This document shows, one piece after another, positions 1-55,740 of a stretch of 55,740 nt of DNA (positions are counted from its first letter, which is position 1; the number at the start of each line of letters is the position of its first letter). The stretch is from Candidatus Nanopelagicales bacterium (lineage in GTDB: Bacteria; Actinomycetota; Actinomycetes; S36-B12), in NCBI GenBank assembly GCA_030830865.1, contig JAURME010000017.1:1-55740 (forward strand). Reading direction: 5' to 3'. The notes beneath the pieces are model-generated. The model did no database searches, was not told the origin of the DNA, and saw only the letters and a list, made by a program, of their open reading frames with translations. Both the position numbers and the translations under genes were made by a program.

Positions 1-504
1 CAGTCCTGAGCGCATCCCGAGGAGCTGGTCGATCGTGAGGCCCGCGATCTCAGGGAACTGCGTGGCCAGCGATGGGTCGAGGTCGCGGACCGTGTCGGTC
101 ACCTTCATGGTGCCCTTGGCGACCTGCTGCAGAACGGCGGTCGCGGTCACGGTCTTGGTGATGGAGCCCATGAAGTTGTGGTCATCGACGCGGGCCGGCG
201 TGCGGGGCAGCGCGGCCTTGCCGTATGCCTTCACCCGAACTCCCAGCGTCGGGCTCCACACCCCCACCCACGCGCCCGGCGTCTCATCGGCCGAGCCCTT
301 CAGGGCCTGGGTGACCGCTGCGTCGAGACGACGCGCGGCTGCCGGGGCCATCGGCGTGTCCGGCAGGGCGGGTGGCGTCCATCGCCCGGCGGCAGCGACC
401 GAGGCCCACTGTGGAACCGCACCCGCGGGCCCGGCCAGCGGGAACGACAGCGCTGCCACCACGACAGCAGCCACGAGCATCGACCTCGATGTTGACCGGG
501 TCAC
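1..504 (-). CDS. Secreted serine hydrolase, beta-lactamase / D-Ala-D-Ala carboxypeptidase family (5' part; runs off the window)
   Basis: Not in the ORF track because it has no stop in the window. Manual translation from GTG at 504 (RBS GAAAGGTGG) gives MTRSTSRSMLVAAVVVAALSFPLAGPAGA (signal peptide), then FMGSITKT (SxxK) and IDQLLGMRSGL (LLxHxSGL-like motif). Confidence 0.85.
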   Translation of the reverse strand, partial: MTRSTSRSMLVAAVVVAALSFPLAGPAGAVPQWASVAAAGRWTPPALPDTPMAPAAARRLDAAVTQALKGSADETPGAWVGVWSPTLGVRVKAYGKAALPRTPARVDDHNFMGSITKTVTATAVLQQVAKGTMKVTDTVRDLDPSLATQFPEIAGLTIDQLLGMRSGL

Positions 505-641
505 AGGGTCCACCTTTCACAGTTGTCGATGGCCTTGGAGAGGGAGGGTCTCCTCGTGCCGGATGACGGGGACGGTCCGCGGACTGCCCGGGTAACGCCA
601 TGAGGCTGCGGTGACGCCGTGCAGGGAGAGCGGAGGAGGGG

Positions 642-679
642 CGGTGAGGCGCCCTCCCGCGGGGGAGAGGGCCTCACCG
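642..679 (-). terminator. GC-rich hairpin, probable terminator of the qcr operon
   Basis: CGGTGAGGC (642-650) pairs with GCCTCACCG (671-679), with an imperfect inner stem; it lies about 20 nt after the qcrB stop. Confidence 0.55.
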
Positions 680-697
680 TGACGCTGTGGTCATGAG

Positions 698-2446
698 CTA
701 GGAGCGCTGCTCCTGCTGGAGTTGCTCGGCGTTGGTCTCAGCCATGCCCGGGTGGTGCAGGACGCCGCCGTGGAAGGTGTGGATTTGGTCGGCGTCCTCG
801 TACTCGTGCAGGGGAGCCTCGATCGCCGCATCGTGGGCGGCGTGATGCTGCCCCGCCTCGATCTCGGCCGCCGAGGGCTTGGGGACGTTGACGCCGTAGA
901 AGAACTCGCTGAGCTGGTGCCGAAGCATCTGGGCGCGGTACCTCTTGTTGCGCACGCCATCGACGTCGGCCTTGTCGGGTGCCGGCAGCGGTGCGTAGTC
1001 GTGCTTGGCCGTGATGACGGCGATGTCCTTCTCGGACAGCGGTTGGTGCACCTCGATGAACTCACCGTGGGGCAGGCGCAGGATGCGACCGGACTCGTAC
1101 CCGTGAAGCAGCTTCTCCCGGTCACGGCGCTGGAGTCCCAGACACGTGCGCCGGGTCACGACGAAGACGAGTGGCGGAACGACGATCAGCGTGATCCGCA
1201 GGAACCAGATGATCGAGTTGATCGACAGGTCGAATGCGACCGCGATGATGTCGTTCGCACCACCGACCCACAGCAACACGTAGAACGAGATCGCCATCAT
1301 TCCCAAGGCAGTACGCGTGGGGGCGTTTCGCGGCCGATCAAGCAGGTTGTGCTCCCGCTTGTCACCGGTGACCCACGCCTCGATGAAGGGGTACAGGCCC
1401 AGCAGGGTGAAGATGATGCCGGGGATGACCAGCGCGGGGATCAGGATGTTCCAGGAGATGGTCCATCCGACGCCCGGGATCACGGATTCCCAGTTGGGCA
1501 TGGTGCGCAGCGCGCCGTCGAGGAAGCCGATGTACCAGTCCGGCTGCGAGCCGGCCGAGACCTGATCAGGCATATAGGGGCCGAAGATCCAGATCGGGTT
1601 GACCGTGACCAGCCCGCCGACGAGGGCGATGATGCCGAAGACGATGAAGAAGAAGCCACCGGCCTTGGCCATGTACACCGGCAGGAGCGGGTAGCCGACG
1701 ACGTTGTCGTTGGTGCGGCCCGGGCCGGGGAACTGGGTGTGCTTCTGGGTCCACACGAGCATCAGGTGGATGGTCACCAGTGCGAGGATCAACCCGGGAA
1801 TCAGCAGGATGTGGACGCCGTACAGGCGCGAGATGAACTCCGTGCCTGGGAATTCCCCATCGAAGAGCAGGAAGGCCGCCCAGGTGCCCACGACGGGCAC
1901 CGCCTGGACGATGCCGCGGGCGATCTGCAGGCCGGTGCCGGAGAGGAGGTCGTCCGGGAGGGAGTAGCCGGAGAAGCCGGCCAGCAGGCCGAAGGTCGTC
2001 AGGCCCACACCGATCAGCCAGTTGAACTCACGCGGCTTGCGGAAGGCACCGGTGAAGAAGACGCGGAACATGTGGACAGCCATGGCGGCGATGAAGATCA
2101 GTGCCGACCAGTGGTGCATCTGGCGCAGCAGCAGACCACCGCGAACGTCGAACGAGATGTTCAGCGCCGAGTCGTAGGCCTCGGACATCAGAACGCCCTT
2201 GAGCGGCACGTAGGAGCCGTCGTAGACGACCTCGGCCATCGACGGCTTGAACCACAGGGTCAGGAAGACGCCGGTGAGCAGCACCACGATGAAGCTGTAG
2301 AGCGCGATCTCACCCAGCATGAAGGACCAGTGGTCCGGGAAGACCTTGCCCAGGTTGCGGGACAGGAACTTGTTGCTGCCGACGCGCTGGTCGACGTAGG
2401 TCGCCGTCGCGCCGCCAACCTTCTCGACGGGGCTCGTGGTGGTCAT
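698..2446 (-). CDS. qcrB: Cytochrome bc1 (bcc) complex cytochrome b subunit
   Basis: KVFPDHWSFMLGEIALYSF, RQMHHWSA, FFTGAFRKPREFNW, HTQFPGPG, SQPDWY; actinobacterial C-terminal extension. Confidence 0.98.
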   Translation of the reverse strand: MTTTSPVEKVGGATATYVDQRVGSNKFLSRNLGKVFPDHWSFMLGEIALYSFIVVLLTGVFLTLWFKPSMAEVVYDGSYVPLKGVLMSEAYDSALNISFDVRGGLLLRQMHHWSALIFIAAMAVHMFRVFFTGAFRKPREFNWLIGVGLTTFGLLAGFSGYSLPDDLLSGTGLQIARGIVQAVPVVGTWAAFLLFDGEFPGTEFISRLYGVHILLIPGLILALVTIHLMLVWTQKHTQFPGPGRTNDNVVGYPLLPVYMAKAGGFFFIVFGIIALVGGLVTVNPIWIFGPYMPDQVSAGSQPDWYIGFLDGALRTMPNWESVIPGVGWTISWNILIPALVIPGIIFTLLGLYPFIEAWVTGDKREHNLLDRPRNAPTRTALGMMAISFYVLLWVGGANDIIAVAFDLSINSIIWFLRITLIVVPPLVFVVTRRTCLGLQRRDREKLLHGYESGRILRLPHGEFIEVHQPLSEKDIAVITAKHDYAPLPAPDKADVDGVRNKRYRAQMLRHQLSEFFYGVNVPKPSAAEIEAGQHHAAHDAAIEAPLHEYEDADQIHTFHGGVLHHPGMAETNAEQLQQEQRS

Positions 2447-3585
2447 CCGCGCTCCCAGAAACTCGGTCCGACAGGCTCCTCGAAATCGGAGAGAGCCACT
2501 AGATAGCCTTCCTCATCCACGCCGATCGGCAACTGCGGCATGCGCCGGGCGGCGGGCCCGAACACCACGTTGCCGGAGTCAGCGAGGTCGAAGGTCGACT
2601 GGTGGCACGGGCACAGCAGGTGGTGCGTCCGCTGCTCGTACAGGGCGATCGGGCAGCCCACGTGGGTGCAGATCTTCGAGTAGGCGAGGATGCCCTCGAC
2701 GTCCCAGCCGGTGCCCTGCTGCGAGCGGATCTCGTCGGGCTCCATGCGGACGAGGATGATCGCGGCCTTGCCGCGGGCATTGAGGTTGCCCTCGGCGTGC
2801 TCGACCTCGGGGAGGTCCAGCGGGATGGCAGCGATCAGACCGCCCACCGGCAGGTCCTCGGGGCGGATGGGGCGGTGCGCGAGGCTGTCGTCGGGAGACA
2901 CGGGCTCGCCGGTGATCTCGCCGCCGCTGTCGGTCTCGCTGTGCTCGCCCTGGTAGGTGCCGTCGGCGACGATCCGCATGCCGCCGGTCCACAGGGTCGT
3001 CGACAGCAGGTCGGCGGGGGACTTGCCCTCGGTGTACTCCGTGGGGGTCCACAGATCGCGCAGCATCACGACGAGTGGGATCGGGAAGAGCACCATCGCG
3101 CCGATGAGCGTGCGGCGGATGAGGCGGAACCGCACGAAGCCGGACTCCTCCTTGCCGCGCTCGTAGTTGGCCTCGGCCTCGAGGGTGGCCCGCTTGGGGG
3201 ACACCATGTCGTGGCGCTGCTGGACGACCTCGACGTCGGGCATGAGCTTCTTGGCCCACTGGATGGCCGCGGTGCCGATGAGCAGGATCGCCATGCCCAT
3301 GGTGAAGCCGAGGGCCACGTTGCTGGCACCGACCTCGCCCATGACCGGGATGTACACCACCGAGGTCTTGTCGATGGCGACGTAGGCCACGACGAACAGC
3401 ACCACGAAGAGCATCGACAGCAGGAACATCGAGGCGACCTGCCGCTCGGCGCGGCGGGCGGCCTTGGGGTCGGTGTCGGTGGCCCGGGGCTTGTGCGGGA
3501 TGTCGGCCACGGGTGAGTAGCCGAGCTTGGCCGGCGCGCTGCCGTGGCCGTCAGGGTTCCCCTGCGGGGTGGTGAGGTCGCTCAT
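2443..3585 (-). CDS. qcrA: Cytochrome bc1 complex Rieske iron-sulfur subunit
   Basis: CTHVGC and CPCHQSTF Rieske boxes, three TM helices, internal RRTL twin-arginine-like motif; 4-bp overlaps with both neighbours. Confidence 0.98.
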   Translation of the reverse strand: MSDLTTPQGNPDGHGSAPAKLGYSPVADIPHKPRATDTDPKAARRAERQVASMFLLSMLFVVLFVVAYVAIDKTSVVYIPVMGEVGASNVALGFTMGMAILLIGTAAIQWAKKLMPDVEVVQQRHDMVSPKRATLEAEANYERGKEESGFVRFRLIRRTLIGAMVLFPIPLVVMLRDLWTPTEYTEGKSPADLLSTTLWTGGMRIVADGTYQGEHSETDSGGEITGEPVSPDDSLAHRPIRPEDLPVGGLIAAIPLDLPEVEHAEGNLNARGKAAIILVRMEPDEIRSQQGTGWDVEGILAYSKICTHVGCPIALYEQRTHHLLCPCHQSTFDLADSGNVVFGPAARRMPQLPIGVDEEGYLVALSDFEEPVGPSFWERG

Positions 3586-4376
3586 CGTGACTTGATTCCG
3601 ATCCAGACAGCCGCGGCGATGAGGGCCGCGAAGATGGCAGTGACGAGGAAGACGCCCTCGGTGACCGGGCCGAAGCGGCCGAGGTTGAGCCCTCCCGGAC
3701 TCGAGGCCTCCTGCAGGCCCACGATGTAGGAGGTGATGGCCTGCTTGTCCTCGACAGGGAGCTGGGCGTCACTGAAGACGGGCATGTTCTGCGGGCCCGT
3801 CAGCATGGCCTCGGTGATGGTCTTGGGGGAGGAGCCCATGAGGCTGGGGGCGTACTTGCCCTGGGTCAGCGCACCGCCCTGGCCGGCCGCCTGGTGGCAC
3901 TGGGCGCAGTTGATGCGGAACAGCTCGCCGCCGTAGGCCTCGTCGGCGCTGGCGTAGTCGAGCTGTTCGGCCGTGGGGATGGCGGGGCCGGGTCCGAGGG
4001 CGGCGACGAAGGCGGCCATCGCCGCGATGTCCTCCTCGGAGTAGGGGTTCTCGGTCTTGGCCGGGGCCTGGGCACCCGGAGCGGCGAGCGGCATTCGGCC
4101 GGTGCTCACCTGGAAGTCCACGGCAGCGGCACCGACACCCACGAGCGTCGGCCCGGTCTGCGTGCCCTCGCCCTTGAGGCCATGGCACGAGGAGCAGCCC
4201 TCGAGATAGAGCTGCTGGCCCTTCTCCACCTGGGTCTCGGCGCCCACGGCCAGGGCGGCCTGTGCCGGCTCCACTGCGCCGAGAGCGGCGTAGGCGCCTC
4301 CGACGGTCACGAGTGCGCCGACCAACAACGCGGATGCCACGATCGGACTGCGCCGTCGTGCGGCCAGGAACTTCAC
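3582..4376 (-). CDS. qcrC: Cytochrome bc1 complex diheme cytochrome c subunit
   Basis: Two heme motifs (CSSCH, CAQCH), FQVSTGRMP, GPQNMPVF, C-terminal TM helix. Confidence 0.97.
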   Translation of the reverse strand: MKFLAARRRSPIVASALLVGALVTVGGAYAALGAVEPAQAALAVGAETQVEKGQQLYLEGCSSCHGLKGEGTQTGPTLVGVGAAAVDFQVSTGRMPLAAPGAQAPAKTENPYSEEDIAAMAAFVAALGPGPAIPTAEQLDYASADEAYGGELFRINCAQCHQAAGQGGALTQGKYAPSLMGSSPKTITEAMLTGPQNMPVFSDAQLPVEDKQAITSYIVGLQEASSPGGLNLGRFGPVTEGVFLVTAIFAALIAAAVWIGIKSR

Positions 4377-4440
4377 CTTCGCCGAACCTCTCTGCCGTGT
4401 CGTACCGTGCGAGATCGACCCGAGTGGTCGATCAGGGGTG

Positions 4441-5046
4441 CTACTTGAGGATGTAGATCATGAAGAACAGGGCGATCCATACCACGTCGACGAAGTGCCA
4501 GTAGTAGGACGTGACGATGGCACGGGTGGCCTGGTCGTGAGTGAAGCGCTTGGCCACATAGGTGGTGGCCAGGACGAACAGGAAGGCGATGAGGCCGCCG
4601 GTCACGTGCATGCCGTGGAAGCCCGTGGTCAGGTAGAACGCTGTGCCGTAGGCGTTGCCGGGCATCGTCACGCCCTCCTGGACCAGCGCGGCGTACTCAG
4701 TCACCTGGCCGCCGATGAAGATCGCGCCCATGAGGAAGGTGATGATGAACCAGCGGCGCAGGCCCTTCACATCGCCACGCTCTGCGGCGAACACGCCGAG
4801 CTGGCAGGTGACTGACGAGAGCACCAGGATCGTGGTGTTGACGCTCGCGAACGGGATGTTCAGCAGCTGCGTCTCCTGGGCCCACAGGTCGGGGTTGACC
4901 GCGCGGAGCGTGAAATACATCGCGAACAGCGCCGCGAAGAACATGAGCTCACTGGACAGCCACACGATCGTGCCGACGGCGACCATATTCGGCCGGTTGG
5001 CAGGCGCGTGGGCATATGCCTGGGGAACGGAAGTCGCATTGGCCAC
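4441..5046 (-). CDS. ctaE: Cytochrome c oxidase subunit III
   Basis: [35 protein letters not shown]; first gene of the ctaE-qcrCAB operon. Confidence 0.97.
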
Positions 5047-5143
5047 GGCACGAGTCTGTCAGATTCGGGTTCGGTTCACTCCCTGACCCCCCGACGATTG
5101 GGTCACATTCCTGCCCCCATGCTCCACGGCTACAGTAGGGGTC

Positions 5144-5665
5144 GTGGACATGACCGAATCCCGCGCCGATCTGGCCGCCGCCGAAGCGACCGACTCCTCC
5201 TACGAGAGCGTCGACGTCGACGCCGATCCGGATGCCGACCACGAGGCGCACGAGCCTGATCCCCAGCCCACCTGTCGCGTGCTCGTCTACAGCGACGACC
5301 ACACGGTGCGCGAGCAGGTCATGGCGGCTCTGGGCCGCCGCCCCGCGGCGGATCTCCCGGCCGTGGAGTACGTCGAGGTCGCCACGGAGCCGCGGGCGAT
5401 CGAGCTGGTGGACGCCGGTGGCCTGGACCTGCTGATCCTGGACGGCGAGGCGACGCCCGCCGGAGGCATGGGTGTGTGCCGCCAGCTCAAGGACGAGATC
5501 TACCACTGCCCGCCCGTTCTCGTGCTCGTCGGGCGCCCGCAGGATGCCTGGCTGGCGACGTGGTCGCGCGCCGACGGTGTCACCTCGCATCCCCTCGACG
5601 CGATCGCCCTCGCGGGGGTCGTGACGTCGCTGCTGCGCTCGCGTCTCACCGTCGCCACTGCCTGA
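5144..5665 (+). CDS. Stand-alone receiver-domain (response regulator-like) protein with an acidic N-terminal extension
   Basis: VLVYSDD..., DLLILDGEATPAGGMGVCRQLKDEI, AWLATWSRAD; conserved actinomycete gene between ctaE and trpD; TACAGT 7 nt before the GTG. Confidence 0.85.
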   Translation: MDMTESRADLAAAEATDSSYESVDVDADPDADHEAHEPDPQPTCRVLVYSDDHTVREQVMAALGRRPAADLPAVEYVEVATEPRAIELVDAGGLDLLILDGEATPAGGMGVCRQLKDEIYHCPPVLVLVGRPQDAWLATWSRADGVTSHPLDAIALAGVVTSLLRSRLTVATA

Positions 5666-5678
5666 TCGCGACCGTCGC

Positions 5679-6797
5679 ATGACCTCCTGGCCGGACGTCC
5701 TCGGCGCCCTTGCCCAGGGCCGTGACCTCAGCGCTGAGCAGGCTGCCTGGGCCATGGAGGAGATCCTCCGGGGGGAGTCCACCGGAGGGCAGTTCGGGGC
5801 GTTCGTCATGGGTCTGCAGGCCAAGGGTGAGTCGCCGGCCGAGGTGGACGCTCTCGTCGAGGTGATGCTGGCCCACGCGAGGACCCTCGACTTCGGGGCT
5901 GATGCCCCGTCACCTGCCCTCGATGTCGTCGGGACCGGCGGGGATCAGGCCCACACGGTCAACATCTCCACGATGGCGGCCCTCGTGTGCGCCGCAGCCG
6001 GTGCGACGGTCATCAAGCACGGCAACCGGGCGTCGTCGTCGTCCACGGGCACCGCCGATGTTCTGGAGCACCTCGGGGTGGCGATCGACCTCGAGCCGGA
6101 TCAGGTCGTGGCCTCGGTGCGCGAGTCGGGCATCGGCTTCTGCTTCGCTCCCGTGCACCACCCGGCGCTGCGTCATGCGGGGCCGATCCGTCGTGAGCTC
6201 GCGATCCCCACGGTGTTCAACATCCTCGGTCCGCTGGCCAACCCCGCCGGGGTTGAAGCGGCGCTGATCGGCTGCGCCAATGAGGCCATGGCCGGCGTCA
6301 TGGCCGACGTGCTGTGTCGGCGCGGGGTCCGGGCCCTCGTCGTCCGCGGTGAGGACGGCCTCGATGAGATCTCGATCGCCGCTCCCACGCGAGTGTGGGA
6401 CGCGACAGGGGGCCATGTTGTTGAGACGGTCCTCGACGCAGCCGATCTCGGGATCCCGCGCACGGCGCCGGAGCTGCTGCGCGGTGGGGACAGCGCCCGC
6501 AACGCCGAGCTCCTGCGCGCCGCTCTCGACGGGGAGCCGGCTCAGGGTGACGACGCGACCCGGATCGAGGCGATCCGTCACGCGGTCGCGGTCAACGCCG
6601 CGGCTGCCCTATCGGCCTTCGCCGTGGCAGGAGGGGCTGTGCCTGACCTGTCGGGGGCAGACCTGGCGGCGATGTCGGTCACCGAGCGGGTGCGCACATG
6701 CCTGCCGGTCGTCCGCCGGGTCATTGAAGAAGGGTTAGCCCTGCGGACCCTGGACGCGTGGGCGGACGTCACTACCCGGCTGCGCGGATCCGACTGA
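5679..6797 (+). CDS. trpD: Anthranilate phosphoribosyltransferase
   Basis: DVVGTGGD, NISTMAA, KHGNRASSS, FNILGPLANP, DGLDEIS. Confidence 0.97.
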   Translation: MTSWPDVLGALAQGRDLSAEQAAWAMEEILRGESTGGQFGAFVMGLQAKGESPAEVDALVEVMLAHARTLDFGADAPSPALDVVGTGGDQAHTVNISTMAALVCAAAGATVIKHGNRASSSSTGTADVLEHLGVAIDLEPDQVVASVRESGIGFCFAPVHHPALRHAGPIRRELAIPTVFNILGPLANPAGVEAALIGCANEAMAGVMADVLCRRGVRALVVRGEDGLDEISIAAPTRVWDATGGHVVETVLDAADLGIPRTAPELLRGGDSARNAELLRAALDGEPAQGDDATRIEAIRHAVAVNAAAALSAFAVAGGAVPDLSGADLAAMSVTERVRTCLPVVRRVIEEGLALRTLDAWADVTTRLRGSD

Positions 6798-8586
6798 CCC
6801 GCGTAGCGCCCCGGGGTCCCTCGGGGCGTGTACGGCCCGGGACCGATCCGTCCACGGCGGCGAGATCGGCGAGAGCGCGCCGTCGGATACTTCGAAGGTC
6901 ATCCGCCACATCACCCCCGCACCAGGTGGGAAGCGCCAGGCCGGTGCTGGCCTGAACCACCCGCGCGGGGCCATCTTCCAGCCAGCGCAGGATCTCGTGA
7001 GCCTCCTCCGTCAACCCGGCCGGGCCCGGCGGTGTCGGTCGGTCAACCGACTCGGCCACGGACACCAGAGCCTCAACCCGATGCCGTGGATCCGTCCCAG
7101 GGCGGGCATGGCCGGCAGCGCACAGGCGTCCGTGGCGGATGATGTGGATGTCCCACCCCAGATCGGGTGTCGCGCTCGCCGCCACCAGGAGCGGCTCACT
7201 CGCCAGCATCATCAGCCGGTGCGTGCGCAGGCTCGCCCGGCACAGGGCAGCCAGTCTCTCCCGCCACTGGGCCGCCTCCTCGAAGCGCTCCTCGTCGGAC
7301 AGGGCGCTCATGCGGGCGTGCACGGCAGCGACGGTCGCGCGCAGGTCACCGGACATCGCCGAGCGCAGCCCCTCGACGTCGGCCGCGTACACGTCCCGAT
7401 CGCCTGAGGCCGTGCACGGAGCAGCGCACTTGCCGAGCTCGGCCAGGATGCAGCCTGGGACCTCCGTGCGCGGCCTCTGCGCCACCCGTAGGGAGCAGGT
7501 GCGCACCCGATGGGCAAGGTGCAGGGCCTCGCGGACCTCCTCCGCGGGGCGGCGGCCGGTGAACGGGCCGAGGTACCGCGCACCCTCGGACATGTCCTCC
7601 ATGACCTCGCTCACGATCGACAGCCGGGGCGCGGACTCCGCCGTGAGCTTCAACCAGACCTCGCGGTCCGGTCGCCGGGAGCGTCGGTTGTAGCGCGGTT
7701 GGCGCTCGGCGATGAGCCGCAGCTCCCGGACGCGCGCCTCCAGCGGAGTGGCGCAGGCGATGGGCGTGACGCGCTGGGCGATCGACACCATCTCGGCCAT
7801 CCTGCGACGGGGTTCGGCAGCCGTGAAGTAGGAGCGCACCCGGGTCCGGATCCGGACCGACGTGCCCACGTAGAGCGCCGCGCCCTGGGCGTCCTCGAAG
7901 ACGTAGACCCCGGGAGAATCGGGCAGGCCGTCGGCGAGGTGCCGCTTCTCCCGCTGGGCAGGGCTCACCCGTGAGGTGAAGGCTCGCAGGTCCTCGAGGG
8001 TGGTGACGCCGAAGTCCGCGACGCGACCGAGCAGACCGTGCAGGACGTCGACGGTGGCCCGGGCGTCGTCGAGGGCCCGGTGAGTGGGTGTGACCGCCGC
8101 CCGGAAGTGGCTCGCGAGGGTGCCGAGCTTGCAGTTGCGCACCTCGTCCCGGTGCAGGGTGACGCGGGCCAGCCGGGCGGTGTCGACCACCCGGGGACGC
8201 GGCCACTCGTAGCCCAGACGGGTGCAGGCTGCCGTGAGAAACCCGACGTCGTACGGGGCGTTGTGGGCGACCAGCACCGCGTCGCCGAGGAACTCCAGGA
8301 ATCCGGGCAGGACGGCTCGCAGGGGAGGAGCCCCGGCCACGGTGGCGTCAGTGATGCCCGTGAGCGCTGCGACGAACGGCGGGATGGGCTTCCCGGGATG
8401 GACCAGCGTGGCGAACTCGCCCAGGACCTGACCCCCGCGGACGGCCACGGCGCCGATCTCGGTGATGCCGGCCTCGGCGGGACGGCCGCCGGTGGTCTCA
8501 AGGTCGACCACGACGAAGGTGACCTCGTCGAGCGGGGTGCCGAGATCATCGAAGGCCACCTGCATAGCGGACGCGCTCCCGGTCAT
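6772..8586 (-). CDS. DEDD (DnaQ-like) exonuclease fused to a UvrC-like GIY-YIG endonuclease (Rv2191/Cho-like)
   Basis: VVVDLETTG, VAHNAPYD and HRALDDA (DEDDh motifs); PGVYVF...LYVGTS...RVRSYF (GIY-YIG); YLGPF; Cys cluster; UVR motif ERFEEAA. Confidence 0.92.
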   Translation of the reverse strand: MTGSASAMQVAFDDLGTPLDEVTFVVVDLETTGGRPAEAGITEIGAVAVRGGQVLGEFATLVHPGKPIPPFVAALTGITDATVAGAPPLRAVLPGFLEFLGDAVLVAHNAPYDVGFLTAACTRLGYEWPRPRVVDTARLARVTLHRDEVRNCKLGTLASHFRAAVTPTHRALDDARATVDVLHGLLGRVADFGVTTLEDLRAFTSRVSPAQREKRHLADGLPDSPGVYVFEDAQGAALYVGTSVRIRTRVRSYFTAAEPRRRMAEMVSIAQRVTPIACATPLEARVRELRLIAERQPRYNRRSRRPDREVWLKLTAESAPRLSIVSEVMEDMSEGARYLGPFTGRRPAEEVREALHLAHRVRTCSLRVAQRPRTEVPGCILAELGKCAAPCTASGDRDVYAADVEGLRSAMSGDLRATVAAVHARMSALSDEERFEEAAQWRERLAALCRASLRTHRLMMLASEPLLVAASATPDLGWDIHIIRHGRLCAAGHARPGTDPRHRVEALVSVAESVDRPTPPGPAGLTEEAHEILRWLEDGPARVVQASTGLALPTWCGGDVADDLRSIRRRALADLAAVDGSVPGRTRPEGPRGATRVSRIRAAG

Positions 8587-8593
8587 GGCTCGG

Positions 8594-8615
8594 ACCGTAG
8601 GGCAGATGTCTGACA
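8594..8615 (-). promoter_or_regulatory. PafBC-type (RecA-NDp) DNA-damage promoter of the DEDD/GIY-YIG nuclease
   Basis: Minus strand reads TGTCAG-ACATCTGCCC-TACGGT (TGTCRG-N10-TAnnnT), ending 7 nt before ATG 8586. Confidence 0.85.
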
Positions 8616-8641
8616 GTCCCGGGCGTCGATAGGGTCACGGC

Positions 8642-8920
8642 GTGGCTGATTCCCTCCCGATCCCTGATGAGCAGTCCCGGTGGCGCTGTGCCCACTGCGG
8701 CAATCTGACCCGATTCGATGTGACCCGGACGACGCGTGTGCGCGAGTTCTGGCACCTCGACATGGCCGGTGAGCCGACGATCGACGAGCGTGAGGTGCTC
8801 GCCGAGACCGTCGAGTCCGTCGTCTGCCGCTGGTGCGGCGCCGGCGACCGGGTCGAGATCGTGGCCCGCCCGGCCTTCGGCGGCCCGGCGGACGAGGGGC
8901 CCGGCGACGGGGGTCCGTGA
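8642..8920 (+). CDS. Small conserved Zn-ribbon-like protein
   Basis: WRCAHCGNLTRFDV...FWHLDMAGE...VCRWC (two CxxC); TAGGGT 6 nt upstream of the GTG. Confidence 0.8.
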   Translation: MADSLPIPDEQSRWRCAHCGNLTRFDVTRTTRVREFWHLDMAGEPTIDEREVLAETVESVVCRWCGAGDRVEIVARPAFGGPADEGPGDGGP

Positions 8921-8958
8921 TCGCGGCCGGTGTCACACCCCCGATCTAGCCTGCCGGC

Positions 8959-9192
8959 ATGATCATCGACTGTGGTTCGTGCACGGTCGCCGGCGCTGCC
9001 TGCGACGACTGCGTGGTGACGGTCCTGCTGGGCCCGATGCCGACCGCCGAACGCCCCCTGACGTCTGACGGGTGCTCCTCCGATATCGCTGTCGCTGTAC
9101 CGGAGATCCCCGATGAGCACGCCGCCGCCGTAGCCGTGCTCGCCGAGACCGGCCTCATCCCGCCGCTGCGCCTGGTCACCCGCGCCTCCTGA
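8959..9192 (+). CDS. Small Cys-rich hypothetical protein
   Basis: MIIDCGSCTVAGAACDDCVVTVLL...GLIPPLRL, a form often seen upstream of actinomycete NlpC/P60 genes; TAGCCT 6 nt upstream of the ATG. Confidence 0.78.
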   Translation: MIIDCGSCTVAGAACDDCVVTVLLGPMPTAERPLTSDGCSSDIAVAVPEIPDEHAAAVAVLAETGLIPPLRLVTRAS

Positions 9193-9264
9193 TGCGGGAA
9201 CCCGGTCGAGCCCCGGCGCGTCGCAGGGGAGATGCCCCATCCACCCTGGGATTTGTGGCGCACC

Positions 9265-9291
9265 GTCACCCATCTGTTACCTTCGTATGAC
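9265..9291 (+). promoter_or_regulatory. Candidate MtrA/GlnR-type (OmpR-family) direct-repeat site
   Basis: GTCAC-N6-GTTAC-N6-ATGAC with 11-bp periodicity, upstream of the cell-wall hydrolase gene. Confidence 0.45.
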
Positions 9292-9360
9292 CATCCGTGG
9301 ACGCGCTCGACCCCCTCGGGACCAGGTGTGAGGGCGGACCGAGCCCGCGAAGGAGGCGAT

Positions 9361-10440
9361 GTGAGCAGCAGCCACCAGCCGTGGTCCCGCACGGTCCTCA
9401 TGGCGCTCCTCTCCGGCCTCCTGCTCGTCACCGGCGTGGTCGTCGCCCCGGGTGCCAGCGCCGCCCCCAGCAAGCTGGAACAGGCCCGCGACCAAGTCCG
9501 CACGCTCGAGGCGAAGGCCGAGGCGGCCACCGAGCGGTACAACAGGGCTCGCAACGAGCTGCAGGCTGTCCAGGGCGCCCTGGACAGCCTCAAGGCCAAG
9601 GTGAAACGCGAGCGCGACCAGCTCACCGAGATCCTCAGCTCGGTCGACGATCTTGCCCGCAATACCTACACCAGCGGCGGCATCGACACCTCCCTTCAGA
9701 TCCTGCTCGCGGACGATCCCACGGAGTTCCTCGCCCAGGCCGCGGCGCTCGATCAGGTGGCACAGTCCCAGGCCGCGTCACTGCGGCGAACGCAGACGGC
9801 GCGGATCCGACTCGCCCAGAGCGAGGCTGCCGTCAAGGACAAGGAGGCCATCGCCAAGAAGTACCGCAATGAGATGGCCGATGCGAAGACCGAGGCGGAC
9901 GAGCGCCTCAACGAGGCTGAGGGCGTGCTCGCCGGACTTGAGGCTGCCGAACGCCGCCGGCTCGCTGCCATGGCTGAGGAGGAGCGGCTGGCATCGCTCG
10001 CTGCAGCGCGGGCCGCGCAGCAGTCGCTGAGCGGCGGGGGATCCTCCGCCGGTGGCGGGGTGCCGCCGGTCAGTGGTCGGGCCGCCGCCGCGGTGCGCTA
10101 CGCCCTGTCCCAGGTCGGGGACCGCTACGTCGCAGCCGCCGCCGGCCCGAGCGCCTTCGACTGCTCAGGTCTGACCATGGCCGCCTGGCGGCAGGCCGGG
10201 GTCTCTCTGGCGCACTACTCGTACTCCCAGTACAGCGGGACACGCCGAATCCCGCTGAGTGAGGCTCGCCCGGGTGACCTCGTCTTCTACTTCGGCAGCG
10301 GCGTCCACCACGTGGGCATGTACATCGGCAACGGCAAGATGGTGCACGCGGCCAACCCCGGAGCGGGCGTACGCATCGATGCGGTGCTGGGCCCCTGGTA
10401 CAACCGCTACTTCAGCGGTGTCGGTCGCGTCGTCGGATGA
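9361..10440 (+). CDS. Secreted NlpC/P60 (C40) peptidoglycan endopeptidase with coiled coil (RipC-like)
   Basis: RBS AAGGAGG, signal peptide ending ASA, long coiled coil, FDCSGL, PGDLVFY, HHVGMYIGNGKMVHA. Confidence 0.93.
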   Translation: MSSSHQPWSRTVLMALLSGLLLVTGVVVAPGASAAPSKLEQARDQVRTLEAKAEAATERYNRARNELQAVQGALDSLKAKVKRERDQLTEILSSVDDLARNTYTSGGIDTSLQILLADDPTEFLAQAAALDQVAQSQAASLRRTQTARIRLAQSEAAVKDKEAIAKKYRNEMADAKTEADERLNEAEGVLAGLEAAERRRLAAMAEEERLASLAAARAAQQSLSGGGSSAGGGVPPVSGRAAAAVRYALSQVGDRYVAAAAGPSAFDCSGLTMAAWRQAGVSLAHYSYSQYSGTRRIPLSEARPGDLVFYFGSGVHHVGMYIGNGKMVHAANPGAGVRIDAVLGPWYNRYFSGVGRVVG

Positions 10441-10444
10441 CCCG

Positions 10445-10471
10445 GTACTCCTGAGCGGGGGTCAGGAGTAC
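10445..10471. terminator. Hairpin between convergent genes (possible bidirectional terminator)
   Basis: GTACTCCTGA / 7-nt loop / TCAGGAGTAC, a perfect 10-bp stem overlapping the fadD stop codon. Confidence 0.5.
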
Positions 10472-12255
10472 AGCCGCTCCACATCGTCCGCGAACTCCGA
10501 CATCACGACGCTCCGCTTCAACTTCAGCGACGGGGTCAACTGACCGCCCTCCTCAGTCCAGTCAACGGGGAGGATGGCGAACTTCTTGATCGCTTCCGCG
10601 TGGGACACGGCCTTGTTCGCCTCGTCGACCGCCGCCTGGATGACCGCGTTGAGGTCCGGATCGTCGACCATGTCGGCGACGGTCGCATCGCCCTTGCTGT
10701 TCTGCGCGGCCCAGGCCGGGAAGGACTCGGGGTCGATGGTCACCAGGGCCCCGATAAACGGCTTCGCGTCGCCTACCACCATGCACTGGCTCACCAGCCA
10801 GTTGGCCCGAAGTCGGTCCTCGAGCACGGCAGGGGCCACGTTCTTGCCTGCTGCGGTGACGATGAGCTCCTTCTTGCGCCCGGTGATGCGCACGTAGCCG
10901 TCATCGTCGATCTCGCCGATGTCGCCGGAGTGGAACCAGCCATCCGGTTCAAGGGCCTCGGCGGTCGCGGTCGGGTTGTTCCAGTAGCCGGCGAAGATCT
11001 GGCCTCCGCCGAGAAGGATCTCGCCGTCCTCCGCGATCTTGGCACGTGCGCCGGGCATGGGCTGGCCGACGGTCCCGATGCGGATCGCCTCGGGACGGTT
11101 CACGGTGCTGGCGGCTGAGGTCTCGGTGAGGCCGTAGCCCTCGAGGATCGTGACGTTGATGCCGCGGAAGAAGTGCCCGAGACGTGCGCCGAGGGGAGCA
11201 CCTCCCGACACTGCCCAGCGCACGTTGCCGCCCATGGCTGTGCGCAGCTTGCCGTACACGAGCTTGTCGAAGACCGCGTGCTTGATCTTCAGCATGAGAC
11301 CCGGGCCGCCGGTGTCCAGGGACTCGCTGTACTCGATCGCGACGTTCGCGGCCGTCTCGAAGATGTGACCCTTGCCGGCGGCATTGGCCTTCTGCTGCGC
11401 GGAGTTGTAGACCTTCTCGAATACGCGAGGCACGGCGAGCAGGAAGGTGGGCTGGAAGGAGGCGAGGGCGGGAAGCAGCTCCTTGATGTCAGCGGCGTGG
11501 CCCAGACGGACGCCCGCGCGGATGCAGCCAAGCTGGATCGCGCGCCCGAAGACGTGAGCGATCGGCACGAACAGCAGCGTGGACGAGCCGGGGGCCAGGA
11601 ACACCTCGGGAAGACCCCAGACCACCTGGTCCACCTCAAACATGAAGTTTCCGTGCGTGAGCATGCAGCCCTTGGGCCGCCCAGTGGTGCCGGACGTGTA
11701 GATGATCGTCGCCAGTGAGTCGGGGTTCAGCGTCGCACGTCGCGCCTCGAGTTCCTCGTCGCTGACGCCCGCCCCCTCGCGCTTGAGCTCATCCAGGGCT
11801 CCGTCGTCGAAGACCCAGGCGCGGGTGCAGGTGGGAGTCTGGTCGGCCACCTCGTCGTACGTGCGACGGTTCTTCTGGCTCTCGAGGAAGATCGCCACGG
11901 CGCCTGAGTCGCTCAGCATCCATTGGATCTGCTCAGCTGATGACGTCTCGTAGACCGGGACGCCTACGCAGCCGGCGTACCAGATCGCGAAGTCGACGAG
12001 AGTCCATTCATAGCGGGTACGGCTCATGACGCCGATGCGCTCACCGGCATCGACGCCGTTGGCGATGATGCCCTTCGCCACGGCCCGGACCTCGTCGAGG
12101 AACTCCTGCGCCGTCATGCCCACCCAGGCGTCACCTCGGGGGATCGACAGCGCGACATTGGACGGGTTCGTCGCGGCGTTCTCGACGATGGAGTCGACCA
12201 GGCTTCCGGTGGTCGGGACGGCGACGGCCTCGGGTAGCGAGAATTCAGTCCTCAT
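10462..12255 (-). CDS. fadD: Long-chain fatty acid-CoA ligase (FadD15-like)
   Basis: YTSGTTGRPKG, EGYGLTE, WFHSGDIG, TPSLKLKR; start MRTEFSLP at 12255. Confidence 0.93.
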   Translation of the reverse strand: MRTEFSLPEAVAVPTTGSLVDSIVENAATNPSNVALSIPRGDAWVGMTAQEFLDEVRAVAKGIIANGVDAGERIGVMSRTRYEWTLVDFAIWYAGCVGVPVYETSSAEQIQWMLSDSGAVAIFLESQKNRRTYDEVADQTPTCTRAWVFDDGALDELKREGAGVSDEELEARRATLNPDSLATIIYTSGTTGRPKGCMLTHGNFMFEVDQVVWGLPEVFLAPGSSTLLFVPIAHVFGRAIQLGCIRAGVRLGHAADIKELLPALASFQPTFLLAVPRVFEKVYNSAQQKANAAGKGHIFETAANVAIEYSESLDTGGPGLMLKIKHAVFDKLVYGKLRTAMGGNVRWAVSGGAPLGARLGHFFRGINVTILEGYGLTETSAASTVNRPEAIRIGTVGQPMPGARAKIAEDGEILLGGGQIFAGYWNNPTATAEALEPDGWFHSGDIGEIDDDGYVRITGRKKELIVTAAGKNVAPAVLEDRLRANWLVSQCMVVGDAKPFIGALVTIDPESFPAWAAQNSKGDATVADMVDDPDLNAVIQAAVDEANKAVSHAEAIKKFAILPVDWTEEGGQLTPSLKLKRSVVMSEFADDVERLYS

Positions 12256-12316
12256 ATCCCCACCGTAGATCAGGGTGAGCGGGTTGGCAGCCGGAATCCC
12301 ATGGCATTCTGGCCGG

Positions 12317-12736
12317 ATGGCAAGCGTGACGATCGTTGACGAGGTTGTCGTCGTGGTCCCCCGTGAGGCCCTCCTGCACCTGCTGGTCGACCGGACTCGG
12401 TGGGCGCTCTGGTGGCCGGGAAGCGAGGCGATCCTCGTGGGGGAGGCCACGGGCGAGCGTCTGGCGTGGACCCTGACAGGAGCTCTCGTGGGGTTCACGT
12501 CTGTCACCGTGTCGACCCACGCCGACGGGGTCCTGGTGCAGTACGCCCTCGATGCCGATCCGGCCGAGCCCGGTTCGCGATCCCGTCCGCGCCCGCTCGG
12601 CCAATCACCGCATGGCCGGCGTGAGGCCCGGGAACTGCGGCAGCGGCACCAGATGGCCTGGCGGCGCACCGTGTGGTCGCTGGCGGCGGAGTATGACGAG
12701 GTCATGCGGTCGCGGGGCCCGGGGTCGGGGTCCTGA
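12317..12736 (+). CDS. SRPBCC / polyketide-cyclase-like hypothetical protein (Rv2186c-like)
   Basis: SVTIVDEVVV...WALWWPG...WTLTGALVG; syntenic position divergent from fadD15. Confidence 0.7.
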   Translation: MASVTIVDEVVVVVPREALLHLLVDRTRWALWWPGSEAILVGEATGERLAWTLTGALVGFTSVTVSTHADGVLVQYALDADPAEPGSRSRPRPLGQSPHGRREARELRQRHQMAWRRTVWSLAAEYDEVMRSRGPGSGS

Positions 12737-12739
12737 CGC

Positions 12740-13522
12740 ATGCGCGTCCACGTCGTCAGCGATGTCCACGGTGCGGCGCCCGAGCTGAGCCGCGCGGCCG
12801 AGGGCGCTGACGTCTTCGTCTGCCTGGGAGACCTGATCTGCTTCCTGGACTACCACGACCCCAGCCGCGGGATCTTCGCCGACCTCTTCGGCTCAGAGCA
12901 TGCTGCCCAGTACATCGCCCTGCGCACCGCGAACCGGTTCGCCGAGGCCCGCGAGCTGTCGGCCCGGGCCTGGGCCGACCTCGGCGTGGACGGGCAGGAG
13001 GGTCGCTGGGGGGTGATGCAGGCCATGGTGCGCTCGCAGTACGAGGAGCTGTTCGACGCCATGCCGCGGCCAGCCCTGCTGACGTACGGAAACGTCGATC
13101 TTCCCGATCTCTGGCCGGACTTCCTCGCCGACGACCACCGCGTCCTCGATGGCGAGGTGGTAGAGGTGGGTGGACTTCGGTGGGGTTTCGTCGGCGGCGG
13201 ATTGCAGAGTCCCATGCGGACGCCCTTCGAGGTCTCGCCGGAGGTCTACGCGGCGAAGGTCGCTGCGCTCGGTCCCGTCGATGTGCTGTTCACGCACATC
13301 CCGCCCTCGCTGCCGGAACTCACCTACGACGTGGAGGCCCGACGCTTCGAGATCGGCAGTCAGGTGCTCCTCGACTACGTGCATGAGCACCAGCCGCGCT
13401 ACCACCTGTTCGGGCACATCCATCAGCCGCTCGTGGCCCGGACTCGAATCGGACGCACGGAGTGCCTGAACGTCGGTCACTTCCAGGGCCGGGGTCGGCC
13501 GTTCGTCCTGGACCTGACGTGA
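12740..13522 (+). CDS. Calcineurin-like metallophosphoesterase
   Basis: SDVHG, LGDL, YGNVD, THIPP and FGHIH motifs. Confidence 0.9.
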   Translation: MRVHVVSDVHGAAPELSRAAEGADVFVCLGDLICFLDYHDPSRGIFADLFGSEHAAQYIALRTANRFAEARELSARAWADLGVDGQEGRWGVMQAMVRSQYEELFDAMPRPALLTYGNVDLPDLWPDFLADDHRVLDGEVVEVGGLRWGFVGGGLQSPMRTPFEVSPEVYAAKVAALGPVDVLFTHIPPSLPELTYDVEARRFEIGSQVLLDYVHEHQPRYHLFGHIHQPLVARTRIGRTECLNVGHFQGRGRPFVLDLT

Positions 13523-13561
13523 GGCATCCCGCCGAACACCGGAGCGGGTACCCTGCGAGCC

Positions 13562-14008
13562 ATGGCCGATCAGACCGAGTCCAGCATCGTCATCGACGCA
13601 TCCCCCGCCGCGGTGATGGGGGTCATCGCCGACCTTCCCGCGTATCCGGACTGGAGCGACGGCATCACGCAGGTCACGGTGCTGGCCGTCTACGAGGACG
13701 ACAACCGGCCGGCCGACGCGCGATTCGTGCTGGACTCCGGCGCCATCAAGGACACGTACGAGCTCGAGTACGACTGGGACGACGACCGTTCGGTCTCCTG
13801 GACCCTGACCAAGGGCGACATGCTCACGGCAATGGACGGGGCGTACGACCTCAAGGACAACGGCGACGGCACGACGACCGTGCACTACCGACTCTCCGTC
13901 GACGTCAAGATCCCCATGATCGGCATGATCAAGCGCAAGGCCGAGCGGGTCATCGTCGACACCGCACTCAAGGGCCTGAAGAAGCGGGTCGAGTCCGGCG
14001 CGTCCTGA
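13562..14008 (+). CDS. SRPBCC (START-like) family protein
   Basis: MADQTESSIVIDASPAAVMGVIADLPAYPDW...KRKAERVIVDTALKGLKKRVE. Confidence 0.88.
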   Translation: MADQTESSIVIDASPAAVMGVIADLPAYPDWSDGITQVTVLAVYEDDNRPADARFVLDSGAIKDTYELEYDWDDDRSVSWTLTKGDMLTAMDGAYDLKDNGDGTTTVHYRLSVDVKIPMIGMIKRKAERVIVDTALKGLKKRVESGAS

Positions 14009-14102
14009 CCCCCATGATCAGGGTTCGCATGATCATGGTCCGCGAGAGCGCGATGGAGCCGCGTGCTCGCGTCACCGGCGCCGACATCGTCGGAGGCGTG
14101 TC

Positions 14103-15155
14103 GTGAGCCGGATCGTCATCATGGCCGGCGTCGGGGGTGCCGGGACCACGTCCCTCGTCGATGCCACGGTCCGTGATGCCCGATCGACGGGCGCCTCGGT
14201 GCGCTCGATCGACGCCGCCGAGCCCCAACGGTCGTTGGCCCTCGACCTGAGCGCTCTCGTCTCAGCCACCATCGGGTCGATGGCCGTGTCCTCGGGCGCG
14301 GATCGCCTTGCGCCGGAGGCCTGGGCATCACTCCCGGGAGTGCGCATCCTTGCTGTCCTCGACGAGATGCGACGAGCGTGCCTCGAGGAGGACGTCGTCG
14401 TGGTCGACGCCGGTTCCCTCGTCACCCTGCGCGAACTCCTGGAGCTGCCGCACGTGCTCCTGAGGCTGCTCGACGCCAGCCTCACTCCGCGCTCCGCGAT
14501 GGCGAGACCCGACTCCGGCGCGCTGTTCGACTCCCTCTCGGAGGCGCGGTTGCAGGTGCTCCACCTGCAGTCCGTGCTGACGTCGGACTCGACATCGGTG
14601 CGCCTGGTGGGCCGGGCCGAGGCCGATGGCATCGACCCCGTCGTCGCCGCAGCGGGGACTGCGAGCCTGCTCGGGCTGACCGTCGACGGCGTCATCCTGG
14701 CGCGCTTCCCGCGACGAAGGGACGGGGCCTCCGACCGGGTGCGCAAGCAGGCCCGCCGTGTTGAGGCGGTCCTGCAGGCGGCGCTGCTGCACGTTCCGGT
14801 GTGGCGGTCGTCCGACCGACCGCGATCGGCGCCGAAGGGCCGCGCAGTCCTGGATGTGCTGGCTCCGGCCAATGCGGTCGCTCCGCTCGGAGAGCCGGTC
14901 GCCGCGGGCGACGGCTACCGGTGGGACCTGCGGATGCCCGGCGAGGTGGCGCAGCGGGTCCGTGCGGGAACCCAGGGAGGAGCCCTCGTGCTGGAGTGCC
15001 GGGGCGTGCATCGCTGGCTCGAGCTTCCCGCGGTGCTCAAGCGGTGCGTCGCCGTCGACGGAGAGCGCACGGAGGGGGGCCTGTCCCTTCGATGGGTCCC
15101 GGATGCCGACGTCTGGCCGCGAGCCGACCGGGAGGAGCGTGGTGTGGATGACTGA
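14103..15155 (+). CDS. ArsA/Get3-family protein (Rv2184c-like) with a degenerate P-loop and C-terminal HSP20-like domain
   Basis: MSRIVIMAGVGGAGTTS, LPG...VVVVDAG, TSVRLV, LELPAVLKRC...LRWVPD; syntenic position. Confidence 0.72.
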   Translation: MSRIVIMAGVGGAGTTSLVDATVRDARSTGASVRSIDAAEPQRSLALDLSALVSATIGSMAVSSGADRLAPEAWASLPGVRILAVLDEMRRACLEEDVVVVDAGSLVTLRELLELPHVLLRLLDASLTPRSAMARPDSGALFDSLSEARLQVLHLQSVLTSDSTSVRLVGRAEADGIDPVVAAAGTASLLGLTVDGVILARFPRRRDGASDRVRKQARRVEAVLQAALLHVPVWRSSDRPRSAPKGRAVLDVLAPANAVAPLGEPVAAGDGYRWDLRMPGEVAQRVRAGTQGGALVLECRGVHRWLELPAVLKRCVAVDGERTEGGLSLRWVPDADVWPRADREERGVDD

Positions 15156-15516
15156 TCACGACGGTGCAGCACCGCGGTCTCCGGACGAGCCGTGGTGGTA
15201 TTCCGGCCCCCCCCATGGCGCCGAGCCACCTCCCGCCGAAAGTCAGGGCAGTCAGGAGCCTGGCGCGATCGACTGGATGGGGATGCTCGCCGGTGCGGCA
15301 CGCATGGTGGACTGGGCTCGTGGTGCGGTCCTGGATCCGCACAGTGAGCATGCCGATCCGACGGAGCATGCGGACTGCATGATCTGCCGCACCCTGGTCG
15401 TCGTCGGTGATCAGGTCGGCATGACCCCCGGCGCTGATGGTCCACCCAGTGCCCCGCCATCCGCGGAGGCACCCGAGCCCGACCCCATCCGGTGGATCCC
15501 CCTGCACGACCGATAG
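15148..15516 (+). CDS. Hypothetical protein (Rv2183c-like position)
   Basis: MTDHD..., H-A-D-C-M-I-C-R motif, C-terminal IRWIPL; overlaps the ArsA-like stop. Confidence 0.6.
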   Translation: MTDHDGAAPRSPDEPWWYSGPPHGAEPPPAESQGSQEPGAIDWMGMLAGAARMVDWARGAVLDPHSEHADPTEHADCMICRTLVVVGDQVGMTPGADGPPSAPPSAEAPEPDPIRWIPLHDR

Positions 15517-15546
15517 CGGTCAACGCTGGGCGTTAGGCTCCCGCAC

Positions 15547-16542
15547 ATGTCCGAGAAGGCGCCCCCTCCGCTGCCCGGCACGGCCGGGAGTGCCGGCGGT
15601 CTCGCCGTCGGCGTCGACATCGGCGGCACGAAGATCCTCGCGGGAACCGTTACCCCTGAGGGCGAGATCATCGCGACGGCCCGTCGTCCCACCCCCCGTC
15701 ACGACGCCGACGATGTGCTGGCCACCGTGGCCGAGGCCGTCCGTGAACTCGTCGAGAGCGCCGACGCCCCGATCGCCAGCGTCGGTGTGGGCGTGGCGGG
15801 TCTGGTCGACCGTGACCGATCCCGCGTCTACTTCGCCCCGAACCTGCGATGGGCGCAGGTCCCTGTCCGGACGCTGCTCGAGGCCTCGACCGGGCTGCCG
15901 GTCGTCGTCGAGAACGATGGCAACGTGGCCGCCTGGGGTGAGTACCGGTTCGGTGCCGGGCACGAGGTGTCCGACATGGTCCTCGTGACCGTCGGCACGG
16001 GCATCGGTGGCGGCATCGTCATCGATGGGTCCCTCTTCCGCGGATCGCACGGAGCCGCCGGGGAGATCGGGCACCTCAATGCCGTGCCGGACGGGCGGCC
16101 CTGCGGATGCGGGCGCAACGGCTGCTGGGAGCAGTACGCCAGCGGCAATGCCCTGGTGCGTGAGGCTCGGGCCCTGGCTGCCGACCGCCGCTCCGAGGCG
16201 GGGCTGCTCCTCTCCCTCGGCGACGGTACTCCCGAGGGCGTGCAGGGCCAGCAGGTCACCGAGGCCGCCCGCGCAGGTGATCCGATCGCGATCGAGGCGT
16301 TCGCCATCGTCGGCACCTGGCTGGGTCGCGGACTGGCGGATCTCGCCGCCGTCCTCGACCCCGAGATGTTCGTCATCGGCGGCGGCGTCTCCGAATCCGG
16401 CGACCTGCTCCTTGCTAGTGCTCGCCAGACCCTGGCGGACAAGCTCATCGGCCAGCAGAACCGCCCGGCCCCGGTCGTGCGGTCCGCCGGGCTCACCAAC
16501 CGCGCCGGCATCGTGGGTGCCGCGGACCTCTCGCGCCACTAG
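15547..16542 (+). CDS. glkA: ROK-family glucokinase
   Basis: GVDIGGTKI, VENDGN, GTGIGGG, GEIGH, CGCGRNGCWEQYASG. Confidence 0.92.
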   Translation: MSEKAPPPLPGTAGSAGGLAVGVDIGGTKILAGTVTPEGEIIATARRPTPRHDADDVLATVAEAVRELVESADAPIASVGVGVAGLVDRDRSRVYFAPNLRWAQVPVRTLLEASTGLPVVVENDGNVAAWGEYRFGAGHEVSDMVLVTVGTGIGGGIVIDGSLFRGSHGAAGEIGHLNAVPDGRPCGCGRNGCWEQYASGNALVREARALAADRRSEAGLLLSLGDGTPEGVQGQQVTEAARAGDPIAIEAFAIVGTWLGRGLADLAAVLDPEMFVIGGGVSESGDLLLASARQTLADKLIGQQNRPAPVVRSAGLTNRAGIVGAADLSRH

Positions 16543-16559
16543 GCGCCCGGAGGACGCGC

Positions 16560-16997
16560 TCACACGACCGCGCCGTTGCCCCCCTCGTCGTCGCGCTCGT
16601 CCTTCATCCGCGCGATGAGAGCCGCGAAGCCGGCCACCGTTGCCGCGATGCCGAGTCCGGCGAGCCAGGTCTCCCAGTTCAGCACGCTCACGGCGATGAT
16701 GAGCGCCGGTCCGCCGATGACTGCCGACCACGCGAAGCGGGCGACAGTGTCCGCGGGCCGGGGGAGCGGTGGTGGATGCGGGGGGACGTAGCCCTCGGCG
16801 TCGTCGTCCAGCTCGAGCTCCTCAGGTTCGGCGAGCGGATCGGGGTGGTCGCCGGTGGTCGAGAGGGGCGGAAGCGATCGCTCGCGTGGGAACTGCTCGC
16901 CGAGGTCGATCTGACCGCTGAGGTCGGCGACGATCGCATCCCACGCCTGCTGCTCGTGCTCGGGCAGGTCGTCGTGACGGGGCTCGGGAGTGGACAT
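16560..16997 (-). CDS. Hypothetical membrane protein (acidic N-terminus, two TM helices)
   Basis: AWDAIVAD...YVPPHPPPLP, two hydrophobic segments, ends GNGAVV. Confidence 0.75.
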   Translation of the reverse strand: MSTPEPRHDDLPEHEQQAWDAIVADLSGQIDLGEQFPRERSLPPLSTTGDHPDPLAEPEELELDDDAEGYVPPHPPPLPRPADTVARFAWSAVIGGPALIIAVSVLNWETWLAGLGIAATVAGFAALIARMKDERDDEGGNGAVV

Positions 16998-17007
16998 CGG
17001 CCAGGCA

Positions 17008-17754
17008 CTACACCGTCACGCGACGGACGAACTCGACGCTGTCCCGGACGATGATCTCGGCGTCATAGTCCAGGGTCGCGACGTGGTACGAGTCCGCGAG
17101 GACCACCTCCTCGCGGTCCGCAGAGGAGACGTGCTCGAGGATGAAGGCCGCGTTCGAGGGCTCGACGACGTGATCCTGGGCGCTCCGGAAGAGCAGCAGG
17201 GGCTGGGTCACGCGGGGCATGTCGGCCTTGATCTCCCGCCACATCTGCTGCATCGAGTGTGCCGCTTTGAGGGGAATGCGATCGTAGGCGCCCTCGTCCT
17301 GGCCGGGCTTGGCGATGTCGTTCGAGATCCCGGGGAAGCCGCCGATGAAGCGCTGCAGGACCGGCAGCAGGAAGCGGTCCGGTCGCTCGGTGTGGACCGC
17401 TGGATTGACCAGGACCAGCCCGCTGACGGCGTCCCCGTGCTGCTGCGCGAGCTTGAGGGTCAGTGACCCTCCCATCGACAATCCCATGACGACGACCCGC
17501 GAGCAGGTGTCCCGCAGGGCGCGCATCGCCCGATCGGCCTCGTGATACCAGTCCTGCCACGTCGTGCGGTTCATGTCCTGCCAGCGTGTCCCGTGCCCGG
17601 GAAGGAGCGGCACCGAGACCGACCAGCCCTGCTCCGCCATGGCCCTGGCCCACGGGGTGACCGACTTGGGTGAGCCGGTGAACCCGTGGAGGACCAGCAC
17701 TCCGACGTCGTCGCCGGCAGCGACCCACGGCTCGCTGCCGGGAATGGATGACAT
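17008..17754 (-). CDS. Alpha/beta hydrolase (carboxylesterase / monoacylglycerol lipase-like)
   Basis: HGFTGSP, GLSMGG nucleophile elbow, DHVV, SYHVATLD; RBS AGGAG before ATG 17754. Confidence 0.92.
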   Translation of the reverse strand: MSSIPGSEPWVAAGDDVGVLVLHGFTGSPKSVTPWARAMAEQGWSVSVPLLPGHGTRWQDMNRTTWQDWYHEADRAMRALRDTCSRVVVMGLSMGGSLTLKLAQQHGDAVSGLVLVNPAVHTERPDRFLLPVLQRFIGGFPGISNDIAKPGQDEGAYDRIPLKAAHSMQQMWREIKADMPRVTQPLLLFRSAQDHVVEPSNAAFILEHVSSADREEVVLADSYHVATLDYDAEIIVRDSVEFVRRVTV

Positions 17755-17843
17755 GGCTCGGTCTCCTGTCGCACCTGGTGGCTGGGCAAGCACACGGCTG
17801 GTGCCTGCCGCCACTAGTGTGCCACCAAGGAGGGAGACCACCG

Positions 17844-18563
17844 GTGCTGTACTGGATTCTCAAGCACGTGCTCGTGGGGCCGTGGCTCCGTGTGCTGTTC
17901 CGCCCGTGGGTGGAGGGTCTGGAGAACGTGCCGCAGCAGGGGCCTGCGATCTTCGCGTCCAATCACCTGTCCTTCTCCGACTCGTTCTTCCTGCCGCTCG
18001 TGGTGCCGCGCCACATCACGTTCCTGGCCAAGAGCGACTACTTCACCGGCTCGGGCATCAAGGGTCGCCTGACGAAATGGTTCTTTGCCGGAGTGGGGCA
18101 GGTGCCCGTTGACCGGTCAGGAGGGCGCGCCTCCGAGGCTGCTCTGCGCACCGGACTCCGGATCCTCGGGGAGGGCAAGCTCCTCGGCATCTATCCGGAG
18201 GGCACGCGGTCACCCAACGGCACGCTCTACCGGGGCAAGACGGGGGTCGCGCGCATGGCCATGGTGGCCCAGGTGCCGATCATCCCGGTGGCCATGGTCA
18301 ACACGTATGAGATCCAGCCACCCGGGGAGGTGCGGCCCAGCCTGCGGCGAGTGGGCGTGCGCATCGGCCGTCCGCTGGACTTCTCCCGCTACGAGGGCCT
18401 GGAGAACGATCGCTTCGTCCTTCGCTCGATCACCGACGAGGTGATGTACGAGCTCATGTCGCTGTCGGGCCAGGAGTACGTGGACATGTACGCCACCCGG
18501 GCCAAGGAACTCATCGCCGAGGGATCCCCGGCGGACTCCCGTTCCATGGTGCCGGGCGACTAG
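17844..18563 (+). CDS. plsC: 1-acyl-sn-glycerol-3-phosphate acyltransferase
   Basis: NHLSFSD (HxxxxD), YPEGTRS; RBS AAGGAGGGAG before GTG 17844. Confidence 0.93.
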   Translation: MLYWILKHVLVGPWLRVLFRPWVEGLENVPQQGPAIFASNHLSFSDSFFLPLVVPRHITFLAKSDYFTGSGIKGRLTKWFFAGVGQVPVDRSGGRASEAALRTGLRILGEGKLLGIYPEGTRSPNGTLYRGKTGVARMAMVAQVPIIPVAMVNTYEIQPPGEVRPSLRRVGVRIGRPLDFSRYEGLENDRFVLRSITDEVMYELMSLSGQEYVDMYATRAKELIAEGSPADSRSMVPGD

Positions 18564-18566
18564 CCG

Positions 18567-19562
18567 TCAGTACCGCGTCGCCCCAACCTGATGCGCGCGA
18601 CGGCGGTAGATCGGTCGGGCGGCCGCCTCGATGCTCAGGGCGATGCCCGCGGCGAGCAGGGTGAAGCCGACCCGCAACTCCGCGGTCTCGACCACCGAGC
18701 GACCCAGCCCCTCGAGCAGGACCACCCCCGGGGTCATTGCCACGACGTACTGCCAATAGGGCCGCGTCGTGGTGGTGCGGATCGTCAGGGCCGTGACGGC
18801 GGCGATCGCCGCCAGGGCGTAGAGGATGACCGGGAAGTCCTGGAGAACGGCGTACAGGGCCATGGCGAGCAGGACCCCCCCGACGGTCCCGACCGCGCGC
18901 TCGACCGTGAGTCGCCAGGCATCCTTCAGGTCGGGCTGCAGGATGATGACGAAGGTCATGAGGAACCAGGCTCCGCCGTGGCCGAGGTCGAGGAGGACGA
19001 CGAACCAGCCGCTGACACCAAGGACGACGGCGAGCGTGCCCGCGTAGGCAACGGCTCGGGCTCGCGACGATGGGTCTGGTTCGCGGGGGTGCAGGGAGCG
19101 ACGCCAGCGGATGAACAGCCCGGCAGCCAGTCCCCACCCCGCGGCAGTCCCCGTGGCGATCATCAGGGTGACGCTCGGGCCCCACCCGACGTCGGCCAGC
19201 GGGGGAGGCTCGGCGATGAGGAAGATGATCCCGATCGCCGCCACGACCAGCGGGCCGGATGCGTCCCGGGTCGACGCGGCACCCAGGAGGACTCCGGTGC
19301 ACGCGAGCACCAGGGCCGCCAACCACGGGGTGGTGGACGCGGGTGCGGCGAGACCGGACAGCACGATGATGGCGAGCACGGTGGTGACCGCGATCCACCG
19401 GGGAGCCATCAGCGCCGGGATGAGGGTGCCGAGCGCTGCCAGGGTGGCGACGCTCGTCAGCACCGGATAGCCCACCCAGGTAATGACCAGCCCCGGCAGG
19501 AAGGCGAGGGCGAGCAGGACTGTGATGCCGACCAACACCGAGGCGCGCTGGCGGTTGTCCAC
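18567..19562 (-). CDS. FUSC-family (aromatic acid exporter-like) membrane protein
   Basis: About 10 hydrophobic segments; HGGAWFLMTFVIILQP...ERAVGTVGG pattern; RBS AGGAGG. Confidence 0.75.
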   Translation of the reverse strand: MDNRQRASVLVGITVLLALAFLPGLVITWVGYPVLTSVATLAALGTLIPALMAPRWIAVTTVLAIIVLSGLAAPASTTPWLAALVLACTGVLLGAASTRDASGPLVVAAIGIIFLIAEPPPLADVGWGPSVTLMIATGTAAGWGLAAGLFIRWRRSLHPREPDPSSRARAVAYAGTLAVVLGVSGWFVVLLDLGHGGAWFLMTFVIILQPDLKDAWRLTVERAVGTVGGVLLAMALYAVLQDFPVILYALAAIAAVTALTIRTTTTRPYWQYVVAMTPGVVLLEGLGRSVVETAELRVGFTLLAAGIALSIEAAARPIYRRRAHQVGATRY

Positions 19563-19571
19563 GCCGGCCTC

Positions 19572-21065
19572 CTATCTCGCCCAGTGGCGGCTGCGCGCCA
19601 CGGCCTCGCGCCAGCGCTCGTGTCCCTCAGTGTCGAGGGGCCCGGGCGTGAAGGTCCCGGACGACCGCCGGGTGTCCGCCAGGGCAGCGGGGGATGCCCA
19701 GACCCCTGCGCCCAGGCCCGCGAGGAAGGCCGCGCCGAGCCCGGTGGTCTGCAGTTCAGCGGACCGGTCGACGACAAGGCGGACGGCGTCCGCCTGGATC
19801 TGGCAGAGGAGGTCGTTGGCAGCGGCGCCGCCGTCGATCGAGAGGCGCTCCAGCCCGACGCCACCCTCGCGCGCCATGAGGTCCACCACGTCGCGGACCT
19901 CGAAGGCGATGGCCTCCAACGTGGCACGCGCGATGTGCGCCCGGGTGGTGCCGCGGGTGATGCCGATGATGAGGCCTCGGGCGGCCGGATCCCACTCGGG
20001 TGCGCCGAGACCCGTCAGGGCGGGGACGAAGACGACTCCGCCGGAGTCGGGCACGCTCGCCGCGAGTGCCTCGACCTCGTCCGCCGTGTCGATGATGCCG
20101 AGCCCGTCCCGCAGCCACTGCACGGCTGCCCCGGTGACGAAGACGGCGCCCTCCAGGGCGAAGTCGCGCCGTCCGTCCGGGTGTTGCAGCGCCACGGTGG
20201 TGAGCAGTCCGTTGGCGGAGAACCGCGGCCGGTCACCGGTGTGCACCAGCAGGAAGGATCCCGTTCCGTACGTGCACTTGGCTGCTCCCGATGAGAAGCC
20301 TGCTTGGCCGACGAGGGCGGCCTGCTGGTCGCCTGCGATACCGGTGATGGGCAGATCCAGTCCGCAGAACACCGTCGGGTCGGTTCGCGCCAGCATGCCG
20401 TAGGACGCGACGATCTCGGGCAGGGCCGACATGGGCACACCGAAGAGCGCGCAGAGGCGTTCGTCCCAGTCCCCGGTGTGCAGGTCGTAGAGCAGCGTGC
20501 GCGAGGCGTTCGTGGCGTCGGTGATGTGCCACAGGCCACGGCTCATGCGGGCCACGAGGTAGGAGTCCACGGTGCCGATGGCCGTGCGCCCGGTGACGAC
20601 TCCGGCCCAGACATGGGGCTCCTCGGCAGCGAGCCAGGCCAACTTGCTTCCGGAGAAATAAGGATCGAGTCGCAGGCCGGTCCGCTCGTGGATGAGGTCC
20701 TCGTGACCGTCCCCGATGAGGGACTGGCAGAGGGCCGCCGTGCGGCGGTCCTGCCAGACGATCGCACGCCGAGGTGCACCCAGGGTCTCGCGATCCCACA
20801 GGCAGACCGTCTCGCGCTGGTTGGTGATCCCGACGGCGACGAGATCGTCCCGCGAGCCGCCTGTCGACCGATGCCGATGCAGAGCGTCGGTGGTCGCAGC
20901 GATCGTCGCCGACCAGATCTCGGAGAGGTCGTGCTCCACCCAGCCCTCGCGGGGGAAATGCTGCGGGAACTCCCGGTAGCCGCGCGCGGTGATGCGGCTG
21001 TCCTCGTCGACGAGGAGAGCGGTGACCCCTGTCGTCCCGGCGTCGATCGAGAGAAGCAGAGCCAC
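19572..21065 (-). CDS. glpK: Glycerol kinase
   Basis: SIDAGTTG, GWVEHD, GITNQRET, IVWQDRRT, DPYFSGSK, AGDQQAAL, KCTYGTG; start GTG 21065. Confidence 0.95.
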   Translation of the reverse strand: MALLLSIDAGTTGVTALLVDEDSRITARGYREFPQHFPREGWVEHDLSEIWSATIAATTDALHRHRSTGGSRDDLVAVGITNQRETVCLWDRETLGAPRRAIVWQDRRTAALCQSLIGDGHEDLIHERTGLRLDPYFSGSKLAWLAAEEPHVWAGVVTGRTAIGTVDSYLVARMSRGLWHITDATNASRTLLYDLHTGDWDERLCALFGVPMSALPEIVASYGMLARTDPTVFCGLDLPITGIAGDQQAALVGQAGFSSGAAKCTYGTGSFLLVHTGDRPRFSANGLLTTVALQHPDGRRDFALEGAVFVTGAAVQWLRDGLGIIDTADEVEALAASVPDSGGVVFVPALTGLGAPEWDPAARGLIIGITRGTTRAHIARATLEAIAFEVRDVVDLMAREGGVGLERLSIDGGAAANDLLCQIQADAVRLVVDRSAELQTTGLGAAFLAGLGAGVWASPAALADTRRSSGTFTPGPLDTEGHERWREAVARSRHWAR

Positions 21066-21195
21066 GTGTCCGAGCGTAGTCACATGACAGCGCTTGCAGA
21101 CATGGCTAGGCTCGGCGGGAACGGTTCGTCTCACCGGGGACTGCCCGGTGTCCGCGAAGGGGTCACGTGCCCCGATCGAGAGGAGTGCATGACCC

Positions 21196-22221
21196 ATGCG
21201 CGTGGGAGTTCTCACCGGAGGGGGCGACTGCCCCGGCCTGAACGCGGTGATCCGCGGCGTCGTCCGTCGTGGCGTGCAGGAGTACGGCTACGAGTTCGTC
21301 GGGTTCCGGGATGGCTGGAAGGGCCCCCTCGAAGGGCTGACGATGGAGCTCGGCATCTCGCAGGTGCGAGGCATCCTTCCGCGAGGCGGGACCATACTCG
21401 GCTCCTCCCGTACCAACCTCGTCAAGATCGAGGGCGGCATCGAGCGGGCTGAGGAGAACCTCCGCAACCTCGGCATCGACGCCCTCATCGCGATCGGCGG
21501 TGAGGACACCCTCGGCGTGGCAACGACGCTCACCGAGCACGGCTTCCATGTCGTCGGCGTCCCGAAGACGATCGACAACGACCTCAGCGGCACCGACTAC
21601 ACGTTCGGCTTCGACACTGCCGTGACCATCGCCACCGAGGCGATCGACCGCCTGCACACCACGGCGGAGTCCCACCACCGCATCCTCATCTGCGAGGTCA
21701 TGGGACGGCACGCGGGATGGATCGCCCTGCACTCCGGCATGGCCGGTGGTGCCAATGTCGTCCTCATCCCGGAGGTCGAGTTCGACCTGGATGAGGTCGT
21801 GGCGTGGGTCGAGTCCCGATTCAAGGCCTCCTACGCGCCGATCATCGTCGTCGCCGAGGGTGCCACGCCCAAGGGTGGCCAACTGGTCACGAAGGACGCC
21901 ACCCTCGACTCCTTCGGTCACGTGAAGCTCTCGGGCATCGGCGAGTGGCTGGCCCAGCAGGTCGAGGAGCGCACCGGTCACGAGGCGCGCACCACGGTCC
22001 TCGGTCACATCCAGCGCGGCGGCAGTCCGACGTCCTTCGACCGGGTGCTCGCGACGCGCTTCGGCCTGAACGCCATCGAGGCCGTCAAGGACCAGGCCTG
22101 GGGCATGATGGTGGCGCTGCGCGGGACGGACATCGTCCGCGTGCCGCTGCAGGAGGCCACCGGGACCCTCAAGACCGTTCCGATCGAGCGGTACGAGGAG
22201 GCAAAGTCCTTCTTCGGCTAG
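21196..22221 (+). CDS. pfkA: 6-phosphofructokinase (actinobacterial group III)
   Basis: TGGGDCPGLN, GGEDT, PKTIDND, EVMGRHAGW, LGHIQRGG. Confidence 0.96.
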   Translation: MRVGVLTGGGDCPGLNAVIRGVVRRGVQEYGYEFVGFRDGWKGPLEGLTMELGISQVRGILPRGGTILGSSRTNLVKIEGGIERAEENLRNLGIDALIAIGGEDTLGVATTLTEHGFHVVGVPKTIDNDLSGTDYTFGFDTAVTIATEAIDRLHTTAESHHRILICEVMGRHAGWIALHSGMAGGANVVLIPEVEFDLDEVVAWVESRFKASYAPIIVVAEGATPKGGQLVTKDATLDSFGHVKLSGIGEWLAQQVEERTGHEARTTVLGHIQRGGSPTSFDRVLATRFGLNAIEAVKDQAWGMMVALRGTDIVRVPLQEATGTLKTVPIERYEEAKSFFG

Positions 22222-22263
22222 GCCGGCGGCGACCGGCGGGCCAGAGCACGTCCTTCTTCGGCT
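22206..22263 (+). repeat. 14-bp direct repeat duplicating the pfkA 3' end
   Basis: GTCCTTCTTCGGCT at 22206-22219 and 22250-22263; its final T begins TAG in the first copy and TGA in the second. Confidence 0.85.
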
Positions 22264-22270
22264 GAGCATC

Positions 22271-22314
22271 GGGCACGTCCCACCCGTCACTGCTGACGTG
22301 GGTGGGACGTGCCC
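22271..22314 (+). terminator. Strong hairpin after pfkA
   Basis: GGGCACGTCCCACCC / GGGTGGGACGTGCCC perfect 15-bp arms plus an inner GTCA/TGAC pair; no U-tract. Confidence 0.65.
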
Positions 22315-22327
22315 TACCCTTGAGTCC

Positions 22328-23656
22328 ATGTCATCGACCCTCGTCTGGCCCGACCTGCCCGCGGCTCAGCAACCGCCGTGGCCCGACGAGGCCGAACTCG
22401 CCCGGGTGACCGATGAGCTGTCTGCCCTGCCACCGCTGGTCTTCGCAGGGGAATGTGACCAGTTGACCCAGCGGCTCGCCGATGCCGCGCTGGGCAAGGC
22501 CTTCGTCCTCATGGGCGGTGACTGCGCCGAGACCTTCGCCGCGAACAACGCCGACTCCATCCGGGCACGGCTGAAGACCGTTCTCCAGATGTCCGTCGTG
22601 CTGACCTACGCGGCATCCATGCCCGTGATCAAGGTCGGCCGCGTGGCCGGGCAGTACTTCAAGCCGCGGTCCAAGCTGACCGAGGCCCGTGACGGCGTCG
22701 AGCTCACCTCCTACTTCGGTGATGCCGTCAACGCGCTGCCCTTCGACGCTGCGAGCCGGGTCCCCGACCCGAACCGGCTGCTTCGGACCTACCACGCGTC
22801 CAGCGCTGCACTCAATCTCGTCCGTGCCTTCACCCAGGGCGGCTACGCGGATCTGCGCCAGGTGCACGCCTGGAACCAGGACTTTGTCCGTGACTCCTTG
22901 GCGGGCCAGCGCTATGAGGCCGTGGCGTCGGACATCGACCGTGCACTGGCCTTCATGCGGGCCATCGGAGCGGACGCCGAAGCCCTCCAGCGGGTCGAGT
23001 TCTACGCGGCCCACGAGGCGCTGTCGATCCACTACGAGCGCGCCCTCACCCGTATCGACTCCCGGACCGGTCTTCCCTACGACGTGTCGGGCCACTTCCT
23101 GTGGATCGGAGAGCGCACCCGACAGCTCGACGGCGCGCACGTGCACTTCGCGTCCACCATCCAGAATCCGATCGGCGTGAAGATCGGGCCGACGGCCTCA
23201 GCCGACGACGTCGCCCACATGTGCGAGGTCCTCAACCCGAATCGGGTGCCCGGCCGGCTGACCCTCATCTCCCGCATGGGTGCCGGCGATGTGCGCGACG
23301 TGCTGCCCAGCATCGTCCAGAAGGTGGATGCCAGCGGCGTTCCCGTCGTATGGGTCTGCGATCCGATGCACGGCAATACTCGCGAGGCCGTCACCGGTCA
23401 CAAGACCCGGGTGTTCGACGATGTGGTCTCCGAGGTCGAGGGCTTCTTTGAGGTGCATCGCAACCTCGGCACGATTCCCGGCGGCCTTCATGTGGAGCTC
23501 ACCGGCGATGACGTCACCGAATGCGTCGGGGGCACCGGAGGAGTGCTCGAGGACGATCTCGGGCAGCGCTACGAGACGGCCTGCGATCCGCGCCTGAACC
23601 GAGAGCAGAGCCTGGAGCTGGCATTCCTCGTGGCCGACATGCTGATGCTGCGGTAG
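22328..23656 (+). CDS. aroG: Class II DAHP synthase
   Basis: GGDCAETF, KVGRVAGQYFKPRS, LWIGERTRQLDGAH, CDPMHGNT, YETACDPRLN; TACCCT 7 nt before ATG 22328. Confidence 0.96.
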   Translation: MSSTLVWPDLPAAQQPPWPDEAELARVTDELSALPPLVFAGECDQLTQRLADAALGKAFVLMGGDCAETFAANNADSIRARLKTVLQMSVVLTYAASMPVIKVGRVAGQYFKPRSKLTEARDGVELTSYFGDAVNALPFDAASRVPDPNRLLRTYHASSAALNLVRAFTQGGYADLRQVHAWNQDFVRDSLAGQRYEAVASDIDRALAFMRAIGADAEALQRVEFYAAHEALSIHYERALTRIDSRTGLPYDVSGHFLWIGERTRQLDGAHVHFASTIQNPIGVKIGPTASADDVAHMCEVLNPNRVPGRLTLISRMGAGDVRDVLPSIVQKVDASGVPVVWVCDPMHGNTREAVTGHKTRVFDDVVSEVEGFFEVHRNLGTIPGGLHVELTGDDVTECVGGTGGVLEDDLGQRYETACDPRLNREQSLELAFLVADMLMLR

Positions 23657-23658
23657 CG

Positions 23659-24195
23659 ATGCCCTCGCGGGACGTGGGCGACCTGCTGGCCGCGACCTAT
23701 GCGACGCCCGGCGGAGCGCTCACGGTCGTCGTCGATCGCCATGCCGTGGGAGACCTCGGTCCCCGGTCTTATGGGGCGGTGGTGCTCGGCACCTTCCGGG
23801 ATCTGCGCGACGAGACCGTCAGACTGCCGGAGGGCCGACGCATCCATCCACGCACCCGCACCCCCGAGATCGGTGACGTCCTCGAGCGCTACGCGGATGG
23901 TGACGTGAACGCCCTCGAGGAGGTGTCCGTCGTGCAGCCGGGCGGACCGTTCCAGCAGGAGGTCTGGCGGGCCATGCGATCAATCCGGGCCGGGAGCATC
24001 GACACGTACGCCGGCTTGGCTCGGCGGGCCGGCAATGGTCGCGCCTCCCGGGCCGCCGGCACGGCCTGCGCGATCAACCTCGTCGCGCCGTTCGTGCCGT
24101 GTCACCGAGTGGTCGCCAGCAACGGCATCGGTGGCTACGGGTATGGCGTCGACGTGAAGGTGGACCTCCTCGAGCATGAGGGCGTGCTGCTGTAG
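23659..24195 (+). CDS. ogt: Methylated-DNA-protein-cysteine methyltransferase
   Basis: FQQEVW...TYAGLA...RAAGTAC...VPCHRVV...GGYGYG. Confidence 0.9.
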   Translation: MPSRDVGDLLAATYATPGGALTVVVDRHAVGDLGPRSYGAVVLGTFRDLRDETVRLPEGRRIHPRTRTPEIGDVLERYADGDVNALEEVSVVQPGGPFQQEVWRAMRSIRAGSIDTYAGLARRAGNGRASRAAGTACAINLVAPFVPCHRVVASNGIGGYGYGVDVKVDLLEHEGVLL

Positions 24196-24213
24196 GCCAC
24201 GGTTCCGCGCCGT

Positions 24214-25389
24214 TCAGACGATGTTGACCTCGCCGCGGCTGCGCCCGGCCCTGAACCGGCTCGCGTCGAAGCCGGAGACGTCCACCGGTGGAGTTCGCTC
24301 GAGGTAGACGTCGCGGATGACCTCGCCCACCGCCGGGCTCTGCAGGAACCCGTGTCCGGAGAACCCGCAGGCGTACAGGAAGCGTGACCGATCGGCGGCC
24401 TCGCCGAGCAGCGCGTTGTGGTCCGGGGTCACCTCGTACATCCCGACCCATCGGTGCGCGATGCCGACATCGAGGAGGGCGGGCGCCACTCGGTCGATCG
24501 CGGTCGTGAGATCGGGCAGCCAATCCTCGATGTAGGACCACCGGAACCCGGGCTCCTCACTGCGGTAGGACATCCCGAGCAGGATCCCCGGACCCTCGCG
24601 GTGGAAGTAGAAGGTCGACGCGGCGTCGATGGTCATCGGCGTCCTATCCGTGACGAGTCGGGCGAGTCCCTCCGGAAGCGGTTCGGTGATGAGGATCTGC
24701 CGGCGCAGCGGTTCGACGGGCAGATCCACCCCGGCCTTGGCGCCGATCCCCTTCGACCAGGCGCCGGCGGCGCACACAACAGTCGACGTGCGGACGGTCC
24801 CGGCATCTGTGACGACCGCGGTGATCTCACCGCCGGAGGTGGCGATGTCCGTGACGGTGACGTGAGTGAGCAGCGTGGCCCCCAGCCGGCGTGCACCCGT
24901 GGCGTACCCGAGCGTCACCGACTCCGGGCTGCAGTAGCCGTCCCGAGAGTGGAAACTGCCCGCCAGCACGCCGTCGAGGTCGACGAGCGGGTTGAGTCGA
25001 GCGATCTCCTCCCGCGCGATGATGCGGGTCGGAACACCCATGGTGTTCTGGAGTGCTGCGGACTGCTCATAGACAGCGACCTGCTCGTCGGAGGTGAGCA
25101 GGAACAGGTATCCGGGCTGGTGCAGGTCGATCTGCTGTCCCGGCCGCCGGGGAAAGTCCTCGAAGGCCGACAGGCCGCGCCAGCCGAGATCGATGTTGAT
25201 GGGGTCGGAGAACTGTGCCCGCACGCCACCTGCAGCCTTGCAGGTCGACCCACTGCCGAGGTCGCCCTGCTCCAGCAGCACGACATCGGGAACGCCGGCC
25301 TCGGCCAGGTGGAACGCGATGCTCGTGCCCATGGAGCCGCCGCCGATGACCACGACGGACGCCTCCGCGGGGAGCGCGTCAGCGGACAC
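24214..25389 (-). CDS. FAD-dependent amino/imino acid oxidoreductase (DAAO / sarcosine oxidase beta-like)
   Basis: VVIGGGSMG, GSTCKAAGGVR, YEVTPDH, GFSGHGF. Confidence 0.88.
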   Translation of the reverse strand: MSADALPAEASVVVIGGGSMGTSIAFHLAEAGVPDVVLLEQGDLGSGSTCKAAGGVRAQFSDPINIDLGWRGLSAFEDFPRRPGQQIDLHQPGYLFLLTSDEQVAVYEQSAALQNTMGVPTRIIAREEIARLNPLVDLDGVLAGSFHSRDGYCSPESVTLGYATGARRLGATLLTHVTVTDIATSGGEITAVVTDAGTVRTSTVVCAAGAWSKGIGAKAGVDLPVEPLRRQILITEPLPEGLARLVTDRTPMTIDAASTFYFHREGPGILLGMSYRSEEPGFRWSYIEDWLPDLTTAIDRVAPALLDVGIAHRWVGMYEVTPDHNALLGEAADRSRFLYACGFSGHGFLQSPAVGEVIRDVYLERTPPVDVSGFDASRFRAGRSRGEVNIV

Positions 25390-25804
25390 GGCTCATCGAC
25401 CGAAGGGACCCATCGCGGTTGTACACGCGCACCTCACCGTTCCTGCGCGGGTAGGAGGCATTCACCTCATCGAGCCTCGCGGCGAGGACGCGGCGTAACA
25501 GGCGGACGGGGAAAGGCCGGTCGACGTCGAAGTGGATGGTGCCCTTGGTGGCCACACGGTCTCCGAGTTCATCCTTCAACATTTCCGCCACGCTTCCGCT
25601 GTGCGGGAACAGGCTGTTGTGCCTGCGGAAGCCCATGACACTGAACAGGTGCGGCCCGTCGTCGGCGGCGCGCAGAGTCGGCATGCCCCACGCCACGCAG
25701 GCGGTAGCGCCTGACAGGATCCGGGCGGCAGAGTCCCAGGTGGACTGCAGGGCTGCGGCCTGCTCCTCGGGGAAGTCCGCGAATGCCGGCTGGATGCGAG
25801 ACAC
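25379..25804 (-). CDS. DUF1801 (YdhG-like) domain protein
   Basis: WGMPTL...HNSLFPHSG...TKGTIHF...P..LLRRV. Confidence 0.75.
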   Translation of the reverse strand: MSRIQPAFADFPEEQAAALQSTWDSAARILSGATACVAWGMPTLRAADDGPHLFSVMGFRRHNSLFPHSGSVAEMLKDELGDRVATKGTIHFDVDRPFPVRLLRRVLAARLDEVNASYPRRNGEVRVYNRDGSLRSMSRVR

Positions 25805-25810
25805 GTGCGC

Positions 25811-27346
25811 CTACTCGAAGCTCACGCCCTGCGCGAGCGGCAGGTCGGTGGAGTAGTTGACGGTGTTGGTGGCCCTGCGCATGTAGCCGCGCCATGCATC
25901 GGATCCGGACTCCCGACCACCGCCGGTGGTCTTCTCCCCGCCAAAGGCCCCCCCGATCTCCGCTCCTGAGGTGCCGATGTTGACGTTGACGATGCCGCAA
26001 TCCGACCCAGCGGAGGACATGAACTCCTCGGCTTCACGCTGGTCGAGGGTGAAGATGCTGGACGACAGACCCTGGGGAACGCCGTTCTGCAGGGCGATGG
26101 CCTCGTCGAGGGTGTCGTACTCAAGGACAAAGAGGATGGGCGCGAACGTCTCGCGTCGCACCACGTCGACCTGACCCGGCATGCGGATCAGCGCCGGTCG
26201 TACGTAGTAGGCGTCGGGGCACCCGTCGACGTCGACGCGTTCGCCCCCCACGACGAGTGTTCCTCCGGCGGCAACGGCCTCATCGATAGCCGCCTGCATG
26301 CGGGAGAAGGAGTCCTCACCGATCAGCGGGCCGACGAGCACGTCGCCGTCGATCGGGTTGCCGACCCGCAGTCGCGCGTAGGCCTCGCTGACCCTGCGGA
26401 CCACCTCGTCGACGACGGACCGGTGCGCGATCACCCGGCGCAGGCTGGTGCATCGCTGGCCGGCGGTACCGGCGGCCGCGAACACGATGCCGCGCACGGC
26501 AAGGTCGAGGTCGGCGGAGGGCGCGACGATCGCAGCGTTGTTGCCGCCGAGCTCGAGGATCGAGTGGCCGAAGCGGGCGGCGACGCGGGGACCCACCTCG
26601 GCTCCCATGCGCTCGGATCCGGTGGCACTGATGACCGCGGCCAGTGGATGGTCGACCAGCGCCGGGCCGGCGTCGCGCTCGGCCGCGACGAGGACGTGGA
26701 TGTCGCGGGGCGCTCCCTCCTCCTCTATCGTCCGGGCCATCAGGGCTGAGCAGGCCAGCGCGGTGAGCGGGGTGCGTTCGGACGGCTTCCAGACCACGGA
26801 GTCGCCGCACACCAGAGCGATCGTCGTGTTCCAGGCCCAGACGGCCACGGGGAAGTTGAAGGCCGAGATCACTCCGACGACGCCGCGGGGGTGCCACGTC
26901 TCCATCAGCCGGTGCCCCGGACGCTCGGAGGGCATCGTCCGGCCCTCCAACTGGCGAGACAGGCCAAGAGCGAAGTCGCAGATGTCGATCATCTCCTGGA
27001 CCTCGCCGAGGGCCTCGCTGCGGATCTTCCCGACCTCGAGCTGGACGAGGTCGGCGAGGTCCTCCTTGTGCTCTTCGAGGACCCGCCCGAAGGTACGCAC
27101 GAGGTGGCCGCGAACGGGGGCGGGAGTGGAGCGCCAGACCAGGAAGGCTCCATGTGCCCGGGTCACGGCGTCATCGATCGCCGCCGCATCTGCCGCGGGG
27201 ACCGTGAGGAGGACCGACCCGTCGATGGGGGAGCGGGAGATGAGCGTCGCCCCCGTGGGAGCGTCGTCGATCTCGACTCCGCAGGCCTCGAGGGCGCGTC
27301 GGGCGCGGGCGGACAGGTCGGACGTGCCAGGCAGGACGGAGGTCAT
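25811..27346 (-). CDS. Aldehyde dehydrogenase family 7 (piperideine-6-carboxylate / aminoadipate-semialdehyde dehydrogenase-like)
   Basis: GEVQEMIDICDFALGLSRQL, SAFNFPVAVW, LELGGNNA, GTAGQRCT, GGEKTTGGGRESGSDAW; start MTSVLP at 27346. Confidence 0.92.
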   Translation of the reverse strand: MTSVLPGTSDLSARARRALEACGVEIDDAPTGATLISRSPIDGSVLLTVPAADAAAIDDAVTRAHGAFLVWRSTPAPVRGHLVRTFGRVLEEHKEDLADLVQLEVGKIRSEALGEVQEMIDICDFALGLSRQLEGRTMPSERPGHRLMETWHPRGVVGVISAFNFPVAVWAWNTTIALVCGDSVVWKPSERTPLTALACSALMARTIEEEGAPRDIHVLVAAERDAGPALVDHPLAAVISATGSERMGAEVGPRVAARFGHSILELGGNNAAIVAPSADLDLAVRGIVFAAAGTAGQRCTSLRRVIAHRSVVDEVVRRVSEAYARLRVGNPIDGDVLVGPLIGEDSFSRMQAAIDEAVAAGGTLVVGGERVDVDGCPDAYYVRPALIRMPGQVDVVRRETFAPILFVLEYDTLDEAIALQNGVPQGLSSSIFTLDQREAEEFMSSAGSDCGIVNVNIGTSGAEIGGAFGGEKTTGGGRESGSDAWRGYMRRATNTVNYSTDLPLAQGVSFE

Positions 27347-27363
27347 GGCGAACAGTCTGCCCG

Positions 27364-27455
27364 GTGCGCACCTTTCAGATGATGCGCAGGCCGGATGTGC
27401 GCACCTTTCAGATGATGCGCAGGCCGAATGTGCGCACCTTTCAGATGATGCGCAG
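27364..27455. repeat. 33-bp tandem repeat (2.8 copies) containing the kinase stop codon
   Basis: GTGCGCACCTTTCAGATGATGCGCAG core starts at 27364, 27397 and 27430, with GCCGGAT / GCCGAAT linkers. Confidence 0.95.
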
Positions 27456-29360
27456 CGTGATCGTGCTGCCCTTCGGCACCTCACTGCCCGCTGCTGCACT
27501 CTGGCTGATGACCCGGTTCAGCGGGCTGAAGTCCCCCTCGAGCACTCGCGCCTTCAGCCCCAGATTGCTCAGCGTCGCGACAGCCTTGTCCCGCGGCATG
27601 TCGATCAGGTTGGGGACCGTGACCGGAGGCGGCCCCTTCGACACCACGAGGTCGACCGTGCTCCCGGAGTCGACGACCGTTCCCTCACCTGGACGCACCG
27701 AGATGACCGATCCGTCCTTGACCTTCTCCGAGAACCGTTGCTTCACATCGGCGTTCAGGCCCACCTCCGACAGAGCCGCCTTGGCCGCGACGAGTCTGCG
27801 GCCCTCCACCCGGGGAACGGGGACGGGCTTGGGGCCCTTGGAGATGACGACCTCGATCGCCGTCCCGGGCTTGACGCTCGTCCCGACCTTGGGCGACAAC
27901 GAGGCGACGGTGCCGAGTTCGGCCCGGTCGTCATAGGCCTCCCTGACGGTGCCGACGGCGAGGTTCGCTGCCTGTATCGCCGCGGACGCCTCGGCCTGCC
28001 CCATGCCCCGGACATCGGGTACGTCGTAGCGCTCCGGCCCCTTGGACAGGGTTCCGACGACGGTCCCGTCAACCCTGACCCCGTCGCCGGGTGCCGGATT
28101 CGTCGACGCCAGGGCGCCTTCCGCCACGGTCTCGCTGAACTCCTCGCCGCTGATCTCCAAGGTCAGGCCCGCGGCGGTCAAGGTCGTCTGCGCCTCATCG
28201 ACAGACATGCCGACCACATCCGGTGTCGGCGTCGTGTGTCCAGGACCGGCCGCCAGCCACCATCCGCCGACGGCCGCGGCCAGGACCGTGAGGAGCAGCA
28301 CGATCGCGACGAGGGGAGCTCGGCTGCGCCTGCGCGAAGTGGTCTCGCGCGAGTCCGCGGTGGCTGAGCCGACGGTCGCGGCATCGGTCGCGACACCCGA
28401 GGGCACCGGCGAAGCCGCGGGCACCTGCTCGAATCCCTTCATGCTGCGCGCATCGACGATCAGGGTGTCCCGGGAGTCCGCGAATGGCCGCGGCGGTGGC
28501 AGGGTGCCGCGGATCCGGCGGACGTCCGCCAGGAAGTCGGTCGCGGACTGGTAGCGCAGGCCGGGGTCGCGCCGGGTGGCCGTGACGACCAGGGCGTCCA
28601 CCTCCGGAGGAATCCCGCGGTGCACCGTCGACGGAGCGGGTACGTCGTTGTTCACATGCTGGTAGGCCACGCTCAACGGGCTCTCGCCGGCGTGCGGCAG
28701 CGCACCCGTGATCATCTCGTAGAGGAGGATCCCGGCGGCGTAGATGTCGGAACGACCATCGGCCTCACCGCGTTCCACCTGTTCGGGCGAGAGGTAGGCG
28801 ACCGTGCCGATGATGACGCCGTGGGTGATGCTCTGCTCGCTGGTCTCCATGGCGCGCGCGAGACCGAAGTCTGCGACCTTGACCCGTCCGTCATCGGAGA
28901 TGAGGACGTTCTCCGGCTTGATGTCGCGGTGGACGAAACCGGCGGCATGGGCGGCCGCCAGTGCCTCGAGGACGGGATCGAGAAGGACCAGCGCCTGCTC
29001 CGGGGAGAGCGGCCCGAAGTCGCGCATGACGTCGCGCAGAGTGCGGCCGGGGACGTACTCCATCGCCAGATAGGCGTGGTCGCCGTCGAAGCCCTGATCG
29101 AAGACCCCGACGACGTGGCCGTGCGTGAGTCGTGCTGCGGCCCTGGCCTCACGCTGGAACCGGGCGACGAACGCGTCATCCTGCGCGAGGTGGGGGTGCA
29201 TGACCTTCAGGGCGACGACCCGGTCCAGTCGGAGGTCCGTGGCCTCGTAGACGGTGGCCATGCCACCCCGGGCGAGGAAGCGCTCGATCCGGTAGCGACC
29301 GTCGAGTGTGGTGCCGACCAGATTCGGTCGACCCCCGCTCTCACCACCCTGATGGTCCAC
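27441..29360 (-). CDS. pknL: PASTA-domain Ser/Thr protein kinase (PknL-like)
   Basis: ARGGMATVY, VALKVM, HRDIKPEN, DFGLAR, one TM helix, four PASTA repeats; usual position near aroG. Confidence 0.9.
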   Translation of the reverse strand: MDHQGGESGGRPNLVGTTLDGRYRIERFLARGGMATVYEATDLRLDRVVALKVMHPHLAQDDAFVARFQREARAAARLTHGHVVGVFDQGFDGDHAYLAMEYVPGRTLRDVMRDFGPLSPEQALVLLDPVLEALAAAHAAGFVHRDIKPENVLISDDGRVKVADFGLARAMETSEQSITHGVIIGTVAYLSPEQVERGEADGRSDIYAAGILLYEMITGALPHAGESPLSVAYQHVNNDVPAPSTVHRGIPPEVDALVVTATRRDPGLRYQSATDFLADVRRIRGTLPPPRPFADSRDTLIVDARSMKGFEQVPAASPVPSGVATDAATVGSATADSRETTSRRRSRAPLVAIVLLLTVLAAAVGGWWLAAGPGHTTPTPDVVGMSVDEAQTTLTAAGLTLEISGEEFSETVAEGALASTNPAPGDGVRVDGTVVGTLSKGPERYDVPDVRGMGQAEASAAIQAANLAVGTVREAYDDRAELGTVASLSPKVGTSVKPGTAIEVVISKGPKPVPVPRVEGRRLVAAKAALSEVGLNADVKQRFSEKVKDGSVISVRPGEGTVVDSGSTVDLVVSKGPPPVTVPNLIDMPRDKAVATLSNLGLKARVLEGDFSPLNRVISQSAAAGSEVPKGSTITLRII

Positions 29361-29405
29361 CGTGCCACTCTAGGAACGGCCCGCTCCGCAGCCGGGTTGC
29401 CACGC

Positions 29406-29960
29406 CTACGGATCGGCTTGTGCGGAGCCCACCGCGGACGTGACCCGCCGCACACGCTCCGCCACGTCACCTGTCACCCGGATGACCGGAGGAAGGCTCG
29501 CGGCATCCGCAGCGTGCAGGATGCGGGCGATGCACTCCTCGGTGCTCGATCGACGCGCCGGTCCATCCCGCATGATGCCGTCGGAGGCCCACGGCACATC
29601 GGGGGCGCACCAGATCAGGAGGTCGTATCCGCGGGCGTGGGCGAAGCCCTCGGCGAGGAGGCCCTCATCGGCGAAGTACTCCACGCTGTACACAGCGGTC
29701 ATGAGCGGTGCCGGATCCGCGATGAGCCAGGGAAGCGTGCAGTTCGCGGCTCGTTCCTCCTCCAGCGCGGCCTGGCGTTGAAGGATGGCCGCCTGCTCCC
29801 AGGCGTGGGGCGGGCGTCCCAGTTCACCCACGACCCGGCGCAACTCCTCCTGGACGACGCATCCGGGCAGTGCCGCACCCAGAGCGTGCGCCAATGACGA
29901 CTTGCCGGAGCACTCGGCCCCGAGCAGACCTATCCGAGGGATCCGAACGACCCCGGGCAT
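29406..29960 (-). CDS. NadR/Ttd14-like AAA (P-loop kinase) domain protein
   Basis: IGLLGAECSGKSSLA, LIADPAPLMTAVYS, YDLLIWCAPDVPWASDGIMR. Confidence 0.78.
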   Translation of the reverse strand: MPGVVRIPRIGLLGAECSGKSSLAHALGAALPGCVVQEELRRVVGELGRPPHAWEQAAILQRQAALEEERAANCTLPWLIADPAPLMTAVYSVEYFADEGLLAEGFAHARGYDLLIWCAPDVPWASDGIMRDGPARRSSTEECIARILHAADAASLPPVIRVTGDVAERVRRVTSAVGSAQADP

Positions 29961-30002
29961 CTGGCGTTGCCCCTGCGTACCCACCCGACCATGATGGCGT
30001 GT

Positions 30003-30344
30003 GTGGGCCAGTACTCGTACGTCGCGATCCTCGTGTTCGTCATGGCCGGCTGCCTGTGGCTGGAGGTGGTCCTTCGGACACGGGTCTTCCGCCGCTGGCG
30101 ACGGCTCGTCCTCGCCATCGCCCCGGCGCTCGTCGCCTTCGCCGTGTGGGACGTCTACGCGATCGCCGAAGGCCACTGGTGGTTCGACGAGGATCTGATC
30201 CTCGGCGTACATCTGCCCGGTGACCTTCCCCTCGACGAGGTCCTGTTCTTCGTGGCGATCCCCATCGCCTCGATCCTCACCCTCGAGGCAGTGCGGAGCG
30301 TCCGGGACCAGTGGTCCGTCGGCGACGAGGAGTCCAGCCGGTGA
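30003..30344 (+). CDS. crtYc: Heterodimeric lycopene cyclase subunit (CrtYc-like)
   Basis: Hydrophobic; FAVWDVYAI...W.F...LPLDEVLFF lycopene-cyclase-domain motif. Confidence 0.8.
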   Translation: MGQYSYVAILVFVMAGCLWLEVVLRTRVFRRWRRLVLAIAPALVAFAVWDVYAIAEGHWWFDEDLILGVHLPGDLPLDEVLFFVAIPIASILTLEAVRSVRDQWSVGDEESSR

Positions 30345-30727
30345 CCTACACCCAACTTGCTCTGGCCTCCGTGATCGTCGTGGTCGTCATCGACCTGTGG
30401 CTCCTGCGTACCCGCATGGTCCTGCGACCGGCGTTCTGGGTCTCGTACGCGATCGTTGCCTTCTTCCAGCTCATCACCAACGGGATGTTCACCGGGTTCG
30501 GCGTGGTCCGCTACGACGGTGCGGCGATCCTCGGGGAGACGTCTCCGGAGATCGGGCCGCCCCCCATGTTCGGCGAGTGGCGGATCGCCTTCGCCCCGGT
30601 GGAGGACCTGCTATTCGGCTTCGCCCTCATCCTGCTGACGATCGCCCTGTGGGTGTTCTGGGGTCGACGAGGTGTGCAGCGCACCCCGCGATCGGGTCCG
30701 CCGATCTGGCGTCGGGAGGGGCGCTAG
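30341..30727 (+). CDS. crtYd: Heterodimeric lycopene cyclase subunit (CrtYd-like)
   Basis: MTY... start with GTGA overlap; VVRYD...APVEDLLFGF motif. Confidence 0.8.
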   Translation: MTYTQLALASVIVVVVIDLWLLRTRMVLRPAFWVSYAIVAFFQLITNGMFTGFGVVRYDGAAILGETSPEIGPPPMFGEWRIAFAPVEDLLFGFALILLTIALWVFWGRRGVQRTPRSGPPIWRREGR

Positions 30728-31671
30728 CGACGGGATCGGACCGCGCGCACCCAGGCCGGTCCGGCCACGGCCAACCGGCGGCGCATCGGCACGGTCGCCC
30801 GTCGGGCGAAGACGTCGTAGTCCTGGCGTTCCACCTCATCGACGATGCCGCAGTAGAGAACGCGAGCCGCATCGATGCAGTCCCGGGATGAGGGCGCGAG
30901 CATCGCGATCCCGGGACGGGATCGCTCCTCGAGCATCCGCACTCGGGCCACCTGTTCGGCCAGGGCGGCCCTGACAGCGGGGGTCGCAACCTTGCGTTCG
31001 AGCACCTCGCGGGTGACGCCGTGGGCCGCGAGCTCGTCCAGCGGAAGATAGATGCGTCCGCGGTCGAGGTCCTCCCCGACATCGCGGATGAAGTTGGCCA
31101 GCTGGAACGCCACCCCGAGATCCGTGGCGCGGGCGTACGCCTCGTCGTTCGACGGCTCCAGGATGGGGACCATCTGCAGACCGATGACGGCAGCCGACCC
31201 GTACACGTACTCATAGAGGTCGTCGTACGTGGAGTACTCGGTGACGGTGAGGTCCATGGCCATGGAGTGCAGGAAGGCGGTGAAGTGCTCCCTCGGGATA
31301 TCCCAGCGGTGGATCGTGTCGATGACGGCCCGCGTGACGGGATCATCCGACCACCCGCGGTCGACGTCAACAAGGAAGGCCGCGCTCCACTCCTGAAGCC
31401 ACGCGGCCCTCGCCTGGGCGGTGAGGTCGGACTCGAGGTCGTCGACGATCTCATCGGCGTAGCGCGCGAACCCATAGAGGGCGTGGACGAACGGCCGCTT
31501 CTCCGGTGGCAGCAGCAGTGTCGCGAGGTAGTAGGTCTTGCCGTACTCGGCGTTGAGGCGTCGGCAGCGTTCGTAGGACTCGCGCAGATACGGGTCGAGG
31601 ATCCCGGCGGCATCCAGCTCCCTGGTGTGCAGGCGCGACGGGTTCACGCGGGCTGCGGTGTCGACGCTCAC
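30724..31671 (-). CDS. crtB: Phytoene synthase
   Basis: YGKTYYLAT, FARYADEIVD, FQLANFIRDVGEDLDRGRIYLP. Confidence 0.95.
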   Translation of the reverse strand: MSVDTAARVNPSRLHTRELDAAGILDPYLRESYERCRRLNAEYGKTYYLATLLLPPEKRPFVHALYGFARYADEIVDDLESDLTAQARAAWLQEWSAAFLVDVDRGWSDDPVTRAVIDTIHRWDIPREHFTAFLHSMAMDLTVTEYSTYDDLYEYVYGSAAVIGLQMVPILEPSNDEAYARATDLGVAFQLANFIRDVGEDLDRGRIYLPLDELAAHGVTREVLERKVATPAVRAALAEQVARVRMLEERSRPGIAMLAPSSRDCIDAARVLYCGIVDEVERQDYDVFARRATVPMRRRLAVAGPAWVRAVRSRR

Positions 31672-33182
31672 CAGCGCACCGCACGGGAGCGGTAGGAGCG
31701 GTCCTTGCCGGTGATGCGCTCCGCCGCGAGACGCCCTGAGATGAGGACCATGGGCACGCCGACCCCCGGCTGGGTGCCAGAGCCGGTGAACACGACGTTC
31801 TCGCCCCAGATGTTGCTGGGCCGGAACGGGCCGGTCTGGAGAAAGGTGTGGGCCGATGCGAACGGCGCTCCGCGCTCCATGCCGCGGGCCTCCCAGTCCA
31901 AAGGCGTCGTGATGTCCTCGACCTCGATCGCGTCACCGAATCCGACGTATCCGCGTGCCTCGAGCGTGCGCACGACCTCGTCGCGATAGCGCGGACCCAC
32001 CTCGTGCCAGTCGATGTCGGCGTCGAGATTGGGCGTCGGGAAGAGCACGTAGTAGAGCTCCTTGCCCGGAGGAGCCAGGTCCGGATCGGAGTGGGACGGG
32101 TTGGTCACGAGGATGCTCGGATCGCTCATGAGTTGCTGCTTGTTGATCAGCTCGTCGAAGACCCCGGCCCAGGAGCGACCGAAGTGGATGTTGTGGTGGG
32201 CGATCTTGCTGTAGTGGGCGGACGACCCGGCAAGCATGAGGAAGCACGACGGCGAGTAACTCAGTCGCCGCACGCTCCACGGCTCCTTCCCAAGGAGGTC
32301 GCGGTGCGCGACGGGAAGGTCTGGATTGAGGACGACCACGTCGGCTGCGATGCGCTCCCCGTCGCTGGTGATCACCGCGCGGGCCCGACGCCCGTCGGTC
32401 TCGACCCGGGAGACCTCGGTGCCGTACCTGAACTGGACCCCGTGCTTGGCTGCCGCGGCCGCCATGGCCGCCGGAACGGCATGCATGCCGCCCTTGGGGA
32501 AGAAGACGCCGGCGACGGAGTCCATGTAGGCGATGACGGCGTAGATCGCTAGGGCCTGCTGGGGGGAGACCCCGGCATACATCGCCTGGAAGGAGTAGAT
32601 GCGCTCGGTGCGGGGGTCCTTGAAGTACTCCCGGACCTTGGGCGCCAGTCGACGGAAGCCCCCGATGGCGACCAGTCGCGCGAGATCGGGGGTGAGGAGG
32701 TCGAGCGGGGAGTCGATGTTGCGGTCGATGAAGTCAGCCATCTCATAGCGGTAGAGCTGCGAGACGAAGTCCACGTAGCGTCGGTAGCCGGCCGCCTCCT
32801 CCGGTCCGATCACCGTGCGGATCTCCTCGGCCATCTGATCCACGTCCGCGTGCACGTCGAGGACCGAGCCGTCCGGGAAGAAGGACCGATACAGGGGTGC
32901 CACCGGCTCGAGGTCGAGCCAGTCGTCCATCTCCTCCCCGAGACATGCGAACGCGTCGGCGATGAGGTCCGGCATCGTCAGGACTGTCGGCCCGTTGTCG
33001 AACCGATAGGTACCGTCCCCGACCTCGATGTCGAGCCGGCCGGCTCGACCGCCGGGACGGTCATCGCGTTCGATGACGGTGACCGAGCGACCCGCGCCGG
33101 CGAGCCGCATGGCCGCGGACAGCCCTGCGAGACCTGCGCCGACGACCACGACGTTCTCGGTGGGACCGGTGACGGTGCGCAT
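31668..33182 (-). CDS. crtI: Phytoene desaturase
   Basis: VVVGAGLAGL, FDNGPTVLTMP, FPKGGM, TQPGVGVPMVLISGRLAA. Confidence 0.93.
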   Translation of the reverse strand: MRTVTGPTENVVVVGAGLAGLSAAMRLAGAGRSVTVIERDDRPGGRAGRLDIEVGDGTYRFDNGPTVLTMPDLIADAFACLGEEMDDWLDLEPVAPLYRSFFPDGSVLDVHADVDQMAEEIRTVIGPEEAAGYRRYVDFVSQLYRYEMADFIDRNIDSPLDLLTPDLARLVAIGGFRRLAPKVREYFKDPRTERIYSFQAMYAGVSPQQALAIYAVIAYMDSVAGVFFPKGGMHAVPAAMAAAAAKHGVQFRYGTEVSRVETDGRRARAVITSDGERIAADVVVLNPDLPVAHRDLLGKEPWSVRRLSYSPSCFLMLAGSSAHYSKIAHHNIHFGRSWAGVFDELINKQQLMSDPSILVTNPSHSDPDLAPPGKELYYVLFPTPNLDADIDWHEVGPRYRDEVVRTLEARGYVGFGDAIEVEDITTPLDWEARGMERGAPFASAHTFLQTGPFRPSNIWGENVVFTGSGTQPGVGVPMVLISGRLAAERITGKDRSYRSRAVRW

Positions 33183-33189
33183 CGTTTCG

Positions 33190-34314
33190 TCAGACCTTCC
33201 GTCGGGTGGCTGCGTAGGCGAGTGCCGTCAGGACCCCGCGGGCCTCGTGGTCGAGCAGGTCGGTGTCGAGCGCCGAGATCGACTGCTCGAGCAGGGTGGC
33301 GATGAGGCTCTCGGTGTGCTCGAGGGCGCCCGTCTCACGGATCACGGAGCGCAGTTGCTCGACGCCGTCGAGGTCCAGCGCCGGATCACCCAGATGGTGC
33401 CGGATGACGGCGGCCTGCCCGGGAGTGCTGCGCTCCATGGCGGTGGCAACGAGCACGGTTCGCTTGCCCTCCCGCAGGTCGTCGCCTGCAGGCTTGCCCG
33501 TCTCGGTGGGGTCGCCGAAGACCCCGAGGATGTCGTCGCGCAGTTGGAACGCCTCGCCGAGCGGGAGACCGTAGGCCGAATAGGTGGAGAAGACCTCCGC
33601 GGGGGCGTCGGCGAGGGCCGCCCCCAGGTGCAGCGGTCGCTCGATCGTGTACTTCGCGGACTTATAACGCACGACGGTGAGGGCCCGCTCGACGGAGCCT
33701 CCGCCTCGGACCTGCTCGAGGAGATCGAGGTACTGACCGGCCATGAGTTCGGTGCGCATCTCGTCGTAGATGCGCTTGGCCCGGGCCATCGTCGTGGCGG
33801 GGAAGTCACAGCTGAAGATGACCTCGTCGGCCCACGACAGGCACATGTCACCGAGCAGGATCGCCGCCCCGGTGCCGAAGGCCTCCGGTGAGCCCAGCCA
33901 GGAATGGTCGCGGTGCACGCCGGCGAACCGGCGATGGGCGGCCGGAAGCCCTCGACGGGTGTCGGACCCGTCCATGACGTCGTCGTGGATGAGGGCGCAG
34001 GCCTGGAGGAACTCAAGGCCGGCGGCAGCCCGCATCGCCGCATCGTCCGCACCGGGGGCGGCGACCGCCCCGGTGACCCCGCGCCAGGCCCAGTAGGCGA
34101 AGGCCGGGCGGAGCCGCTTGCCCCCGCTCAGCAGCGCCGCGATGGCCTCGATGAGGGGAGACAGGTCCGGGCTGACGGTGTCGAGGAGGTCCTGCTGCTC
34201 GCGGATCGTCTCGTCGACCACCTGCTGCACGCGCGCGCGCAGATCGGCCACATCGAGGGGGGAGCCGGCCAGGCTGGCAGGGGCCGTGGAGCCCATGTCG
34301 GTGCCGTCGGTCAT
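33190..34314 (-). CDS. crtE: Polyprenyl / geranylgeranyl diphosphate synthase (IdsA/CrtE)
   Basis: GGKRLRP, LIHDDVMD..RRG, GQYLD, FQLRDDILG, GDDLREGKRT. Confidence 0.9.
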   Translation of the reverse strand: MTDGTDMGSTAPASLAGSPLDVADLRARVQQVVDETIREQQDLLDTVSPDLSPLIEAIAALLSGGKRLRPAFAYWAWRGVTGAVAAPGADDAAMRAAAGLEFLQACALIHDDVMDGSDTRRGLPAAHRRFAGVHRDHSWLGSPEAFGTGAAILLGDMCLSWADEVIFSCDFPATTMARAKRIYDEMRTELMAGQYLDLLEQVRGGGSVERALTVVRYKSAKYTIERPLHLGAALADAPAEVFSTYSAYGLPLGEAFQLRDDILGVFGDPTETGKPAGDDLREGKRTVLVATAMERSTPGQAAVIRHHLGDPALDLDGVEQLRSVIRETGALEHTESLIATLLEQSISALDTDLLDHEARGVLTALAYAATRRKV

Positions 34315-34366
34315 CCCACGAGCCTACGGCCACGGCCATGAACGCGCCGCCCCGTAGTCTGTGCCC

Positions 34367-35281
34367 ATGTCCTCCGCCCTTGACCTGCGCGACGCCCTGG
34401 ACCAAGGCGGCCGGTCGTTCTCCTTCGAACTCTTCCCGCCGAAGACCGAGGAAGGGGAGCGCACGCTGTGGCGGACCGTGCGCGAGATCGAGGCCCTGCG
34501 CCCGACCTTCGTGTCCGTCACCTATGGGGCGGGTGGCTCGACCCAGGAACGAACGGTGCGCATCACGGGTGAGCTCGCCCGCGACACCACCCTCACGCCC
34601 GTGGCCCACCTTACATGCGTGGGTGCCAGCGTGGACGAGCTGCGTGAGGTGATCGGTGCCTATATGGCCGAGGATGTGCGCACGATCCTGGCGCTGCGCG
34701 GCGACCCGCCGAGCGGCCTCGGCACCGCCTGGGCGCCGCATCCGGGCGGCCTCGAGCATGCCATCGACCTGGTGAAACTCATCCGTTCACTGGGCACCAT
34801 GAGCATCGGGGTTGCGGCCTTCCCGGAGGGACACCCCGAGTCGCCATCGCTCGAGCACGACGCCCGGATCCTCGCCCGGAAGCAGCAGGCCGGTGCTGAC
34901 TTCGCCATCACCCAGTTGTTCTTCCGCGTCGATGACTACGTGCGCCTGGTCGACATGGCAGTCGCGGAGGGCTGCACCATGCCGATCATCCCCGGCATCA
35001 TGCCCGTGACCGACATCAAGCAGATCCAGCGCTTCGCCGACCTGTCCGGGGCGGTGTTCCCGAAGGCTCTCGCGGAGCGGTTCCACCAGGTGGCCGATGA
35101 CCCCGAGGCCGTCATCGAGCTCGGCGTCGAGGTGGCCGCCGACATGTGCCAGCGGCTGCTCGACGCCGGCGCACCCGGACTTCACTTCTACACGTTGAAC
35201 CGCTCACGATCCACGATCGAGGTCTACGAGGCGCTGGGCCTCGGTGCCGCCGACGGACGACTCGGCGCGGGGACCGGCTAA
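34367..35281 (+). CDS. metF: 5,10-methylenetetrahydrofolate reductase
   Basis: SFELFPPK, SVTYGAGGS, AHLTCV, LALRGDPP, FAITQLFF, HFYTLN; TAGTCT 6 nt before ATG 34367. Confidence 0.96.
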   Translation: MSSALDLRDALDQGGRSFSFELFPPKTEEGERTLWRTVREIEALRPTFVSVTYGAGGSTQERTVRITGELARDTTLTPVAHLTCVGASVDELREVIGAYMAEDVRTILALRGDPPSGLGTAWAPHPGGLEHAIDLVKLIRSLGTMSIGVAAFPEGHPESPSLEHDARILARKQQAGADFAITQLFFRVDDYVRLVDMAVAEGCTMPIIPGIMPVTDIKQIQRFADLSGAVFPKALAERFHQVADDPEAVIELGVEVAADMCQRLLDAGAPGLHFYTLNRSRSTIEVYEALGLGAADGRLGAGTG

Positions 35282-35298
35282 CAGGGGCCGAGGGACGC

Positions 35299-36795
35299 AT
35301 GACGCTCGAGGGGCTGGCCAGCGCGACGCTCGTCGGCGCCCTCATCGTGCTGGTCTCCGTCGTCGGAGTCCGGCTCGCCGGCCGTCTCGGAGTGCCGGGC
35401 CTGCTGCTTTACCTGCTCCTCGGTCTCGTGCTGGGCTCGGCCTTCCCGAGCCTGCACATGAACAACCCGGAGCTCGCGACGGTCCTCGGCTACTCGGCCC
35501 TGATCCTCATCCTCGCCCAGGGCGGTCTCACGACCCGCATCGAGGAACTGCGCCCGGTCATGTGGCCTGCCGTGACGCTGGCGTCCGTGGGCGTCGCGGT
35601 CAGCATTGCGGTCGTCTGCCTGCCCCTCATCTGGTGGTTCGACGTCTCCGTGCAGAGCGCCATCATCATCGGTGCCGTCCTCGCCGCCACGGACGCGGCA
35701 GCCGTCTTCTCGGTGATGCGCCGCATGCGCATCACCTCCCGTGTGCGCACCCTGCTGGAGGCCGAGGCGGGGTTCAACGATGCGCCCGTCGTCGTCCTCG
35801 TCCTCGTCGTCGCGAGTGGGGACTTCACCAGCATGCCGTGGTGGCAGGTGCCGCTCGTCGTCGTGGCCGAGCTCGTCGGGGGTGCCGTCATCGGCGCGGC
35901 TGTCGGATTCGCCGGCCGTTGGCTGCTTCCCCGGCTGGCCCTCCCTGCTGTGGGCCTGTACCCCATCGCCGCGCTCGCTCTCTTGGTCGGGGCCTACGGA
36001 CTCGCCAGCGTCATCCACACGTCCGGCTTCCTCGCCGTCTACGTCGCGGCGGTCATCATCGGCTCGGCCGCGCGCCTGCCGCACCGCCGATCCATCACCG
36101 GATTCGCCGATGGGCTCGCCTGGATCGCGGAGATCGGCCTGTTCTTCATGCTGGGTGCGCTGGCCGACGTCAGCACGCTCCCTGCCGCGCTGCCGCTGGC
36201 GCTGCTCGTCTCGGCACTCATCCTCGTCATCGCGCGACCGCTGGCCGCGGTCATCTCGCTCACACCCTTCCGAGAACGCCGGTCGACCGTGCTGTTCACG
36301 TCGATCGCCGGGCTCCGCGGGGCCGTGCCGATCGTCTTCGCCGCTATCCCGCTCGGACTCGGTGTCCCCGGTGCGCGGCTCATGTTCGACGTGACGCTCA
36401 TCGCGACCCTGATCCTCATGCTCGTGCAGGTGCCGGTGATCCGATGGGCCGGTGTGCGGCTCGGGGTCGTCCAGCCGGCCGAGGCCTTCGAGCTTGAACT
36501 TGAGAGCGCGCCGCTGGATGGGATGCAGGCCCAGGCGCTCGGAGTCGAGCTGCCGGAAGGATCCGGCCTCATCGGCACGTTTGTCACCGAGATCGGACTG
36601 CCGACGGGCGCGGTCGTCTCCCTGGTGGTACGCGGTGACGTCGCGCTGGTGCCGGACACCAACACCCGGCTGCGCGAAGGCGATCGCATCCTCATCGTCA
36701 CGACCGAGGAGGCCCGGGGTCCCGCGGAGGCCCGGGTCCAGGCCTTGGCCCAGCACGGCCGGCTCGCCGGATGGAGAGAAGGTCGGCGGGACTAG
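35299..36795 (+). CDS. K+/H+ antiporter (NhaP2/CvrA-like, CPA1 family) with TrkA-C domain
   Basis: ATDAAAVFS, EAEAGFNDAP, SGFLAVY, GLRGAVPIV; C-terminal RCK_C domain. Confidence 0.9.
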   Translation: MTLEGLASATLVGALIVLVSVVGVRLAGRLGVPGLLLYLLLGLVLGSAFPSLHMNNPELATVLGYSALILILAQGGLTTRIEELRPVMWPAVTLASVGVAVSIAVVCLPLIWWFDVSVQSAIIIGAVLAATDAAAVFSVMRRMRITSRVRTLLEAEAGFNDAPVVVLVLVVASGDFTSMPWWQVPLVVVAELVGGAVIGAAVGFAGRWLLPRLALPAVGLYPIAALALLVGAYGLASVIHTSGFLAVYVAAVIIGSAARLPHRRSITGFADGLAWIAEIGLFFMLGALADVSTLPAALPLALLVSALILVIARPLAAVISLTPFRERRSTVLFTSIAGLRGAVPIVFAAIPLGLGVPGARLMFDVTLIATLILMLVQVPVIRWAGVRLGVVQPAEAFELELESAPLDGMQAQALGVELPEGSGLIGTFVTEIGLPTGAVVSLVVRGDVALVPDTNTRLREGDRILIVTTEEARGPAEARVQALAQHGRLAGWREGRRD

Positions 36796-38312
36796 GAGCG
36801 CTCTGCTCGCGGGATGAGGTCGGAGACGATCTCCGCGCCCATGCCCACCAGCGGAAGCCCGCCACCTGGGTGCGCCGATCCGCCCACGAGATACAGGCCG
36901 GGGATCGGCGATCGATTGGCCGGTCGCTGGAAAGCGGCGCGGGGCCCGTTGCTGGACGACCCGTAGATGGATCCGCCGGGAGCTCGGGTGTCGCGAGCCA
37001 GGTCGGCCGGCGTCCGGAGCTCACGCCAGAGGATGCGGTCACGGATGTCCATGCCGCGATCGGCCAGGACTGCCAGCAGGTGATCGGCGTATCCGTCGGC
37101 CACCCCGGGGGCTGTCCAATCGACAGTTCCTTCACCCTCGCCGTGGCGTGGGGTGTTCACGAGGATGAACCACGCCTCGGAGTCCGCATCCGGACGCATG
37201 CGGGGGTCATCGGGGACGCAGGCGTAGATGGCGGGATCCTCCGCCGGATGCGGAGATCGTCCGAAGATCGCATCGAACTCCGCGTCGTAGTCATCGGGGA
37301 ACCACACGTTGTGGTGGGCGATGCCGGGTGTGCGACCCCGGAGGGCGAGCAGCAGCACCATGCCCGCGAGGGCCGGGGCCGCTCGCTCCAGGGAGCGCTG
37401 GATACGGCGCCCGCGAGGGTCGTCGACCAGATCGGCGTACAGGTGGTGGGCATCGGCGTTGGCCACCACGATGTCGGCGGGGAGCAGGGCTGTGGCCGAC
37501 GCGCCGCGGCCTCGGCTCTCACCGACGTGGACGCCGCTCACCCGTCCGTCTCGAAGGGCCACCTGGGTCACGTCGGTCTCGAGCCGGATCTCGACCCCTC
37601 GCTCCTCGCAGCGCTGGACGAGGGCATCCGCCAGGGTGCCAAGGCCGCCACCGAGGTGCCACGCCCCGAAGGTCTGCTCCATGTACGGGATCGTGGCGAA
37701 GACGGCCGGGGCCCGGCGCGGATCAGACCCCGAGTAGGTCGCGTAGCGGTCCAGCACCTGCTGCAGACGTCGGTCCGCGAGGTACTCGCGTCCCAGATCG
37801 CGCAGCGTGGTGCGGGGCGCGACGGTCCGCACGGCGCTGGGCGAGGCCACCTTCAGCAGGGTGCGCCAGCCGTCCAGCGGGGACTGAAGGAACGGATCCC
37901 GGGTCAGTTGCCACATCTGCCCTCCCCGGTCGATCAGGCGGCGCCAGTCATCGTGTGCCGAGCCGCCGAAGGCATCCCCGAAGACGCGTGCGATGCGCCC
38001 CGGATCCACACCCGGGATGGTGACCTCCGAGCCGTCGGCGAAGTGGTACCCGAAGCCCGGCTCCACGGGCTGCAGGTCGACAGCCTCCTCCAGCGGGCCC
38101 CCGGTCTTCAGGAACAGGTCTCGGTACACCGCGGGGAGGGTGAACAGGCTCGGGCCGGTGTCGAACGCGAAGCCGTCCCGCCGGTAGGTGTGCAGCTTGC
38201 CGCCGGCGCGCGCGGACTGCTCGAGCACGGTGACGTCATGTCCGCGGACGGCCAGACGTGCAGCCGTCGCAAGGCCACCGACGCCGGCACCGATGACGAT
38301 GACGCGGCTCAT
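36792..38312 (-). CDS. CrtI-family carotenoid desaturase/oxidase (CrtD-like)
   Basis: VIVIGAGVGGL, FDTGPSLFTLP, RYATYSGSDP, SAHPGGGLP; translationally coupled to the glycosyltransferase. Confidence 0.82.
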   Translation of the reverse strand: MSRVIVIGAGVGGLATAARLAVRGHDVTVLEQSARAGGKLHTYRRDGFAFDTGPSLFTLPAVYRDLFLKTGGPLEEAVDLQPVEPGFGYHFADGSEVTIPGVDPGRIARVFGDAFGGSAHDDWRRLIDRGGQMWQLTRDPFLQSPLDGWRTLLKVASPSAVRTVAPRTTLRDLGREYLADRRLQQVLDRYATYSGSDPRRAPAVFATIPYMEQTFGAWHLGGGLGTLADALVQRCEERGVEIRLETDVTQVALRDGRVSGVHVGESRGRGASATALLPADIVVANADAHHLYADLVDDPRGRRIQRSLERAAPALAGMVLLLALRGRTPGIAHHNVWFPDDYDAEFDAIFGRSPHPAEDPAIYACVPDDPRMRPDADSEAWFILVNTPRHGEGEGTVDWTAPGVADGYADHLLAVLADRGMDIRDRILWRELRTPADLARDTRAPGGSIYGSSSNGPRAAFQRPANRSPIPGLYLVGGSAHPGGGLPLVGMGAEIVSDLIPRAERS

Positions 38313-39439
38313 GGAGTGACCACCGGGCGGTCCTTCCATCGGTTCTCGCCCCTCAGGTGTCGCTTCCAGGACAGCGCATTGAGGCCGGCGAACGCGATGA
38401 TCGACAGCGGCTGGGCGAGGGCATCCGGCAGGATCCGCCCCCCGGTGCGCCGGGCGACGAGGGTCCTGCTGCCGACTCCGGCCAGGTACCCGACCGTGCC
38501 GATGATGCGGGTTCCACGCCCAGGTCCGACCATCCCCGCCGCGGGGACGACGTAGGCCATGACGAGCAGGGCATTCACCGCGATGCTGCCCGCGGGACCG
38601 TTGAAGGCCGCCCAGAGGGATTTGCCGTAGCCGTCGACGACCTCTTCAGCGGTGGTGTACATGCGGCACGTGGCGAGCTGTGATCCGTCGACCGTGGCCG
38701 TGTGCAGGCCGGCCCGCTTGAAGGCACGCATGAGGCCGATGTCCTCCAGGACGTCGCCCCGAACAGCGCCGTGACCATCGGCCGATCGGTACGCCTTGGC
38801 ATCCACCACGAGCAGCTGGCCGTTGGCCGCGGACAGGGAGGGCCGCAGCGACCGCTCGGCCCAGGCCAACGGCATCGTCGCCGCCCAGGACCAGATGACG
38901 AGCGGCTGGACCAGGCGCTCGAGCCAGCCCTCGGCCTGCTGAGCGGGGTAGGGAGCCACCATGGCCAGGCCGCGGGTGCGGAGGTCTTCGACGAGCGCGG
39001 CGACGGCGTCGGGCTCGAGTACCACATCGGCATCCATGAAGACCAGCACGGAACCCTCGGCCTGGTCCGCGAGTCGCGCGCAGGCCCAGGGCTTGCCGAG
39101 CCAGCCCTCGGGAGGTGGCCGATCCTCCGCGCGGATGATCTCGAGCCGCGCGTCACCCCGAGCCGCGTCGACAGCGAGGTCCGCCGTGCCATCGTGCGAT
39201 CCGTCGTCGAGGACGACGAACTGGAGATCGGGCACGCCGTGCTGCGCGAGCACCGACGAGACCGCTGACTGGATCGTCCCTGCCTCGTTGCGCGCCGGGA
39301 GCAGGACACTGACCCGCTCCCGAGCGGGGGTCGCCGGGGGCCGGGGAGTGCGCAGGCTGCGCATGTTCGCGAACGTGTGGGCCGCCAGGCCGACCGCAGC
39401 TACCGTGCCGGCGGTGACGAGACCGGCCCAGGCCTTCAC
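38309..39439 (-). CDS. GT2 carotenoid glycosyltransferase (CruG/CrtQ-like)
   Basis: SVLLPARNE, LDDGSHDGT, PEGWLGKPWAC, FMDADV, LEDIGL, CRMY; GTGA overlap with the cruF stop (ATG 39442 is an alternative start). Confidence 0.85.
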   Translation of the reverse strand: MKAWAGLVTAGTVAAVGLAAHTFANMRSLRTPRPPATPARERVSVLLPARNEAGTIQSAVSSVLAQHGVPDLQFVVLDDGSHDGTADLAVDAARGDARLEIIRAEDRPPPEGWLGKPWACARLADQAEGSVLVFMDADVVLEPDAVAALVEDLRTRGLAMVAPYPAQQAEGWLERLVQPLVIWSWAATMPLAWAERSLRPSLSAANGQLLVVDAKAYRSADGHGAVRGDVLEDIGLMRAFKRAGLHTATVDGSQLATCRMYTTAEEVVDGYGKSLWAAFNGPAGSIAVNALLVMAYVVPAAGMVGPGRGTRIIGTVGYLAGVGSRTLVARRTGGRILPDALAQPLSIIAFAGLNALSWKRHLRGENRWKDRPVVTP

Positions 39440-40236
39440 CATCGCGGCTGGCTCCACGCCCGCCACAGATAGGGGATCACGACGACACCCATGCACACGA
39501 AGCCCCAGAGGGCGACGCCCGGGCGGCCGAAGAACACGGCATTGGAGAGGACGCTCGACGCGTAGACCCACGTCAGCATAGTGATCGGGACGGCGTCGCC
39601 GGCGCTCTTGCGCGGCAGCAGGTCCAGTACCCATATGAGGACGATCGAGGCCAGGAGCCAGCCGAGGAAGTTCTGCAGGGGGATGCCCTCGATGCCCGGC
39701 AGCTCCCAGCCGACCTGGTTCCACGTCCAGTAACCCTCGCCGACCATCTGCGGATCGAGGAAGAGATCCCACGAGGCGAGGACGAGACCGCCGAGGAGTG
39801 CGGTGCCGACGCGAGTGGACGACAGTCGTTGCGCGGCCAGCAGGCACGGGTAGGCCATCATCGACCACGCGAGGGGGATGACGAGGGGGACGCCGAAGAG
39901 CATCGGCCCGAGGGCGTCGGAGTACTCGTAGTCGCCGAACGGGAAGGACGTTGCCAGTCCGACCCGTTCGATGAGCCAGCCGAAAGCGAGGGTGATGCCC
40001 AGGTATCCAGAGGCCCACGCGGTGCCCCGAGCGAGGATGGCATGGGAAGCCGTGGCGCCGAAGAAGGTCACGACGGTGGCGATCGTGAGAGCGGTGCGCG
40101 TCTCGTCGCTGACGAGCACCCAGATGATCTGGCCCAGGATGGTCAGCCCGACGAACACCCACGGCAGGTAGGCGAGCCAGCCCGAGGGACCGCGTCCGCG
40201 ATCGGTCCGGGGGCCGCTGTACACCCGCATGCTCAC
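39436..40236 (-). CDS. cruF: Carotenoid biosynthesis protein CruF (gamma-carotene 1',2'-hydratase family)
   Basis: E..G...PFGDYEY...GVPLVIPLAW, WDLFLDPQMV..YWTW, GIPLQNFLGW. Confidence 0.85.
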   Translation of the reverse strand: MSMRVYSGPRTDRGRGPSGWLAYLPWVFVGLTILGQIIWVLVSDETRTALTIATVVTFFGATASHAILARGTAWASGYLGITLAFGWLIERVGLATSFPFGDYEYSDALGPMLFGVPLVIPLAWSMMAYPCLLAAQRLSSTRVGTALLGGLVLASWDLFLDPQMVGEGYWTWNQVGWELPGIEGIPLQNFLGWLLASIVLIWVLDLLPRKSAGDAVPITMLTWVYASSVLSNAVFFGRPGVALWGFVCMGVVVIPYLWRAWSQPRW

Positions 40237-40300
40237 GCCCCGAGTCTAGAGTCGACGTCATCGGGGTCGGAGGACGCTTGTGCGGTCCGATACGACCATC

Positions 40301-41887
40301 GTGAGGATCCTGGGTGCTGCCGTGAGCGCGTTCCTGGCTCTTCTCGCGCTCCCGGGAGCCATGGCGCCGCCTGCGACCGCAGGGGAGATGGTCCGTCCGA
40401 TGGCGCGCGCACCCATCGCGATGTCGGCGCCGACGACTGCCCCGGCATTGAGCACCTTCCCGCTGACAGTCACCGTCCCCGCACTCCAGGGATCAACCAC
40501 TGGCCGTACGGCGGTGCTCCTGGCCTCACGCGACGGCTCGACCTACACGCGGCTCTCGACGTGGAAGGTGCCCCCCGGCGGCCGGGTCAAGGAGTTCAAC
40601 GTCGAGGCGGGGGAGGCCCTCGGACGCCTCTACCTGCGCACCGAGGTGAAGGGAAAGGGACTCGCGCCGCAGCGCAAGACCATCGCCCTGCGGGTGACCA
40701 ACCCCTATCGGCCCACCGAACCCGACAACGCGACCATCCCGGAGGCGGGTGTGCCCGTCACCGGCACCCTCTTCGGCAACCACCCGATCGTCGGGACCCC
40801 GGAGTACGCCGGCACCGTGCGCCTGTGGGATGTCAGCACCTCCTGGAACCAGATCGAGCGGCAGCGGGGGCGCTACACCTGGGACGCGTTGGACCGCGAG
40901 GTCGCCAAGGCGGAGGCAGCTGGGCAGCAGGTGCTCCTCGTGCTCGGCGGCACTCCCGAGTGGGCGGCTGTGGCGCCCGCTCCCGGCGCCGAGTTCGCCG
41001 GTCCCGGCTCGTCCATGCCCATGACCGACCCGCGACTGTTCGAGGACTACGTGCGGGCCGTGGTCAATCGCTACGGCGGTCGCATCGCGGCCTACCAGAT
41101 CTGGAACGAGGCGAACATCTCGCAGTTCTGGCGCGGCACCCCCGAGTTGATGGCCGACCTCACCGCCCGGGCGAACCGCATCATCAAGGATGCTGTCCCG
41201 GGGGCGACAGTCGTGGCCGCATCGACCGGCTCCCGGTGGGTCAAGGGGTTCACCGAGTTCTATCCGGACTACCTGGCCGCACTTCGCGAGTTCAACTGGC
41301 CCATCGATGCCTTTGCCGTGCATCTGTACCCGCTGCCAGGGGGCACGCCTCGGGAACGGGCCTTCCTGCTGGGCATGATGAACACAGCACTGCGCATCGC
41401 CGAAGCGCCGCCGCTGCCGATCTGGGAGACCGAGATCAACTACGGGATCACGAATCCCGGAACAGGTGATGCGGCTCGGTCGATCCCCGACGCGGAGATC
41501 CCCGCCTATGTCGGTCGCACGTACCTCGACTCCCTCCGTTACGGCATCGCCCGCTCCTATTGGTACGCGTGGACACCTGAGTACCGGTTGCTGGGGATCC
41601 AGATGTGGAACGGCTACCTCGCGACCCAGGCGTACGGGCGCGTTCGCGAGTGGGTCATCGGCTCCACCTTCCACGGCTGTTCGACCGCGGGCGTCGTCGT
41701 GCAGTGCAACTTCGATCGGAACGGCTATCCGTTCTACGTCGCCTACACCGACGACGGTAGCGCGGCGACCGTGAGCCGTCCGGACGGCATGACCGTGTTC
41801 CAGACGATGGACGGCGCCACCCAGGCCGCCGGCGCGCAGGTGGCGATCTCCGGCACCCCCGTGCTCATCGCCGGCCCCGTGCCGTGA
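40301..41887 (+). CDS. Secreted clan GH-A glycoside hydrolase (GH39/GH5-like) with N-terminal extension
   Basis: Signal peptide; VRLWD...WNQIE...GRYTW, YQIWNEAN (acid/base), HLYP, PIWETE (nucleophile), YWYAW. Confidence 0.8.
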   Translation: MRILGAAVSAFLALLALPGAMAPPATAGEMVRPMARAPIAMSAPTTAPALSTFPLTVTVPALQGSTTGRTAVLLASRDGSTYTRLSTWKVPPGGRVKEFNVEAGEALGRLYLRTEVKGKGLAPQRKTIALRVTNPYRPTEPDNATIPEAGVPVTGTLFGNHPIVGTPEYAGTVRLWDVSTSWNQIERQRGRYTWDALDREVAKAEAAGQQVLLVLGGTPEWAAVAPAPGAEFAGPGSSMPMTDPRLFEDYVRAVVNRYGGRIAAYQIWNEANISQFWRGTPELMADLTARANRIIKDAVPGATVVAASTGSRWVKGFTEFYPDYLAALREFNWPIDAFAVHLYPLPGGTPRERAFLLGMMNTALRIAEAPPLPIWETEINYGITNPGTGDAARSIPDAEIPAYVGRTYLDSLRYGIARSYWYAWTPEYRLLGIQMWNGYLATQAYGRVREWVIGSTFHGCSTAGVVVQCNFDRNGYPFYVAYTDDGSAATVSRPDGMTVFQTMDGATQAAGAQVAISGTPVLIAGPVP

Positions 41888-42684
41888 TCGACGATCTCGC
41901 GCGCCGCATCGTCGCGGCGCGTGCGGAATCGCAGGTCCTTGCAGCGCCCGTCAATCACGGTCTCACCACTGAACAGGCCTACCGCATCCAGGACCTCGTC
42001 CTCGCGCCGCGGATGACGACGGGTGGTGGGCGCGGCGGTTGGAAGCTCGGCTACACGTCTGCCGTCATGCGCGAGCAGATGGGCGTCGCCGAGCCCAACT
42101 ACGGCCCGCTCGCGCGGGCCATGATCCTCGATGGGTCGACGTCGGAGGGCGCTGTCGTGTCCGCGGGAGTGACCCAGCCGAAGGTCGAGCCTGAGATCGC
42201 TGCGGTCCTCGACAGGGATGTCTCACCCGAGGCCACGCTCGACGAGGTGCGTGCAAGCGTTCGGTCCTGGCATCTCGCACTGGAGATCGTTGACTCGGTC
42301 TGGGAGGGCTATCGCTTCGACTGGGCGCTGAACACTGCCGATGGTTCCTCCGCGGCGTTCGTCGTCCTTGGCCCCGCCCTCCTGCCGGGGGACGGGCGTG
42401 ATGGGGGCCCCGTCGATCTCTCCGCGATCGAGATCGAGCTGTCTCTCAACGGGGGACCTCAGGCACAGGGCCGCTCCGATGCCGCCATGGGCGACCCGGT
42501 CCGGGCACTCCACTGGCTCTCGCAGCGACTCGCTGATCGGGGCGAGATGCTGAGGGCCGGCGACGTCGTCATCACCGGTGGCCTCACCAAGGCCATCGAC
42601 CTGGACGTGAACGACGTGGTGTCCGCACGGGTGACGGCTCCTGCGGCACATGCCGACGTGACTGTAGCCGTCCGACGTCACTGA
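41884..42684 (+). CDS. 2-keto-4-pentenoate hydratase-like protein (FAH family)
   Basis: AYRIQ...GWKLGYTS..MREQMGV.EP.YG, PKVEPEIA, LEIVDS, MGDP, GDVVITG. Confidence 0.85.
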   Translation: MIDDLARRIVAARAESQVLAAPVNHGLTTEQAYRIQDLVLAPRMTTGGGRGGWKLGYTSAVMREQMGVAEPNYGPLARAMILDGSTSEGAVVSAGVTQPKVEPEIAAVLDRDVSPEATLDEVRASVRSWHLALEIVDSVWEGYRFDWALNTADGSSAAFVVLGPALLPGDGRDGGPVDLSAIEIELSLNGGPQAQGRSDAAMGDPVRALHWLSQRLADRGEMLRAGDVVITGGLTKAIDLDVNDVVSARVTAPAAHADVTVAVRRH

Positions 42685-42698
42685 CCTGCGGACTCGGA

Positions 42699-43181
42699 CT
42701 AGCCCCCGATCTCGGCGGCCTCTCCGGCGGTGATGCGCAGCAGCTCGTCGTACGTGGTCGGGAACACAAAGTGCGGATGCCCGGCCGCCGCCCAGACCTC
42801 GTCATACCGGGACAGGGCGATGTCGACGATGGTGCGCAGCGGTTCGGGGTGACCCACAGGGGCGACCCCTCCGATCGCGAAGCCGGTGGCCTTGCGCACC
42901 TGGTCGGCATCGGCCTTGTCGACATGATCGACATCGAGGGCCATGGCCAGGGACATGGTGTCGACCCGGTGGCCGCCGGAGGCCATCACCAGGACCGGCT
43001 CGCCGTCGGCGATGAAGATGAGCGAGTTGGCGATCTGCCCTACCTCGATGCCGAGCGCGGCGGCTGCCTCCTTCGCGGTCCGGGCGCTGTCGTCAAGGGC
43101 CCGGACCTCACCCCGGGCGCCCAACAGTTCCAATGCCCTTCGCACGCGGATGACGGACTCCTGCTCGGTGAACTCGCTCAT
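42699..43181 (-). CDS. YbaK/EbsC-family aminoacyl-tRNA editing protein
   Basis: TAKEAAAALG...QIANSLIF, TGFAIGGVAPVGH, VWAAAGHP. Confidence 0.9.
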   Translation of the reverse strand: MSEFTEQESVIRVRRALELLGARGEVRALDDSARTAKEAAAALGIEVGQIANSLIFIADGEPVLVMASGGHRVDTMSLAMALDVDHVDKADADQVRKATGFAIGGVAPVGHPEPLRTIVDIALSRYDEVWAAAGHPHFVFPTTYDELLRITAGEAAEIGG

Positions 43182-43212
43182 GGAGCGAGCGTATCCACGG
43201 CAGACTGGCGCC

Positions 43213-43881
43213 ATGGCGGAACAGCAGGTCGATCGGTTCACCGGCTTCCCGATCGAGGGGTTCGAGTTCTACGAGGCACTCGCGGCGGACAACACCCGGG
43301 AGTGGTGGGGTGAACACAAGGGCGACTACGAGCGATACGTCAAGGCGCCGATGGTGGCGCTGCTGAGCGAGCTCGAGGACGAGTTCGGCGCCCCACACAT
43401 CTTCCGGCCTTACCGGGATGCTCGGTTCAGCAAGGACAAGACGCCGATCAAGGACCATCAGGGCGGAGTGGTCAACGTCGAGGACGCCGTCGCCTACTAC
43501 GTGCAGGTCTCGGCCTCCGGCCTCATGGTGGCCGGAGGGTGGTACGCGCCGGAGGGGGCACAGGTGGCGCGTTTCCGTACGGCCGTGGACGGGGCGCCCG
43601 GCGCGGAGCTCGAGCGCATCCTGACCAGCATGCGGCGGTCGTGGACCATCGACGGCCGGCCATTGAAGACGCGTCCCCGCGGCTATGACGCGGACCACCC
43701 CCGCATCGATCTGCTGCGCTACCGCGCGTTGACCGTCGCTCGCACCTACGAGGTCGAGCCATGGATGGGAACGCGCAAGGCGTTCACCACGGTGCGGGAT
43801 CGCTGGCGCGCGATGCAGCCACTGGTGGAGTGGCTCGCGGACCATGTCGGTCCGGCAGCCGACCCGGCGGACGGGGCCTGA
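43213..43881 (+). CDS. DUF2461 family protein
   Basis: FTGFP...DNTREWW..HK..YE, FRPYRDARFSKDKTPIK, LKTRPRGYDADHPRIDLLR. Confidence 0.88.
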   Translation: MAEQQVDRFTGFPIEGFEFYEALAADNTREWWGEHKGDYERYVKAPMVALLSELEDEFGAPHIFRPYRDARFSKDKTPIKDHQGGVVNVEDAVAYYVQVSASGLMVAGGWYAPEGAQVARFRTAVDGAPGAELERILTSMRRSWTIDGRPLKTRPRGYDADHPRIDLLRYRALTVARTYEVEPWMGTRKAFTTVRDRWRAMQPLVEWLADHVGPAADPADGA

Positions 43882-44158
43882 CCTGCTGACGTGTCGCATT
43901 CCGGGGGGCGTGCCGGGGATGGCCAGTCGGCCATGCCGCTGACACGGCCAGCGAGGCGAACGCGACACCGACGGTCAGGGCGATGACCGTGACCACGATC
44001 CTTCCGGGCTGCAGCGGTGCGCGCAGGGCGCCCTCGGCGATGAGCCGAGCCGCCCCTGCCAGCACGGCCGTGGCGCCCGCCGCCAGGGCGAGTGACCACT
44101 GCAGGCGTCCGGCTCGCCCACGAGTCGGTTCGGGATCAGAACGCGAGGGTCGGGACAT
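43784..44158 (-). CDS. Small two-TM hypothetical protein with a DNA-damage-type promoter
   Basis: Basic N-terminus and two hydrophobic helices; ATG lies 6 nt after a TGTCAG-N10-TACCGT motif. The 3' end overlaps DUF2461 by about 98 bp, so the end is uncertain. Confidence 0.55.
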   Translation of the reverse strand: MSRPSRSDPEPTRGRAGRLQWSLALAAGATAVLAGAARLIAEGALRAPLQPGRIVVTVIALTVGVAFASLAVSAAWPTGHPRHAPRNATRQQVRPRPPGRLPDRHGPRATPPVAASRASDPAPW

Positions 44159-44164
44159 GCCAGG

Positions 44165-44186
44165 ACGGTAGAGCGGGGGTCTGACA
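44165..44186 (-). promoter_or_regulatory. PafBC-type (RecA-NDp) promoter
   Basis: Minus strand reads TGTCAG-ACCCCCGCTC-TACCGT. Confidence 0.72.
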
Positions 44187-44202
44187 TAGAGCCCCGGCGC
44201 GA

Positions 44203-45603
44203 TCAGACGCGCACGCGCTCACCCACGTCCGGGACCACCGCCGCGATGTCGAGTTCCCGGCGGATCCGCTCCGCCAGCGCCGCTGACGCCTCGGGCTCGC
44301 CGTGGTTGATGAAGACCTGGGTGGGAAGGGGGCCGCAGGACGTCAGCCACGCGAGCAGTTCATCGGCATCCGCATGGACCGAGAAGGCCTCGATCTCGGC
44401 GATCTCCGCACGCACCGGCACGTACTCGCCGTGGATCTTGATCTCGTGCGCCCCGTCGAGGAGCATCCGGCCGGGTGTGCCGACGGCCTGGTAGCCGACG
44501 AGCAGCACGCAGTTGTCGCGGTCGGGCAGGAGTGCCTTGAGGTGGTGTGTCACGCGGCCGCCGCTGCCCATGCCGGACGCCGAGACGATGATCCGAGCGC
44601 CCCCGCCGTCGAGGGCCATGGACTGCTCCGGAGTGGTCGCCTCATGCAGGTTCGGCAGGTCGATGGCATCCGTGCCGTGCGCGATGACGGCACTGGTGAG
44701 TTCCGGGTCCTCGTTGCGGATGGCGTCGAGATAGACGCGCAGGGCGGCCAGTGCCATCGGGCTGTCGGCATGGATGGGTGCGACGGGGATGCGCTGCTGG
44801 TCCTGCAGCCGCCGCAGTGCCTGCAGGAGGACCTCGGTCCGGTCGACGGCGAAGGCCGGGATGACCACCGTGCCCCCGCGCTTGAGGGTGCGGGTGATGA
44901 CAGCGGCCATCTCATCGATCTCCGCGTCGACGTCACCGTGGTCCCGGTTGCCGTACGTCGACTCCAGGACGACGGCGTCGGCGGCGCACGGTGGCGTCGG
45001 CGGGTCGAGCAGCGGATGGTTTCCGCGGCCGAGGTCTCCACTGAAGACGACCGTGCGCTGACGCGACTCGTCGGTCAGCGTGACCGTCGATGAACCGAGG
45101 ATGTGGCCGCTGACCTCGAGGCGGGCGGTGAGGCCGGGCACCGGGGTGAAGGCGTCGCCGAACTCGACGGGTCGCAGCATCGTGATCGCCCGCTCGGCGT
45201 CCTCGCTGCCGTACAGCGGCTGCGGGTCGGCATGTCGGGAGAAGCCCTTCTTGCGGGCCCAGGCGGTGTCCTCCTCCTGCAGGCGCGCGCTGTCCCGCAG
45301 GATGATTGGCACGAGCGCCGCGGTGTTGGGGGAGCAGTAGACCGGTCCGTCGAACCCCTCCCGCACCAGAGCGGGCACGAAGCCGCAGTGGTCGAGATGG
45401 GCGTGCGTGAGGATGACGCAGGTGAGGGTCGACGGGTCCAGGGGGAACGGGTCCCAGTTGCGGCTGCGGACGTCGCGGGGTCCCTGGAACATCCCGCAGT
45501 CCACCAGCAGCCGCCCACCCGCACCGCCGTCGACCGGCTCGGGCTCGACGAGGGTCCGGGAACCGGTGACGGTTCCGGTGGCGCCGAGGAAGGTCAGGAA
45601 CAC
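44203..45603 (-). CDS. MBL-fold beta-CASP RNA-metabolising hydrolase (TTHA0252/Ysh1-like)
   Basis: LTFLGATGTVTGS, LVDCGMFQG, THAHLDH, GHILGS, FSGDLG, ESTYG, PAFAVDR, FSVHAD, HGE; start GTG 45603. Confidence 0.92.
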   Translation of the reverse strand: MFLTFLGATGTVTGSRTLVEPEPVDGGAGGRLLVDCGMFQGPRDVRSRNWDPFPLDPSTLTCVILTHAHLDHCGFVPALVREGFDGPVYCSPNTAALVPIILRDSARLQEEDTAWARKKGFSRHADPQPLYGSEDAERAITMLRPVEFGDAFTPVPGLTARLEVSGHILGSSTVTLTDESRQRTVVFSGDLGRGNHPLLDPPTPPCAADAVVLESTYGNRDHGDVDAEIDEMAAVITRTLKRGGTVVIPAFAVDRTEVLLQALRRLQDQQRIPVAPIHADSPMALAALRVYLDAIRNEDPELTSAVIAHGTDAIDLPNLHEATTPEQSMALDGGGARIIVSASGMGSGGRVTHHLKALLPDRDNCVLLVGYQAVGTPGRMLLDGAHEIKIHGEYVPVRAEIAEIEAFSVHADADELLAWLTSCGPLPTQVFINHGEPEASAALAERIRRELDIAAVVPDVGERVRV

Positions 45604-45689
45604 ACCTCTGGTGTAGCACGTCGCCGGGGCGGTGTCAGGGCGGGCGGCGTCGGCCGACCACGGGCTCAGCCGATCGTGGGGTTGACGAC

Positions 45690-45711
45690 TGTCAGGGGTC
45701 CGGTCTAGCGT
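45690..45711 (+). promoter_or_regulatory. PafBC-type (RecA-NDp) promoter of the dnaE2-dinB operon
   Basis: TGTCAG-GGGTCCGGTC-TAGCGT. Confidence 0.8.
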
Positions 45712-45721
45712 TCTGTTCTGT

Positions 45722-45737
45722 TCGAACATGTGTTCGA
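45722..45737. promoter_or_regulatory. LexA (SOS) box
   Basis: TCGAAC-ATGT-GTTCGA is a perfect actinobacterial consensus; the palindrome extends to 45719-45740, about 10 nt downstream of the -10 element. Confidence 0.93.
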
Positions 45738-45854
45738 ACACTCGCTCCCGGGGGCTGGATTCGCGGCCGGCTCCCCGGGACGCCACCTCGGTCGCCGGGC
45801 CGCCTCGACCCCGGCTCGGCGGCCGAGGCTTCGGTGGTAGGAGGCGCAGGGCAG

Positions 45855-46211
45855 ATGTCCCGTCGACACCCACCGGAGCGGGTCGACATGGTGGTGGGCG
45901 CCGATGGTGCGCCAGCGGCCTTCCGCTGGCGGGGTCGGGGATACATCGTGCGCAGCGTTCTCGCGAACTGGGTCGAGGCGATGCCGTGGTGGTCGGGAGG
46001 GATCCCGATCCGGACGGCGGGCGGCCAGAGTCACCTGCAGGGTCACCTGCACAGCCAGCTCTGGCGGGTCGAGGCGAGGGGAGTCACCGGTGCAGGCGTG
46101 TACGACCTGCGGCGGTCCCCCCTTCACATCCACGTGAGCACGACCGTGCGGTCGGCTGACCGGGGAGATGCTGTCAGTGTCTCCTGGTGGGTCGAGCGCG
46201 TCCTCGACTAG
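45855..46211 (+). CDS. DUF6504-like small protein (resembles the ImuB C-terminal domain)
   Basis: RBS AGGAGG; PAAFRWRGRGYIVRSVLANWVEAMPWW...LWRVEA...GVYDL...WWVERVLD. Confidence 0.8.
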   Translation: MSRRHPPERVDMVVGADGAPAAFRWRGRGYIVRSVLANWVEAMPWWSGGIPIRTAGGQSHLQGHLHSQLWRVEARGVTGAGVYDLRRSPLHIHVSTTVRSADRGDAVSVSWWVERVLD

Positions 46212-46229
46212 TACGCCTGGGAGTCCGTC

Positions 46230-46682
46230 ATGTCCGTTGCCTCTGCTGCGCCTGCTGCCCGACCTGCTGCCCGACCTGTTCCCCGATCCGCCGACGCCCT
46301 GCTGGAGTCCGCCCGTCGCAGCCTGACGGAGGCGAGCATCGCCCCCACCGCCGCGGAGCGATACGCCGCGGCCCACCTGTGTGCCCTGCGGGGCGCTGCG
46401 GCCGTCGTCGCCTCCCGCGCCCGGCCCTCCTCGACCCGCTCCCGGGTCACCAGCGTCTGGACCCTGCTGTCCCGATCGACCCCGGAGCTGGGGGAGTGGG
46501 CCACGTTCTTCGCAGCGGGAGCGGCCAAGCGGGCATCGGCGGAGGCGGGGATCCCGTGCGTGTCCGTGCGCGAGGCGGATGACCTCGTCCGGGATGCCGG
46601 GGAGTTCCTGTCCCGCGTGTGCGGGCTCCTCGGTCGCCCGGACCAGCCGGGGATGGGCAGCACACTGCTGCACGTCGGCTAG
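46230..46682 (+). CDS. SAV_6107-family HEPN-fold protein
   Basis: RYAAAHLCALRGAAAVV, SVWTLL...PELGEWATFFAAGAAKRASAEAG, READDLVRDA. Confidence 0.85.
   Translation: MSVASAAPAARPAARPVPRSADALLESARRSLTEASIAPTAAERYAAAHLCALRGAAAVVASRARPSSTRSRVTSVWTLLSRSTPELGEWATFFAAGAAKRASAEAGIPCVSVREADDLVRDAGEFLSRVCGLLGRPDQPGMGSTLLHVG
46251..46286 (+). repeat. 12-bp in-frame tandem repeat (three copies, PAAR-like linker)
   Basis: CCTGCTGCCCGA twice, then CCTGTTCCCCGA. Confidence 0.7.
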
Positions 46683-46688
46683 TCGCCG

Positions 46689-49600
46689 ATGTCCTTCGTG
46701 CACCTGCAGGTGGCATCTGCCTTCTCCCGGAAGTACGGCGCGGCCATGCCGCAGACGCTGGTCCAGCGGTCCGCCGAACTCGGCCAGCCGATCATCGGAC
46801 TGACGGATCGGGACGGCCTCTACGGGGCCGTGCGGTGGGCGCGGGCCTGCCAGGACACCAGGGTGCGTCCGGTCCTCGGGGTCGACATGGCGGTCGAGGA
46901 GACGACGCCTCGGGAGGAAGGCGGTCGGGAGGACGGTGCGTCTCCGCGTCGGCGCACACCGGCTCGTGGCGGTTCGTGGATCGACGAGAGCCGGCCGCGG
47001 GTGCTCCTGCTCGCCTCGGGGGCCACAGGCTGGGCCTCGCTGTGCCGGCTGGTGTCGGCGGCGCATCTGGGGGACCACACCGAGCGCGGCACCCCGGTGC
47101 TCCCGTGGTCGGCCCTGCGACAGCATCACGAGGGGCTCGTCGCGCTGCTGACCGCTGACTCGGAGGCCGGTCGGCTGCTGCTGTCCCAGCGCCAGCATCG
47201 GGTCGCGAGCGTCCTGCGGCCCTGGCGGGCGATCTTCGGGCCACGACTGGGGTTCGCGGTGGTCTCCCATCGGCGTGAGCCGGGACATCGGCTCTCCACC
47301 CGGGCGGCGGCCACGATGCTCGGGTGGGCGCGCAGTGAACACCTCCCGGTCGTGCTGACCAATGCGGTGCGGTACCTCGAGCCGGCGGACTCCCGGGTCG
47401 CCGACGTCCTCGACTCAGCGCGGCGACTGGTGCCCTTGGACTCCCGGCACATCGACCCGGACAACGGCGAGGCGTACCTGAAGGACACCCGGCAGATGGC
47501 GGTGATCGCCGACGAGATCGCCACGGCCGCGGGGGAGTCGAGCGCGCGGCGCCTGTGGGACGACACCCTCCGGCTGGCGGAGTACTGCGCCCTCGACCCG
47601 GCGACCGACCTCGGCCTGGGTGAGGTCTTCGTGCCCGAGCTCGACGTCCTCGTCGGACATCCGGTACCGGCGCAGGAGGCCGATGCCCGGGCCACCGTCC
47701 TGCTGCGCTCGCGCTGCGAGTCGGCGGTCGACCACCGCTACCACCGTCGCGGGGAGCGACGCGAGGCCCGCGCCCGACTGGAGGAGGAGCTGCGCACCAT
47801 CGCCCACCTGCAGTTCGCCGGCTACTTCCTCACCGTCGCCGAGGTCGTCGGGCTGATCCGTGACCGCGGTGTGCGGGTGGCGGCGCGCGGGTCGGGGGCC
47901 GGCAGCCTGGTCAACCACCTGCTCGGGATCTCCGGGGTCGACCCCCTGGGTCAGGGGCTGATCATGGAGCGGTTCCTGTCCCCGCTGCGCCGGGCGCTGC
48001 CGGACATCGACATCGACGTGGAGTCCGCGCGTCGCGAGGAGATCTACGGCTGGATCTTCGCGCGGTTCGGCACCGAGCGCACGGCCGCGGTGTCGATGAT
48101 GGAGACCTACCGCGTACGGCATGCGATCCGCGATGTCGGCATGGCGCTGGGGCTGCCCACCGGCGAGGTGGGTGCCTTCGCCACCGCCTTCCCGCACATC
48201 CGGGCCCGCGACGTGCGCAACGCCCTCGCCGATCTGCCCGAACTGCGTGAGTCCGGGTTCGGTCGGCTGGCGGCGACCGGTCAGCTCGACGGCTTCCTCG
48301 ACCTGGTCGAGAGACTGGACGGCCTGCCCCGGCACATCGCGCTGCACCCCTGCGGCATCCTGCTCTCCGACGCCACTTTGTTGGACCGCACACCGGTCGA
48401 GGGCAGTGCAGCGGGCTTCCCGATGAGTCACTTCGACAAGGACGATGTCGAGGAGATGGGGCTGCTCAAGCTCGACGTCCTCGGTGTGCGGATGCAGTCC
48501 GCGATGGCCCATGCGGTGAGCGAGATCGCCCGGGCCACCGGGGAGGTCGTCGACCTCGACGCTCAGCCTCTGGACGATCCGGCGACCTTCGCGCTCATCC
48601 AGTCGACGCAGACCCTGGGCTGCTTCCAGATCGAGTCCCCGGGACAGCGGGAACTCATCGGGAAGTTCGCACCGGAGACCTTCGGCGACCTCATCATCGA
48701 CATCTCGCTGTTCCGGCCCGGGCCGGTGAAGTCCGACATGGTGACACCCTTCCTGCGGGCGCGGCAGGGCTGGAGCGATCCGATCTACCCGCATCCGGAC
48801 CTCGAGCCTGCGCTGGCGGAGACCTGTGGGGTCGTGGTCTTCCACGAGCAGGTCCTGCGCATCGTGGCCACGATGACCGGCTGCTCGCTGGCCGAGGCGG
48901 ACGAGACCCGGCGGTCGCTGGGCAGTCCGGAGGGACAGGACGACGTCCGCTCCTGGTTCTATCCCGCGGCACTGCGCCGGGGGTACGACCTCGACGTCGT
49001 CGAGCAGGTCTGGGACGTGCTGAAGGCCTTCGCCTCCTTCGGGTTCTGCAAGGCGCACGCCGCGGCGTTCGCCCTGCCGACGTACCAGTCGGCGTGGCTG
49101 AAGACCCATCATGCGGCGGCGTTCTATGCCGGGGTGCTCACCCACGATCCGGGGATGTACCCCAAGCGGCTGATCCTCGACGATGCCCGGAACCGGGGCG
49201 TGCGGATCCTCGGTCCGGACGTCAACCGGTCCGAGGACGTGTACCGGGTCGAGGGTGAGGGCGACGTTCCGGGCATCCGGGTGCCGCTCACGGAGGTGAA
49301 GGGCATCAGTGAGCAGGAGGTCGAACGGATGATCGCCGGTCGCCCCTTCTCCGACCTGGCGGATGCCTGGCGGCGCGGTGGCCTGTCCCGGCCCACGGCG
49401 GAGCGCCTGGTCGTGGTGGGTGCCTTCGATGCGCTGTACAGGCTGGACGTCCCGACCTCCCTGCGCACCCGGGGGCAGCTCTCCCGTCGTGACCTGCTCC
49501 TGCAGGTGGCCGACCTCGATCGCTGGAGCAGGGGTGCCCGGGTCACGGGTCCTGGTGGAGCCCAGCTGTCGTTGGGTCTGGACGCCGAGGGCGACCTGCA

Positions 49601-50297
49601 TGGTGCTGCTCCGTCCACCGGCCTTCCGGAGATGACGGCAGGGGAACGGGTCCAGGCGGAGCTGGAGATCCTGGGGCTCGATGTCAGTCGGCACGTGGTG
49701 GACTTCCACACCCCGATGCTCGAGGAGCTCCGGGTCGCCGGCCTGCCACTGGTGCGGTCCCGCGATCTCACGCGGCAGCGATCACGTAGCGAGGTGTTCG
49801 TCGCCGGGGTCAAGGTGGCGACCCAGACGCCGCCGGTGCGCAGTGGTCGTCGGGTCATCTTCCTCACCCTGGATGACTCCACCGGCCCGGCGGATGCCGC
49901 CTTCTTCGACGATGTCCAGGGTCCCTATGCGGCCACGGTGTTCTCGTCCTGGCTGCTGCTGGTGCGCGGCGTCCTGCGCCGCACCGGCCCGCGTGGGGTG
50001 TCGATCCGGGCGACCGGCTGCTGGGAGCTCGCCGAGGTCCGACAGGCCTGGCAGGAGGGCGGTCCGCCCGGGGTCGGAGCCCTGCTGGCGGCGACCGATG
50101 CCCAGGCGGCGGATGTGATGGCGGGCGATCCGGCGACCGACCGGCCCACGTCGGGACGTCGACGTGTCCTGGTCCACGCCAGCGGCTATCGCCAGTCCCC
50201 CTACGCCGACGTCAAGCCTGCCGGTCCGGGGCGGGCTGTCCCGGCGGCGTCGTTGTGGCACTCGAGCCCGGGCAGTAGCGGGAGGATGGGCACATGA
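46689..50297 (+). CDS. dnaE2: Error-prone DNA polymerase III alpha subunit (DnaE2, Streptomyces-like subtype)
   Basis: ARGSGAGS, ERFLSP, PDIDID, KLDVLG, FGFCKAHA, OB fold; degenerate PHP ligands; ends LWHSSPGSSG instead of SRDFH; SOS-box promoter. Confidence 0.9.
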   Translation: MSFVHLQVASAFSRKYGAAMPQTLVQRSAELGQPIIGLTDRDGLYGAVRWARACQDTRVRPVLGVDMAVEETTPREEGGREDGASPRRRTPARGGSWIDESRPRVLLLASGATGWASLCRLVSAAHLGDHTERGTPVLPWSALRQHHEGLVALLTADSEAGRLLLSQRQHRVASVLRPWRAIFGPRLGFAVVSHRREPGHRLSTRAAATMLGWARSEHLPVVLTNAVRYLEPADSRVADVLDSARRLVPLDSRHIDPDNGEAYLKDTRQMAVIADEIATAAGESSARRLWDDTLRLAEYCALDPATDLGLGEVFVPELDVLVGHPVPAQEADARATVLLRSRCESAVDHRYHRRGERREARARLEEELRTIAHLQFAGYFLTVAEVVGLIRDRGVRVAARGSGAGSLVNHLLGISGVDPLGQGLIMERFLSPLRRALPDIDIDVESARREEIYGWIFARFGTERTAAVSMMETYRVRHAIRDVGMALGLPTGEVGAFATAFPHIRARDVRNALADLPELRESGFGRLAATGQLDGFLDLVERLDGLPRHIALHPCGILLSDATLLDRTPVEGSAAGFPMSHFDKDDVEEMGLLKLDVLGVRMQSAMAHAVSEIARATGEVVDLDAQPLDDPATFALIQSTQTLGCFQIESPGQRELIGKFAPETFGDLIIDISLFRPGPVKSDMVTPFLRARQGWSDPIYPHPDLEPALAETCGVVVFHEQVLRIVATMTGCSLAEADETRRSLGSPEGQDDVRSWFYPAALRRGYDLDVVEQVWDVLKAFASFGFCKAHAAAFALPTYQSAWLKTHHAAAFYAGVLTHDPGMYPKRLILDDARNRGVRILGPDVNRSEDVYRVEGEGDVPGIRVPLTEVKGISEQEVERMIAGRPFSDLADAWRRGGLSRPTAERLVVVGAFDALYRLDVPTSLRTRGQLSRRDLLLQVADLDRWSRGARVTGPGGAQLSLGLDAEGDLHGAAPSTGLPEMTAGERVQAELEILGLDVSRHVVDFHTPMLEELRVAGLPLVRSRDLTRQRSRSEVFVAGVKVATQTPPVRSGRRVIFLTLDDSTGPADAAFFDDVQGPYAATVFSSWLLLVRGVLRRTGPRGVSIRATGCWELAEVRQAWQEGGPPGVGALLAATDAQAADVMAGDPATDRPTSGRRRVLVHASGYRQSPYADVKPAGPGRAVPAASLWHSSPGSSGRMGT

Positions 50298-51544
50298 GCC
50301 GCAGTCAGGTCCGTCGTCCGCAGGGGCGCCTGCACCTCGACGGTGACGACACCGGGTGCACCATCCTGCACGTCGACATGGACGCCTTCTACGCGTCCGT
50401 CTCCCTGCGCGACCGTCCTGACCTGCGCGGCACACCCGTCATCATCGGCGGCGGGGGCACACGTGGTGTCGTCCTCTCGGCCACCTACGAGGCACGTGCC
50501 CTCGGCATCCACTCGGCCATGCCGATGTCCCGTGCACGGCGACTCGCCCCCCAGGCGACCGTGCTCGCCCCGGACCATCGCTGGTACGCCGAGGTCAGTC
50601 GCAACGTCATGTCCCTCTTCCGATCCATCACCCCGATGGTTGAGCCCCTCAGCCTCGACGAGGCCTTCCTCGACGTCTCGGGAGCGCTGCGTCGGCTCGG
50701 GAGCCCGACCGCCATCGCCGAGATGATCCGTGCCCGTGTCGAGGACGAGCAGGACATCACCTGCTCGGTGGGGGTGGCCACCACCAAGTTCGTCGCCAAG
50801 CTCGCCTCAACCCGGGCGAAGCCCGACGGCCTGCTCGTGGTCCCGGCCGATCGGGTGATCGACTTCCTGCACCCCCTGCCCGTCGGCGCGCTGTGGGGTG
50901 TGGGGGAGCGCACAGAGGAGCAGTTGGCCAGGCTCGGCCTGCGGACCGTGGGCGACATCGCCCACACCCCGAGGTCCACGCTCGAGCGCACCCTCGGATC
51001 ATCTCTGGGAGCGCACCTGCACGAGCTCGCCTGGGGACGTGATCCGCGACCGGTGACTGCGGACGAGTCAGAGAAGAGCATCGGCAACGAGGAGACCTTC
51101 CCGCACGACGTCGACGATCCGGAGGTCATCCGCGCCCACCTGCTGAAGCTGTCCGACCAGGTTGCCGCACGACTGCGTCGGGCCGGGCTCGCCGGCCGTA
51201 CGGTCTCCATCAAGATCCGTTTCTCCGACTTCACGACGATCACCCGCTCCCGCACCCTCTCCCATCCCACCGATGTCGGTCGCGAGGTCTACGACACCGC
51301 TCGGCACCTGTACGAGGCACTCGGCCTCGAACGGGTCCGCATCCGCCTCGTCGGCGTGCGCACCGAGGGACTCGTATCCGCTCAAGAGGCTCCTCGACAG
51401 CTCCTCCTCGGCGAGGAGGGCGACGGTCGCCGGGACGCGGAGGTGGCCGTCGACGCGCTGCGGGCCCGATTCGGCGCCGATGCGGTGCGACCCGGACGGC
51501 TCGTGACCGGACCTGCGGACACCGACGCCGAGGGTCCCCGCTGA
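50294..51544 (+). CDS. dinB: Y-family DNA polymerase IV
   Basis: HVDMDAFYAS, YEARALGIHSAMP, SLDEAFLD, KLAS...KPDG, C-terminal QLLL clamp-like motif; ATGA overlap with dnaE2. Confidence 0.95.
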   Translation: MSRSQVRRPQGRLHLDGDDTGCTILHVDMDAFYASVSLRDRPDLRGTPVIIGGGGTRGVVLSATYEARALGIHSAMPMSRARRLAPQATVLAPDHRWYAEVSRNVMSLFRSITPMVEPLSLDEAFLDVSGALRRLGSPTAIAEMIRARVEDEQDITCSVGVATTKFVAKLASTRAKPDGLLVVPADRVIDFLHPLPVGALWGVGERTEEQLARLGLRTVGDIAHTPRSTLERTLGSSLGAHLHELAWGRDPRPVTADESEKSIGNEETFPHDVDDPEVIRAHLLKLSDQVAARLRRAGLAGRTVSIKIRFSDFTTITRSRTLSHPTDVGREVYDTARHLYEALGLERVRIRLVGVRTEGLVSAQEAPRQLLLGEEGDGRRDAEVAVDALRARFGADAVRPGRLVTGPADTDAEGPR

Positions 51545-51640
51545 CCCCGGACCGGACAAACCGGGGGTACGGCTTTCGCTATCGCACTTCCGTGCCTATC
51601 CTTGACGTATCCGCACCCGGCGGGAGGAAAGGGGAGTCTC

Positions 51641-52048
51641 ATGCCGCTGTCCGAGCATGAGCAGCGTCTGCTGGAGCAGATGGAACGCGCTCTCTACGCC
51701 GAGGATCCCAAGTTCGCCACGAGCCTTCGATCCTCCCGAGGCGCTCGCGCCTCCCGAGGGCACGCCGCCCTCGGCGTGCTCGCCGTTCTCGCCGGGCTCG
51801 GTCTGCTCATCGCCGGGGTCGCCACCACGGTGATCGCCCTCGGCGTCGTCGGCTTCGTGGCCATGCTCATCGGCTGCGTCCTTGTCTACTCCGCCTTCCG
51901 CGCCGGCCCGGCCCCCGCCGCGGAGGATGCTTCAGCCGAGGGGCCCCAGGCCCCGGGCGCTGGGGGATCCTCGGAGGCCCCCGGCGGCTCCGGGTTCATG
52001 GATCGCATGGAGGATCGCTGGCGTCGTCGCTCGGAGGACGGCCAGTAG
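51641..52048 (+). CDS. DUF3040 membrane protein
   Basis: MPLSEHEQRLLEQMERALYAEDPKFA, two TM helices, FMDRMEDRWRRR. Confidence 0.92.
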   Translation: MPLSEHEQRLLEQMERALYAEDPKFATSLRSSRGARASRGHAALGVLAVLAGLGLLIAGVATTVIALGVVGFVAMLIGCVLVYSAFRAGPAPAAEDASAEGPQAPGAGGSSEAPGGSGFMDRMEDRWRRRSEDGQ

Positions 52049-52143
52049 GCCGACCCTCCGGCTCGTCGGCCACTCGGTCCTCGTCGCGACCGATCCTGTG
52101 ACCCGGAGTGCCGATCACGGCACTGCTCGGGCAGGATGCCGTC

Positions 52144-52692
52144 ATGAGCGATCAGACTCCTGCGCCCGTCGTCCCCGCCCAGCTCGGCCGCTTCTTCGAT
52201 GACTTCGAGGTCGGCACGGTCTACCAGCATCCGTTCGGTCGGACGATCAGCGAGGCGGACTCGACGTGGTTCACGCTGCTGACCTGCAACACGAACCAGA
52301 ACCACTTCAACGCCGATCTGGCCCAGTCGAACCCGATCACGCAGGGCCGGATCATCGTGAACTCCGGCCTGACCGTCGCGCTCGTACTCGGCCTGTCGGT
52401 GATCGACATGAGCCAGAACGCCGTGGCCAACCTCGGCTGGACCGACATCAGGCTCACGCACCCGGTCTACATCGGCGACACGATCTACGCGGAGTCCCTG
52501 TGCCTGGAGAAGCGGGAGAGCTCCTCTCGGCCGGAGATGGGCATCATCCGGATGAAGACGCGCGGCCTGAACCAGGACGGCGACGAGATCGTGTCGTGGT
52601 TCCGCTCTGTCATGGTGCCCAAGCGCAGCAGCGGCATCGGCCAGGACTACTTCCCCGAGGCCAAGACCGGTCCCATGCAGGTCGAGGCCTGA
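52144..52692 (+). CDS. MaoC-family dehydratase
   Basis: GRFFDDFEVG...GRTISEAD..WF..LT.N....H, ANLGW...HPVYIGDT. Confidence 0.88.
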   Translation: MSDQTPAPVVPAQLGRFFDDFEVGTVYQHPFGRTISEADSTWFTLLTCNTNQNHFNADLAQSNPITQGRIIVNSGLTVALVLGLSVIDMSQNAVANLGWTDIRLTHPVYIGDTIYAESLCLEKRESSSRPEMGIIRMKTRGLNQDGDEIVSWFRSVMVPKRSSGIGQDYFPEAKTGPMQVEA

Positions 52693-52724
52693 CCGATCCA
52701 CGACCACGGTGGGGAGCGAAGCGC

Positions 52725-53369
52725 ATGACGAGCACGGATGGTGAGCCGGCGGAGGTCGTCATCATCACGCGACCTGCTGTACCGCAACCGCCGAGCCCGG
52801 TCGAGGCCCTTCGCGAGATCCTCACGAGCAGTCTCGGTCTGGCCACCTACACGGCCACGACAATGGTGTCCCTCGTCGAGCAGACGGTGACGGCGGCCGT
52901 CAACGCCGCACTCGACCGGCTGGTCCCGGCGATCGCCGATGCCGTGGTCGCGCGGCTGGATCTCACCGACCTCGTCATCGATCGGGTCGACCTCGCCCGG
53001 GTCGTCAACTCCACCCTCGACGAGCTGGACCTGACGACCCTCGTGCTGGATCGGGTCGACGTCGATGCGATCGTCGGTGCAGCCGACATCGAGGCGATCA
53101 TCGACCGGGTCCCGATCGTCGCCATCGCGGACTACGTCATCGACGAGATCGACCTGCCCCAGATCATCCGGGACTCCACGAGCGGGGTCGCTGGCGAGGC
53201 ACTCGACTCGGTGCGACGGCAGGGGGTCGGAGCGGACATGCTGCTCTCCCGGGTCGTCGACAGCGTCATCCGGCGACGTGAGCGCAACCTCGACGCTCCG
53301 GGTGATCCGCAGTCCCTAGCCGGTGTCTCCGAGCAGGCGCACCGCAGAGACGAGGGCGAGCGCGCATGA
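52725..53369 (+). CDS. Hypothetical protein with degenerate D-R-V-D-L repeats
   Basis: Repeated [DA]-[RE]-[VL]-D-[LVI] units, then DLPQIIRDST...VRRQGV; ATGA overlap with the RDD gene. Confidence 0.75.
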   Translation: MTSTDGEPAEVVIITRPAVPQPPSPVEALREILTSSLGLATYTATTMVSLVEQTVTAAVNAALDRLVPAIADAVVARLDLTDLVIDRVDLARVVNSTLDELDLTTLVLDRVDVDAIVGAADIEAIIDRVPIVAIADYVIDEIDLPQIIRDSTSGVAGEALDSVRRQGVGADMLLSRVVDSVIRRRERNLDAPGDPQSLAGVSEQAHRRDEGERA

Positions 53370-54034
53370 CCACGTTCCGCGAGTACCAGCAGGCTCGGGC
53401 GCAGGGCATGGTGCCGGATCACACCGTCGCCGAACTGCCCACCGACGCGATCCGGTTCCAGGGGGAGCGTGCCGGGCTGGTCAGTCGTGCGGTCGCGGCC
53501 TTCCTGGATTTCCTGCTGATCTTCGCCATCGTCCTGGGCACGATCGCGGTCATCTGGATGCTGTCGTTCATCGTGTCCCCGATCAACCCGGCCGACCTGT
53601 CGGGATCCGCCGCTGTGCAGACCGTGGCCGACCGGCAGCGGCGCATCCCGCAGGTCGGCCTCATGATCGTCTACGGCTACGTCCTCAACGTCCTGTACTG
53701 GACAGCCTTCTGGGCGCTCTCGGGGCGCACGGTCGGCAACCTGCTCATGGGCCTGCGTGTGGTGAACCGCAAGGGGGATCACCCGGGCTGGCTGCTGTCG
53801 CTGCTGCGGGCGATGTTCTGCACGATCTTCCCGGTCGGCCTGCTGTGGGTCGCCGTCAGCAAGTCCAATCGCTCGGTTCAGGACACCGTGCTGCGCACGA
53901 GTGTGATCTATGACTGGGTCGTGGGAATCCCGTGGCTGGCACGCTCTGATGCGGAGGTCGAGCGGGACATGAGTGCGTCCCTGCGGGGAACGCACGATGG
54001 GGAGCATTCGTCCGATACTGCAGACAGGGCATGA
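53366..54034 (+). CDS. RDD-family membrane protein
   Basis: AGLVSRAVAAFLD, GRTVGNLLMGLRVV, RSVQDTVLRTSV. Confidence 0.88.
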   Translation: MTTFREYQQARAQGMVPDHTVAELPTDAIRFQGERAGLVSRAVAAFLDFLLIFAIVLGTIAVIWMLSFIVSPINPADLSGSAAVQTVADRQRRIPQVGLMIVYGYVLNVLYWTAFWALSGRTVGNLLMGLRVVNRKGDHPGWLLSLLRAMFCTIFPVGLLWVAVSKSNRSVQDTVLRTSVIYDWVVGIPWLARSDAEVERDMSASLRGTHDGEHSSDTADRA

Positions 54035-54056
54035 CACCGACATCGAGGAGCACACA

Positions 54057-54377
54057 ATGACAGTTCAAGGATCCCGACACGCCTGTGCAGCGCTGCTCGC
54101 TGCAGGTGCCATGGTCGCGCTGGCGGCCTGCTCTTCCGGAGGCGACGCTGCGAACGTGCCCGACGGCGCCGATGCGGCCATGGTCGCGCTCTGTGAGGAG
54201 ATGGTCGGTCAGGGTCTGTCGCCCGAGGAGGCCGACGCCCTCGCCGTCGAGAACGGCTACGTGTCGCGAGTCGGCTCCGTCGACGGAGAGCCCATGGCCG
54301 TGACCATGGACTACCGCACGGACCGCTTCACGTTCGACGTCGAGGGCGGCGCCGTCGCCGCGTGCACCTACGGGTGA
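54057..54377 (+). CDS. Lipoprotein with an I78 peptidase-inhibitor-like C-terminal motif
   Basis: RBS GAGGAG; lipobox LAAC; VTMDYRTDRFTFDVEGGAV. Confidence 0.72.
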   Translation: MTVQGSRHACAALLAAGAMVALAACSSGGDAANVPDGADAAMVALCEEMVGQGLSPEEADALAVENGYVSRVGSVDGEPMAVTMDYRTDRFTFDVEGGAVAACTYG

Positions 54378-54395
54378 TGCACTGCGGCCCTGAGG

Positions 54396-55268
54396 TCAAC
54401 TGGTGATGTCCTTGCGGTCGAAGCGCAGGACGGCGGCGCTGATGAGGACGGCGAAGACGATCACCGCATAGGCGACGCCGATGGTCATCTGCTGCCAGTC
54501 GATGGTCGGTGCCAGAGCGTCGACCCAAGCCGTCGTGTATTCGCCGGGGAGAAGGCGCCGGACGTCACCGAGCGCCTCGATCGCGTCGAGGATGTTGACC
54601 ACGATGACGATGACCACCGCTGCGCCCACGGCGCCGAGGGGCACGTCGGTCAGGACGCTCATGAGGAACGCCAGCCCTGCCGGAATCAGCAGCATGACGA
54701 GGATGTAGCCAGCCACGATCAGAAGGCGCAGCCACGAACCGGTGACGTCGACGGAGCCGCCGAGGGGGCTGACCAGAGGATTGAGACCGAAGGCAAGTGC
54801 TCCGATCACCCACGATGCCAGCACGAGGATGGCGAGGGAGGCGGTGGTGAGGATCAGCCCGACGATGACTTTCGACCGCAGGAGCCGCCGGCGGGGGACC
54901 GGCGCGGCCAGCAGGTAGCGCAGTGTGGACCACGACGCTTCGCTGGCCACGCTGTCGCCGAGGAACATGGCGGCGAGGATCGTGAGGAGGAAGCCGGAGC
55001 CGAAGAACAGCATGGTCAGGGCGAAGTTCCAGGCGCCCCCGGTCGCGAGGCCGACCAGGTCGAGGTCTCCGTCGCCGAAACCTCCTCCTCCGGAGGAGGA
55101 CGGCCCGAGCAGCACTGCGAGGACCACGATGACCGGCAGGGCGATGCCGACCCCGAAGGCCACGAGCGTGCGTCGACGCCGCAGCTGCCGCACGAGTTCC
55201 ACCCTGACCGTCAGGGTCCGGTGCGGGTCGTAGCCCGAAGGGAGCGAGGGCGTGCCCTGCGTCGTCAT
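54396..55268 (-). CDS. ABC-2 type transporter permease
   Basis: Six TM helices; GDSVASEASWSTLRYLL..PV.R..LL..K; ends FDRKDITS. Confidence 0.9.
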   Translation of the reverse strand: MTTQGTPSLPSGYDPHRTLTVRVELVRQLRRRRTLVAFGVGIALPVIVVLAVLLGPSSSGGGGFGDGDLDLVGLATGGAWNFALTMLFFGSGFLLTILAAMFLGDSVASEASWSTLRYLLAAPVPRRRLLRSKVIVGLILTTASLAILVLASWVIGALAFGLNPLVSPLGGSVDVTGSWLRLLIVAGYILVMLLIPAGLAFLMSVLTDVPLGAVGAAVVIVIVVNILDAIEALGDVRRLLPGEYTTAWVDALAPTIDWQQMTIGVAYAVIVFAVLISAAVLRFDRKDITS

Positions 55269-55740
55269 GTCCTCACCTCACCGAGCGGCGTGTCGTCCGT
55301 GCGCCGCGTCACGACGTCGTGGCCCTCGCCGACGAGGTCGAGGAAGACGTCCTCGAGACGGCGTCCCCGATGCTCGGAGAGCAGGTCGGTGACGGTGCCC
55401 GCGGCGATGACGCGGCCTGCACCCATGACGATCACATGGCTGCAGGTCTGCTCCACCTCACTGAGCAGGTGCGACGAGACGATGACGGTGCGCCCCTCCT
55501 GCGCATAACTGCGGAGGGTCTCGCGCATCTGCTTGATCTGCGGCGGATCGAGGCCGTTCATCGGTTCGTCGAGGACGAGGAGGTCCGGCATGCCGAGCAT
55601 GGCCTGCGCAATGCCGAGCCGTTGCTTCATGCCCTGGCTGTAGGTGCGCACCCGGCGATCGATGGCCGGGCCGAGGCCGGCGATGTCGAGCACCTCCGCA
55701 TGGCGCGGATCGCCGCTGCGGCCGGAGGCGCGCCAGAACA
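55265..55740 (-). CDS. ABC transporter ATP-binding domain (3' part; start lies outside the window)
   Basis: YSQGMKQRLGIA signature, LLVLDEP Walker B, VSSHLL. Confidence 0.92.
   Translation of the reverse strand, partial: FWRASGRSGDPRHAEVLDIAGLGPAIDRRVRTYSQGMKQRLGIAQAMLGMPDLLVLDEPMNGLDPPQIKQMRETLRSYAQEGRTVIVSSHLLSEVEQTCSHVIVMGAGRVIAAGTVTDLLSEHRGRRLEDVFLDLVGEGHDVVTRRTDDTPLGEVRT

Follow-up and report, generated by a model that had tools for sequence, protein, structure and literature searches.

A predicted LexA-controlled ImuB-C-HEPN-DnaE2-DinB cassette in an actinomycete and the possible role of its HEPN gene in translesion synthesis

Gene content and predicted SOS operator of the cassette

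The window analyzed here, i.e., the whole 55,740-nucleotide stretch of contig JAURME010000017.1 from a Candidatus Nanopelagicales bacterium, carries four co-oriented genes that are preceded by a predicted LexA operator and followed by a DUF3040 gene. The features are as follows:

45722..45737, no strand assigned: predicted LexA (SOS) operator TCGAACATGTGTTCGA, 118 bp upstream of the ImuB-C gene
45855..46211, + strand: stand-alone ImuB-C (DUF6504), 118 aa (PF20114, E 7.6e-14)
46230..46682, + strand: HEPN_SAV_6107, 150 aa (PF18726, E 1.5e-33)
46689..50297, + strand: DnaE2-type C-family polymerase (DnaE2B-like), 1202 aa (Pfam, NCBIfam)
50294..51544, + strand: active DinB (Pol IV), 416 aa (IMS and IMS_C; NF003015)
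51602..52048, + strand: DUF3040 gene, downstream flank (PF11239, E 6e-28)

According to the open reading frame calls and Pfam identities on the + strand, the four cassette genes (45855-51544) are separated by gaps of 18, 6, and -4 bp, the same spacing as reported in the initial annotation, and the sequence reads AGGAGG 9 nt ahead of the ATG at 45855. That annotation also placed the cassette behind an SOS control element, and a LexA-type operator is indeed predicted at 45722-45737. The site follows the organism's own operator pattern, TCGAAC-N4-GTTCGA. Across the 2.49 Mb genome, this pattern has just 4 matches, with recA and lexA among the genes preceded by one, and the reversed-pattern control gave 0 sites. 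The four genes are probably co-transcribed under the control of this operator. Scanning the sequence for sigma-70 promoters and terminators returned none, and the Rfam and tRNA scans detected no Rfam families or tRNAs in the window. A divergent beta-CASP gene upstream was considered as a further member of the system and excluded because related loci do not conserve it (it lies near 1 of 139 only, 5 kb off).

More specifically, the DnaE2 protein comprises PHP, DNA_pol3_alpha, finger, HHH_6, and OB domains (Pfam) and scores below both NCBIfam cut-offs (error-prone, 627 against 939; DnaE1, 622 against 1002). The claim that its PHP domain is degraded yet its polymerase motifs are kept can be read directly from the translation, in which the PHP motifs are degenerate (HLQVAS, TDRD, TNAVRY) and PDIDID and KLD are intact. 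In our tree, it falls in the clade of ImuB-C/HEPN-linked DnaE2 proteins, apart from those linked to ImuA'-ImuB, and it ends in the LWHSSPGSSG tail typical of the former clade; the label DnaE2B, as used here, relies on this tree and on gene associations as a proxy for the classification of the published authors. Likewise, DinB scored 402 bits against NF003015 (cut-off, 367), and its catalytic motifs DMDAF and SLDE were correctly noted as retained, residues D28, D30, D122, and E123 being invariant in 51 sequences of relatives. DinB also bears a clamp-like motif (QLLLG), and its tail, VDALRARFGADAVRPG, resembles, in a by-eye comparison, the RecA-NT string printed for Streptomyces coelicolor DinB2.

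The AlphaFold2 model of ImuB-C is all-beta with six strands (pLDDT 81) and yielded zero Foldseek matches at E <= 0.001. In its own genome, which is 95% complete, this protein is the sole DUF6504 match, and there is likewise a single Y-family match, both in the operon; as a control, the DUF6504 profile also matches in Caulobacter, an ImuB carrier. Two DnaE matches were found, the second being DnaE1 on another contig, and RecA is present (479.8 bits). The ImuA' model NF058630 reached 22.5 bits at best in this genome (cut-off, 65), a single ImuA' protein query returned zero matches, and we found no ImuB with a dead catalytic site and fused ImuB-C, the sole Y-family gene being catalytically intact. 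NF058630 replaced the ImuA model NF033429 because the latter was uninformative, giving RecA-like matches below its cut-off only and never exceeding that cut-off in its control. These results agree with the statement that the cassette comes without imuA/imuB, which are probably, although at 95% completeness not certainly, absent from the genome.

Relation to known DnaE2 mutasomes

In actinobacteria, DnaE2 mutasomes drive mutagenesis after DNA damage and, through it, the evolution of drug resistance; to our knowledge, those free of ImuA/ImuB are known from computation only. Variants of these mutasomes have been described by Timinskas and Venclovas 2019 (PMC6511836), and a later account from the Venclovas group (NAR 2026, PMC12926913) speaks of a "fourth DnaE2B group" of Actinobacteria only, which combines an active PolY, a standalone ImuB-C, and RecA. 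Its representative DnaE2B-[ImuB-C]-PolY-RecA system is given there as that of Tessaracoccus lapidicaptus, with complexes that are AlphaFold models. The locus studied here resembles that system in having a stand-alone ImuB-C gene near dnaE2 (PF20114, 118-aa ORF), a DnaE2 outside the ImuA/ImuB-linked group (our own tree serving as the proxy), a catalytically intact Y-family polymerase, and RecA, with ImuA/ImuB not found; it differs in that imuB-C and dnaE2 are separated by a HEPN gene, which is conserved more than any other gene of the locus. We therefore consider it likely that the region is a LexA-repressed operon of the ImuA/ImuB-independent DnaE2B-[ImuB-C]-PolY-RecA type, in which HEPN has an accessory or regulatory part.

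The initial annotation proposed that the role of ImuB is split between an active DinB and a free ImuB-C. This core idea holds for the genome, but it had already been published as a prediction with AlphaFold models (PMC6511836, PMC12926913). Similarly, its remark that the four-part arrangement had not been characterized is true as far as experiments and the HEPN gene are concerned, the latter being unmentioned in the main text and supplement of PMC12926913, whereas the module itself had been predicted. The "alternative mutasome" reading is thus not new; its HEPN part is.

With the canonical ImuA'-ImuB-DnaE2 cassette of mycobacteria, the locus shares predicted SOS control, a DnaE2 with degenerate PHP domain, an ImuB-C that presumably serves as adaptor for DnaE2, and a Y-family scaffold, the one here having clamp-like and RecA-NT-like motifs. 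In contrast to that cassette, it has no ImuA' or inactive ImuB, its ImuB-C is free, its Y-family member is catalytic, and its DnaE2 belongs to another clade, ending in the tail noted above rather than in SRDFR. A Streptomyces dnaE2-dinB2 pair, reportedly presented by Tsai et al. in 2012, was also invoked for comparison. The likeness stands in that a DnaE2B-type polymerase is paired with a Y-family gene without ImuA/ImuB; it is looser than suggested in that DinB2 is described as inactive, with ImuB-C not needed (PMC12926913), and in that HEPN is not beside dnaE2 in the Streptomyces-like genomes sampled, lying ~460 kb from the DnaE2B gene in the one checked for distance. Finally, the Geobacter lexA-imuB-C-polY operon, as cited in PMC6511836, also unites a stand-alone ImuB-C with an active Y-family polymerase under SOS control, but has no DnaE2 or HEPN and includes lexA within the operon.

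Fold, distribution, and neighborhood of HEPN_SAV_6107

The HEPN protein matched PF18726 at 115.6 bits (cut-off, 27.2), and its AlphaFold2 model has the four-helix HEPN fold (pLDDT 89.8). Consistently, the top Foldseek matches in the PDB were HEPN domains (2hsb, 1wol, 1o3u, 3o10, and 1ufb), at TM scores of 0.5-0.65 and weak E-values of 0.04-0.7. The ESM Atlas returned generic HEPN clusters only, and searching PDB sequences with the HEPN profile yielded no meaningful match. HEPN_SAV_6107 was detected in 230 of 301 genomes of the class Actinomycetes (DUF6504, 156/301), with 4 weak matches only outside the class, and the motifs RYxxAH and READDLxRD are near-invariant class-wide.

To describe its neighborhood, we used a class sample of 59 HEPN-centered loci from 59 genomes, 57 of which had enough flank for the architecture to be read; this and our other locus samples were hand-picked from listed places and are not random. 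ImuB-C stands immediately upstream of HEPN at 29 of 58 class-sample loci, and the architecture box-ImuB-C-HEPN-DnaE2B-(MTase)-DinB occurs at 26 of 57. The other architectures included HEPN-ImuA'-ImuB-DnaE2A (4/57; the ImuA' in these HEPN-headed cassettes scored 179.6 bits against its profile), box-HEPN-(MTase)-DinB (7/57), and a box with HEPN alone (9/57). The ImuB-C/HEPN/DnaE2/DinB order recurs in dozens of genomes, which places the arrangement far beyond chance. A LexA box is found within 1 kb upstream of HEPN at 51 of 58 class-sample loci and 71 of 76 related loci, against a background density of 0.07-0.09 boxes per kb, and is kept even where HEPN stands alone. The DUF3040 gene lies on the same strand, directly 3' of the last cassette gene, at 45 of the 59 class-sample loci, and is probably a conserved flank of the locus outside the mutasome.

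Possible roles of the HEPN protein in the SOS response

In the likely reading of the region given above, LexA would leave the operator upon DNA damage, and the four genes would be expressed together. Published models and the analogy to ImuB suggest that ImuB-C may dock on DnaE2 at its degenerate PHP domain; DinB, through putative clamp-binding and RecA-NT-like motifs, may recruit the complex to RecA and the beta clamp, and DnaE2 and/or DinB would then perform error-prone copying past lesions. HEPN would take part in this damage response in an accessory or regulatory capacity, serving the translesion synthesis (TLS) polymerases of actinomycetes generally, and would not be an obligate subunit present in fixed stoichiometry. 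A bolder reading, to which we give slightly less than even odds, is that HEPN_SAV_6107 is a hitherto unrecognized SOS gene found class-wide in Actinomycetes, whose product, a non-canonical HEPN, is devoted to TLS polymerases (DnaE2 mutasomes of both kinds as well as DinB) as their accessory factor or regulator and has anchored their locus ever since the class arose. On this reading, the protein might gate the access of the polymerases or their activity, possibly with a co-conserved CmoM-like SAM methyltransferase as its partner. As a small, conserved head gene behind a LexA box, HEPN may be a regulator omitted from current mutasome models, and it offers a concrete, cheap single-gene target for studies of actinomycete translesion synthesis.

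A rather unlikely alternative is that HEPN works on nucleic acid as an SOS effector in its own right (for example, a damage-induced RNase or an RNA/DNA binder) and shares its promoter with the polymerases without contacting them, SOS-linked toxins beside E. coli dinB being a comparison. The presence of a LexA box ahead of HEPN even when the gene is alone is consistent with this alternative, and so are R44, H49, and R101. Together with R54, W77, W90, and D117, both R44 and R101 are invariant in the alignment, and H49, conserved at >=90%, forms with R44 an R44-x4-H49 arrangement (RYxxAH) at the start of helix 2. By the account of Anantharaman et al. 2013 (PMC3710099), most HEPN domains act as RNases, and the group of 2hsb, our top structural match, is said to employ an alternative His. 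However, at the end of helix 3, where that paper places the canonical Rx4-6H motif, the protein reads K100-R101-ASAEAG, with an invariant Arg at the canonical position and no His, and the 2013 census puts the HEPN_SAV_6107 family among those without the motif (PMC3710099). The same source files the family in the MNT-associated HEPN-M group, and the four-helix fold is indeed shared with HEPN-MNT toxin-antitoxin modules and HEPN RNases, but no antitoxin or minimal nucleotidyltransferase gene adjoins HEPN here: its neighbors are ImuB-C and DnaE2, and the flanks contain no nucleotidyltransferase domain. None of the four cassette proteins had a PADLOC match. Moreover, HEPN-MNT modules are mobile and patchy, whereas this HEPN gene occurs once per genome, nearly throughout one class, and behind a LexA box, and its persistent head position at two kinds of polymerase cassette suggests a tie to the polymerases.

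We consider it unlikely that HEPN is an obligate structural fourth subunit that bridges ImuB-C and DnaE2, contacting the latter at either its PHP domain or its C-terminal tail. Its position between imuB-C and dnaE2 at such short distances is what such a subunit might be expected to have; the corresponding median gaps in relatives are 12 and 6 bp (from approximate starts), and the ImuB-C-HEPN-DnaE2B order, besides its frequency in the class sample, is found at 44 of 63 similarity-picked loci. In contrast, two small genomes (L151 and L152) carry a box-ImuB-C-DnaE2B-DinB operon with no HEPN, and at two further loci (L104 and L158) ImuB-C-DnaE2B is located apart from HEPN, so the polymerase module can exist without a neighboring HEPN, which is not obligatory. 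The DnaE2B proteins of the two HEPN-less operons also lack the C-terminal tail, as would fit a docking site for HEPN; yet HEPN also heads the ImuA'-ImuB-DnaE2A cassettes, in which DnaE2 has no such tail and closes with SRDFR instead, and tail docking is therefore kept as a lead only. Nor do fusions speak for a bridging subunit: of 7 longer proteins that might have served as Rosetta stones, the 3 inspected (P0003, P0004, and P0005, with HEPN fused to DnaE2 or ImuB-C) are out of frame inside HEPN, i.e., frameshift artefacts. Thus, where the initial annotation left HEPN as a fourth subunit or a regulator, its conservation and LexA box support an accessory or regulatory role, and operons without HEPN together with HEPN genes that stand alone or with DinB only argue against an obligate subunit.

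It is highly improbable that the adjacency is historical synteny only, with HEPN a lineage-specific gene of unrelated function flanking a TLS site: DUF3040 forms the other flank of a block that is syntenic throughout, so part of the adjacency may reflect inheritance rather than function, and the Streptomyces-like genomes sampled have HEPN-MTase-DUF3040 with the polymerases absent, HEPN not adjoining dnaE2, and no strict LexA box at 4 of their HEPN loci (L085, L086, L087, and L107), but the LexA box frequencies given above far exceed background, also where HEPN has moved off the block, and HEPN lies inside the operon here.

Under the accessory or regulatory reading that we favor, the ancestral layout may have been [LexA box]-[ImuB-C]-HEPN-[DnaE2B or ImuA'-ImuB-DnaE2A]-[SAM methyltransferase]-[DinB]-DUF3040, with HEPN as the most persistent member of an ancient locus from which lineages would have repeatedly lost pieces. 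On the HEPN tree, the types of locus architecture are interleaved, which is the pattern expected under repeated loss.

The LexA-boxed, predicted four-gene operon

The motifs quoted in the initial annotation for four co-oriented genes, and the arrangement itself, were confirmed by ORF coordinates, Pfam matches and translations, with intergenic spacing of 18 bp, 6 bp and then a 4-bp overlap:

45855-46211 (+), ImuB-C, stand-alone DUF6504 protein (PF20114, E 7.6e-14, Pfam)
46230-46682 (+), HEPN, HEPN_SAV_6107 protein (PF18726, E 1.5e-33, Pfam)
46689-50297 (+), DnaE2, C-family polymerase (PHP, DNA_pol3_alpha, finger, HHH_6 and OB domains, Pfam)
50294-51544 (+), DinB, Y-family polymerase (IMS and IMS_C, Pfam)

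The DnaE2 translation shows HLQVAS, TDRD, TNAVRY, PDIDID and KLD, and the protein scored under both NCBIfam cut-offs (i.e., 627/939 bits ['error-prone'] and 622/1002 bits [DnaE1]). DinB passed the NCBIfam cut-off for DNA polymerase IV and carries DMDAF and SLDE, its catalytic residues being invariant across 51 relatives; it also has a QLLLG stretch, which we take to resemble a beta-clamp-binding motif, and, by visual comparison, a tail similar to the RecA-NT sequence published for the DinB2 of S. coelicolor. Within the PHP domain of DnaE2, residues ~70-105 form a low-complexity insertion, rich in Arg and Glu, that was poorly conserved in a 46-sequence alignment.

Upstream, 118 bp 5' of the first ATG, we found TCGAACATGTGTTCGA at 45722-45737. 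The pattern TCGAAC-N4-GTTCGA has only four sites in the organism's genome, which spans 2.49 Mb in 176 contigs at 95% completeness, versus 0 for a reversed-pattern control:

Box 1, ~165 bp upstream of recA
Box 2, ~245 bp upstream of lexA
Box 3, 45722-45737, window operon
Box 4, contig C171:6440-6455 (= L183:2441-2456)

Because the same pattern stands ahead of recA and lexA, the site at 45722-45737 is the predicted LexA operator of this organism, in line with the SOS-type control originally proposed for the four genes. The perfect box on C171 is placed between an argininosuccinate synthase gene (- strand) and an ORF, with no obvious SOS gene near it. A scan for sigma-70-type promoters found nothing, which is weakly informative for a 70% G+C actinomycete. 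The ~250-bp intergenic region with the LexA box is shared with a divergent beta-CASP/RMMBL metallo-hydrolase gene (44203-45603, -), which is not kept at related loci (1/139).

A predicted ImuA/ImuB-free mutasome of a published kind

Searches of the same genome gave a single DUF6504 match and a single Y-family match, each lying within the operon. Besides the operon's DnaE2, there is one further DnaE homologue, the replicative enzyme, on a different contig. The best match there to ImuA' (NF058630) reached 22.5 bits, under the cut-off of 65, the control being positive in one named genome. Consistent with the initial annotation, ImuA and ImuB are thus likely missing from this genome, at 95% completeness. 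In our tree, the window DnaE2 fell within the ImuB-C-linked clade (DnaE2B, a label based on this tree and gene associations), separate from ImuA'-ImuB-linked DnaE2 (DnaE2A); the two clades also have different C-terminal ends (...KLWHxSPGSxG versus SRDFR).

ImuA-less variants are described by Timinskas and Venclovas (NAR 2019, PMC6511836), and a 2026 paper (PMC12926913) reports DnaE2B in genomes without ImuA/ImuB and defines a 'fourth DnaE2B group' of apparently active Y-family polymerase, stand-alone ImuB-C and RecA, found in Actinobacteria only. Its AlphaFold models exceed its ipTM thresholds, and in them it is chiefly the PHP domain through which DnaE2 meets the beta-barrel of ImuB-C, for which the paper states a 'novel fold'; in agreement, a PDB fold search with our AF2 ImuB-C model (six beta strands, pLDDT 81) gave no match at E <= 0.001. 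The central proposal of the initial annotation, that the ImuB role may be split between an active DinB and free ImuB-C, is therefore a prediction already in print and is not new. Judged from its sequence, the window operon is an ordinary member of this kind of DnaE2 mutasome without ImuA/ImuB, which the literature predicts by computation, and its LexA control is likewise predicted.

The new content is the second gene, HEPN_SAV_6107, and not the mutasome type. The main text has 0 occurrences of the word 'HEPN' in each of three papers (PMC6511836, PMC12926913 and PMC3765255), as does the part of the supplementary text of the first two that was covered; a mention is possible in the rest, the PDFs included. 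Full-text literature searches returned no paper tying HEPN to LexA/dnaE2 or to an SOS box in Actinobacteria, and none on DUF6504. The 2013 HEPN census (PMC3710099) lists 'HEPN-M (SAV_6107)' for 'actinobacteria', lacking the conserved Rx4-6H and with no context given.

Distribution and locus architectures of HEPN_SAV_6107

PF18726 matched 230/301 genomes sampled across the class, mostly in single copy, and PF20114 matched 156/301, both tallies taking in 7-8 genomes flagged as unpublished, which enter no further claim made here. Outside the class, ~140 genomes of the phylum's other classes gave 4 weak PF18726 matches, one over the cut-off and three with an in-frame stop. In a HEPN-query survey (best 80 of 131 loci, one genome per species; neighbour genes called by HMMs iterated on six-frame ORFs), the closest relatives were Candidatus Nanopelagicales MAGs (identities of 61-67% [HEPN], 63-71% [DnaE2] and 70-77% [DinB]). 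Among those best 80, 76 loci extend >=1 kb upstream of HEPN; of these, 58/76 have ImuB-C directly 5' of HEPN and 71/76 a GAAC-N4-GTTC box within 1 kb upstream. One MAG contig (L009) bears the title Bifidobacterium breve; its operon shares 59-72% identity with that in the window and clusters among Nanopelagicales-type loci, and the label looks doubtful.

The class sample comprised 59 HEPN-centred loci from 59 genomes, picked from the 150 best-scoring places to spread over families and not as a random draw. A box was present <=1 kb upstream of HEPN in 51/58 loci (overall density 0.07 per kb, a figure including these sites themselves), and ImuB-C directly 5' of HEPN in 29/58.

Table. Architectures of the 57 class-sample loci with enough flank (box, LexA operator-type site; MTase, class I SAM methyltransferase)
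box-ImuB-C-HEPN-DnaE2B-MTase-DinB: 15/57
box-ImuB-C-HEPN-DnaE2B-DinB (window's type): 11/57
box-HEPN alone: 9/57
box-HEPN-MTase-DinB: 6/57
HEPN-MTase without strict box: 5/57 (4 Streptomyces-like)
box-HEPN-ImuA'-ImuB-DnaE2A-MTase(-DinB): 4/57
box-HEPN-MTase: 3/57
box-HEPN-DinB: 1/57
ImuB-C-HEPN-DnaE2B-DinB without box: 1/57
box-ImuB-C-HEPN: 1/57
HEPN alone without box: 1/57

HEPN_SAV_6107 goes along with both kinds of DnaE2 cassette. The HEPN-headed cassettes of the second kind run HEPN-ImuA'-ImuB-DnaE2A-MTase(-DinB), with an ImuA' matching NF058630 at 179.6 bits; a boxed HEPN opens such canonical ImuA'-ImuB-DnaE2 cassettes in L090, L091, L092 and L138, as well as in L016 and L068 (Micromonospora), across two families. 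Median gaps, from approximate start models, were 12 bp between ImuB-C and HEPN (n=84) and 6 bp between HEPN and DnaE2 (n=62). Architecture types interleave in the HEPN tree; with so short a protein and weak support, this is no more than a hint that a fuller ancestral operon repeatedly lost genes.

Whatever the cassette content, 45/59 class-sample loci, like the window (51602-52048), have a co-oriented DUF3040 gene after the cassette's final gene, so that HEPN and DUF3040 bracket a conserved chromosomal site. On these genome comparisons, HEPN_SAV_6107 is LexA-boxed, restricted to the class and near-universal in it, and anchors the actinomycete translesion synthesis locus.

The MTase (Pfam Methyltransf_11/12/25) is conserved inside the locus, placed either between the DnaE2B and DinB genes or immediately 3' of HEPN (85 loci in all, e.g., L084:12275-13018, L025:8427-9146 and L085:7535-8362 [-]; 33/57 in the class sample). 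It aligns full-length yet distantly to CmoM (91 bits versus a cut-off of 366), and a search of the window's genome turned up no orthologue (best 28 bits versus 250-330 for orthologues).

The role of the HEPN protein

The AF2 model of HEPN (pLDDT 89.8) has helices at 19-37, 41-63, 76-105 (kinked) and 113-133, and its top PDB matches were HEPN domains (2hsb, 1wol, 1o3u, 3o10 and 1ufb; TM 0.5-0.65, weak E-values). Across 71 sequences, R44, A52, R54, W77, W90, F94, R101, A116, D117 and F126 were invariant, and Y45, H49, K100, R114, D118 and R121 were kept in >=90%. The canonical Rx4-6H is located at the end of helix 3 according to PMC3710099; at that position, HEPN_SAV_6107 reads K100-R101-ASAEAG, retaining the Arg and, unlike canonical HEPN, lacking the His. 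A separate R44-x4-H49 stands at the start of helix 2. For AF0298-like HEPNs (2hsb), the same paper proposes an alternative His. Catalysis via the canonical site is thus unlikely, though some catalytic activity is possible.

Our leading reading, held tentatively and at somewhat under even odds, is that HEPN is a dedicated accessory factor or regulator of translesion synthesis. That it is instead an independent SOS effector acting on nucleic acid is possible, though less probable.

An obligate mutasome subunit is the more doubtful still. HEPN adjoins ImuB-C in 11 of 20 DUF6504-centred loci, picked towards unresolved cases, but two others (L151:8208-12978 and L152:8753-13512, 1.4-Mb genomes) are box-ImuB-C-DnaE2B-DinB operons without HEPN, with no PF18726 among the matches listed for these genomes, and one is box-ImuB-C-DnaE2B only. 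In another genome, 4.6 Mb separate ImuB-C-DnaE2B (L104) from box-HEPN (L088). Where HEPN occurs by itself or only with DinB, the genome has a DnaE2A-type gene at another place, and DnaE2B lies ~460 kb from HEPN in a Streptomyces-like genome. Thus HEPN, common and LexA-linked, is neither necessary for nor limited to the DnaE2B module. Pure synteny as the explanation of its position we consider to have little probability.

The DnaE2B of L151 and L152 is without the conserved C-terminal tail (...SPYADIKP...KLWHxSPGSxG) seen in other DnaE2B sequences. In 6/20 loci (L153-L157 and L159), neither a polymerase nor HEPN lies near the stand-alone ImuB-C, which in 4/6 is immediately preceded by a LexA box; these come from large genomes of one family, which contain a second DUF6504 match as well.
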